Source of the DNA: Takakia lepidozioides | Lineage: Eukaryota > Plantae > Bryophyta | Length of the DNA stretch: 64,000 bases | Direction: 5' to 3' | Assembly (NCBI GenBank): GCA_030704615.1 | Contig: CM060733.1 | Span: forward strand, 51,646,001 to 51,710,000 | Shown here: one piece after another, positions 1 to 64,000 of the stretch | How positions within the stretch are numbered: the first letter of the stretch is position 1 | Layout: each line of letters starts with the position of its first letter | Made by a program: the position numbers and the translations under genes | Notes under the pieces: generated by a model | Database searches by the model: none | What the model was told of the DNA's origin: nothing | What the model saw: only the letters and a program-made list of their open reading frames with translations

Positions 1-557
1 TCCATGTCCCCCCAGAGCCAGATCCAGGCTGCCCGCCTGATCCCCCTGAGCCGACACCTTCGTTGGCCTGTGATCCAAGTGCTCCACTTGATCCAGGTCC
101 AACGGGTTGGGATGTCCTGGTTGTAGTCTCAACCTCAGCTGTTGGGTCTACTTCTTCATACTCTTCGTCTTCCAATTTCTTCTTTTTGTTTTCATCCTCC
201 AAAGTCTGCTCTTGGGTTTCTTCTTCACTCATGTAACTCAACTGCAATGGTGTTGGAGAGTCTGAACTCTTCGTTGGCTCTGCCACATCCTCTCCTCCTT
301 CTCCGTCTTCCGTCTCAGAAATTGGAGATCTTGCTTTTGATGTTCAATGCCAACTCTTATCAAAGATTTCTGTCAAATCTTTTATCCAGGGATGTACCTC
401 AGATCTTTCACCTCGTGGTTGATCTTCTTCCTGTACAAATTCCCTTAATCTTTCTTGCAAAGAAAAAGAATGAGTGACATCCAACTCTAGTTCTTCCTGT
501 ATGGGTGATGTACTCTCTGATCTTAATACCAGGGTCGAGCATATGCAATGTAGTATT
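1..557 (-). pseudogene. Acidic, Gly/Ser-rich ORF running off the left edge; unknown (possibly gag N-terminus-like)
   Basis: Manual translation SESTSPIQEELEL...SWH*TSKARSP...EDENKKKKLEDEEYEE...GSGGSGGQPGSGSGG; one TGA (344-346) in ~185 codons. Confidence 0.5.
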
Positions 558-659
558 TACAATGGGACTTTATTTATTACATGCACGATCAAAATTGAGT
601 TATGTCTTCATAAAAGAACCATTGTACCGCCAGAAATTTCATATCTACGAGACTATGGT

Positions 660-1630
660 CTACTCCGTCCTATATACGTCTTTCGGCTTAGGCCAATTGA
701 ATGGCTTGCCCATGAACCAAAGTACTACATGGGTTAATGTGATTATCTCATTCTTGTTGTTGTCGTACAACCTTCGTAGCATTGAATGCCAACAACCTCC
801 CGTAAATTGGTCCTGGAACATACTTTGATCATAATGAGCGCCGCCATTTATTCGTACCGCTATCTTCCCAACGGCAAAGGCCTCCGACGTCATGTCTGGG
901 GGGGGGGGCGTGGTATTCGCATTGAAAACCGATGCAATATCTTTTTCCACCCACCATCTTTTCGCGAGTTCCCGATCCAGCTTATCTTGGTTTTCAAACT
1001 GGTATGGCGAGGCTTTGCGTATGCCCAATGGGGTGGCTAAGCTCCAATCACACACCCCAATCTTGATCTCATCGTTGTCATCTGGAAAATGCAACAAGAT
1101 GTTGTCGGGGGACAAGTCGTTGTGCATGACACTGTTCTTGTGGAAAGTATCCATGATGCACACCAGTGCCCATGCAAGTTTACTGCGCACTTTCCGGAAA
1201 CGAAGCAAATGATCGCATTCTTGGAACTCTGCTTCCGTTCCCCTTTGTTCTAAAATCACCCTGCTGTCCGAATCGTTGTCCCATTTTCTGTCAAGGTTCA
1301 TCATGTCGCGTATTGTCCCCCCATTCCACCAGCGAGTGTAACCCTCTATCTCACGTGCATTCATAGCAAATACGAGATAACACCCGGATGCTGGAACTTC
1401 ACTGCCAAACACTCGGCGTTATGTTGTCTCAACGCCTTTTCTGGATTTTTGGACTTGGGTTTTTTTCCCGCTAGCTCCCAACGCTCCGGTATTCTAGAAT
1501 CGCCAACAATCCTATAGTGACGGACCTTAGCATACCCTCCTTCTTTGTAAGGGCCAATCTCTACCACCTTTGCACTAGAGTCCAAGTAATAAAGACCAGT
1601 TGTGCCTCCCCCGCCCGATGACCCCGCCAT
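660..1630 (-). pseudogene. Protein kinase domain, intronless, one frameshift near 1375, inside the retrotransposon
   Basis: ORFs 1361-1762 and 660-1412 join to give kinase motifs in order: EGGYAKV, LAGKK, HNAE, HPGVI, WWNGG, HNDLSPDNILL, VCDWSLA, SEAFAVG. Likely ATG at 1630. Confidence 0.85.
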
Positions 1631-1656
1631 CCAAGGGACAACCCTAGTCCGGCGAT

Positions 1657-4600
1657 GTGAATTCTGACTTGCCGGGCAAGCCCAATACTCAACATGCCAC
1701 ATTAACTCAGGTTCGGCGGAGGGCACTCGACCCTCAAATGTTCTACCCTTCCATGTCTTCACATCGGCAGTATATGATTCAATTCCTTCAGAACTTTGAG
1801 CCTCGGACTGGAGTTACTCAGGTGAGGGGAGTAGATATAGAAATTACTCCACAGTACCTACAGCAATTGTTTGATTTGTCATCAGGTCATGTGGATGTGG
1901 ATGAGCACAGGGCAAGATTGCAGATAGGGAATTTGTTCCAAGAAGGGAGAGTCTTTTTGACTCAAGGTTACGCTTGTACCAAAGCCGAGTACCCAGGGTT
2001 CAGAGAAGTTGGCCAAATATTGAACGTTCTGTTTGCCATGAATCAGAACCAACAGTATTTGAGCAGGTCATTCACAGAGGAGATCCTGAAAGCTTTGAGG
2101 GGAGAGGATGTAGCTTGGGCGGAGTTAATGTACAATGGTCTGGTGGATGAGATGAAGAGGTTACAGGGCACTGCTGCTAAGTCTCCGATCATTGTGTCTG
2201 GTCCAGGCATTGCCCAAATCATTCTGGATTCTTGCATACTTGATACTCGGGAACGTAAGGAGATGGGAGTGTTTGAGGCAGAAATCACTGCAATTGAAGA
2301 GCAGGGCTCTTCACATAGTGAGGGTGGACTGGGAGGGCAACAACAGTCTAAGAGACAAAAGCGGGGTATGACTATAGTAGCCAATCCAGTGGCTTCACGG
2401 AAACCGCAAGATAATGTTTCCCAAGCTCTTGTGCAGGATGGGGCACAGCAGCACATAGAGCTGTTATTATTGGAAGCACGGCCCTCGGAGAGGGAAGAGG
2501 AAGTCACTTCGATACCACAGCCACCACAACCAATTGACTCAGTTGTTTTAGAGGTTCCATAGTTAGTACATGCTGTGACATCACCCCCAATTGCTCTGGA
2601 AGGAGAAAGGCTTGGACATTCCCACTACAGAGCAGGTCGTGGCCGAAATTGAGAAGGGTGACCTTCTCTATGAAAACTCTGGCTTGGTAAGGGAATCAGT
2701 GATTCTAGAGGTGCAGCGGTTGTCGAGGGAAAACCCTGCTGTGCATGTAATACCCACACCTGTGACGGAGATACCAGGGGTAGAATATCAGGACACTGCA
2801 GCACCTGTGGAGGATGAGGTGGTTCAGGAAGAGAATCTGGTGGGGCAATGGCCTGAATGGTTGGTGAGGCATCACACTGTGGATGATCAGGGAGAACAAC
2901 AGCAAGTTCACCATGATGACCCTCAGCAGGCCATGTTATGAGTTCCATAAGCAGAACACTTAATTTGTTGGGCACTTATGTGAAATCCCATGTTCCATCT
3001 ACCCAATTGGCAGCTTTGAGGGAGGAACTCAGGAAGGAGTTTGAGGCTCGAATTGCCACTGAATGTGCTAACAAGGTGGATGAGGAGGTCAATCTCAAGT
3101 TACAGCAAGAGTTGGAGGACACAAAGGCTGCTTTGCAGTTGGCCAAGGGACATTTGATTGAAGCAAGCCTCGAGCAGGACCAGTTGCATGAAGCACATAA
3201 GCAACAGTTATACCAAATGCAGGTGAAGCATGATGGCAAGTTGCAAGAAGTGAATGTACTACATACAGAGTTGCAGGCAGTACATTAGAAGATGACCATA
3301 CAATGTGCTACACTCACAACTACTCTTGAGCAAACTGCATTAGAAGTTAACAGACAAGGGGAAAGATGTATGAAGGCAGAAGCAGAGATGATAGAGCAAG
3401 CGAAACTCATTGTTGATATGAAGAATACAATCTGTCGCAATGAGAATATTTTCAAACAATACAGACAAGTTGAGGCTGACCAGGGGAGGTACATCCTGGA
3501 GTTGCAACAAACAGTCATGGTCAATAGAAATGAACTCTTTGTGGCTAACAAGGCTTGGAAGGAAGCCAATAATCTGGCTGCTGCCTATGCGAGTTTGGTT
3601 GAACCTCATGCGAAGCGCATGGAGGCTTTACAGCAGCAGTTAGATGTGTACAGACTCACGAAGGAGCAGACTCTCAGGGGTGCCACACACGACTTGGTGG
3701 ATAATCACCTTATGCAGGTCTGGTTAGCACAAGGGCCGGTGGAAGGCAAAGCACCACGGAAGTTCACCCAGGGCGAGATGAATGAGCTCAGACTGCAGGT
3801 GCAGAACATTGCCACAAATACTATAGACAATGTCTATAGTAGGATAGCGGAGCTATAGGAGGATGTAGAAGGCCTGCAGACTCAGGTGGATGACCTGAGT
3901 TCAAATATTGACAAGAGAGTCTTTGTACCTGAGGAGTAGCTGATGACTACTTATTTACATGCCAGGACTCTAATTTTTCAGTCTTCTTTGCAAGGGGTGC
4001 AGGAGATGCCAGTGGTAGAAGGGCCAGTGGTACCAATACCACAACAAGTGACTGTGCAGGTAGCTGACCCTATTGTTACTACAGCCACACCATAGCCTGA
4101 GGTATGGGGGGATGCTGCTTTTAACCCACCTAAGACTCCTGCTGCACGGGAGTACAGTCGGGCTATGATTATGTCCTTCAACCAAATTCCCATTGTGTTG
4201 GATTTGGCTTGGAAGGAATTTCGTCCTCCGCAGTCGTTGGCACATTACTACCAGATCATGTGCATTTGGCTACCAGTGGCAACTAGGACTAAGGTTCTTC
4301 CGAACAATCAACGCATTGAGGATCATCACTTTGCGAGGTACTGGTCTGAAATAGGTACCATGTTGAAGGAATTAATTGCCTTCCAAGTTGTACATGGGTA
4401 CATTTATACCAAGACCAAGGAGGTATCAAGTATTGTCATGGGTTGTGGATTATACTATGCTGCATGTTTTTTGGCACGTTATCACATTGAGCAGCAGAGG
4501 ATGCAATCCCGATTTCTGAGTTATTCCAGTGGGGATCATTGGGTCTTACCTTCAGTGCCACCTCATATGTACCTATATGATGCAAAAGTTATGATGCAAA

Positions 4601-5007
4601 AGGATTCCCAACTTCGTTCATGGTTTCATTCGGCTTGGAACAATTTGACAACACAGAAATTTGGCCCTGAGGATATTTTCTTTAAGGGACATGAGGCATG
4701 GAAATACTTACACTGTTCCAAAGTCATTGGCACACCTCTTACCTATACAGATAAGGAGTTGAGGACGTTCACTAATTTTGCTTGCCAGCGCTTACAACAA
4801 GTTATACAATTTAAACTTCCAGATATGGTCGGACCACATTGTATGCCACACAGGATTCCACTTAAAGTTCGGCCGTTAAAACACTTAAGGGGAGACGAGG
4901 ATTCTGATACTACTGTTTCTTCAGCGGACTCTTTTGACATGGCAGAGGACTATGCACGTCAGATGGCAGAGAAGAAACGACGGGGATCTTACCTCGTTAT
5001 CAGCTAA
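1657..5007 (+). pseudogene. Long retrotransposon accessory ORF (~1100 codons reconstructed): env-like/plant-transposon-protein-like N-terminus, coiled-coil middle, aromatic-rich C-terminal domain
   Basis: ORFs at 1657, 2938, 3292 and 4165 share one frame broken by TAG at 2560, 3286, 3856, 3937, 4093; ~2600-2935 is shifted by compensating frameshifts. YP...FLQNF...VRGVDIEITP...LFDL and VAWAELM resemble Athila/Tat extra-ORF domains. Confidence 0.7.
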
Positions 5008-5171
5008 AGGAGGGTCAGACATTTCCAGGTAGTGCTCAATTATCTCCGTCAACCAGTGACAGGACTCGGGCTCCCACACGGAGTCCTTCACGAGCCTCTC
5101 ACCGTCAGAAGGGTGCTCGCTCACAAAGGTTTGCTAATCCCAAACAGTAAACCGTGAGGACACGGTTTTTT

Positions 5172-5189
5172 GAGAGGGGGAAGGGTAAA
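5172..5189 (+). other. Polypurine tract
   Basis: GAGAGGGGGAAGGGTAAA immediately before TGTTAG. Confidence 0.75.
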
Positions 5190-6028
5190 TGTTAGAGGGT
5201 TGCTTGGGACTTAGACGCTTTTACGGGTTCTGTGGGGTACCCTTAATTTTTGCGCAGACTGAGACCAACAGGAGCCTTAGGGGTGGCAGCAGCAGGCTTT
5301 AGGGGGGTTATACAGCCCGACACAGCTTCACACAGCCAGTCACAGCCGCCACAGCTTCGCACAGTCCGACACAGCCTGACATAGCCAGTCACAGCCCGAC
5401 ACAGCTCGACACAGCTTTACACAGCCAGTCACAGCCCGCCACAGCTTCGCACAACCCGACACAGCCAGTCATAGCCCGACACAGCTTCGCACAGCCAGTC
5501 ACTGCCCGACACAACTTTACACAACCAGTCACAGCTTGGCACAGCTTGACACAGCCTGTCACAATACATGGGGAACAGTTATCATTGATAGGGAACGACT
5601 ATGAGGGAACGACATCTGCAGAGAGAACGTGTTACTTCAGGGATGACGGTTAGTTAGTTAGGTAGTTAGAACAGCTTGCGGGCAGATAAGGAGAGCGGCA
5701 ACGGAAAGAGGATCACTCGAGAGGAAGCGCTTCTTGGTCATGGAGAAGAGGAGATCAGGCAGAGAGCAAGAACGAGAGCACAGAGAAGGAGGAAAGATAA
5801 ACAGTAGATGCTTATATATGCAAAGCTGTAATGAAACTGTAGGGCAGATTAGAGTCACCATGGCATTGGTCTGATACCTGATAAATCATAATCTGATACT
5901 TATTCGATACAATCACACTATGTAGAGAGACATGAGTGAAGCTGTGAAATGAATGCATGATTAACTGGAACTAAGTAGATACTGAAGAAATCTAATGCTT
6001 CAGTATCAGATAAGGTAATTTGATAACA
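5190..6028 (+). repeat. 3' LTR (839 bp)
   Basis: TGTTA...TAACA inverted termini, follows PPT, TATATA at ~5813. Partner LTR not in window. Confidence 0.7.
5312..5561. repeat. 10-bp tandem array inside the LTR (~25 units)
   Basis: Units ACAGCCCGAC, ACAGCTTCGC, ACAGCCAGTC read directly. Confidence 0.9.
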
Positions 6029-6727
6029 TGAAGGCAAGAAGGAATACAAATGGGAAGCACAACCATGATTCACTAGCTGTAGGTCATGACCGATAGTTCT
6101 GAGCGGGCTGAGTGCTTAGAGATAGCCAACTCTTCTATCTTGGAGTTTCCACCTCGGTTAGCGAAGGGATGGGTGAGTAAAAGCCGTTCGACAGCGACTT
6201 ACCGTGCTTGCAAGGTTGGTGGGAGAAGCTTTTTTGGCATGGAGGGCGACACCGAACTATTCAAGAGTGTCCTCCTCCCTCTTGTGTCTGGCTCTACGTC
6301 TGGCACATAGACCGAAAAAGTTCAAATCAGAAATGATGAGGATACCGAGGATAAGCAGATCGACAACGACTTCTCATGTGAGTAAGTCGGCCATGGAAAT
6401 GTCATTCCAGTTTGGGTGCTTGTTCAATTTTGCATACATCAAAATTGCAGTAATAACTTTTCTCATGCTTTGACTTGCAGGAACGACAGCGATGGATCTT
6501 CAGGAGAAACCCCCATTTGTGCTAAGACTGTTTTCGACAGTCCCCTTTCCACTTTTGTGCTTCCTGTCTATGCCGAAGCAATGGCACTTGAAATGGCCGA
6601 GGCTCTATCCCCTGACTTCTTATTGCCCGATCGTAGGAGTAGCCATCGTAGATCCGGAGTTCTGAAATTCTTGGACTTGGATGCAGTGGACGCGGGGATA
6701 CATTGTACCGACTCTGGATCAGACTGA
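6029..6727 (+). pseudogene. 3' end of a decayed spliced gene, probably transposon-borne, interrupted by the LTR element
   Basis: One frame with TAG interruptions, GT..AG intron ~6378-6480, last exon ending ...LDLDAVDAGIHCTDSGSD*. Product not recognised. Confidence 0.4.
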
Positions 6728-7274
6728 ACTTGGCATTTATTTTGTTCAATTTATATCCTATTCGGAACTCATTGAATTCCCTTGCCTCATTGCATTTGTT
6801 CCGGCAGAAAAAAAGGTGATTCAAACAATCTACTCGGATTCAAATGTCAATCTTCATGAATCCATCCCCTCAACCCCTCACACTCATGTCATATCCATTG
6901 TGCATTCATCTATTGTGTATTCATGCATCCTCCATTCAAGAATGTTTTCCACCATTCAACATCCATCCCACATTCATCCATTCGCTTGCATTGTTCCCAC
7001 ATATCCATATATTTCTCATCCACTCTACATTCATCCATCTTGCATTCAATTGTTGCTTTCAGGTGGGGATGACCACGTCCTTTTATTATTTCGTCGAACT
7101 TGTTTCCACGGTTGAGGGTGCTCTTCCGCGGAAATACAGTCTGCTTCTTAATTGGCGCGCGTTGACGTGGCTTTTAAGCTCGATGACGTGGAGTGAGCCC
7201 GGTGACGTGGCGTTCGTTCAAGGTGATGTGGCGTGAGCGCGGCTGCGCTCACGCGCTCACGCCGAGGCATCCCT

Positions 7275-7740
7275 GCAGCAAGCCTGATGCAAAAGGGGAC
7301 TTCGACAATATGGCTGAACGAGATGTGGTGTTTTGGAATGCCATGATTGCAAGGTATGTGCAGCATGGGTATGGGATTAAGGCTTTGGAAACCTAAGAGC
7401 AAATGATGTGGGAAGGGATGAAGTCATTTGTGTTTATAATAAGCATATGCGAGCTTAGCAGCCCTGGGAATGGTCAAAGAGGTTCATGGTGACATTATCA
7501 AAGTTGGAATTGTACCAGATGTCATTCTGAACATTCCCCTGGTGTACATCTATGCTCACCAAGTGTTCAATAGAATCCCTCAACGATCTTTGATCATGTG
7601 GAATATAATGTTGGCAGGATTTACCAAGCATGGGTTGGTAGGAATGCTTTGGAGACTATGAGCAAATGCTACACAAAGGGTTGAAGCCCAACCGCATCAC
7701 ATTTGTTTGTGTTTGCAATGCGTGTGCAAGCCTGGGAGCG
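7275..7740 (+). pseudogene. PLS-class PPR gene fragment
   Basis: FDNMAERDVVFWNAMIARYVQHG, EVHGDIIKVGIVPDV, WNIMLAGFTKHG, KPNRITFVCVCNACASL; stops and frameshifts. Confidence 0.9.
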
Positions 7741-7751
7741 TTCTGTTGTAG

Positions 7752-8539
7752 TGAATATTTTTCTGACCCCAGTCAACGGTGGGACAATCAAGGCAAAAAG
7801 GTGAATTCATGTTGGATTACAGAGAATAGAAGATGCAATTGAGCATATGAACTAGTGTGATAAGTTGACTTGGGTGTTTCCTAGAACAATTTGAGGCTTT
7901 CATTATCAGTTGCTAGCAGCAAGGCAAGGGTGAATGCATGATTTTGGCAGAGGCATGGATAGCTGAAGGAGCAGGGATAGAGTGTAGGTCCAGATTCATC
8001 GAAGAGGGCCGGACTTCAAGCTCCTATTATTCCCTGTAGCCAATAGCTACTAGCAACCTGCATGGATAGATGGTCAATTGGAAGCTGCAGCAGTAGCGGT
8101 GGAATTGATAAATCAGGCACTACTAATGAAGGCACCTTCTTCAACACATTTCACCCTGTTTTTCCTTCTTATCCTGCATGCTAGCTGGTTGACTGAACCT
8201 TTGATAGTTTGGAGTGACTTGACATGATATTGCCAATGTGACAACAGGAAAGTATCCAGAAACAAGTAACAGAGATGAGGAGAAGCTGTGGAATGAATAT
8301 TTTTCTTACCCAATCAATGGTGGGACAATCAAGAAAGAAGGTGAATGTCTTTTTGATTATAGAGAGTAGCAGATGCAATTGAGCATATGAACTAGTGTGA
8401 TAAGTTGAGTTGGGTGTTTCCTAGAATCAATCTAGGCTGTCATCGTCAGCTGCTAGTAGCAAGGCAAGGATGTATGCATAGGCATGGATAGCTGAAGGAG
8501 CAAGGATAGAGTGTGGGTCCAGATTCATCCAAGAGGGCC
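7752..8539. repeat. Diverged direct repeat, 7752-8030 and 8294-8539
   Basis: Shared AGATGCAATTGAGCATATGAACTAGTGTGATAAGTTGA and GGCATGGATAGCTGAAGGAGCA. Confidence 0.9.
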
Positions 8540-8940
8540 AGAAAGAGGTCCATGGTGACATCGTCAAAGCTGGAATTGTACCGGATGTGATTCTGAACAC
8601 TGCCCTGGTGACATGTATGCCAAATGTGGGTGCATTAAGGATGCAAAGGGAGTTTTCAACACTATGGCTAAACGAGATGTGTGTCATGGAACGCGATGCT
8701 TGCAGGGTATGCACAGCAGGCCGGACGTGGTATGGAGGCTTTGGAGACCTATGATCAAATGATGGGGGAAGGGGTGAAGCCTGACCACATCACATTTTTG
8801 TGCATTTGCGATGCATGTGCAAGCCTGACAGCTCTGGAAAGGGCACAAAAGTCCATGGCAACATTGTCAGAGCTGGAATTTTACCAAATGTCATTCTGAA
8901 CAATACCCTTGTGGACATGTACATGCAAAATGTGGGTGCA
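8540..8940 (+). pseudogene. Second PLS-class PPR gene fragment
   Basis: KEVHGDIVKAGIVPDVILNTALV, SWNAMLAGYAQ, VKPDHITFLCICDACASL, NNTLVDMY; frameshifted. Confidence 0.9.
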
Positions 8941-9349
8941 CCCTATCCTGCTGATTTGTTGTTATGCTGGAACAGTAGCAAACGTAGAAAGACATACGCA
9001 TTTTACATCTGTTGCTATATTCAGTGCATATGTAGTCTCCTTTGCACTTTGTCATACTATTGTTTGAGAAGTAGATTTTGGGACTCAGGTGCTATATTGT
9101 AAATTTGACTGGCAGCAGTTTAAGAGAAGCTCTTACATCTACTGTTGTCTTTAAGTGCCTATGTTTTGTCCTTTGCACTTGCTGACTTTGTTCTTTCCTG
9201 TGATTCTTGCTTGTGAATAAAGCATTCATTTGCAGAGTCATTTTTTGTGTCTTTGTTCTTCCATTTGTTCTTCTCTTTGTTTAATATTGAATAATACTAA
9301 CCCTAATCTCTACTAACCCTAATGAGATAAACATAGTTGTGGCTCTGCA

Positions 9350-9890
9350 TGTCCAATACATTTAAAAGTTCAAAACAACCCCTCATATGACACCACGTGT
9401 CCATATATCAATAGTCAGGATCATGACTGCAAGACCTCCTCAATACATGCCACGTGTCCACATATCAGGATGTTTGTAGTCATGACAATGACTGCAAGAC
9501 CTCCTCATTATATGCCACGTATCCATATATTAGCATGGTTGTAGTCAGGATAATGACTGCAGATCCTCCTCATGGATATGCCACGTGGCAGTTTCGAGAG
9601 ACGTCATATGGTGCACATCCACAAAACCTCCTGGACTTATTAGAAAGAGACACGTGTATAGTTTGCAGCAGCACACTAAGTCATGTATGGTAGAAGTACG
9701 TATGACTGCCACATGACAGTGAGATGTATCATTTGGTTCATCTGACTGCAGTCATCCATGACTGATCATACTGTACTCATTGTATTGATTTGGTTTGCAC
9801 GACTTAAAGTCATAGAAGTCATCATATGTACCGTTTATGACTATGGGATAGTCATATATACAGTCAGATATACCGCGATTTGTTGTAGTG
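9350..9890. mobile_element. CACTA (En/Spm) right terminus with subterminal repeats
   Basis: Ends TGTTGTAGTG (9881-9890; reverse complement CACTACAACA) after many ATGAC/GTCAT repeats; the same 10-mer occurs at 7744-7753. Confidence 0.7.
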
Positions 9891-9896
9891 AGTTTG

Positions 9897-10316
9897 TCAA
9901 TTCACTAGACGTAAGAGTATGACCTCCACGTATAACATGGCTGCCAAGGTGTACGAGATTTGACCCTTTAAGAGAGGTTGACCCCACAATGTGCAATGCA
10001 CCTCATTCGCCCTATGCTGGAAATGCAAGTTCGTGCAAGACCTGGACTCTGCATAATTATTCTGGGTTTGTACGTCATGCCTATCCAAAGGCCACAATCG
10101 ATTGATGTAATACCATTTCACGATTTTTTTGCATCTCGCCATCGGCCACCGGAACTCTTCCGGAATATCCTCCCAGCCTTATTCTGCTAGTATGCTAGGG
10201 TCACCATATACTTCCCAATTCAAGTCTTGCCTTGACCATTTGATTTTCTTAGGGGGCGGTCCATGTTCATTGGGGTCATCTCTTCCATGACGGTCATCGT
10301 CCTGGCCATCTGCCAT
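9897..10316 (-). pseudogene. Unknown ORF next to the hAT repeat array, ending at the CACTA terminus
   Basis: MADGQDDDRHGRDDPNEHGPPPKKIKWSRQDLNWEV...AE*GWEDIPEEFRWPMARCKK...; one internal TAA in 140 codons; NLS-like PPPKKIK. Confidence 0.5.
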
Positions 10317-10694
10317 TCTGCAACAATCGGAGCAACACTAAACAAGGTTTTCTAAAAAGATGTAACTCTAAACCCTTCCCTCGTTAAGTAGGTTTGAGTA
10401 GGTGTCAAAATAGTTCCTAAAAGCTAATTTTGTAGAATAAAATAATTCTGGAAGCCAGAGGAGGGCCTATGGGAGCATTCTGCAACGACCTCACAGAAAT
10501 CGCGGCAAAAAATACCCCCCACCCAACCAATGGCCTCCTTCTCCACGTGACTACGTGTTGTGGAATAATGAAATGCCACGCGCACAAAAGTTGTGTGGAG
10601 AGGAAGTGAGGGGAGAATAAGCCTCCATTGGCTTATATCTCTCTCTCTCCCCCCCTCTTCATTCCTCGGGCCACGTGTAGCGCGAATCTTCTAG

Positions 10695-12580
10695 AAGCGA
10701 CCGCCAACTTGGCGGTCGCTCCATTTTTCGGAAAATAAAAAAATAAGCGACCGCCAGAACTGGCGGTCGCTCCATTTTCCGGATAAATAAAAAAAACTGC
10801 GATCGCCAGAATTGGCGGTCGCAACATTTTCCGAAAAAAAAAAAAAAAAAAAAAAAAAACCGCTAGAACAGGCGGTCGCTCCATTTTCTGGAAATAAAAT
10901 AAATAAACGACCTCCAACATAGGCGGTCGCTTCATTTTCAAAAAATTTAAAATAAATAAGCAACCGCCAACATAGGCGGTCGCTTTATTTTCAAAAATAT
11001 TAAAATAAAAGCGACCGCCAGCAATGGCGGTCACTTGATTTTCAAAACATTTAAAATAAACTGGCGGTCGCTCCATTTCCAACAACATTTTAATAAAAGC
11101 GACCGCCAGTAGTGGCGGTCGCTGGATTTACAAAAAACAAAACAATTGCGGCGACCGCCCGTAATGGCGGTCGCTCGATTTTCCTCCAAAATATAGAGAA
11201 GCGACCGCCTGTAATGGCGGTCGCTTCATTTTCAAAAACATTTAAATAAAAGCGACCGTCAGTAATGGCGGTCGCTTCATTTTCATTTTCAAAACAATTA
11301 AAATAAATGCGACCGCCACAAATGGCGGTCGTTCCATTTCCAACCAAATTTTTGAAAAAGCGACCGCCATTAATGGCGGTCGCTGCAATTACAAAAAAAA
11401 ACAATACCGGCGACCGCCCCTAATGGTGGTCGCTCCATTTTCTTCCAAGAAACAAAAAAACGGCTGCTAGTAACGGCGGTCGCTTCATTTCCAAAATAAT
11501 TAAAATAAAAGCGACCGCCAGTAATGGCGGTCGCTACATTTCAAAAATAAAAAAATAAAAGCGACCGTCAGTAATGGTGGTCGCTGCATTTAAAAAAATA
11601 ACCATTACAGCGACCTCCAGAAATGACGGTCGCTGCATTTTGTAAAAACAAAAACTGCCAGTATTGGAAGTGAGGGGAGAATGACTGGGGGCTTATATGC
11701 CCCCCCCCCGGCCTCATTCCTCGCTCCACGCGCAGGTCAGACCTCGTACAAGCAACCGCCACCATGGCGGTCGCTCCATTTAAAAACAAAAAAAAACGAC
11801 CGCCACAAATGGCGGTCGCTCCATTTCGCCAGAAAAAGAAAAAAAACGATCGCCAGTAATGGCGGTCACTGCATTTATAAAAACAAAAAAAAACTTCAAG
11901 CGACCGGAAGTGAGGGGAGAATGAGTCGGAGCTTATATGCCCCCCTCCCCCCGCCTCACTCCTTGCTCCATGCGCATGGCACACTTCGTAGAAGCGACCG
12001 CCACCTTGGCGGTCGCTCCATTTTCATTTTCAAAACAATTAAAATAAAAGCGACCGTCATAAATGGCGGTCGCTCCATTTTCATTTTCAAAACAATTAAA
12101 ATAAAAGCGACCGTCATAAATGGCGGTCGCTCCATTTCCAACCAAATTTCAATAAAAGCGACCGCCACTAATGGCGGTCGTTGCAATTACAAAAAACAAC
12201 AATACCGGCGACCGCCCCTAATGGCGGTCGCTCCATTTTGCTCCCAAAAAACAAAAAAGCGACCGCCAGTAACGGCGGTCGCTTAATTTCCAAAATAATT
12301 AAAATAAAAGCGACCGCCATGTATATCCTTCCCCCCCCTCATTCCTCGCTCCACGTGCAGAACAAACCTCATAGAAGCGACCGCCACCTTCGCGGTCGCT
12401 CCATTTAAAAAAAAAAATGGACCGCCAGTAATGACGGTCGCCCCATTTCCAAAAATAAAAAAATGGCGGTCGGGGAGAATGACTGGGAGCTTATTTGCCC
12501 CCCCGCCCCCCCCCTCCTCATTCCTCGCTCCACGCGGAGGGCAGACCTCATAGAAGTGACCGCCACCTTGGCGGTCGCTC
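10695..12580. repeat. Array of ~30 palindromes GCGACCGCC-N5/6-GGCGGTCGC, ~51-bp period, A-rich spacers
   Basis: Counted by eye; a longer GGGGAGAAT...CATTCCTCGCTCCACG block recurs at ~10610, 11670, 11910, 12320, 12470. Confidence 0.95.
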
Positions 12581-12830
12581 TATTTAAATAAAAATGAATG
12601 CACAGTTGGAAGCATGGCACAATTGTTCTCCATTCCACAAGCAAATCACCGAACATGAGCAAGTGACGGTGCCTTTGGCCGACATTTTGGCTGGTATACA
12701 TATGGGCAACATCTTTTATTTTCCAACACATACACAACAGCAATACAAATACTCATAGTGACAATGATCACATTGGTATTATTTCAGTACAGAAATATAA
12801 ACATGTCCACTAAAAAGTGCTGATACATGC

Positions 12831-15770
12831 CTACAGCTTCAATTCCTTGTAATGCTTCGACGGCGGGACGAAGAAGATCTTAATCCTAATGCTCCGATGG
12901 GTTGGAAATCCGGGTCACCCTCGACTTCACCACCGTTGCCATGATCAGTGCTGGAATCGTCTCCCTATCTGACCTCATATGTCCAGGCATTTGAATCTGC
13001 AAGTGACCTCAAACCACATTTAGTTATCTTTGAAGTCGACTCCCACTCCGGTCTTGAATACCATCCATGGTATCTGGCCAGTTTGTGGGCCGATCGCCTA
13101 CAAAAGGTTGGACTGTTCTCTGTCGTTTATGGACTTGGGACGCAATCAAAGGTGGTCTCGAAGGAGGTACCGGAGGGGGGACTGCCCGAGATGGACCGAC
13201 ATGTGAGGAACCACGGGTCTGCTGCACAACACGTCGGTTAAGGTGGAATTGTAGTGGCAGGTTGTTATCATCCGAGGCTTCAACTTCCGCCCGGTCCAAT
13301 GCAGCAGAATGATGCATGTGTGTGGAAAACATATCAACCATGTTGCTCCTTAATGCCCACTATGTTGATGGGGAGCTGGATTGGTTTTGGCATTGTTCTT
13401 GAGCTAGTCGTATCGGTGAGACATGATCCCGTCCCGTCGACTATTTAATGGGTTCGACACCATCGTTTGTATGAACAGGGTTGCGTACGTCGATCGGTCC
13501 TGGCAGTACATCACCCCTAAGCTCCATTGGGGCACTACCGGTGGCTTCAGCGTGTAGTGGGGGGCGATGGTCGACCCCAACTTCATTTTGAGGACCATGT
13601 TCTGGGGATGACACAATTGCAGCTTCACCTTCATCTGCGATACGCATTTCTTCAAGAAGGTCATCAAAGGTCGGCTGGATATAAGCATCATCCTCTATGA
13701 ATGTAAACGGGTCATACGCATTTTCGGGAACATCATCGGATCCATCTTCACTATCGGAGGCAGATGATTCCCTTTGAGATGATTCTCTATGAGGCTCAGT
13801 ATCGTCACTCATCGAATCAGCCTCAGAAGCAGAGTCTTCGGAATGCAAATTCCTTTCATACCATGCTGCAGCATCATCCGTTGCCCTCTCACGTAGCAGT
13901 CGGCAATTGGTATACACATATACCAATTTGTCAGTCCTCGCGGGATTCAACTTGTTGCGAATCTTGTTACGAACAAATGATTAATTGCTCCAATTGCGTT
14001 TGCAAGATGAGGCGGAGCACACTTGAGCAAGAATACGCTTCGCAATGGGAGCCAATGTTCTTGCTCTAGCTCCAATCAGATCCCACCATTCATGTGGCAA
14101 CATATTGAGCTCTTTTGGATCCGGCATGTCCTCAAAAGGGTCGCGGCGATCAGCGTCGTCATCAGCGTCGTCTCGGAGCATGGTGTTGTCGAACAAGAAT
14201 GGATTGAGCAAAGCCCCCGCATAATGCAAGTCCGTTCGAACCATCGAACGACGGTTGTAAAATGCATCATCAGCACTGTCCGCAAGTTCAGATTCCAAGG
14301 AGAAGGGAGGATGCCTCAATGATTGGACGTGCTTCTCAAGATTTTGCATTAGTAACCATGCCTTGCCCATTACTGGTTGCTTTCCATCAAACTCCCGCAA
14401 GACGATTAACACCGGCTCTACCATATAAACAAAGTTTTCACATTTCTTCCAGAAATCATCGTTGCGAGTGCTATTTCGAACTTTTCGACTTTTGCCCAAT
14501 GACTTGGCTTTTCTGGAGTCCCACAATGTCCGTGTGTACGCATCCCATTGAGGATCGATGATGGTGTGCTCCAGACTGCTCTTCACCGTCACCAACCGAT
14601 CCACCATCAAGAAGTTAGTGACAAAACGAGTTTCGCCTGGATTGCGGAGGCTGCATTTGGGTTTGTGCCTCCTATATGTTGCCAAAGGGATGTGGTGTGT
14701 GCGGATAAACGACACAATAGTCTTCGCTCGCTTGACAAGTTGTTTCACCCACTGTTCTTTTCCCCAATCTTTCAAAAGGAGGTCAAGGATATGAGCAGCA
14801 CAACCTCGATAGTACATATGGGGATAACGTGCCAACAACATGTCTGCAATGTTTCTCATGTTAGCGGCATTGTCTGTGTATATTTGCACGATTCTATCAT
14901 TTCCGACCTGTTCGATGAAGTCCGTCAATAGTTGGCATTAATAACGTCCATCTCTCTTCTCGCCGCTAGTGTCGACCGATCCCAAGAATTGTTCCCCAAT
15001 TGGACATACGAGCATGACATTGAATAACGGTCTGTTTCAGAACTCCAACCATCGGCACATATAGTGCTTCCATATTTTCTGATGCACTCGTCCGTCCTAT
15101 CGTTGACCTTTTGAGTAAGCTCGGTCATGACGTCTTCTAGCAATCCTGTGCGGAGATTGTGATAAGTCGGAGGCACGTACGTGGATCTGGACTCCGAGGT
15201 TGCTCTTACGGCAGAAACAAATGTTGGAAGCCTTGCCATATTAAATGATATGTTGGCCTTGAAGAAAAACTGCGCCCATTTTTTATCCAACTGTCTTTTC
15301 GCAGACAAGTTAAGACTTTCTTGCATGGATTGCTGCCGTAATCCTCTACTCCGTTGAAGTGTAGAGATAGAAAGAGGTATTGAAGCAGGTGTTGCTCCGG
15401 CACAACCCACTTGTCCAAGGACACCCGAAGCCTCACAAGAGTCGCCCTGGGTACTAATCGGGGCATCCTGACGGGAAGATGAAGTGTTCTGCTCAGACGT
15501 CATGTCCAGATCCAAAGACATTGGAATATTGCCTCCACACTGGGCAAAGTGGTTTTTTACCCGCATAGATGTTTTGGGGCATAAACCCACCCCAGTGCTC
15601 TTCACACCTTTATAGCCGAGGTGAGCGATTAACTGATCCTTACGATAAGAAAGGTTTAATCCATATAGGTTGCACTCAACACTACCAGTGACACTGACAG
15701 TGTTCGGGATTGCCGTATACCAAGGGCTTCATTCCTCTATCATCTTCACCCAATATCCACTCCCCTGGGA
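12831..15770 (-). pseudogene. hAT transposase (BED-like finger, DUF659, hAT dimerisation domain)
   Basis: TICADGWS, IVQIYTDNAANM, CAAHILDLLLKDWG, ETRF, LAPIAKRILAQVCSASSCKRNWS, DKLVYVYTN; frameshifts, stops and a low-complexity C-terminal tail. Confidence 0.9.
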
Positions 15771-16176
15771 CCTAGCGATGCAAGCAACAAAAAATAGTCA
15801 CCTATAAATGAACGTGTTGTGAATGTACAGTGCAATGCGATAGCCTAATACTTCTACACTTGTCAGCAACCCAAGTAGGTCGATGTGGGTTGTAGTGTTG
15901 AGCTTATACACAATCTGCTGAAATGACTTTGGTGGAAGCCACAACGGCAAAAAGTGCGCACCCTCCTCTTGGGCTACACTTTCGTTCAATGGAAGAGAAC
16001 ATCCAAAGCAACCTCAAGTGTTTGCACCAAAAGAAGTGATGAGCTTGGTGACCCTCCTGCCTTATATATGATCCAAGAGGGATGAAAGTGAAATGAAAGT
16101 GAAATGAATAAATGACGAACCAATAGCGCCCACCCGAAAAAGGCTGTACAACCATATTTGTTGTAATTTTGAAATT

Positions 16177-17195
16177 AAGCGACCGCTAATACTACGGTCG
16201 TTATTTTTATTTTTTATGAAAAACAAGCGACCGCCACTACTGTGGTCGCTTTTATTTCTTTTCATTTTGTGCAATATTGCGGTCACTTCTATTTTGTATA
16301 TTTTTAAATTTAAGCGACCGCCCGTATGGCGGTCGCTATTGTTTTTTATTTCAAAATATAATGCGACTGCCGGTATGGCGGTCGCTTCATTTGTTAATAT
16401 ATTTCAAATAAAGCGACCGCCAATATGGTGGTCGCTTTTATTTTTAATATTTTTAAAAAAACGCGACCGCTAGTAAGGCGGTCGCTTTTAATCTTTATAT
16501 TTTCAAGTTTAAGCGACCTCCAGGCTGGCGGTCGCTCAAACTTAATATATATTTTAAAATTGACACGACCGCCGGTTTGGTGGTCGCAAATATTGTATTG
16601 TTTTAAAACAAGCGACCACTGGTGTGGCGGTCGCTTTTATTTTCATATGTCGCTTGTTTTTTTATATAATTTTAAATTTACCGACCGCCATATGGCAGTC
16701 GTTTGTTTTTCTATATATTTTTTAAATTAAGCGACCGCCCAATGGCGGTCGCTGCTTTTTTCTTAAAAATATTTTTGAAATTATCCGACCGCCATATGGC
16801 GGTCGCTTGTTCTGTACATATTTACAAAATTGTGCGACCACCAATACGGCAGTCGTTTGTTTCCTTTTTTAAATTAGGCGACCGCCAATGCGACCTCCAA
16901 TCTTGTTTTTTCTTAAAAATAAATTGAAGCAACCGCCAAGATAGCGGTCGCTATTTCTTTTTTTAATTCGAAAAATAAAGCGACCGCCAGTGCGACCGTC
17001 AATCTTGCTTTTTTTTTAAAACAATTTGAAGCGACCGCCGCTATTTCTTTTTTTATTTCGAAAAATAAAGCGACCGCCAGTGCGACCGCCAATCTTGCTT
17101 TAAAATAATATAATTGAAGCGATCGCCAATACGGCGGTTGCTATTTCTTTTTTAATTTTGAAAAACAAAGCGACCGCCATAATTGGCGGTCGTGT
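16177..17195. repeat. Second array of ~20 GCGACCGCC/GGCGGTCGC palindromes, ~50-bp period
   Basis: Same motif as 10695-12580, upstream of the transposase. Confidence 0.95.
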
Positions 17196-17386
17196 TCATT
17201 TTGTTAATTTTCAAAAATGTATTTGCCACCGCCACCGTGTCGGCGACGTGATTGCTTAAGTAACAATATTTTACCTGGTACTATTTTTACCAGAATATTC
17301 CCCGAACCTGACGTGACGGTGGTCCCGTCATCGTCAGGTCTGACGTGATGTGACGCTGACGGACGGACGTGACGCTGATAACTGGG

Positions 17387-19434
17387 ATTTGGACGACATT
17401 TTGATATTTTCACAGAATGAAGAAGAACATGGCCGTCATGCTGAAACAGGCATTTACAACGGCTCCAATACTGGTACATGCAGACCCATCTAAACTATTC
17501 TTCTTGAAAGTAGATGCATCGGACTTTGCACTTGACACTCTACTCTCTCAATATGGTACAGATGGCCGACTTCATCTTGTTGGTTCTCGTTCTCGCAAAT
17601 TTTCCGCTGCAGAGATCAATTATGAAATCTATGACAAAGAACTTATAGCGATCATCGATGCTTTTGAGGAGTGGCGTCATCTACTGGAGGGAGCTAAACA
17701 TCAAGTCACTGTCTACACCGATCACAAAAACCTCGAATATTTTATGAGTGCTCGTGTTTTGAATCGACGTCAAGCTAGATGGGGTATGTCACTAACAAGG
17801 TTTAATTTTGTTATAACCTATCGCTCCAGACATCTTCAAGAGAAACCCGATGCTATTTCTCGACGATCGTATCTTGCGCCGAAAAAAAAGGAGACAACTT
17901 TCGACCAGCAGAAATTCATAATCTTGAAATCAGCAAATCTCCAATTGAATATGCTATCTATGTCTACCTATGACGATGCAGAGATTATAAAAGAGATTCA
18001 GGAAGCACTGAAGAGCAACCAATTTGCTACGACACTACGAAGTCAACTAAATCGATCTCGAGACAACCCACATGTTACAAACGACTTCGAATGCAAAGAT
18101 GACTTATTTTATTTCAAGGGACTTCTCTATGTACCTCCTACGCGGTTTCGAATTCTTCAAACATGTCATGATTCTCCGGCTGCAGGACATTTCGGCTTCA
18201 ACAAAACAATGGAATTGATATCTAGGGACTATTGGTGGCCGCAGATGTGGAAACTCGTGAAAGAATTTATAAAATCTTGTGACATGTGTGCTAGAGCGTT
18301 CAGGGACCACGACATCGACCTTACGGCCTTCTTCAACCATTACCCATTCCCAAGGGTCCATGATCGTCCGTGTCTATGGACTTTATTACGGACTTCCGAT
18401 TTCCAAGACCACCGATTCAATCCTTGTTATTGTAGATCGTTTTACGAAGATGACACATTTCATTCCATATAATAAGACGGTTACCGGCGAGGAAACTGCA
18501 AGACTCTTCCTCAATAATATCTATCGTATTCATGGACTCCCGAAGGATATCGTATCTGATCAAGGACCACAGTTTGTATCAAATTTCTGGAAGGGATTAT
18601 TTCACATATTGGATATTAAGATTAACCTCTCTACAGCTAATCATCCACAGACTGATGGTCGAGCCGAACGTGTAAACCAGATTTTGGAATGGTATCTTCG
18701 CTGTACGATAAATTATCACCAAGATAATTGGACGGACCTTCTGTCATTAGCTGAGTTTGCCTACAACAACACTATACATTCTTCGACCAAACAAACTCCA
18801 TTTTTCTCCAATTATGGTCATCATCCTCGAGCAAACCCTTTCCACATGAAGACTGTTGGAAGTCTTGTTGTAGAAAACCTTGCTACTCATCTTGCTACGA
18901 TTCACAAGGAGCTTACATTCTACCTCACAGAAGCTCAAAAAACAATACAAGGAGTATGCAGATCAACATCGCCAACTCCAACCTCAGTTCAAGGTCGGAG
19001 ATCATGTGTGGCTTCTTCGACGGGACATACAAACCTCGCGTCCATCAAGGAAGTTGGATTATCAACGTCTGGGACCATTCAAAATTATTCGACAAATAAA
19101 TCCGGTCAGTTTTCGGCTTGAACTCCCACGAAGTATGCGCATCTATCTAGTCTTTCATGTTTTATTATTGGAGTTGTATCATCCATCGAATATTCCAGGG
19201 AGAGTCTCCGTACCACCTCTACCAATCGAAGTCAATCAGAAAATTGAGTATGAAGTCGACGAAGTCCTCGATTCTCGCATCAAGTATAAACGTCTTGAGT
19301 ATTTCGTACATTGGAAAGGCTACAACATCAGCGAACAAACGTGTGAACCTTCATCCAACCTCGCCAATGCATCTGACAAAGTCCAAGAGTTTCATCAACG
19401 ATATCCAGCTAAGCCCCGAGCTACACATCAATAA
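17387..19434 (+). pseudogene. pol remnant: RT LDD fragment, RNase H, integrase, chromodomain
   Basis: [33 protein letters not shown]...CDMC, SDQGPQF, HPQTDGRAERVN, LGPFKI, YEVDEVLDSR..YFVHWKGY; frameshifts and an RT deletion near 17440. Confidence 0.95.
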
Positions 19435-19580
19435 GACGTCACAATGATGATGTCAACCAAATTAGCTTCAAGGTGAAGACTCCATATTCAATGTACCTGA
19501 TATACGCTAAGGAGGGAGGAGCACCACACATCAGTATATATAGCTACACCTCCAGCACTCTTGCATCTTGTATTCGCAGC

Positions 19581-19982
19581 ATGAAGTCACATAAACCAGA
19601 TACATTGAAGTTGTCGCTTACCCAACTACCAGATCAGCCATTCCGACTCTCACGACCTTCAACATCACGCCGACGCTCTCGAGACGATGGGCTACCAATG
19701 CGACGCGTACTTCCTCGTCTGGACCCCGTACGACGACAAGTGGAGCCTACTCGAAGTCTGATAATTCTATTGGAGGTTGAGGCTTCGGACCTAGAAGACA
19801 ACGAAATCATGCTTGAAGACAACTTCGAAAATCAGAATGCTCAAATTACTGCGTGGTCCTAAGTTAAAGGTGTTGGACATTATCGATGGTTGTAGGGACC
19901 TATAAATCATTTGAGTCAATAACGAAGAGCCGAATATTTGGCAAGTACCATTCGTCGGATTTTGGATTTTCTCCAACTCTAA
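19581..19982 (+). pseudogene. Possible extra ORF between chromodomain and PPT
   Basis: TATATATAG at ~19535, ATG 19581, Arg-rich then acidic peptide; frame continues through three TAA/TAG to 19982. Confidence 0.4.
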
Positions 19983-20339
19983 GCAAATCCAAGATTTTAC
20001 CGCTCCTCGAGGAACTCGGCGCTAGAAGAGGGGTGATGTCACGGACATAACCTAGAGAAACTTACCAGGAGTAAATACCAGAAGTTACCAAGTTACCATG
20101 TTATTGGAAGTTATAATGACTTATCGTAATTTACCACAATCTACCATGATTTATCATTAGTTACCAAATTACCGGGAGTTTATCAAATTACCAAGAGTAA
20201 CTTGGGAACTGCTCAGGAAACTTCATTTTAAGGAAACTTCTCCATCAAGAAACCTCTATAGGGGAAGCTTCTTAGGGATCTTCTTAGTAGCCAGTATATA
20301 TAGGCGAGACTGGACACTCTTCAGTCTCGCCAACATTTT

Positions 20340-23048
20340 CTTTACTGATGGAAAAGACATTTCTCCAACTTGGCATATAATCCTCTTTCTCTTAATTTAT
20401 CAAGGACAAGGCGTGCCTATGCCATGTTCTTCTTCATTCTGTGAAAATATCAAAATGTCGTCCAAATAGATGACTACAAAATCATCTAAAAATTCTCGAA
20501 AGATGTCATTCATCATATGTTGGAAAATTGCTGGATCATTTGTAAGACCGAAAGACATAACACTGTATTCAAAATATCAATACCTTGTTCGAAAAGTTAT
20601 TTTCCATTCGTCTCCTTATTTTATCTGTACAAGGTTATAAGCTCATCTCAAGTCAATTTTGGTGAAAATCATCGCTCGTCCCAGCTGGTCGAGAAGTCCA
20701 GAAATCAGCGGCAACGGATAACGATTCTTAATTGTGACTTTGTTGAGACCGCGATAGTCTACACACATGCGTAATGATCCGTCCTTCTTTTTCACAAACA
20801 AGATATGCGCCCCCGTAGGTGATTTTGAATGTCGGATGAAGTGCTTCGACAAATTTTCATCAATGTAGTCACGTAATGCAGCCAACTCCGTCTGGGATAA
20901 GTTATAGATTGGGCCGAATGGTGGTTGGGCTCCTTCTTGTAACTCAATTGCACAGTCATAAGGTCGATGTTTTAGCAATATGTCTGCATTTTTCTTCTCG
21001 AAGACATCTTTGAAATCTTGATATTGAGCAGGTAATGTTGAAGTATCTTTATCTGTTGTGGTCTTGATCGGAGTCGCATAAAGTGCAAATGCCGCATCCT
21101 TTTTAGTAGCTCTCATGAAAGCTCTAGCTCCAAGGAATAGAGGTTGAATACCTTTGATATTTCTACATTTTTGTCTTGCAGAAATTTCTCGCGATCACGA
21201 GTCAATGTCAGGATTGTGAAGTACGAACCAGGGAAGTCCAAGGATCACAAGATTCGTTGGAGACTGGATGACGTTGAATATGTGATACTTGATCTTTAAG
21301 CTTCACTTCAAGTGGTCGAGTTTCATGGTCTACATTTCCTGATGCTAACGGTCGTCTATCGATGACTTCAACGGGGGCTCTTCTTTACGAGTGTTAAATT
21401 GTGTTATTTCGCAAAGTTTTTGTCCATAAAACAAGTTGAAGCGCCTAAGTCCAAAAATACTTCTACAGAGATATCTCGATTTTGCACTTTGATTTTTACC
21501 GGAACTGTGAAGCAAGGTACGGGGTCTGGAGGTAGAAAGAGACATTTTTTCGGTGAAGAATTTATGGTGTCCAGCCGCATGGTCCCTACTGTGACTGGAC
21601 ATCTTCGTTTTCCGACCTCCTCGTATCGAACACTTGAGTTGTGCCTCGAGCTTTGAATCTTCTCTTGTTGGAGCAGTTTAATGCTAAGTGATCTTCTTCT
21701 CCGTAATAGAGGTATAACCCATTGGAGCGCCGTCTTTTCTTGTGGCGTCAATGGCTTGAATCGGACAGCATCAATCTGCATAGGATCACTACCGGATGTT
21801 TGATGGATCGTTGTGTTTGGTGCCATAGTAGCAGTGATATAATGCGTCGTCGACCATCCAGATCGCTTCTTTTGACGTCTTTCGAACAAACGATTATCGC
21901 ATGCAATGACTTGGGTGATGAATTCACTCAGTGTGCTCACGTTTGACATTGTCAGCAACAAATCTTTAACATCATCTTTTAGCCCACATCAAAACTGACT
22001 AATGAGGCTCTTCTCCTTCCAATCGAGGTCGCATGCAAGTTGTCAAAATTCGGCAGCATAAATGGAAGCATGACGTGCTTCTTGTCGAAGATTTCGCATT
22101 TTTGTCTCTGCAACTCCCTCTCTATCATTCTCTCCAAACGTTGAAGTGAACTCGGATATGAATGCTTCAAAATTATTTAGTAAATACGATTTTTTTTTTA
22201 ATAGCGGTGCAAACCAAGATAGGGCAGTGCCTGATAAAAGGGTGCCCACGAATCCCACTTGAATACCTTCATCGGGGTAGCGTTGTGGATGTAGTCATAG
22301 GAACAATCATACTTGTTGAACAAAACTACGAAATCTTGATATCGTCCCATCAAATTTCTCGGGCATGCTGATATTTGGTTCTCTCGTAATCTGTTGAAGA
22401 TGAACCGTTGCAGTAGGAGCTGTTGCAGTAGGGACTCGTATGGTTGAAGATCCATTATTCGACTCCTTTAACTCTAAAATTTATTGTTGCAAATTGTGGA
22501 GAGCGTTGCCAAGATCTTGAGACTGATCAGCTTGCAATTGGGCGGTAGAGGTACAAAGTTCTTGCATCTAAAGTTGAAGACTTTGCAATGTGGCGACCAT
22601 TTCCACAAATATACATTCCATCTTAACTAACTAAGGAACAAACCTTAGTCTCGCCAAACTGTCAAGGACGAGAACATGACTGAACATAAACAAAAGATCA
22701 GACTAGAGATACAAGACTAGATAAGAAGTCAAGGTCGGCGTGGCCGAATGCATGATGAGTAAATAAGAATCAAGACGATCTTTATAACAATGAACAAGAG
22801 TACAAGATATTGGAACACGACTTAAATACTGGAATGTTGGAAACTAGACTAGAGTACTAGATACTGGAAATTGGGCTAGAGCACTGGGAATTGGAAACAA
22901 GAATAGCTTGAACTAGTGTTGGCGATACTGAAGAGTATCCAGTCTCCTCCTATATATACTGGCTACTAAGAAGCTTTCCCTATAGAGGTTTCTTGATGGA
23001 GAAGTTTCCTTAAACAAAAGAGGTATCTTGATGGAGAAGTTTCCTCCA
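20340..23048 (-). mobile_element. Same chromovirus family, 5' half: partial 5' LTR, PBS, gag, protease, RT
   Basis: LTR 22660-~23048 matches 20230-20335 in reverse and ends GTCCTTGACA; gag LLSGTALSWF, DPMQIDA; protease FLDLGAST; [32 protein letters not shown]. Confidence 0.92.
22647..22659 (-). other. Self-priming primer-binding site
   Basis: TTGGCGAGACT after the LTR is complementary to AGTCTCGCCAA (20323-20333), ~20 nt after the LTR TATA. Confidence 0.8.
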
Positions 23049-23162
23049 AAGGATTAAATTACGAGGACCTCAAATGCGGGGCTCCTGTCAAATACTCCGC
23101 ACCCCATCTTACCTCGGTTTCACTATTAAATACTTAAGAATCTCAGCAGGTTTGAAGCTGCG

Positions 23163-23222
23163 GTGGGTAGCGTAATGGTAAGGTGACAACATTGCAAGAG
23201 GCGGGGTCTGGGTTCTTCTCTT
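23163..23222 (+). other. Degenerate tRNA-like A/B box segment
   Basis: TAGCGTAATGGT ... GGGTTC; no cloverleaf. Confidence 0.3.
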
Positions 23223-25802
23223 GACGGGAGGCTCTTGTAGTGTAGCCTAGGTATAATTAGTTATCCTATCCGTGTAACCCTCTGTAACCCCAGTCTTTCA
23301 TGTAACTCTAGCTAGTCCATTTTATACTTGGACTTAGTCAAATTTCGAGACCAAGTGTTACACCGACTCCATTCTGTGTAACCCCAAGTGGAGTTACACA
23401 CCTCATCGTGTAACCCGGACTGGAGTTTACACTCTTTCAATTCCCTGTCACGAATTGACATGCCGGAAATTGGCGTACCATCCTGTCAGAGGTTGCACGT
23501 GTGCATTAAGGTCTTACATTATTTCTATTATCTTCTGTATGTATCCCCATATTCTCAACACTTCAATATTCATGTGTTTCATTTCTTCGCTGTGGAAGTG
23601 CTGATTTGTTCGTAAAAGACTGCCTAGAAATTCACTTTGTTGGCTCTCTTCTAGAAAGAGACTACGCATCATGTTCTAGTTAAGGAGAAAATGTGGTGAA
23701 AGGACCTTACAAGGTGTCAAGGCGCCAATTGGATTGGTGTTGTGCTGAGTGATGCTCCTAGACTTATAAATTTTGTCAAAGAAAATAAGGGTCCCAAATT
23801 CTGGCAGGGCTATTCCTCCTGAAGGTCGAAAAAAGAGAGAGGATTGGAGCAACTGATGGTAAGAGAGGAGGGCCCACCCTCCTAGGGGTGTGCTAGCCTC
23901 TACACGTGGCCTCCCATTTCACCCATTACAACCAACACAGGTGCTTCTAGAGCTTTCCAAAGTAGGATGAGGCGTGGGCCCCCTTCTAGAAGGCCTAGGG
24001 ATCAGGGACAGATTTCAGGGCGCCCCTAACTGACAGCTGTCTTTTCCTACAGCGGGCCCGTAACCTCACAGAAAATTATTTCCTTCCATCCAAACTAAGT
24101 TAGATTTTAAGAGGGGGAATGATTTTTGACATTTCATCCAAAACCTATATTAATGGGCCATTCACTTTGTCATGGGCCCACAACAATTGGTGCCAAAGAC
24201 TTCTAGAGGGGTGAATGGAAATGTGTCCATGGAACCACCCCCCTCTCATTTTTAAGGGGCGATTCCTTCCTAGGGCGCCCCGCTTGGGAGTGCCCATGGA
24301 ACCCGGTCCTTATAATATTCAGATGTGGCCCAAAATGAACACTTCCTAAAAATGAAGAGCATAAACAACCAAGAAATTTGCCAAAATTTGGGCAAAATAT
24401 TTTCATCGCATGAGAAATTGTATACCTCACATGATAACACACCTACCTTGAAATTTTCACTATTTTCTGATTTTATTTTTTTCGTGTGGGTGTTTTGTAC
24501 TCACAAATTCGGGGGGGTCAAATATGGGGGTTGGTCTGTGAGTACAGCGTGAGCACAACCCACGGTCATGGGAGTTTTATGTTTTTAAACCTCGGTCCTA
24601 TGAGTTATATATTTTCAAAACGGAATAAAACCATAAGCAGGTATAGAGGACTGGTGCATTTGTACGGTATATTTGCGCCAATTCAGCAAGGCAAAACCTT
24701 AAGCAGTGTAGCTAGAAACCCTAAACCTATAGCGGTGGCGGTGAATTTCACATTGAGAAATGATATGTGATATGGACACAAACCTAAGCAGCGGTGGGTT
24801 TTGCATTAAGAAACCCTTAGTGGTATAGCTCAGGTCGATACTTTCCACCACGAAATCCCATCACCCAACAATCCCACATCCAAAAGGAATGGGTGGGGGC
24901 TTTAAAAGTGACATATTCATTTTTTTAGCTACATTGTGATTTCTTCTTAGGCTGGTTTTGCCATGCGAAATTATCCATGGGCGAGGACCTTAAATTTGAG
25001 GTAAAGCCTCACCGCCCACTCTCGCGTTTGTAGAAAAAATCATGCCTATAGGGTAACATGTTCATCAGGTATAGGGACTACTTGTTCTTTATATGTTCAT
25101 TTCGCATAATTGTTAGTTTCGCCAATTTCGTTTCGTTGTGGAAATGTCACGGAAATTCAGGAATATGCCCTTGTGCTCAGCGTGAGCATGCTCACGCGCT
25201 ACTCAACCTCGTCAAAAATCCAATTTGAAGTGGGCAAGCCAACATTTGGGCTTCGAAAATTACGTAGGACAAGTCTACTGTCCAATTTACAATCGCAGTG
25301 GTCCACATCAGCCCCTCTTTTTTAGGCAAAAAAAAACAAAATAGCACCAAAAAAAAAGGGGCCCCCGACACCCCTTTACGATTTTCGGGGGCAACATCTA
25401 AATTTATCGTCCAAACGAGGCAGGGCCCTCTGGCAGCTGGTGCCAAAAAGCACCAGGGGGACCCTGCGTTTTTGCCTGAGAACAGGCGGGCACGACGCCC
25501 TAAATCCAAGGGCTGGCGCCCCATCGAGTCGGGGGCCAGCCAAATTTTTCCATGTGCACCACCTTCCACCGTCAGATCCCTAGATAGAGCAGGGTGGAGG
25601 GGCTGGCCGTCGCCTGAACGCTGTGTTCCCCGAGGAGATGGTGTCGCCTGCTTCGATCGTGAGGTGCTGAGGCTTGTCGCCAGGTATTAGGGTGCTGCTA
25701 CAGTCGACCCTAGATAATTGTTATGCCTATAGAGCAAAAAAATTATAACATATCTGCTATCTTTTATCACATATCAAACATTATGTTTTTTTTAATAAAA
25801 AA

Positions 25803-26545
25803 ATTACCTCAACAATAGTTTTTGAGGGATGTAAAAAACAATTGTTGAGGTAATATCTATTTTCAAAACCATTATATATATATTTTTTAAAACTACCTCA
25901 ACAATAGTTTTTGAGGGAGGTCAAAAATAATTGTTGAGGTAATATCTATTTTCAAAACTACTAGGGTAGCATGTGCCATATCGAGGCCCAAGTGCGACCT
26001 CTAGGGTAGCCTCTGCTGTTGGCCCACGGGTCCAATATCATCCAAGTCCAAATGCATTTTTTTTCCACAAAGCGTACGCCCAGATTTGAACCGGAGACCT
26101 TTCCCTTGATATCTCTCCATTCGAGGCTCCAACCATTGTCCCAGGAAAGACCACTTTCCAATTTTTCGGGAATTTCCAATGACACAAAGTACTTGAAATT
26201 CCACATCTCCCACACCGCGGGTCCAAAAATCCTGAGACCAAGCTTGTGCAACCCTCATCATTGAGGGTTTTCCAATGGTACCAAGCACCAAGGCTGGGCC
26301 TCGCGGTTGGGGACATCTTAAATCTACAAAACAAAACAAACGTCTCGATTCATATATTGATTATGTTTTTTAAAATAAGAAAACTCAGACCTCAACAATA
26401 GTTTTTAAGGGAGGTCAAAAACAATTATTGAGGTAATATCTATTTTCAAAACTATTCTGTTTTTTAAAAAAGAAAATTACCTCAACAATATTTTTCGAGG
26501 GAGGTCAAGAATAATTGTTGAGGTAATATCTATTTTCAAAACTAT
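25803..26545. repeat. Four ~90-bp tandem units with internal inverted repeat (ACCTCAACAAT...ATTGTTGAGGT), split by a Helitron
   Basis: Units at ~25803, 25893, 26388, 26476. Confidence 0.9.
25961..26360 (-). mobile_element. Non-autonomous Helitron (400 bp)
   Basis: 5' TC, 3' CTAG, inserted between A and T without TSD; removal restores the host repeat unit. Confidence 0.85.
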
Positions 26546-26599
26546 TATTTTTTCAAAACCATTACGTTTATGTTATGTTTTTGTTTTCAAGTGTAAATT

Positions 26600-28185
26600 T
26601 TTACAGAGCCAAGATTTCATAAGATTAAGGATAACATAACAAAAAAGTAGATAACATTTATCCAAGGTCGACTGTACAAAACTTTGGAGCGGAACTTGCA
26701 GACATGATGGAAACAAAGGGTCTGAAAATGCTCAAGAATGTGAAAACTTGGTGGGTTTTGATCATTGAGCCACTCAAGAGGATTTTGGCAAAGTATAGAC
26801 CCCTACTGGCCAAAATGAAGTTTGACAGTGTTGACAATAAACCTGCTAAGGTAAGCAATTCAGATCCTGTACCCCATGGTTTGTATGTTTTTTTCCTTCG
26901 TAGATCGACATTTGTAGGTTATAAAATGGTTTTTTGTTGTGGCATGTGGCAGGCCTTGCTGGGCTTGTTGTGTGACCCATATACTTTGTTGGGTATGTGT
27001 TGTATTCTTCCTCTTCTCGAGAGCATTGACTGCCTGGTGCAGTTTGCACAATCCCAAAATGTTTTCATTTGTGACATGGTTGCAGCAATTAAGGTCTGCC
27101 AAGGCCAATTGTACTATTTGTATGTTGACCGGGGCACTGCCTTTGTAAGTGACGAGTTCTGGTCATTTAAGAGTTTGCTGGACTGTAGACATGAGACAAT
27201 TAACCTGAAATGGGTGGCTAACTTGAATGACAACTCCTCCCAATTGGCTTTCATTGTGAATGGTGAGGCCATTTGGGTTGACCATGTGAATGGTGCAACC
27301 ATGCCCAATGCCAATGTGGCTGCCCGTGGGGCCAATGGATGTGTGGAGGCTGAACCTACCCCCACTTTTGATGAAGTTGCCCCACAGTTGGGAAACAACT
27401 ATGTTAACAATGATGCATGGAACCTCTTCGTGGCCCAAGTGAAGATGGAGTGTTCAGATGAGACAAATCAGCCTCTTCACTGCTGATTTCTGCTCTTATT
27501 CTTGTCATCCTGTAATGGTTTAGTCATTTAAAGCCGGGGGGGGGGGGAGAGAGCTGCAGCACTGGGCATGACTTAGCGCTTTGAAATTAAAAGGTTTTTG
27601 TATGCTAACATGTGTGGGCTTGTGGGTGTGCAGCTGCAGCGGAGTAGCTTGTAGCAAAGCTCAACCTGAGATTCCCCCAGCGGGCAGTGCTTGATGCCAT
27701 GGATATAGTATATCCACAGTATTGGTTGCAAGTAGGTTGTGATGACAGTTTTCCAAAGCACCTTGATGTGTTGAAGTATTGGTATGGTGAAGCACGTGTG
27801 TTTGACATGGGGGCAGAGAAGAAGACAGTTTTGGGCTTGCTCAATCTCTGGGACCTTGAATCCCAGCAAAATATGTTCAAGTTATGCATAAAAAACAATG
27901 CCTTGGCTGCCATGGAGCCCCCGTTTGACATCAATCCTCTCACGAAAATTTGATGCTTCTAGAGTACTAACACATTCGTTCCTCGAGTATATGCAACTTG
28001 CAGAAATTGCCATGGTGCATGTGTTGGGCAGTGTTGAGGACGAGCGCTGTTTTTCCTCTCTTTCATTTCTGAAGAACAAGCTGCGGTCTGGTTTGGATCC
28101 ACATCAGCCGGTGGTTGTGGGAATGTATGGCCAAAAGTTCTTTGGCCTTGAGGATTTTCCCTATGAAGCCTGTTTTGACAAGTAG
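26600..28185 (+). pseudogene. hAT transposase of ZNF862-like type, 3' part, with introns
   Basis: KMLKNVKTWW (TRW-equivalent), LVQFAQ..FICD, LAEIAMVHVLGSVEDERCFSSLSFLKNKLR; frameshifts. Confidence 0.8.
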
Positions 28186-29138
28186 AACGGAGCTGTGCCA
28201 CGTGGGCGTTATGGAGTCTCTTCGTAGAATTAGACATTGGTATCTTGTAGTGTTGAGAACTTTGTTTAGCTGCTGTGATTCCTCCCTTTGTTTCCATCAT
28301 TTCCGCAAGGATAGTGAGATTCCCTCGGTTCGCATACCTAAGGCATTCAGACTTGTTCCTCTATTCATACCATGGTGGCTCGGATGCATTTTGGACTTGT
28401 TTGGCAAGTGCCCACTATCATTTAAGTGGGCTATGGTGTCCGCCTCCTTCGTTTTCTATCTTATGACAGTAGTGCCAGTTTGCTGTCTGAAATTAGGCTA
28501 AGGTGCCTGAGACTATGTTTTTTCATTTGAATGAGTGGTGCCATTTTGCTCTATGAATTTGAGCAATGGTGCCCGAAGTGCTACCTTGGGTTTTTCATGG
28601 TAGCCAGTTTGCCACAATACAAAGGGGAATTTCGCCCAATATTGCTGCCTCAATTTGACATGTGTCACCTACATAATACTTTAGTTATGAAAAATTCGCC
28701 ATATTGCACAATATTTGTCATATGTGTAGCTAGGTGGATTCCAGGTGGACATAAGACGTGTCGCCACCTCTGCACTCACCCCCCAAAATATATCGCCACT
28801 GGAACGCCCTTGCCAAAATGAAAAAAAAAAATCACACATGATATAAAGTAGTACATATGCTCAGTGATATCAACAACACTCATTTTCAAGTGGAAATAGA
28901 ATCTATAGATAATCTGTTGAGATTCTGAAGTTTACAAAACTGAAAATAATTAACATAATGTCATATCGCAACATACAGTTAATAGAAATATTCTACATTT
29001 CATATGAAATCAAGTTTTTTTTAAAAAAAGTTAAGGAATTACAATAAACGTATGCATTGATCATCTATGTTTAATTTTAGTTGAAAAATAAAAACACTAC
29101 TAGCTCGCCCTTGTGTTGTCTTTTCTTAATAAAAATAA

Positions 29139-29802
29139 TCAATATATGAAGGAAGCCAGTTTGTTTGTTTTGTATGTTTTGTCACGTTGAGATGTCTCGA
29201 ACCGCGGGGCCCCAACCTTGGTGCTTAGTACCATTGGAAAGCCCTCGACGAGGAGTGGTGCACCGATCTGGTCTCATGATTTTTGGACCTATGGTGTCGG
29301 AGATACGGAATTTCAAGTACTTTTGTTCGCTGGAAATTCACAAAAACAGTAAAGTGGGCTTTCCTGGATTTTCCTAGAGCAATGATTGGCCCTTCAAGTG
29401 GGAGATTTGGAATTTCAAGTACTTTTTGTCGTTGGAAATTCCCAAAAATAAGCAAAGTGGATATAGCAATATATGAAGCCTGGACACGGGAGAGTGTAAA
29501 AATAGCAAAGTGGGCAATGACATGGAGATCTCCCAAACTGCGGATCTTTGGATACATAGGGGATTGCACTTGGACTTATTAGATGATAGTGGAGATTGGA
29601 GGTCATACTTGGGCCTCTACATGGGATAAGCACTTGGATACATAGGAGATTGCACTTGGGCTTAGATTTCAATTCTTCACATATGGGCCAAATGGCACAT
29701 GCTACCCTAGATCTCCCAAATTGTAGGGTCTCTCGATATATAGGGATTGCACTTGGACTTAGATGACACGACACTTGGGCCAACGGCACAAGGCTACCCT
29801 AG
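29139..29802 (+). mobile_element. Non-autonomous Helitron, same family as 25961-26360
   Basis: A|TCAATATATGAA start, shared GTACCATTGGAAA and GGAATTTCAAGTACTTT, hairpin CTTGGGCC-AAC-GGCACAAG then CTAG|T. Confidence 0.85.
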
Positions 29803-31083
29803 TTACATTTAATCAATATATGAAGCAAGGTCATTTATTCATTAATTTGTGTATGGATACTTTAGACATTGGCTAATCTAAGAAGAATTTAAGTTTTGTC
29901 ATATGTTTAAGTTGCCACTACTTACCATTGGACACATTACACCAAGTTTATTTGGTCATCCCAATGAGAGGAGCGGCTAAACTGGGTTTGAACCCTTGAT
30001 TTCATGGTCTTTGTCTAAAGTGGGCCTTTAGATTCGCTCCTCCACTGCCCACTGACACCTGTACAATACCAGCCCTTCTAGAACACTCTAGAAGCATCAT
30101 ACTATTTCCTACTAACCTGCTCTGCTCGACACATGCCCTTCCTAATAAGCCATTCCTACGCCTTTCGACCCATTGGCTGCTCAAGAACTTGGGACCCTTG
30201 TTTATTTATTTATATGGTTTGTAAATGATCATGCTGAGGTCCGGTCACAACAAAAGAACCCAGGCTACAATCCCCCTGTTAAAAAAAAAGAAAGAAAAAA
30301 GAACCCGGTTTTTTGTGACTTCATCCATAACTTTGAAATCACGAAAGTCCCCTCGCAAAAAGGGTTGTCTCCCCAACAATCATATACATATGCTTCCATG
30401 ATTCTTTGATTTGTGAGATTATAGTGATAAGGCATGTTTTTTATTCTTTTTTATTTTTTTTTGAAAAGGGAGTGGACACGTGGACACCCTTGAACTTTAT
30501 AGAAAAAGTGGGAACGAAAAGGCCCATGGGAAGGCATGCTAGTGTAGCACCTTGCATTTGCAAGGGTAAGTTTGCTATTTGGCATGTGATACGCGGAGTG
30601 TTTATTTAAGAATAATTGCATGAGATATTTATTATTTCCATGTGAGGAATAGGTAGCTATGGATAGGACTCAATTATATGTCTTTACGGCATTATGATTA
30701 GGTAGGTTTAATAAAAGTTAAAGAAAAACCAAGATTTTATAAATAAGGGGATGAAATAAAACCCAATATAGCCATGAGACACTACACACCCGAAGGCGAA
30801 TGACGAACCCATAACCACATGAACGCTGAGCAAGGCCAGCAAAGAAGGCTTTTATGTTAGGGTTTTGTCTGTCTGTATGTTTGTTTTGTTTTGTTTTGTT
30901 TTTTTTTTCCTTTAGTCACATTTGGCTTCTATGATTCAACATTGTCATATATGTCAAAAAGCCACTGGGTCCCTTGATGGTTTTAAATGATATATAAGAA
31001 ACCTTTACCCAAAAAAGGTGCACTCAAAACTATAGCACATTTTCCACTAGGAGCCTTGGTATTGTAATGGATTAAAGACACCC

Positions 31084-31498
31084 AAGGCCACCGCATTCCC
31101 AGATGGATAGGTACCACTAAGTAAACGGATAGGGATCACTAAGAGCATGTTTGATCGGAAACTCTGTATTATTTGTCTGGCACTACGAGGGGCACACAGC
31201 CATTGTGTGTTGCAATCGGTGCGGCTGGGCTTTGCCGTCCGCCAAATTTTAAGAATTTGGATGGTATTGATGGAACCGTACTACCAATCCTTAATTATTA
31301 TTTTGTAATTTCTGCCCACATTTAGCGAAATCATGTAAGGCCACCGCATTCCCAGACGGATAGGTACCACTAAGTAAACGGATAGGGATCACAAGAGCAT
31401 GTTTTGATCGGAAATTGTGTATTATTTGTCGGGCACTACGAGGGGTACACAACAATTGTTTGCTGCCATGGGTGCGGCTGGGCTTTGCCGTCCGCCAA
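31084..31498. repeat. ~160-bp direct repeat (31084-31246, 31337-31498) plus partial third subunit
   Basis: AAGGCCACCGCATTCCCAGAYGGATAGGTACCACTAAGTAAACGGATAGGGATCAC in both copies. Confidence 0.9.
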
Positions 31499-31989
31499 CA
31501 CAGCCACTGTGTAGTATTTGTCGGGAACTACAAGGGGTTTGTTGCAGTCGGTGTGGATTTGCTTTGCCGGCTGCCCACAGCCAAGTGTCAGCACCGGAAA
31601 TGTGCAGGCGCCGTCCACTGTGTGGTTTTGGCATACTCTCCCCCCTTCAATATTTGGACTATGGTTGATGGGACGGAGCCATGTTTTTTTCTCGGGCGGT
31701 AAGTCTGGGATTCCCATGACACTTTTTCGCCCAAAGATGCACTTCCCCAATCAACTCCGCATGTGGCCCACAAGTAATTGGATATGTTGGTGCAGATATT
31801 CCGATGGTTTAAAGTTTTGACATGCCCCGTCTTTGGATGTGTGCGGCACATATCACGAAAGAATGGAAGAGTGAGGAAGGAGGTGGTCCCATCCAAAGTA
31901 ATCAACTTGGACTCACCGCTTTGCTATCTTCACACTTCAAAGTTGGACGTAATCTGACTTTGATAGGGCCCACCCCCCCCAAAGGCGCA

Positions 31990-32023
31990 GTAGCCGCAAG
32001 GCGAAGTGGCTCTTTGTTACTAG
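31990..32023 (+). mobile_element. Probable Helitron 3' terminus
   Basis: Hairpin AGCCGC...GTGGCT, then CTAG|T 8 nt later. Confidence 0.45.
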
Positions 32024-32067
32024 TTACGCCAGCTTCGGCCAGAGTCTTCTCTCTCTAAGCACTTGAG

Positions 32068-32140
32068 CAGGTAGCCCAGTGGTTGGGTGTTTGTGCCTTG
32101 CCTGTGCGTAACCTAGGTGATCCTGGGTTCAATCCTTCAA
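32068..32140 (+). other. tRNA-like Pol III A/B box segment (SINE-like)
   Basis: TAGCCCAGTGGT and GGTTCAATCC about 40 nt apart; no acceptor stem. Confidence 0.45.
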
Positions 32141-32244
32141 CATGTGCCTTCAGACCGTCCATTGGGCTCGATGGCCTGTGTGTTGAGCAGTAGGCTCTCT
32201 AAATTCACTCGACGTTTTGAAGAAACTTTATCTTTATCTTTATC

Positions 32245-32950
32245 TAATCCGTCCGATTCATTGTAAAAAGTGATCTCCATAGGTGTCATTCAGGATGGAC
32301 TCCCCCCCTTCACATTTCACAGTTGGACGTAATCCATCCGATTCACTATAAGAAGTGATTGCCGCATTGGCGATGGATTTCCGGGTTCAAAGTTTAAGGT
32401 TGGACTTAATACATCCGATTCACTATAAGAAGTGGTTGCAGTAGGAGGCATTGGCGATCGATGTCCGGGTTCACATTTAAAGTTGGACGTAATCCATCCG
32501 ATTCACTATAAGAAGTGATTGCGGTAGGGGTCATTCATGATGGATTTCCCGGCTCACATTTAAAGTCGGACGTAATCCATCCCATTCAATGGATAAAGTG
32601 ATTGCCGTAGGGGTCATTCATGATGGACTTCCCGGTTCAACATTCAAAGTCGGATGTAATCCATCCAATTCAATGTATAAAGTGATTGCCGTAGGTGTCA
32701 TGCATGAAAATCAAGTTGGACTCCCCCTGCTATGATGTTGGACCAAAAACAAGAAAAAAGGAAAAGAAAAGTCGGATGTAATGCATCCAATTTACAGTTA
32801 AAAGTGATTGCCGTAGGACGACGGAGTCCTTGGTTCACATCCATCCAATTCACTGTAAAAAGTGATTGCCATGGGTGATGGACTCCCTGGTTCGAAATTC
32901 AACGTTGGACGTAATACATCCCATTCACCGGAAAAAAGTGATTGCCATGG
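32245..32950. repeat. ~80-bp minisatellite, about 9 diverged units
   Basis: AAGTYGGAYGTAATCCATCCRATTCA...AAGTGATTGC at ~32321, 32398, 32481, 32563, 32647, 32769, 32903. Confidence 0.9.
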
Positions 32951-33539
32951 TATCCAGAATTCCAAAAAAGGGTGGGGTATGGTTTAGCCACTCATTGAGT
33001 GGAGGTGTGGGTCCAAAAGCCAAATAATTCAAATACTGTATTTACGGCTATACTCTTGCAGGCGACCTGCCAGACTCCTCAGTTGTCTTTTTGGGCTATT
33101 TATGGCTACAATAAATAATAATAATAAAATGGCCGGGGACTTGCACTATTTATGGCCATAAGAAATAAAATAAAAAACAAAAGAAAATAGCCATGACGAG
33201 GTGTCGGTCAACATTTGCACTCCTATTCAGTGAATTAATATAAATTAAAATTAAAATGATAAACGGATTCCACCTACTACTCCTCACATCATTATTTATT
33301 CCCATTTAGACAAATACATAAAGATAAAGAAATAAAAACAAAAGCATGTTACGAAGGCTTACGAGGGGAGTGCCACGATTGTGACACTTGGAATATGGTA
33401 CCACCCTCCTACAAATTCAAACATTTTAATTTAGAAGATTCTTGTTTTCAAAGCCTTTGGGTAAGAAAACGACCAAAACGTTAACCCGTAGGTAACGCCC
33501 GGTAACTAGTAAATTCGCGAGGGCGGGGTGGACATAAGG

Positions 33540-36041
33540 GACACCAGCGCTCTCTCTGTCTCTCTCTCTCTCGCTCGCTCGCTCGTCTCTGCGCGCCTTC
33601 GATCGTGTCTTGGAAGGAGGCGGATCGGAGAGGCTGCACACGCAGTGTGAAGAGGCGCCAGGGATGTGCAATTTGAGCTGCAACGGTGAGTAATACCGCC
33701 TTTCCAATTCATCATTTTCGTGCAGTACATTTTTTCCGAGTCCTCTATTCTCGCTGAAGGTGGTTTGGTGCAATCGGCACTCCCAAAGACTGCTGTCGCG
33801 CAGAGTCTTCCTTTTTTCGACGCTCTTCCAGGATTTTCTCTTGCCTGATACAGAGTAAGAACAGTAGTGCTCTAGCGCTTCGCCTCGCTAGTTTCGAGTA
33901 GTCTCATTGGCAGACTGGTGTTGTCCAGAGCGTGTTGTCGCCTCTCTGCGCTTCGGTAGCAGTCACTTGTGGTTTTCACGTGCGGTACAGTCTCAGGCTA
34001 GCTTTGGTGAACTCTCTTTCTGCATTGGTGAGTTCCGCTCCTACTGCCACTATTGAGACTGCTGCTTCGTTTTCTCTTTGAACTCTTGTAACTTGAAATC
34101 CTTTTTTGTGCCATTCACACATGTATGTCTCCTGGTGTGGCCCTCCTTTGGAGCTGGCTGTTCTGCTCGCAATTGTTTTGCCGAGAAGAGAAGTTTGATG
34201 TCTCTCGAACTTTTTGTTTATAACTTAGTAATGCGTGGCATCTCGTTGCCAGCTGCAATCTCTCGCAGTGTTCTAGGTCCTCCGTCTCATTGCCATGTAG
34301 GAGAGGCAGATCTCTAGGGAATCTCCAAAGACCGGTCAATTTTCAATATGCCTGTAGGCCAATGCAGAGGCGAGAACATGGTTGTCGAAGAAGTAATATC
34401 TCCCGAATGTTAATGGGACATTATGCACAAGAGATAACCTTGCTCTGAACGGGGTAAGGCTTAAGTCCTGACTTAACAGAAAAGTCAGCCATCGAGTCTA
34501 CAGTCGTAGATGCAAACTTGCAGCTGCTGGGAGGTCGTTAGTACTGTGACGGCATGGAAACCTGTCTGGTTCACGAGATCAGAAGAGTAGTAATTCTAGT
34601 TGACTTTCGACCGGTAGCCAGACTTGTAAGACTATTGAACTGTCAAACCAATTATTCTGAATTGAGCTAATATTTGCCCAGCACGGTACCTAAGCTAGTA
34701 TTAAGGGAGAGATAAGGGAGCTCTTGAGGTCCATGTGGATACAGAGCCGAATGCGTTGTTTTATCATCAACCGGCGTGATCTGGGTGGAAGTCACCGATG
34801 TAAGCCTGAGCAAAGAGTGCGGCTCGAGGTATAGAAGTTGGAATATAAAAGCAAGTTCATGATCAATGCTCCCTTCGTTGAAACCTAAGCAAAAACAGTC
34901 AAACCACCTGTCGAATGCAGTGTGTACAGATTCCCAATCGATAAGAAAGCTTTCGACGCAACATCGTACAGGTATTGCAAAGTGGTAAGGTCTTCAGCAT
35001 TTCAATGTATGTACATACATGTATGTATGTAAGCCTTCTGGAAGACAATCTGTGGTGGCCTTGCTTATCTCAGGATTGATTTTCAAAGGACCGCAGCAGC
35101 TAGTAGCCTCCATTCTGAAGCAATCTCGAAGTTGCTGTCCCGCACAATGACCACCACAACAACAACAAGGAAGGCGACTTTGGAGGTCTTTCTCTGACCA
35201 TACTTCCCTCTCTGTGCATCTACGTATCTCTAAGTAAGTTGTGAGATCAACTTTGTACATACAATTCTTAATGTTCCATGAACGCTGTACCGGATGGTTG
35301 TAGGAGCAACCTATTTTAAGTGCTTGTAGAAATATATTGTCAGACATTCTTGAGAACTTCCATGAGCTGAGACTCTACAAGCATCTTGAGACATCGATCA
35401 AATCATATTGTAATTGACTGCTAGAAACCTGTGGAATTATTGCGGGACCACACTCTCGATGCGTTGTCTTCTTCCTCATGAAAATTCAGTAAACAAGGTT
35501 GAAGGCCCATGATCTTGATATACCTAGTGATCCTTGTTTATGCAAGAAGTGCGATTCTGTGGATGACAATATCCAATCGTAGACCTGTGTATTAACAGGG
35601 TTCTCTTGGATGTAACTTGGTGTCATCCGCACAAGTTCCTTTAGTGTACCGCTAACTAAAGATGTGATTCTTGTCTGACGCTGTTCTGCACTTCTATGGC
35701 GCGGAGCTATGCTATGTCCCCCTCTTGCGCATTTTGCTCGCATCGGGGCAATGCCGTGGCGTATGTTTTGCTAAATGTTCTGTGCACTGTGAGATTCTAT
35801 TGTCGCAAAATACCAAAGGGAATAGGAAAGGTTTTGCATAGTATGTGTGTGTGGCGGACGGGAGACAATGCACTGGTCCAGTGCTCTTTTATCGATCGAA
35901 GTTCGAGGACTTACGAGAGCTCAGAATGTTGAAATGTGTGCAGGAGGGGCATGTGGGTGGTCATCGTAGATACGAGAATGAAATGGAATTCATGTAGGAT
36001 CGGAGGTTCAGATCATAAACGCGCAAGATAAGGTTACGGAG
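33540..36041 (+). promoter_or_regulatory. Probable spliced 5' leader of the DUF4228 gene
   Basis: CT-rich tract ~33550, GTGAGT donors at ~33686 and ~34028, TGCAG acceptor at ~35943. Confidence 0.45.
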
Positions 36042-37025
36042 ATGGGAGGGTCATCATCTAGGATCGCTTTCGGGAAGGGCAGCCCAGCAGTCAGAATAGT
36101 GCATGCTGGCGGGCGTGTGGAAGAGTATTATAGGCCTGTGAGTGCAGCAGAGATTATGTCGAGGCATCCTCGCCATTATGTAGCAACCCCAGACGTGTTC
36201 CGCTGCCCGACTGCAGTGATAGCACCGGAGGTGGTGCTGATGCCAGGTGAGAAATTCTTTTTGGTCCCCTTCCACACAGTCTCTCGCCTTCTTCGGCGTC
36301 ACGGCTGCACCAGCTCTTCTGCGACCTCCACCACACCTTGCATCCTCAGCTGCACAGGTCCTGATGACGGACCTGCTCCTAACGTCTCTCCGAAAGGGAA
36401 GAAAGTGGCTGTAGCCATGACCGGCCATGGCACTCTTAAATACGGCTCCCCCGCTCGTCTGCACAGTTCTCCCGTGCGCACATTCAAGAAAAGCTCGCCG
36501 AAGACATTGCACAGGCGTCATACTGGCCAGAAATCAAAGTTAGGAAATGCACTACAGAAGGACAAAATTTACAGGGACAAAGTGCGGGAACAACTGGGTA
36601 AGAAGATGCATAGAGAAGAGAGGCAAAAGCTCGAACAGCATGCGAAACCAATGGATCAGGTACGAAAGAATTATCAGCTGCAGGACAAAGGCGAATTAGA
36701 CACAACAACACGTGAACTGCACGGGCGCTCAAAGTTAGCTCATCATTTACGCTTTGATTCATCCACTACCACCACCACAAGTAGTTCAGGTCCGGAGCGA
36801 TTAACATTGAGGAAGGCATTGGCATTGGAACCACCAATCTCCGAAAGCACTGATGATGACCTATTCAGAAGTGATTCAACCTACACGTCAGCATACTGTA
36901 GCCTGCCACGAAGACCTCTAACAGATTATACACTTTTGGGACGACAATTTCTCTCGCGTCCTCCTAGAACAAGGCGTCGTGCCCAGGCTGCGTTTCGTCC
37001 AATCTTGGCAACTTTGAACGAGTGA
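36042..37025 (+). CDS. DUF4228 (PADRE) domain protein, 327 aa, single coding exon
   Basis: MG start, VRIVHAGGRVEEYYRPVSAAEIMSRHPRH, LMPGEKFFLVP, C-terminal FRPILATLNE (WRPxLxxIxE-like). Confidence 0.88.
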   Translation: MGGSSSRIAFGKGSPAVRIVHAGGRVEEYYRPVSAAEIMSRHPRHYVATPDVFRCPTAVIAPEVVLMPGEKFFLVPFHTVSRLLRRHGCTSSSATSTTPCILSCTGPDDGPAPNVSPKGKKVAVAMTGHGTLKYGSPARLHSSPVRTFKKSSPKTLHRRHTGQKSKLGNALQKDKIYRDKVREQLGKKMHREERQKLEQHAKPMDQVRKNYQLQDKGELDTTTRELHGRSKLAHHLRFDSSTTTTTSSSGPERLTLRKALALEPPISESTDDDLFRSDSTYTSAYCSLPRRPLTDYTLLGRQFLSRPPRTRRRAQAAFRPILATLNE

Positions 37026-40000
37026 CCTTGACAGACTTGGCCGATGGAAAGCGCCCCCACCAGAACATCGAGCTGGTGATCACACAGTGGATAATTGAAA
37101 TTTTGCTCGGGATGAACATCGATCGACAAGCTTGACAATATTGAGATCATAGTGAATCACCTGGGCTATCCTGGTGACATTGCATTGGCCTGCAAGCTGA
37201 ATGAGCAGTCATCGGTGTGCGAAGGAAAAGAAAGGAGAATTTTCCTCGAAGTTTTTGTAGTTGTCTTCCATGTGGGCAAAGGCTCAAGTCGAAGATCACA
37301 GTAACCTATTGCCCAGGTGGTGATATAGTCAAATTAGGGAGATTGATACTCAAATCAGTCTGGAGCGAAAGGGAATGTTTAGCGAGCTATACCCGTTCAC
37401 TACAAACGCATGCACACATGCAGCCTTACATGGAGGGGACACATGGAGGAGATGATGAGAAACCATAGCTTGCAATGGTTGTTGCTTGCGCGTTTCTTCT
37501 ACTCCGGGCATCTTCGACCCTGATCTCGTTGTCGTGGCGCTTCCAAGTTAGGCAGCCTAGAGCTCTCTAATTCTACAGTCTTTCCAAAGCAACCCGTGGC
37601 CAAGAGGAAGTCCTAAGAGTTGTTTCTATCAAAAGACTCAAGTAGTCGCGAACCTGTATTTGTAACAGACAGATTCCCACTTATCAATTGACAAGTAAAC
37701 TTTATATTTCAGTGCCTACAGCACGCAGTCCACATGTATGTATATGCGGTTGTTGGTCGAGCAGATCGTTAAGGCAACTGTGGAATGATCTATATAAGTC
37801 TATATATCTTGATTGTTCATGGACGTTCGGGTGGTGCCAGTCCAGATCCAAACAGTTGGAAAGAGGGCAACAGTGTGGATTGTGGTTCTGATTGTTTGAT
37901 TGCAGGTACGTGGTGTTGGATCAAGCAGTCTGATCGGATGATGACTACAGCTCAGGTAATGACCAGTGCCCCTTACTTAAGATAGAGGATGATCCAATGT
38001 TCAGTCGAGTCAATGAAGCGGCTCTGATAGCACAAATCTCAGGACTTATTGTAGGAACGATTGGTAAGGCTCTTATTGATCATGCAACATGTTGAGGTCG
38101 GATCATTATACCGAAATGGAGGGAGAAGCTGAATAGTCTTGCATGAGTCGAGACAGAGAGCAAGAATCACGCTTGAAGGGCGATTGCTTGTGAAGACTCT
38201 AGCTCGCTTGAGAACGTTACCGACAAGTCTACGTGGTGGGTCGATTCAAAAGCAAGGGAGATGAGCTCGAGCGGCTTTTGGAATCGAAGCTCCATGATCA
38301 TATCTAATTTTCTATAGCCGCATGCATATATGTTGCTGCTCGTGGTATCGATCGATGTTCCAGACGTAGCGTATCTGTGATATACACTGCGACGTACCTT
38401 TCAACATATAGATATACGAGAGATGTACACATGTATCCAATTGGGCGGACTCTGCTCCTGCTAGGAAGACAGCAGTTGATATCGTGATCAGCGGTTTTTA
38501 TCCTCACGCAAATCGACACGCAAATCTTCTCGAACAAGAGCAATAGTCCAGTGTCTCCGGAGCTTGCAAGATACCCGGCCATTCCAGCCCTTGAAAATCA
38601 GTCACGATATCTCACATTCATGTGTAACTACATGTCTAAAGTTGTCTGTCTCTCCAGCTTTTAACGGTGGGCTTTGTACATAGCAGGGCGCTCAACGTTA
38701 GAGGAGTTTGGGCAGAAACGCCTTCATGGTTCCCACCTGTGAGTCGTGACTCTCCATCTTTGGCACACATTCATTCTATTAAATCGACCTTTGACAACAA
38801 GACTTGACATCCAACCATGGTATGCTCCAACAAGAGTTCACAGCTGATTAGTCTATATTCAGTGAGCTCAATACTGCACTTTGATCGACGTCGACAACCA
38901 TCATCGTCATCAAGCTGCACTCCCTCAAGAAAGTGCGCAGGAACTAAAAAGGAAGCATCCGTCTAGATACCAAGGCAAGTTCAATACAGCGACCCATTTG
39001 TGTTTGAAAAGAAAGGTTTTTTTAACTTGTTAGTAACTTTAGATTGTTTGCGCACACAAATCTGAACCATTGCGAGAAGAAGTCAAAGAGTTCGTAGCTA
39101 CCTAGGTACCGTGATCTCCTTGTATGTAATGTACCTCTCACGGCAAGTCCAAGTGGAAGACAAGGAAGTGTCTCTAAACAAGGGGCCCATGGAATGTCAG
39201 CAGTTGATTGCATAGTGTCGGTCTCTGTTGGCTGTTGCTAATCTGACGAATGATGAAGAACCTGGCAATGCCCTATAGACCTCAACCAAATTGAGCCAAA
39301 GACACGGAATTTTGAACAGCTTACTCTATTATATTTTCCTGGGGGAAGGAGTACTTAGTATTTACCCATTGGACGTGGGTTGTTGTCAGCCTTCAGGTTG
39401 GGTTGGTCAAGTTAAAATGGACTGCAGCAGGACGGACTTTGAGCACCCTCAGGTAAAGCAAACCCTGATTGAGAAGGTAGGTGTAAGAATGCAAGCTGCC
39501 ATCATCACGATCATCGTCGTCGTCAGCATCATGGGCAAAAGTTGACTGACCCCAGAGAAATGACTCAACTGTTCATTAACAATTAAACAGATAACAGGGA
39601 TGGCTGTCAAATCACACTTTGTGCGTCTGGTCTGGTCTTCATCACCAGATTACAAGGGTACTTACTCACCTGTGAAAACTGCAGCACCCACCTAAGCGCC
39701 ATAGAGAAATTAAGCATCACATTTAACACAGATGTATCATGATTCTGGATTTAAATTCTGCTACATTGTTGTTGTGTGTTCTACCCCTTCTCTTCATGAG
39801 CATTGTGCTCTGCTCTTCATGGCACGGTAACTTGGAAAGAGGTTACTAGGCTAGTTTACTGTCACGGGCTCGGGGTTCCCTTTCCACCAAATAGATAGAA
39901 ACCAGGGTGACCCACTTTCTCATTTTTAGCGGTGACGTATGAGGATTACTTACGCCGTTACATAGTCTCAAATCCAAACGTCCACAATGGCAGCCGGATG

Positions 40001-40739
40001 ATCGTGATGAGTTGCTGATGCAGCCCAGGAAAAATGGGGTCACATGTTCCCGACCACAACCTTTATCAGTGATTCACCAGTTGTCACCTTTGGTGTACTT
40101 TGGGACTGAAAGCTCATGGCTAACTTATGAGAGTCTGTTGCAACTGCAAGCAAGTGGAGGTAAATAGTACCCTAACCTCCTTTTCAGCTGAAGTAACCAC
40201 ATGATACATGATGCACGATGTGTCAGCACTTTGTATGACTTTTGGGCCTAGGCACTGCACACCTACTTTCCAGCAAGTCACTGCTAAACTCTGATTAGTG
40301 GGGAGAAGTGTCAGGCCCCCCCTCCCACCCTCTACCCTCTTTATATTTGTTTCTGTTGTTGCCAGTCTAATGTTCCTTTATAGAGATTTGATGGGCGCTC
40401 AACTTTAATTCAAACTTGAGGGTCTTTCGCATCAGCCTCAACTAAGCTGCGTCATGGCTGGGTTGTCACTTTCAATGATAAAAACTGGAGAAAGGAAGCA
40501 AGCCATGACTCACTAGTACCTGTGGGTATCCATCATCCGCCCACAGTGCAAAATGATATTTTGCAGAGACATATTTAGGCTTAGAGGTGGCCTCAGGGAC
40601 TCATGATGAGACCTGAGAACCCACATATATCTTGGAAATTGAGCCAAAGGCTGCCATTTAGCATTTTAGGAAGAGGACACCAGAGCCCACAGTTGGATGG
40701 GTTCTGCACAAATATAATAGGCCGCGGTGCGGCGGCATG

Positions 40740-40996
40740 TTTGTCCATCCGCCCACCGACATATAATGAGTATACATAGTTCTCAGCTAGAGGCTCTTAT
40801 GTACGCCTCCTCCGGTTGGCGTCATATATGTGTATATACACATTATCTGAGCTCTATTGTGTGGGTTTATGCAATGTTTTGTCGACCCATCCACAGACAT
40901 TTGAGTATACATAGTTCTGAGCTTGAGGCTCTTATTTACGCGTACTCTGGTTGGCGTCATATATATGCATATACACATATTCTGAGCTCTACTGTG
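40740..40996. repeat. Tandem duplication, ~120-bp unit
   Basis: TGAGTATACATAGTTCT...GGTTGGCGTCATATAT...CTGAGCTCTA twice. Confidence 0.9.
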
Positions 40997-43900
40997 ACGT
41001 CTTAACTCTTAACACAAGCTGGAGACGGGTCTGCTTATATGTACCAAGCCATTTGAAACCTGTGCATTCTTGAAAACCCACTAGTTACCTAGACGGGTGG
41101 TTTGTGCAATGTTTTGTCAACACAAGCAAAACAGAACACGAGAAGAATGTTCCATTTGGGAATACGACACAGTGTGTTAGTTAGTTATGGTTCATCTTCT
41201 ACCTCACATTACCTAGCTTTGGGATCACTGCCATGTTTGGAGCCACTGCCTGAGTGAGTGCTTGGGTACTTGTTGGATGGCTACTTAAGTAAAGAAGAGT
41301 TCAACACTTAAATGCCATCCATCAATCAACCAAGGCCTACCTTCAAGACTGTTCTTCTGACCTATAATAATGTTGCTTACAGACTTAAATGAGGAATAGC
41401 TCATCTGTGTGTCAGAAGAAGCATTGTCTTAATGGCTATGAAAAGCGCATCATGCCCAAGCCTCAAATGCTTATTACCGCTGCCCATCTTGAAGCTCTTT
41501 ATGAACAACTGGGCTTCAGTAGATGCCGCTCCCTCCTTTTCCCTCACCAGCCACCATGTGTAAAACATGGGTTGGCACCAACCAGCTCCGGCATGATAGG
41601 CTCCCATCATCACCATCGCCTTCACACTCCCCCAGACTCATCATGCTCCCGCCCCATAATCACTGTTATGAGCTCCTCTTGGAGGTAGCAGTCTTAAGCA
41701 GTGCAAGGAAATTTCCATCCTCTCTCTCTGCCTTCTTTTTCTAACTTAGAGGCTAAGTTAGTGTCTCGTCCCCTAGTTTGGGCGACCAAGGTTGGAGTGA
41801 GTTTGTGATTATCTTTCAGCAATGCATACATATAGGCAGGCTGAACATAAACAGCCCCTGGAATGATTATCTCTTATCACAGACGACACGGCATGTATCA
41901 GCTGTACAGGCTCAAGTTCCCAGCCAGAAGCTCTGCCTGTTGTAGAATGATGGGAAATAGCCATGACCACCAGCAGGCTGGTGGCATGCTCGTCTCACCC
42001 CGAACCATGTGGCATTCCCATGCCGGACTTGATGACCCGCCCGGTTCTGTCTCTCTCCTCTCTTTCACACACACGTGAGAGAGCCAACAAGAGACCCAGG
42101 ACAGGATTGAATTGAAGCTCTGGTGATAGCAAGCTTTTTTTTGCCTGCTGTTGATGAGAAGCAAGCAAGCATTTCACGGCGAGATAGGTTTGGGACCCTT
42201 CGGGTACCGAAGAAAAGGTCTTGTTTTGGGCTTGTGGTGTTGTTTGAAAAGCAAGCAAGCTTTTGATCGTGGCCATGATCATCAACATGGTCCTGGTAAG
42301 CGGGAGCGGGAGGGTGCAGAGGGTGCTGACAGCAAGGGGGTCAAGTGGCACGGGTTGGCAGGCGGAGAGAGAGTACAGAGGGGTGGCATGTGTGGGAGAG
42401 GTAAAGGTGCTCACCATCCGGGATACAAAACGTACTTGGAATCGTTAATGCGCTTGGAATAATGCCTGGAGATAGGCCTTTACTTTGTCTCTCAGATGGG
42501 GTGTCGCTCAGCTCTATAATAAGGCTGCTGCCTTGTCTCTTTGCGAGTGCAAGTCAATACTCTGTCAGTGAAACACTTGTTTATTGTATCTCCCCACCAC
42601 AAGCCATTTAATACTCATCCACTGTGAGCCTTTGGATTGTAACTCCCCCACGTGAAGTCTATACTCTTATCACCCTTACAGAGCTTTCATGACTTCACAT
42701 TACTCCACTTAATATGCGCCTGTGTCCGCTAGTCTAGTTTGCCCCTCATGCCCATTTACACCTTGCGCGCGCAGAATTCCACCCAAGAAGCTTGGGAATG
42801 TGTGACTCGCCACCCTCTCAGAATATTGCTGTCATTCAAGCTTCTGAACTCCATTCCAGGAGCTGCTTATGTCAGTCAGGTTGGTTATGCCGACAGACCT
42901 TGCCTTTCTCGCCATGGAAGTCCTGATACTTATATAAAATAGTTTTCCAGCATCCGGAACCAACGAGGGTGACTAAATCCCCCCGTCCATACAAACGGGC
43001 TGTTGCGTGCAGTGTGCGAGAGGCACGAGAGTACCTACCTCAATGGGCACTAGGAATTCGTTTGTAGGTGGTGGACAGTATTATGGCGTGTTCTATAAGC
43101 ATGAGATCCTTGACCAAAGTAAATGTGAGAAATGGGTTGTGTGTGAACTTCGGATTCCATGGACCAATCCTTCTGTCTCCAATGGGTGCCAGCCACCAAC
43201 ACGAAGTGTGTGCTGTTGAAACAAAACTTTTTATCTTTTGTCTACGCCCTACACGTTCACTTTTTGGACCGGAGCACGATTCACGGTTTGAATACCTCGC
43301 CAACATAAGAATGACGACGACTAATAATAGGAGCGACCAACACATGCGCCGCTTGTATTTTGTCATTCACACTGATCATGATGTCAAGATGATCTCCCAC
43401 TCTAAAACTTCCACCAGTTGGACAGGTCTTAACCACCAACTGTTATCTAATCTCACACCAACAGTGTCCTTATAGCGTATAAGTGAAGGGTGGCCAGCAG
43501 CTTCTACGGATCAGTAAAGCTGTTGACCTTGGGCCAGCAATTCACTGATCAATATGCTAGATAGATACTGTGCTCCAATCTTTTCAATTAGCCCCTAATC
43601 ATGTGTTTTGGCCTCTCCATCAGGGAGTGGTAGAGTGGGTTAGTTGCCCACTATGCCCTAATCACCCCACCGCTCATTGGACTCCCTGAGAAAAGCTATG
43701 AACAGGGTCATAGTCTGATCAGTTGCTAATATGATGGGAAAGCACGGTTATCATACAGCCCCAAAAGTGGGGTTGTTGCTGGGTCTCTATCTGATCTACA
43801 CACTAAGTAGACCTCTCAACTATAAGATTAACAAGCCTGGAAGGGTACTGAATGCATCAATGAGCAGGTGCCCCCAGTTGGACCAGAAGTGTGTAATGAT

Positions 43901-46379
43901 GTGCAGGCTGCAACCCACATGGGGAAATATCTCGCAGACAGGGGAGGAGTTTCTTCTAATCAGCATTTAAGAAGGTGGGTTAGTTGGTAAGAGAGGGGGG
44001 GTGAGGGGAAACGGTGGGAAGGTGAAGATAAGAGGACGTAACGGAGGCAGGGAAGAACGGGGCGCAGAGTAACGACATATAAGATATGTAGGCGGCCCAC
44101 GACGCTCGTGCCTTGTGTGTTTTGCATCGTGCGCTGTGGGCAGCTATGGCGGATCGAATCACGGGCCCCTTTGCTATTTCGGGCTTGCCATCTCTGGACC
44201 GTCTTGCCTCTGTGCACGGTCCTCTGGGTCTTATATTTCTCTAGATCTTTGCATTTGTGGCCCTTCTCGCTCCAGGTCTCACAGCTAGTTTTCTATCTCT
44301 TGCGTGTCTGTGTGTGTGTGTGTGTGTACATGCTAGTTCTCTCACGCCCACGTGAGTATCCTGTGGTTGTCTTTCTCGAGCGGGGTGGAGTGTTAGTCTC
44401 TCCGTCCTTGTTGCTTGTTGTCCCGGGCTTGGACGGTACCAGCACTACCTTTGTGCGGCTAGTTTGGGCGGTGACAAATAGGCACAAGTAGTGGGGTGGC
44501 CGGTATAGGCTGCGCTCTGGATCAGAGCATGATGACCCACACACAGCACATCGTGCTTGTCTGTCGTGCTTCTACCTGCCTTCGGGGGCGAAAGAAGGGT
44601 ATTTTCCTGGCCACTTTAGATCTTTTTGCGTGCCCAGGCATTAAGATTTGAACTTGGCGCAGCCAAACAGCTACTATCTCTCTGGTCTGGTCTTTGAGGG
44701 AGAGGCAGGGCAGTTCTGAGGAGGTCGTAGTAAAAAGGTGTTTATATTTAAGCGTGATGTGCACCCACTCTGATGACCTGGGTTGCAAATTTGTTCAATG
44801 CTCTCTGGAGCTTCTTTGCAGCAACCATTGAGGGGGGTGTCTATAGGATCCGCTCGGGGTTCCGGGACTCTCCGTGTCTCTCCCCTCTCTGTGTGGGCGC
44901 CGGAAGCTTCATATAGCATTGATCTGATTTGTGATCCTGTTGAGTACATGTCGACTTGCAGCTCCGGTGTGCAGAAAAGAGCTTCTAAGAACGGAGCTCA
45001 GTCACGTTCTTTACCGCGCTACTACCTCGGAACAGTTTACCACATGTGGCTCAAGCTTACGACACATCATCTGCTGAAGGAACGTTTAGATGCATTTGTG
45101 CAGCACGTTGGAGTGTTGGTGGAGGACTTCTACTTGAATGAGGGTTTATTTGTATGGCCTCTCTGTACTGCAGAAGGTTGCCACTCGCTTCGCGTTTTAT
45201 GTTCAAAGAAGGACTGCTCACTGCGTCCCAAACAACAGAAAATTCCGAGCAGCTGGTCACACGTGTCTTAGGTGAGGCTGTATGTGGGAAGTAGGGTGGG
45301 AGGGGGTTAAGGAGAAGATCCAGCGGCAGACATAACTTAAAGGGAAAGCTAGATAGTCCAGTCCACCTTCATGGAAGAGAGACAGAGACAGAGAGAATCA
45401 TGAGCAGAGCTCTTTCTTATCATGCTGAAGGTTGATCAATCCTTTAATATCACCTTTCTGTGAAAGAAAAACTCTATTTGTATAGTCTAAAGCGAACCTC
45501 GATCTGATGGAATGAAGTAAGGTTGTTTGCTAAGACGCTTACAGCGAAATGTGGAAGACAAGCAGCGAGCGTCCAATGCGACCAGTTGTAGGCTCCAGCA
45601 ACAAGGATTTCTCCGATTCTGGCTGGCCACATCGATGTGATAATTTCGAGATTTGGCCTGCAAGTCATGTGGGTTGTCCATATTACACCTTCCGTACCAA
45701 CTTCTCGTACGTGCACCGCAGTGAAGGCATCTCACGGATTCTGATGTCTGGACAGGTGTGTTTCTCATCAGCTAAAGCCGTTAGTTTTTGTTATCCAGAT
45801 AGCGGTTGAAGTATGCTCACTCCGATCTTTCTTAAGATCTTGAATCCGGAGCTGTAGCCACATTAAGTAGAAGCCAGAGGCGTCCTGCGTGGCGTCTCAA
45901 GTCAAGTAAAGCAATGTCGATGGGAGCTGAATCATGAACCTCCTCCGAAGTTGGTTGGACAAAGATCCTGGATCCACCAGTATTGCTCAAAACTTCCAGA
46001 GGATCAATACAGTTGAGATCCGATTTACATGGACAGCGTGCAGAGACTGAAATTACTGATAACCGTTCTTCTTAATGGTGCACGGCCTTGCTTTATGAAT
46101 TTCCTTGACTCATTCCCTGACTGTTTTTTAGGATCGCTGTCTAACACTCCTGTGTGGCTCTCGATGGCTGTCCTCCGAGCGAGTAGATTCACCTGTAACT
46201 ATCATTCGGAGCATATTTCGACATACATTGACCACGACAGAAGGAAAAGAGAGAAATTATCATGTCTGCGGTCTAAAGCTCAGTCAAAGAGAGTATGGAC
46301 TATTGAAAGCAGGACACGAGAGAGAGTAGGCCCTCCACAGCAGCGCAAAAACAACTATTAATCAAGAGATTCTCTATGA

Positions 46380-46660
46380 TGGAAAGTCTCATGCAGATAT
46401 GCTGCCAAGCATTTCTGATCCTCGTAATGTAATGAAAGACCTCAGTGTTCAAGGGATTGGCTGTCCTGAGGCAAAAGAATCGTCCCCGGATCGCATAGTA
46501 GAGAGAACAGTGAAAGAAGAGATGTTTTTCAGTATCATTTCTAGCGCAAGCCGGGCACAAGCTGGCTCGAGACAATGCCTGTTCGTTGGTGTAGAGGATC
46601 TTAAGTGGTTGACTTCCATCTCATGTACATAATGCAGTGGAAACCTCAGAGCACGGTATG
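46380..46660 (-). mobile_element. Old LINE fragment (RT-associated zinc finger)
   Basis: CPACARNDTEKHLFFHCSLYYAIR matches the CxxC...H...C motif at LINE ORF2 C-termini. Confidence 0.65.
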
Positions 46661-49596
46661 GATTGGCGCGTCTAAAGAGAGGCCTACAGACGATAAGAGT
46701 AACTTAGAGAATTTGTGCCCAGGTCGATATGAGCCACTTTGACTTCATGGCTGTAGAGGCTGTAAAGGCTGTCGAGGCATATCTTGTGATGTGGATGAGC
46801 TCAATAACATTACCTGCAGGCTAATCAAATACAAGTAATGGCAGGTATGTGTACAGAATGTTATCACAATCCTGATCTTCAAGTAAGGCTTCTAAAGACG
46901 AGTGACTTATTGTTTGCCAAGGGGGGAATGGAACCAAGTTGCAAGCTCAGGCAGTTTCATCTCTGCTGGTATTTAATTCTGGCCAGATGTTGTACCTGGC
47001 TCAGGTTGCTCCATGATACATTGACAGGTGCGTTGGTCTTTAAGGTGTGCACGCGAGTTAGGTGCTCGGACATCTACGAGATGTGACCTAGACCAGCAAG
47101 TAGCAAGAGCTAATACATGTTTGATACTCCACTCCTTGATCGTGACTTGTTATGGCTGAGGCTAGCTATGATCTGGTAATGCTGAACATGTGAACCGAGA
47201 AAAGAAAAGTTGGTGCACGGTTCTATTGCTCCGGCTGCTTGCAAGTCTCCAGTTATTTCAGGCTCTTCGTTTTGGGTGATTTACGTTATGTACAAGTCCA
47301 CAACATGCTTGCAAGGCCATTATTTTTTCCGAAAATCACTTGCTCATTCCGTGATTCCAGGAGTTGAGTCCATGCATTGTGGGAGTCACACCTGTTTCTG
47401 GCGCATGGAAATCCTTCTGATGTAACCGAGAGCTGCTTTGAGGACTGTGTACCAGCTGAACAGCTTAGACTGAAAGCGAGCAATGCAGGATCAGATTCAT
47501 CCTCCCCAAGGAAATGGAATGCCAACACTTCAACCCCCTGCAGCTCATCGTTTTCTCCTAACGGTTCTCCTAACGGGGATGCGAGGGCTTCGCGTCTTGC
47601 TGAAAGGCCAGCCCCAAAGCTGAGATTGAACAGAAAGTTGTAGTCCCCTCATGTTGATAAAGTAAACAGCCTTCCTGAAGTTACAATGACCAGGGGAGGC
47701 ACCTACGCCATTCCATTCACCTCATATATTTATGTGCACGCACATGTACACTCACATGTACACTGGAGCTGGAATCAGCCTATTCTTGTAGACCGCTTAA
47801 AGCAAAGATCTGCGAAACTGCATAAGATCAGCTCATTTGGCGAGAACCTCTCTTTCTAGCTGCCAGAATGCTGCCCAGGGCATCCTGGGCAGCACCCATT
47901 TTGAACAAATGTAGCCGTTATCTGAGCCTTGAAAATAGCAACGTTCCAGCCACGTTTTACTAGTAAAGAAAGTGTGCGAACTCTATTTGAAGCAGTGGGA
48001 AGCTCAACTGAGGTGACCAGATGGTGGGGTGATCATCTCTTGGATCATCTAGTCAGAGCTCATGAGTTACAGTTTGCCGTTGCAGCATCACCCCTTTTCC
48101 ACTCGTATAATACCAATCCGTTATACACAGTCCCTTGCCATGCGCAGTCCTGCTCACCATTATAATTTAAGCGTGCAATCATTCGGCCACGGTTCTTGGC
48201 CTCCCTCTCCTTGGCACGCTTGCCGAGCTCTGCACCACCTCACAGTCTCGAGTGCCAACTAACTGTGGTTACCTTCCTCGCAAGGAATCAAACGCTACCT
48301 CAGATCCCACCAAACACAGTCATACATACACGACGGTATTCTCTCTCCTGCAGCTTTGCTGTGCACATACAAGTTACACAACGTCACACCCAAGAACTCC
48401 GATGCAATGTGGAGCTGCTCCTCACCACAATCCCTCTCTCACGTCTGTGGCCGCCATCGCCATGTCTGCACCCTCCCTCCTCTCTGTCTCTGCGATCTGT
48501 GTGCCTGCACCACCTGCGATTTCTTTTCTTTTCTTATTTTCTTATTTTCTTATTCTCTTCTTTTTTCTTTTATTGGCCCTGCCTTCTCAAGGCAGGACTA
48601 CGCAAAGGGTTCAGCCGCTTTGACGCTTTACCGCTTTTTCTTTCTTTTCTTTTTTCTTTTATTTACTATTCCAATTCGATCGAGACAGGTGCCACCAGAA
48701 TATTCTCTCAATATTTCTTATGAATGACATCCCCTGGATGAACAGTTTCATGGTCTTTACGTCTAGAGTTCAACTTCTTGTGCATGCTTATGAGGATATT
48801 ACCCTGGGTGCCACCCGGGTGATTCAGGGCTCAAATCCTATTACCGCGATATTTATTAACAAACACTGTGTGATCTTCTACTATCTATTCGTAATTACTA
48901 GAAGGCGGGGCTTGCATTAAGTGCATGCATTTGTTTATTTTTCTCATTTATCTTTTTTTTGAAAATATTGCCCCCAATGTTGCTATTTTTTCCACCTTGT
49001 TGTAACTCTTCTTTATTAATTTGATTACGTAAAAGGGCCTCCGTCCCCTTTCTTTTCTTTTTCCTTATGTATATATATATATAGTGAATTATGGGTGCAT
49101 GTGGAGCACGTTAGCATGAGGGGAACGCTGTGGACCCAGGGTACCACATGATGGGTGGATGGATGTTGAGTGGGGGCCCAGATGGCATCAACAAAGTCAT
49201 GAATGAATGAATGAATGACGTCCACAGACCTGTTATGATTGGAGTCTGTTTATTTATTTGTTTTTTTTTAGTCTTTTCTCCACAATTTGAGATATAATAT
49301 ATTCCCCAAAAATAAATAGTCATTTACTTATATAATTATTTATTCCGTACACAAATCAAAAAATAAATATTATTATTATTTTATTATTATTCCAATTCAA
49401 TTATTTTTATTATTAAAGAAGCAGTATGGGTAGAGAGGAGAGAGTGGGCATCCACCACAATAATAATGACGATGGTGACTGCCTGTCGTGCGTGGCACGT
49501 ACGAACCAATCCTACATTTATTCATCCATCCATCCGTTGGCTTTTTGTCTTTTTGTTTCTTTTGGTTTTCATTAACAGTTGTAATTGAGTATCGGT

Positions 49597-49662
49597 TCGT
49601 AGCTCAGCTGGTAAGTGCACAGTGTGTCGCCCTGGTGGATCGGGGTTCAAACCCGCTCCAGA
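49597..49662 (+). other. tRNA-like A/B box segment (SINE-like or tRNA pseudogene)
   Basis: TAGCTCAGCTGGT and CGGGGTTCAAACCCG; anticodon arm not foldable by eye. Confidence 0.5.
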
Positions 49663-51980
49663 CCCTTTGTGTGCGATTGTTCGTGTTGGGCGTTGATCGT
49701 CCTGTAGCTCTCATGGCCCATAAATGAAGGGGGGGGGGAAAAATTTTCCCCCTCCTCAAGGGCCTGAATTGTGTGGGCTGTCGCTCCCAGGTTTCCTTTT
49801 CAAGAGAAAAAAGAAAATAAAAAGGGTAACCCTCTTCTGTTTTTATCTGTTTTTCAGGGCCGCTCCCAAAAAGAAAACAAAAAAAGTACTTTCAAATATT
49901 ACCGCCACTTATAAATATATGTACTTATATCTATACTTTTCTTTCGTTTCAGGGTGACAGGGGATTATCGAGGTGACAAAGTCAGAAAAGTGGCTATTCT
50001 CCAGGTGTCACTCTCTAACTCGTCCACGTCGGCAACGTTTAACTTGTCGTTGATTCTATTATTACAGAGCAAGTATTGGAGGGAAAGAAAACTTGCTTTG
50101 TTTTAGTAAATAAATATTTTCCACAAATAGCGTAGGGACTAGGGACTAGAGACTCATTTTATGTTTTTGTTTTTTTTTTTTTTTGTTTTTACTCATTTCT
50201 TAAGGAACTCGCATTTTTTATTTTTTATTTCATTTAGTTTAATGGCTTAAATTCAGAAGCCACCCGGGGTTCAAATCCTCCCTACCACCCTTGTAGTATG
50301 CGAAACATATGAAGGGGGTTTACTTTATTGGCCCTGCCCTCATGCAGAGACTACGCAATTGGTTTCTCCTGCTTCTCCTGCTTGTCACAGGACCAACTTT
50401 TCGAGGGACCAATGTTTTTGTTGGATGATTGTCACATCCATTGTCACATCCATTTTGGAACGCAGTGATTTTTTTTAGGGTACCTAATTTAGTTTCAGAC
50501 CAAATGAGGACTTTGTTCCGTTTTGGACTATCTCGCTAGCTGCCTGTATGTCTGTATATTTCTCTGATTTTTCTTTCACACAAAATCTTCTTTGGTTTCT
50601 ATTTCTTTTTCTCCTCCACGTCATGTCTGTCTCTGGCTCTAGTTTTCTCTGTGAGGTTTCATGAATTTCCACAACATATCCTATAGAGAGAGAAGCGCAA
50701 GTGGATTCCGTTTGTCATAATTTTGTTTCAGCAGACTTTGGTTAAAGATTTTTTCTTGGTTGGGACAGTGGGATGCCATGGGAGAGTAGGCTAAAATCTA
50801 CAATTTATTTCTGGACTCGAGCTTTCGTATCTTGGATAAGGAAAATGCACACTTCTTTTTTTTTGCCCTTGTACCTGAAATGTGTTCGGATGAAGGGTGG
50901 CCTCATTGACTCTAAGATCACTGACACATATTTGAAGGTGAGCTTGGAAATGTTGTTTGCCTGGCTGCACACCATTGGACTGCACATAGTCCAAGAGAAA
51001 ATGTACTCATAAGGCGTTGTTTGCCATCAAGAATGTACTCATGAGATGTTGTTTACTGTAGCCTTAATCGGTTATTCTACAACAGTTCCTTGCTAATAAT
51101 GTAGTCCTTAAACTGAAAGTTTCGTTTTAGTGTTGATCCAAAGTGCTTATTGACTAACTTGATTGATCTAAGTTCAAATTCATGCCATCAGCCATAAACA
51201 ATCGGCTATCAGCAAGGGTCACTTGGTATTTGCCGAAGTGACAAAGCAAAAGCTTCATCAGCTCATCAATTATTACATATTAAACTTTATTTATCAATAT
51301 TTGAGATGCTATTTGTCTGCTAGAACATTATTAATATTGTAATAATATAATTATACATAAACCATGGTTTCAATAATGAATCATTAACATTGTGTTAGTT
51401 TCTCAAAAGTATTTTATATGTAACGTAATAAATTTACTCTTTTAGTTTTTCAATATAATTATTTTTTAGAAAATAAAATATGTTCATTAATATTTTGGCA
51501 ACATCAACATTTAACGCTGAAGTCAAATGATCCTTACGTGGCTGATTATTCAATGAGATATTACGCCCAAGTTTTTATTTGAGCTAATTTTACATAATTG
51601 GCTTAAATTAGTTCTAAGTAGCAATGATTCAAGTCAAAGTACCAAAATAGCAACCGAAGATAATTAAGTTGAGCATCCAATTATGCTATAGTTATCTCAT
51701 CTAATTTTGCTCAATTAGCTTCAATTAGCAGTGACTCAAGTTTGGTATAGAGGTGGAGATAACTCAGCAATGTACGTTTTTTTCATAACATTTTAGATGT
51801 ATTATATTTTTTATACAATAAAGCACCAAGATTTCAATTTTATAGGATATTTTAATATCAACCTTCATAAACCTAACAATGAATCTAATCATTCATGACA
51901 AATCACCATTTCCATCTTCCATTTCTGGCATCTTACATTCAAAGAATCTACGATAACTTATAATTTTCAATTAGATGATA

Positions 51981-52200
51981 TCAATATATCAAGTGAGGTA
52001 TATCAAGTGAGGTAGTTCGTTTGTTTTGTTTTGTAGCGTCGTTGAGATCTCCCAAACCGTAAGGCCTCCGTCCGTGGTCTTGATACTGCTAGAAAACCCT
52101 CACCGAGGCGGTTTCATAATTTCTGGATTTGGGCCCTGTGGGAAATATTGAAAATCGAGTACTTTTTGTCACTGGAAAATTAATGAAAAGTAGAATTGGG
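51981..52200 (+). mobile_element. Diverged 5' part of the same Helitron family, upstream of GME
   Basis: A|TCAATATAT start, GTTTT run, GAAAACCCTC, AGTACTTTTTGTCACTGGAAA; 3' end unclear. Confidence 0.6.
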
Positions 52201-52975
52201 TTTGTCTCTAATATAAAAATGGCAGTAGATTATGTGCTCAAAAATAGAGGCAGCATTTAATCTCCCGAATTATTTTGTCGATCATTTCACAACCAATTCA
52301 TAACTATGCTAGGGAAGGGCTCTCATGTAACCATGCATTTGTTCTCCCCCCTCCCCATCTCCCTAGGTCTCCTTCAAAAATATTAATCATTTAATTAATT
52401 TAAAAAATATATAATTTTGGTTATACTTGCCAGTATCGAAAGCAAGAATTTTTTTTTAAATTATTTAAATATATATATACTCATACTTTTTTGCCACAGG
52501 CTAACTTAATGCACATAATGTCTTATCCACCCAGCCTTGTCGTGCTAATTTATAATTTTTAATCTAATAAAAACATGTGTGCTAATTTTATTTTTGAAGT
52601 GCTAATTTGTTTATGCAGAGAAATATCCTTTTTATCTTTTATTTTTTAATGTTTAGATTTTACACGAGGAAACTACCAACGGGGGCGGTGCCGCCCTTGT
52701 TTTTTATTTAATTTGTTGGGATAGTTTATTTCAATTTTCAGGCGCCGGAGGATGGAGGCCAGATGGCACAGATGCCGGGACCGGAAAGCGGCAGGACTTG
52801 AAGAGAGAGAAGGAGGGAAGGCACGACTGATCAGTGTGCGAGACGACCGCAGTGTTCATGCCACGACGCTGCTGCTCACGCTCGCACGTTGCATCTCTGC
52901 ATCTCTGTCTCTGAAGCCACAATCTCACTTCTAAAACCACGCACCTCCATACATTCAGTCATCCTGCACAATTCG

Positions 52976-53030
52976 GAGAAGAGAAGAGAAGAAAGAGAAG
53001 AGAAGAGAAGAGAAGAGAAGAGAAGAGAAG
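52976..53030. repeat. (GAAGA)n microsatellite in the GME 5' UTR
   Basis: Read directly. Confidence 0.9.
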
Positions 53031-53093
53031 TTGTGTGTGTTGTGGTTCTGCTGTAATCGTCAGTGTGGTTGCGGGGGGAATCTAGTAGCGAAG

Positions 53094-56086
53094 ATGGTGA
53101 GCAATGGGATCAACGGGACGAATGGGAGAACCAAGGAGTATGGAGACTACACAGCCACCAATCTGGACCGGGAGGCATACTGGCCTGAGGCGAAGCTGCG
53201 GATCTCCATCACGGGAGCGGGAGGGTTCATAGCGTCACACATTGCGCGGCGCTTGAAGAGCGAGGGGCATTACATAATAGCGTCGGACTGGAAGAAGAAT
53301 GAGCATATGAGCGAAGATATGTTTTGTGATGAGTTTCATTTGGTGGATCTGCGCGTGATGGACAATTGTTTGGTGGTCACCAAGGATGTGCAGCATGTGT
53401 TCAACCTGGCGGCAGACATGGGAGGCATGGGTTTCATCCAGTCTAACCATTCGGTCATCATGTACAACAACACCATGATCAGTTTCAACATGTTGGAGGC
53501 CGCTCGCATTAATGGCGTGAAGAGGTTAGTCCTCGCGCAGCAACTTTTCTCTCATTGGGGTGCCAGATGTACTGCTATCAAGCTTAGTGTTTTCTGGAAT
53601 GGACAAGTGGTTTACAGGCAAGGGTAATGTGTTGTCTCCTGCTTTGGGAATTGCTTTTTCTGATTCAAGACTGGCACTTTCCAAAGAGTCGGGCTTGGAG
53701 GTAGTTTAAACATCGGAAACTGGAATACAGATATTGGGATTTGATTGCTAATGATAGATTTTTTTCTGGCTAAGACTGTATCCGAGCTGGCTGTTTGTGT
53801 ACTTTGGGCACAAAGTAGGTTATGTGATATGGTTGCTTCAGTTGTTGTGCTTTAACTTTTGTACTTTGACGACGATGTAGATTTTTCTATGCATCCAGCG
53901 CATGCATTTATCCAGAATTCAAGCAGCTGGAAACCAATGTCAGCCTGAAGGAGTCAGATGCCTGGCCTGCCGAGGTAAAAGCCGCCCACACACAACAACC
54001 CAACCCCCCCCCCCCCCCCCACCCCCCTCCTCCCTGTCTCCTTGCTTGCTAGTCTCTTTCTCTTATTTTTTCTCTGCCTCTCCTTAGAGGCAGAGAAATT
54101 GTCATTTGCAAGTAAAAGTAGTCAAAGCAAATTAGAGACCATGTAGCTCCTGCCTGACAACACTCATGTGCCCAATCATAAGATCTCATGAATTCTCTGT
54201 TCTACAGTACTTCATTAGCATCAGAGCAGACCATGTTTATTTACATGTACCTTTCACTCTTCTTTGATGTTGATCTGAATGCTGCCACTTATTCCCTTAA
54301 GTGGATGCTCTGGATTGAAGCTAAACAAAACGTGGTCCATCGATTCCAAGATTAATGCTTGGATGGGACACTGTTCAGTCTCATTCTTTTCATTCCAAGG
54401 AAGATCCGTAAAATATTCCCATAAGTGGATGCTCTGGATTGAAGCCAAACAAAATGTGGTCCGATTCCAAGATTAATGCTTGGATGGGACACTGTTCAGT
54501 CTCATTCTTTTCATTCCAAGGAAGATCTGTAAAATTTCCTCAACCATAGTGATATGGGAATGGGAATGGAAATTCTAAAGGAACTGATATTTGATGGATG
54601 TCGGGGATCAGCCACAAGATGCCTATGGACTGGAGAAGCTTGCGACTGAGGAACTGTGCAAGCATTACACTAAGGACTTTGGAATGGAGTGCCGCATTGG
54701 TCGCTTCCACAACATCTATGGCCCCTTTGGCACCTGGAAGGGTAAGCCGACCTTGATTTACCGTTCTGCATATGTATGTACAGGAACTCTCCTACAAGTT
54801 TTGTTCTGGATATTGCTTCTGGGAGATACGTGAAGTACATCTAGTTGGTCTTATTCATGAGAGATTAGCTTGTGAACGCAATTTTTTTCTTGGTGGGGCT
54901 ATTGGATTCCCAAATGGATTGTCAGGACCAAAATTCTGCTTGATAGAGGGTGCAGTGTTTTCGAGCATGGGTCACACTCAACAAATGCATCAGATTATTA
55001 TCAATGACCTTGCACTCATTCTGAGAGAGTGTCATGTGACATGGAATTTGTGTAGTGTCCAAATTCGTGACTGTTATTTGCTTGGACTGTAGGCTTAGTT
55101 TCATGTGGTTTGTGGATTGCTATTTGCAGGGGGGCGTGAGAAAGCACCCGCTGCATTCTGCAGGAAGACTCTCACAGCAGTGAGCAAGTTTGAGATGTGG
55201 GGTGATGGCCTCCAGACCCGCTCCTTTACCTTCATCGATGAATGTGTCGAGGGTGTTTTGCGGTGGGTCTCATTTTGCAATCTTCTTCCTCTCTCTGGCC
55301 CTGCAGCAGACCCTCTTTCCATTTACCCACTTAGTGGACATGGGTGTGTTATGAACGGTTAGTAGGGGAATTCAACTGTATGCAAGAACCACCAGAGTGA
55401 CTGTTACCCAGGTAAGAGCACGGCAATGAAATGAGGCTCAAATGTGTATGTGCATGCAGGTTGACAAAGTCAGATTTCCAGGAGCCAGTAAATATCGGGA
55501 GCGATGAGATGGTAAGCATGAACGAGATGGCGGATATTGTTCTGAGCTTTGAGAATAAGAAGTTGCCCATTCAACATATCCCAGGGCCTGAGGGTGTCCG
55601 TGGGCGCAATTCAGACAACACATTAATCAAGGAGAAGCTTGGGTGGGCTCCATCCATGCGCTTGAAGGTATGAGCTGCATCAATAGGGCACAGCAGTGGG
55701 AGACTGTAGGACATCACCAGCAAGCACTGCAGATTAGAACTAGGAATGACTGAATTTGAGACAGTGCATGTACATGTTTCTGCAACTTGCTCTGCTTTTC
55801 CCCTTGAACAGCTGCTCCACTTGTTTGAATGCTCAGTAGCTATCACTAACAATATCAGCAACATGCCTAGTTTCTTCTTTTCTCTCACATCCTTTCCATG
55901 TCTAATGGCGGTATCCGGTATCTGCAGGATGGTCTACGGATTACATATTTCTGGATTAAGGAGCAGATTGAGAAAGAGAAGTTACAGGGGGTGGATTTGG
56001 CCGGAAAGTATGCTACATCCAAGGTGGTGGGCACCCAAGCCCCTGTTCAGCTCGGGTCTCTCAGAGCAGCTGATGGGAAGGAATAA
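53094..56086 (+). CDS. GME: GDP-mannose 3',5'-epimerase, 384 aa; exons 53094-53524, 53881-53974, 54612-54741, 55130-55262, 55460-55667, 55928-56086
   Basis: ITGAGGFIASH, NLAADMGGMGFIQSNH, YASSACIYP, YGLEK, GGREKAPAAFCRK, LGSLRAADGKE; all introns GT-AG and phases consistent. Confidence 0.97.
54299..54540. repeat. Near-identical ~120-bp tandem duplication in GME intron 2
   Basis: AAGTGGATGCTCTGGATTGAAGC...CCAAGGAAGATC at 54299 and 54423. Confidence 0.92.
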
Positions 56087-56873
56087 ATCACCAGCACGCC
56101 AAAAACAAATTCTGACTGCCAGCTGTTCGAGTTGAAACCGCTTGCCTTATTCACGTTCCAATGGTCTGATACCCAGCTGGCATGCAATTGTTGTTGCAAG
56201 AGGTGTGGGAAGGATTCTCAATGGTATGAGCAGGGACCCAGAGAGAGGAAGTCTTGGTAGGTTAGCCTTAGAAGGCCGAGGTAGTCATAACTGGGAGGAC
56301 AAAAGGGGATAAAAGACATGGCTCTCACTATTCTGGGGCTCTAATACATGAGGTGGCGTGAGATAGGAAATGAGAAGCAGTACATATACCATTCTTTTGC
56401 TCAATTTAGTGAGCATTTCCCAGGATAATAAGTATTCGTGTGGTGAGTTTTCTAGTCATCGGAGAGCATTGGGGCAGTGAAATCTTCCTCCTCAAACACA
56501 AAAATGATCTTTGAAAAACTTTGCAGAGATGGGGAGCGCTCTGCCAGCCAATCCTCACCTCAGCTTTCTTATAAAGCTCCCTCTTGGTTGGAGATGTTGC
56601 AAAAACCAGAGGCAAATGCTTATAATTGCACCTATACTTGAAAAGAGGATTCATAAAGCACAATGCTATCATGTGTGGTGAGTGAAGTATGTGTGGCTTG
56701 CTTATATGAGTAACAAGGGGTAACTCTGAAACCATCTCTAGGATAATCCTTTCTCAAAAAGTGACTCACGTCTCAATTTGATGGGCAAATTGAATGCTTT
56801 GTCAAAAGATTAAAATGAAAGTAGAAACCCAAAGTGGCATATTGTGACGAGTCCCAACTTGGGTAAATCAAAT

Positions 56874-59322
56874 TCAATCTGAATAACCATAATGGTGCAG
56901 CAGGCGATTGGCCTCACGCAAGCCACTCCGATGTGCACCATGTGTGGTGCCATAGTAGTGTCGGTCAGTAGCTTCCCCAGCAAACAACAGCTGCAAGGGT
57001 GCAACAGAATCCTGCTTTATGACTGTGTCCTTGGTTTGGTTTGGAAGAGGCTCTGCAAGTGTATCTATGTCCGCCCCACTTCCATCAACTGCCATGTATG
57101 AGTAAGAACCTCGGAAGTGGGGATTTGTTCCCCAGCTGCTGCGTAAAATCGAGTTTACATGACCCGGCTCTTCCCCAAATCTAGAGAGAGTGTTGACAAT
57201 GCCCCTTACAACTTCATTGTCAGAGGCAGACTCGAGCTCAAGTGCCTCCTGCCCCGTGTACCATGACTGCAATACGCAAGATTTCAAGTTTGTAGGATAG
57301 ATAGAAAAGAGCTTGCGGGCCCAGTGGGGCACTGCCTGAGGGGCATTAGCTGGCTCAAGTGGTGCAGTCTTGTCAAAGATGAACAGCAACGGGTGTAACT
57401 GTCCTTCCGGAGGTCTCTCAAACTCCACAAAGACCTTATCCACCACGCCAAAGCCTAATCTGGCTATGGATTTTAACTTGTGATTTGGCAAAGCTGGCTC
57501 AAACAATCCTGCAGTAAGTTGTTCATCCTTCTCGCATGAACTTCCTTCTAGAGATGTGGGTAAGTTCCCTCCTGCCGACCAATCGGAATCCTCCCTTGTA
57601 TTGCTGATTTTTTCTCTATCTATCTCACCTTTTAGGACCCCAAGCGAGACTGTAACAATTACATGTTCGGCTTCAATGACCAATCCTCCCTCACAATGTA
57701 CCCGCACCGGGGCCCCTGGAGACTCAAAGGATTGAGACCCATCTCCACTCCACTGAATCCTCACAACGTGTTTTCCAAACTGGATAGTGCCCTCTGGCAA
57801 GCCATTTGCCAGGGCTTGCACTACACTAGAGTACCCTTTTGCTATGGAAATGTTTGCACCAGGGAACTCTTTGTATTCGCTGAAGGCATTCAAGTTCAGA
57901 TCATACAGCGAACCGGCCCCTGTTACAGAGCGATCTAGATTCTCAAGCATTGTAAATACACCCTCTTGGACCTTGCGTAGATCCCACAGCTGGCTGAGCC
58001 CGTGGTCACCATCCTGCTTTGACTTTTCCTGGAAAGACAAACAAGACAGTCTAGCATGAAAACAACACGGGACTGTATTCTTTCAACCAATCTGTTTGCC
58101 GGGCATAGTTCCCAAGGCTCCCCCGACTATGATTAAGCGACCGCAATGACTTCACTGCTGTCAAGCTATGCCAGTCCTTGAATTCAGAAACACTCCTCTC
58201 TAGCCAAATACGGTGGGTTTACATTACTTATCACAGCGAGGGGACTATCCCTCCAGTGCACATCACAGTAAACATCCACAAAAGATCTGAAAGAACCTAA
58301 AAACTACTGATCATACCAGGTGGAATGCTGAAGGAGCTGAAGCAATGGAATTTCCCGGCCTCCCAGTTTCCACTGCATTCTCATGTTGGGATATGAATCT
58401 ATCAAACCCCTGCCTTAAGAAGGCCCCGACACTATTGCAGTGATCATTTTCGTCCATGGCAATATCGTCACTCTTGACCCCGACACCGACCAATTTCTTG
58501 GCCGCCAACTCTCCCACTGCTTGGGCCTCCCGAAACAACCCCCTGTCATTGCCAGAATATACGTTTGCATTCCACATTGTTTAATAGAAATTATGCTTTC
58601 ACCGGGTCCCCCTTCCACCCTCCCCCTCTCGGCACAAATTTGGCAATGATGTAACAGAGTACATCGCCTGCATATGAGCTCTGAATATACAATTGTCACT
58701 GACATTGGCACTAGCGGATTTGAGGCTTCCAAAGATTGAGTAGCAGAAGGACCAAACGTCCTATTATGAAGGCACATCCTCCTTTCCCTCAAATTTCTAA
58801 GTTCTCCATCTGCCTTGAAGCAAGTGATCTCAAGACAACAAATCCAATCTTCCTTTGATCACAAATTTGCGTGTGAGGGTTGCCACTATGGCACTGTTGA
58901 TAAGAGGATCTGAGGTGTAGATCTTACCTATAGAGATCCACCACAGGCTGATAAATGGACGGATCCACGTCTGACCCACCCTCAGTTCTCACACCTGCTT
59001 TCAGGGAGTGACGAATCCCGTCCTTACCCTCCCATGATTGATCTGCCTCCAAAGCTCCAATCGCCTCGGCAATTTTATACACTGGGCTTCCCTCAATACC
59101 ATGTATCCAAGTTGCCCCTAATTCCACTCTCTCCCCCCCAATCTCTGCTGTACAAATTCTTCCCCCAACTCTGTGACTGGCCTCTAGGACTGTCAATTCA
59201 AACCTGGACTCAGCTATACTGGATTGCAACAATCGGTGTGCAGCAGTCACACCTGCCATCCCTGCCCCAACAATTACCACTCGAGGCTTTTCAACACTCT
59301 TGCTGTCTTCTTCTTGCTTCAT
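56874..59322 (-). CDS. Polyamine oxidase, PAO5-like, ~591 aa; exons 59322-58928, 58542-58317, 58028-56874
   Basis: VIVGAGMAG, LEASHRVGGRI, ELGATWIHGIEGSP, VTVSLGVLK, GFGVVDKVF, FRGSYSY, FAGEAT..YYGTTHGA; GT-AG phases consistent. Confidence 0.93.
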
Positions 59323-62003
59323 CTTGTATTGCCTTGCACTTGAATGCACTTTCTGAGAAAACAATACATGACACAATTGAGTCAAGAAAGTGAGTCCCAA
59401 TGTTGGAAGCAACAAATGACAGTAGATTAAGATGACTCGTGCCTACCGCCAACACACCAACTCTTGGCCTAAGAAGTACCAAGCCCAAGTCATGCACCAA
59501 ACTACTAATACTAAAGAAGTCAAGTCATTAATCTTATGGTCTTGGGGTGTGTAAGATAAGGTAATAACCATGAGTGAAAATGCAGCTCATCAAACACACC
59601 GTGGGTTTTTAAGAAAGTGAACCTAGAGGTAAAGGGTTATTTGCCAAACAGAGGGAATAAGAAATGAAGTGCACAGGTGCCAAGTACATAATTACGAAGA
59701 AACAATTTTCTCCCAAAAAGAGATTCGATTTGAGAGCCTAGCCAACCTGACGAAGCGTCTACGTTAATTTGGCCTGGACACAAAGCATTTATAGCTAGTG
59801 ACATATTACGTAAATGCATCCAATTCGGTTGATTGCAGACCTCCTCTCAATTCTTCAAGTTACAAATCTGAAGCCACTTGTTTATTGAAGCTCCAGCATG
59901 TCACCTGGATTCTTTGCAAGCGTATGCTCGTTGACCGCCTATAAAAGGACGTCGAATCTGGGTCACCTACAAATGAAACCTGCAAATCGCAGGCGCAACG
60001 ATGGTAGAAACTCTTCAAAGACGTCCACTGATTTTGAAGATGAAACATGACCCTGGTATTGCACAGACGATGTGAGAGAGAGGTGATGGTGGTGGTGGCA
60101 GGTATATGGTTTGAGAATGCCAAACGAGACATGGATTCCTCTCACTGTAACGGAGCAAAAGCTGGAAAACCCCTCCAAAACTTTCAATCGGGTTGTGGAA
60201 CTGTGAACGGACACTTAATCTCCTGTGCACAGCACCCACATAACCAAATCTTATAAAAGAATCAGCACTTCCACATCAAACGACATGAACACTCCACTCT
60301 TCTCTATCCACCGTGTCCAGACTCTGGAAAGCGGTTTCTTTGCAACTCAGGGCAAACCTGCTCCGACGATTATCGTCCACGAGACGACGATACTTATATC
60401 ATGTATATGCAATGGAACAGATGAATATTGAAGTGTTAGCTATTGCGTTCACACTTCATACATCTGAGAGACAGAGAGAGAGTATACATGACATTGAAAT
60501 CCTCAAGGTACGAACTACGAACCCCAACCACTGGGCTGCCTGCTCAAGTATAAGGGTGCAGACCTCATCAAATCCTTACTTGTCGTTCCATTTTTTTCAA
60601 CCACCCAACACAGGTGCATGTTTGTATGCCTCTCTCGATAGGCAACTTCCATGATTATTTTCAGGTGTCTCTGTGCCCTGCCATCAGGTACTACTACTGG
60701 TACTTGGTTGTCACTTCACTGAGCATCACCCTCATTTTGGCGAGGTCACTTCCCCAAAGATACAGGTGTTGCTTGCCCAAAAAATTTCTCCAGGTTCTTG
60801 TATAGTGTTGCTTATCAATGTGGCATGTGTATGTATGTACATGAAGATTCTGTTGAGTTCTGTTTCAACACATAAGCAGACATTGGTGGCTGTTCACCTG
60901 CCAACAGTAAAGGCTCAGCCTGGAGGTGAAAAAGCACAGTCATATGAAGAACCACAGGCCCGCACATGATATGGAGCACCTGATATTGACGTGGAATGTA
61001 CTCTGCTTCCCAGTATCTTGAGGTTCTGATTGGAGCTGATCACTTCAAGGAGAAAACAAAAGAGATTCAAGATCAAATAGCAGATTGAAGAAGATACCAG
61101 AACTGGGGAACGAGTTGTCTGCAATGCAGAGAAGAGGGAAGAACCTAAGTGGCAGAAATGTCTAGGCAGGCTTTTCCTAGGTAAAATCTGTCTTCTTCCT
61201 ACTACAATTGTGTGCTAAACACTTGCAGTACTTAGTTTGAGTTAGAGGCTCAAAGGAGACTGCTAGTTTGAAGGAAGCTCGTGACTCTGTACAGATTGCT
61301 TGTTCCGAGTACCAGCAGCCACTCTACTGCTGGAGACTTGACTTGAAAATTCTGCACAATGAATGTCTCGATTAAATTGGGTAAAGCAAATGACTGGAGG
61401 AAAAAGAGCGGAAGAAAGACTGTAAGGGAAAGAGATTTATGCTTGAGAACGAACTAAAGAAGCTCAATACCGATGAACATGAATTATTACAGAAGAAATG
61501 TCAGCTACAAGTTGGGAAGTTAAGGACCTTGAGCCAACCTCCAGGTGATGACCTTCCACAAATCTGACTCACTGAATCTGTACTAAATCCTGCAAATGCT
61601 TCTTGACAATTGATAAGCCCAGCTTACCGGATGTGAATTTCTTCAACCCCGGTTGCTAAGAGGTGCGTAAAAGTGACAATATAGTGCTAACCTAAACCTG
61701 CCAAGAGTACAATGGTAAATTGCCAACGTCTGTCACATGCAGTATGTGCCCTAATCAAGTAGGAGACGTGAACTTTGCATTCTGTAAGGCGAGTCTCCTA
61801 CTATTGTCTGCCATCAAAGGAAAATTCCGAGGTGAATCTTGCCATAGAGACATCCTTCAAACCAAAACCTGCTCTCTACTCCTTCACCTCACACGGCAGA
61901 CGGCTCCTCTCTAAGAGCCTGCGTTCCTGAATTTGCACAGTAACACTTACACAATAAAAGGCTTATCCGCCTTGTTTGATCCTTGCTACCACCCGGCTCA
62001 AGG

Positions 62004-62336
62004 CTACCTCTTCTTAAAACCATACTTTTTACGCTCATAGAATAAATCTGTTTTGGCACTTCCCAGGTTGACAATCTTCGGGCAACCGTCTCGATCTTTT
62101 TCTTGCTGCGTACATTCCTTGCAGTAATAGGCGTCTGAGATCCCCAAGCCTCCGCAGATAACACACCTGCCTTGGTAAGAACCATAGTTGCACTCGTCAC
62201 AAACGCGCACCAGAGTGCACGGCCGCACATACGAATCGCAAATCACACACTTCCCATCGCATTTCTCGCAGAGACGGCCGATCGCAATGCCTGGTTGCTT
62301 GCGGCACATGATGAGATCGGGATGATGCTTCGCCAT
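62004..62336 (-). CDS. PHF5A: PHD finger-like domain protein 5A (SF3b subunit, Rds3 homologue), 110 aa, intronless
   Basis: [39 protein letters not shown]...[12 protein letters not shown]. Confidence 0.98.
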
Positions 62337-62398
62337 CGCGCTCTCGCTTCCTAACAACCCTAGCTCGCTGCATACTGAGGAGAAGACGACGCCCTGCC

Positions 62399-62412
62399 AA
62401 ACCCTAAACCCT
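62399..62412. promoter_or_regulatory. Telo-box upstream of PHF5A
   Basis: AAACCCTAAACCCT about 65 bp from the ATG; telo-boxes are common near TSSs of plant RNA-processing genes. Confidence 0.6.
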
Positions 62413-62789
62413 CTCTGAGATCGTGGACGGACGCACACGTCCGTCGGTACAACCTTCGTTCAGGCGAGTCGCTATAACAGAGTTAACACATTTTACTATT
62501 CTATTGTATTTGAACAGAGAATTTTATTTTTTTCATGACTGCTGTCTATTATTGAGCTTTGAATTTGAATTATAGCGACAGTGTGGAGTGTGATTCACTG
62601 GCAGCTGAGGTGTCTTCTGTCTGCTTCTGCAGCTTTTGAATTTGGACCATCAACTTGTTGGATTTTTTGAAATTTTTCATTGAGGCAAGGAAGCCTGAAT
62701 TGTTTACTACCCCGCGTCATCGATATTAATATAGTGTTGTTTTTGTCACGATCGTTGATTTGGTCGTAGTTTTGTAATATCGGAATCAA

Positions 62790-62945
62790 TATGTTCTTTG
62801 CTTACACAAGCAAGAAAGCCTACAAGGCCCTCACCAACGGCCAACCCCTCTTAGAAAAATGGAATGGCATTTGGGACACTTACAATTTCCAGAATGAAAA
62901 CTGGAATGCTATGTGGGCCTCTGTTTGGTCTTTTGAGTTCGGACG
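62790..62945 (+). mobile_element. LINE ORF2 remnant
   Basis: YTSKKAYKAL...KWNGIW...WNAMWASVW resembles the Trp-rich region at L1-type zf-RVT domains. Confidence 0.5.
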
Positions 62946-64000
62946 CGATATCAATTGGCAATGTGAAGAACACCTCCAAAGCTTTACGACTCCACTTTCG
63001 CTGATCTTTCTATTGCTCTCTAGCCTTAGGGCGCTCGTCAAACTTTAGTCATGGCCTAGTTATTGCTTTTTCGTTCCATGCTTTCTGTCTCGGGGTGTTC
63101 TTGCCCTGTTGGTTCTCCCTCCCTTGCAATGGGCTGATTCGTATTTTCACTGACTACGGTGTGGGTGCCTTATGGTATAATCCAGGGTTTTAATTTTATT
63201 TCCCACAATTTGTTTTCCCACAATAATCCCAAATAAAGCTCTCTCAGGACCTCAGTCCCTGTTTATATGTGTGTGTGCCTGTGTGTGTGTCATAATATGT
63301 TTTATTTCAGGTCGAACTTTATATTTGATTATTAGTATTTAAATCTTTAATTGTATTGATGTTTGCTCAAGTCTAAGCTATTATTGAGTCATACGAAAGC
63401 TTTTGTCAATAACCACATTGTAAATTTTATTAGAGGACAGTAGGATGAGAGATACTTGTACAAACAAGCATATACGTCAATGGAGATTTGTAGTGTCAAG
63501 CTCAGATAAAAATAAACTCTAAACTAGTATATATGGACGTCCGCGAGCAAAGTAGCTTACTAACTCCATACACATATCAAAGCCTTTGCAACAATGTCAT
63601 CTTTATCAAGTTAATAGCTACAAGATTGAGAGCATGATCTGGCTCTGGCCGGAGTTTTCTTTCTCTTCATAATCAAATCCGTAGAAGATAATCCCTCCAT
63701 GAAAATGAGCCTTTGCTATCAATATCAAGAAAATATCAATATCCAAACTCGCTTTCAACTACATCACATTTTTGTTGACTTCTCAAATACAATTTGTCGC
63801 CGTAGAGGCTGTAGAAAATATTACCAATCTGTCAATTCCCACCTCCAATACATCAGACTTGTACCTTATCATTTACTTAATGATAATATTTCAGGGCTTT
63901 CCGTCCCTTTCTTCCGATAATAATAGTAAACATCCAAAGAAAATGACCGTCCCGTCATCCAAATTCCCCAAGCGTACCACGTACTCATAGAATTACGAAT

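Follow-up and report, generated by a model that had tools for sequence, protein, structure and literature searches.

An antisense kinase fragment in a Takakia LTR retrotransposon is probably a one-off capture from a kinase-carrying mobile element

In a 64,000-nucleotide stretch of the Takakia lepidozioides genome (the whole of which is called the window here), a protein kinase is encoded antisense inside an LTR retrotransposon. Is this kinase a standing gene of the retrotransposon family, or did it come to this copy from elsewhere? The original prediction had favoured the former, a family-level accessory enzyme that may phosphorylate element proteins or host silencing factors.

We observed that contigs from public sequencing runs pile up on positions 1–6193 and that the depth drops beyond 6193. 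On the plus strand, the sequence shows a polypurine tract at 5172–5189, which is followed by a 3′ LTR of 1,004 bp (5190–6193; TG..CA) delimited from both the sequence and the contig ends and having a 10-bp tandem array at approximately 5312–5573. Behind 6193, other copies carry a primer-site-like sequence, TGGCG.., present in the loose ends (30 letters each) of 43 contigs of run X2. The plus strand is therefore the sense strand of the element and the kinase is antisense to it, so that the predicted arrangement of the kinase, polypurine tract and LTR was recovered. The primer site may be that of tRNA-Arg, as in Tat-like elements. The element is a high-copy LTR retrotransposon having only its 3′ part inside the window; its 5′ LTR, gag and pol were not seen within the window, as the 5′ part lies outside.

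Two other ORFs of the element flank the kinase. An acidic, low-complexity antisense ORF (1–527, minus strand; stop at 344–346), recognized from the ORFs and the loose ends, runs off the window and has its head cut at 527. On the other side, ORFs and contigs define a sense extra ORF region (1762–5007, plus strand), which is partly coiled-coil-like, has its head cut at 1762 and is interrupted by stops and shifts. Several of these stops and shifts are absent from the other copies, and the sequences suggest that the LTR family has one long extra ORF, possibly of more than 1,000 codons and partly coiled-coil. We found no family or homologue for the region 1762–5007, neither a homologue nor an atlas match for its part 4096–5004, and no match to this part or to the other element ORFs in the kinase-bearing metagenome loci described below.

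The kinase itself is a 5′-truncated pseudogene (660–1761, minus strand), as judged from its frames, Pfam, the alignment to relatives and its continuation in the contigs of other copies. It consists of two overlapping, intronless minus-strand frames, 1361–1813 and 660–1418, and a single frameshift near 1367 joins its N- and C-terminal parts; both halves align co-linearly with single intact relatives. All the predicted motifs were found in these frames: EGGYAKV at 1523–1543, LAGKK at 1460–1474, HNDLSPDN at 1101–1124 and DWS at 1041–1049. The β3 Lys, the αC Glu, the catalytic Asp and Asn and the Mg-binding Asp are all five legible in this copy. The C-terminal frame matches Pkinase with an E-value of 9.7e-06, below Pfam's cut-off. 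The predicted extent of the gene, 660–1630, holds for its start at 660; however, homology reaches up to 1761, where the gene is cut with approximately 130 N-terminal codons missing, and the in-frame ATG at 1630 is internal. Downstream of the coding part, the region 529–659 (minus strand; GC 0.36) is by its sequence a likely 3′ UTR of the kinase, whose overlapping AATAAA hexamers at 569–578 may serve as the poly(A) signal. The pseudogene is located 3.4 kb upstream of the polypurine tract and the 3′ LTR.

This copy is decaying. The frameshift is absent from 8, 4, 3 and 1 contigs of other copies in the four public runs, and contigs of other copies differ from the window at the third codon of DWS (row 1043). 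Among 33 listed coding differences between the window and other copies, taken from the 40 best-supported of 204 difference rows, 15, 11 and 7 fall on codon positions 1, 2 and 3, respectively. In an RNA run, contigs were observed on the LTR and the sense ORFs and barely on the kinase, which says nothing about the expression of the kinase.

We analyzed the borders of the kinase using public-run contigs on positions 300–2200 from four runs (X1, X2, X4 and X5) of two samples. In X1, the summed contig depth was ∼1.1 million at 364–491, 17,000–55,000 over 556–1771 and 125,000–694,000 beyond; the same step was seen in X5, with depths of 400–528, then 19–74 and then 234–1,358. Since copy numbers cannot be read from summed contig depth, we relied on the depth step alone. 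Loose ends were found behind 527 in 27, 15 and 5 contigs of X1, X2 and X4, respectively, before 529 in 2 and 1 contigs, behind 1761 in 5 contigs (X4), and before 1762 in 12 contigs of X1 and 2 of X5. The depth of 28.7 at 545 in X5 came wholly from two contigs (25.1 and 3.6) that diverge from the window at 529 and 531, and that of 22.1 at 1675–1711 from one contig diverging at 1761. Neither junction was bridged by any of the longest 31 contigs, from a total of more than 10,000 pieces among the rest of which bridging contigs may exist. Two loose-end motifs do not recur within the window.

The continuations of these contigs showed what was lost at the borders. Past 1761, the kinase loose end translates in frame as TWNLRQL, matching the W/F-N helix in the N-terminal domain of the family, and the loose ends at 527 and 1762, each translated alone, likewise lengthen the antisense and the sense ORF without a change of frame. 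Other copies thus have longer versions of all three ORFs, and the near absence of spacers between them, correctly noticed in the original prediction, is an artefact of the breakpoints. The insert removes the starts of both the neighbouring divergent ORFs. In the commoner copies, the interval from 527 to 1762 is occupied by other sequence, and the kinase contigs run into different flanks. The kinase stretch is multi-copy, with up to 41 contigs at one site in X1. In X2 and X4, the contigs that bear the kinase have one flank in common before 529, and therefore the donor was a repeat. We had considered the CAGGGT at 530 as a hAT end, which was rejected as the kinase contigs share one flank also beyond it.

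Base composition marks the same interval. The observed/expected ratio of CpG is 0.85 in 529–1761 versus 0.34 and 0.33 in the flanks; C is followed by G in 58/337 cases inside the insert and in 65/790 outside (Fisher p = 2.4e-05), and a blind scan over 1–5007 returned 531–1730 as the best interval. The junctions share 0–2 nt, with one extra base at 528. The depth step, the loose ends and the CpG content thus delimit a foreign insert of 1.23 kb (528–1761, minus strand), comprising the kinase fragment and its 3′ UTR, between the two divergent ORFs. A separate insertion boundary had been named in the original prediction as a result that would refute it. With such a boundary evident from both the read junctions and the CpG composition, the kinase is not a standing gene of the window's LTR family.

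To which kinases does the fragment belong? Profile searches gave 3 matches initially, then 129 proteins, and then 663 clusters at an E-value of 0.001 (73 at 1e-30); facts on individual matches in the 129-protein set come from the 120 that were listed. The full-length members are mostly of 490–570 amino acids and are single, intronless ORFs. They have a helical N-terminal domain of approximately 170 amino acids followed by a kinase domain with an insert in the N-lobe, an HND loop and a DWG motif. In the aligned family matches, the catalytic residues are nearly invariant: β3 Lys in 76/76, αC Glu in 75/77, catalytic Asp in 87/93, Asn in 92/92 and Mg-binding Asp in 89/91. DWG is present in 77 of 88 family members, so that the DWS in place of DFG, though rightly read in the window, does not represent the family state. 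The window protein is 35–40% identical to its best full-length matches.

All eukaryotic members with a species name belong to Ceratodon purpureus, where intact and near-identical kinase copies are annotated as host genes; kinome counts of this moss may therefore be inflated. A single 90% cluster has 126 members. The 15 of them that were listed are distributed, by their gene names, over chromosomes 1, 2, 3, 4, 12, U and V and are 92–99% identical. As the Ceratodon members are annotated genes, their intactness is pre-selected. We estimated dN/dS ratios of 0.15 and 0.24 for two of the six deep pairs, the other four being saturated, and of 0.37–0.92 among 10 close intact pairs. The family has thus been under long-term constraint and weak recent selection.

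The predicted structure of a relative (P0023; pLDDT 84) has the bilobed eukaryotic protein-kinase fold. With Foldseek, it matched FGFR2 and other kinases (E-value of 2.6e-08; 11–16% identity), and its matches to viral kinases were no better; by sequence, the best solved kinase had an E-value of 7.7e-04. The model of the N-terminal domain is all helical (pLDDT 86), with no sequence match in the PDB, no Foldseek match under an E-value of 1 and a best Z of 5.0. We predict that the intact members are active non-RD protein kinases with their own promoter, in which the helical N-terminal domain would act as a docking domain. In viral contigs, none of the 37 pattern matches to the kinase was confirmed, nor were any of the 44 in 185,579 prokaryote genomes. 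One match (P0019) carries the label 'Bacilli'; its contig of 2.9 kb was probably mis-binned and comes from a plant. A distant profile match of 2,846 amino acids (P0379) was examined as a fusion with a transposon protein; this was rejected, as it comprises four tandem HND-type kinase units with serine-rich and coiled-coil repeats between them.

The genomic surroundings of the relatives were informative about the carrier. The best 80 of 128 confirmed metagenome matches collapsed into at least 49 independent loci, of which 26 share one downstream (3′) flank. Loci of this 26-member family sit among varied plant genes (WRKY, LOB, pectinesterase), and in 14 of them a shared 15-bp TIR marks the end, 0.67–1.33 kb after the kinase, with unrelated sequence beyond. 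Two loci have both ends. L044 (2087–11956) is bounded by both TIRs and flanked by an exact 8-bp TSD, and L049 (5968–11735) has both TIRs, a TSD matching at 7/8 positions and a remnant of a DUF659 hAT transposase on the kinase strand; the left ends of the two are homologous. These were the only convincing cases of a TSD with a 5′ TIR among the 13 loci tested, and in a chance control a laxer TSD match occurred in 17 and 10 of 200 trials at these two loci. We regarded the TSD-like matches in L047, L051, L059 and L071 as internal motifs or as products of chance. Remnants of hAT transposases were detected in 4/49 loci, all within the 26-locus family. The TIRs, TSD and transposase establish that kinases of this family are the cargo of hAT transposons in another plant, and the hAT-borne copies that we saw are all decayed. 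Where the carrier could be identified, it is thus a hAT DNA transposon and not an LTR element.

The best loci (L001–L013), which have mostly intact ORFs, lie on contigs of 2–8 kb, too short for naming the carrier. In several loci with intact ORFs, GC-rich tandem repeats and a TATA-like box precede the gene, and in L007 inverted repeat arrays are present on both sides of the kinase. In L010 (1–3302), the two contig ends have 128 bp in common, which lie inside a single kinase ORF of at most ∼820 codons. The contig is thus a tandem unit or a circle of 3.17 kb, in which promoter repeats are combined with a kinase whose N-terminus is long and of low complexity; L009, L012 and L013 have the same arrangement. 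L004 has two genes in one contig, a 364-codon ORF of unknown nature and the kinase (128–1774 and 4821–6729), with the same array of GCCGTCCGATC repeats and a TATA-like box in front of both, and by this sequence arrangement it appears to be a multi-gene cargo cassette. L031 (973–14954) is a 14-kb element in which imperfect inverted repeats of more than 1.7 kb enclose a kinase of a second sub-family.

Taking these data together, we consider it probable that the locus is a one-off capture of a truncated kinase piece in an LTR copy, a chimera that was dead on arrival or soon after. The source would have been a kinase-carrying mobile element, likely a hAT-type DNA transposon. A 1.23-kb kinase piece would likely have been pasted at the DNA level during break repair into one copy, or a small sub-branch, of the high-copy LTR retrotransposon, where it would have replaced the region holding the starts of the two divergent ORFs. 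The limited sharing at the junctions, the extra base and the antisense orientation favour such a DNA-level repair capture. The kinase/LTR junction of the window would then be rare, and by analogy with the other plant the donor in the window's own genome may also have been of hAT type. Against this reading, a quick tree placed the window kinase as a lone long branch (0.95) outside the hAT-borne clade.

A rather unlikely alternative is that the donor was a second LTR lineage carrying a full-length antisense accessory kinase, and that the window is a template-switch recombinant of the two. The antisense orientation would come naturally from co-packaged genomic RNA, the shared flank before 529 points to a repetitive donor, and putative LTR-like motifs are located 500 bp behind the kinase of L001. 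Abnormal template switching between unrelated RNAs is also on record in PMC13317346. However, none of the 49 loci has an LTR-like direct-repeat pair (14 loci have more than 4 kb on both sides, and most loci belong to one hAT family). A gypsy integrase was found near the kinase in a single locus, L023, in searches with chromovirus-type pol queries of limited sensitivity, and as this locus ends in a hAT TIR, we assigned the integrase to a nested element. The junctions are, moreover, non-homologous, and the CpG depletion differs between the insert and the element.

It is more improbable that a whole kinase-bearing DNA transposon inserted into the LTR copy and that later deletions removed both its ends along with adjoining LTR-element sequence. 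Nesting and decay of elements are frequent both in the window and in the kinase loci, and hAT carriage is established elsewhere; however, this course needs two independent deletions, each crossing an element end, and the related TIR motif has no match in the window.

The reading of the original prediction, in which the window's LTR family would have the kinase as a family-level accessory gene translated from the ATG at 1630 and acting on element or host-silencing proteins, is now very improbable. The kinase domain is complete and does have an in-frame ATG before it, the kinase stretch is present in multiple copies, and its location, with the internal region on one side and the 3′ LTR on the other, resembles that of the antisense extra ORFs of Retand elements (PMC11963269). 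All this is outweighed by the other sequence in the commoner copies, by the different flanks and longer gene of the kinase copies, by the decapitation of both neighbouring ORFs, and by the truncation and decay of the window copy. That an ordinary host kinase with introns was recently retrocopied or transduced is hardly credible, for although the insert has no introns and ends approximately 40 bases past an AATAAA, all the full-length relatives are themselves single ORFs, the solved kinases are remote (best E-value of 7.7e-04 by sequence, 11–16% identity by fold), and no named host kinase occurs among the 120 matches listed. The original prediction was right in this last respect, and also in that the lineage is divergent, multi-copy and transposon-associated.

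The capture that we favour makes the locus itself one more broken chimera, and the interest lies in the transposon-borne kinase family. The intact relatives apparently form an unnamed family that was amplified in moss genomes. By analogy with Kaonashi and VANC, their kinase likely serves the transposon, and selection acting on the transposon would have maintained it. It might, rather tentatively, act on the transposase or on host chromatin or silencing proteins; it is also possible that it is a neutral passenger, or possible that it is a meiotic or cellular toxin. A bolder version appears doubtful to us, namely that the family comprises ancient, bryophyte-associated, active HND/DWG kinases that occur only as transposon accessory genes, and that a promoter–ORF cassette with the full-length gene has moved between hAT and at least one LTR lineage, phosphorylating host silencing or chromatin proteins to promote transposition. 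If this were true, the cassette-borne family would be the kinase counterpart of VANC. With this family, it can be tested directly whether transposons counter host silencing by phosphorylation.

To our knowledge, transposon accessory enzymes are few in plants (Ulp1/Kaonashi, VANC). PMC13317346 places the Ulp1-carrying Kaonashi and the VANC genes in non-TIR MULE/Vandal transposons. The likeness lies in a protein-modifying enzyme domain encoded by a separate, long-kept gene of a plant DNA transposon family; in our case, however, the enzyme is a kinase and not a SUMO protease, the carrier is a hAT and not a MULE, and the system is known from sequence alone. PMC11963269 describes TRP28 antisense extra ORFs of Retand/Tat elements that lie downstream of pol and before the 3′ LTR; position and orientation are thus the same, and so is the setting, an LTR element whose 3′ internal region is long. 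TRP28 is, however, present in 97% of the Retand clusters, whereas the commoner copies of the present element lack the kinase, which has insertion borders, and the accessible text lists no kinase domain among the Retand extra ORFs.

Capture of gene fragments by LTR retrotransposons, with the template-switch chimeras Veju and BARE-2, is also covered in PMC13317346. As in these, a truncated foreign sequence resides inside one branch of an LTR family; unlike them, the piece in the window comes from another mobile cargo gene, is antisense and has blunt junctions. The Crinkler/RHS kinase–REase effectors, for which PMC5289972 gives a transposon origin, are likewise divergent kinases with links to mobile DNA and to genetic conflict; the N-terminal domain of the present family differs in being a helical bundle without a clear counterpart. 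Neither Pfam nor fold searches matched a REase or a CR N-terminal domain, and absence from a match list is not an exclusion. The word 'kinase' is not mentioned in the accessible text of PMC13317346 or PMC13547354. A search of mostly open-access literature returned no description of a transposon-borne kinase family in mosses.

Other mobile elements are present in the same window. A hAT element occupies approximately 10600–17200, in which a DUF659-type transposase remnant (13441–15728, minus strand) lies between long arrays of palindromic GCGACCGCC subterminal repeats; we found neither a kinase inside this element nor a clean TIR/TSD pair. It is followed by a gypsy element (17405–19434, plus strand, and 20643–21988, minus strand) having an integrase and a chromodomain-like tail. 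Its gag–RT half is inverted relative to the RNaseH–integrase half, and short exact inverted repeats are located at 17387/20467 and 20227/23014. A cluster of broken repeats, which we take to be PPR-like, is present at 7187–9102.
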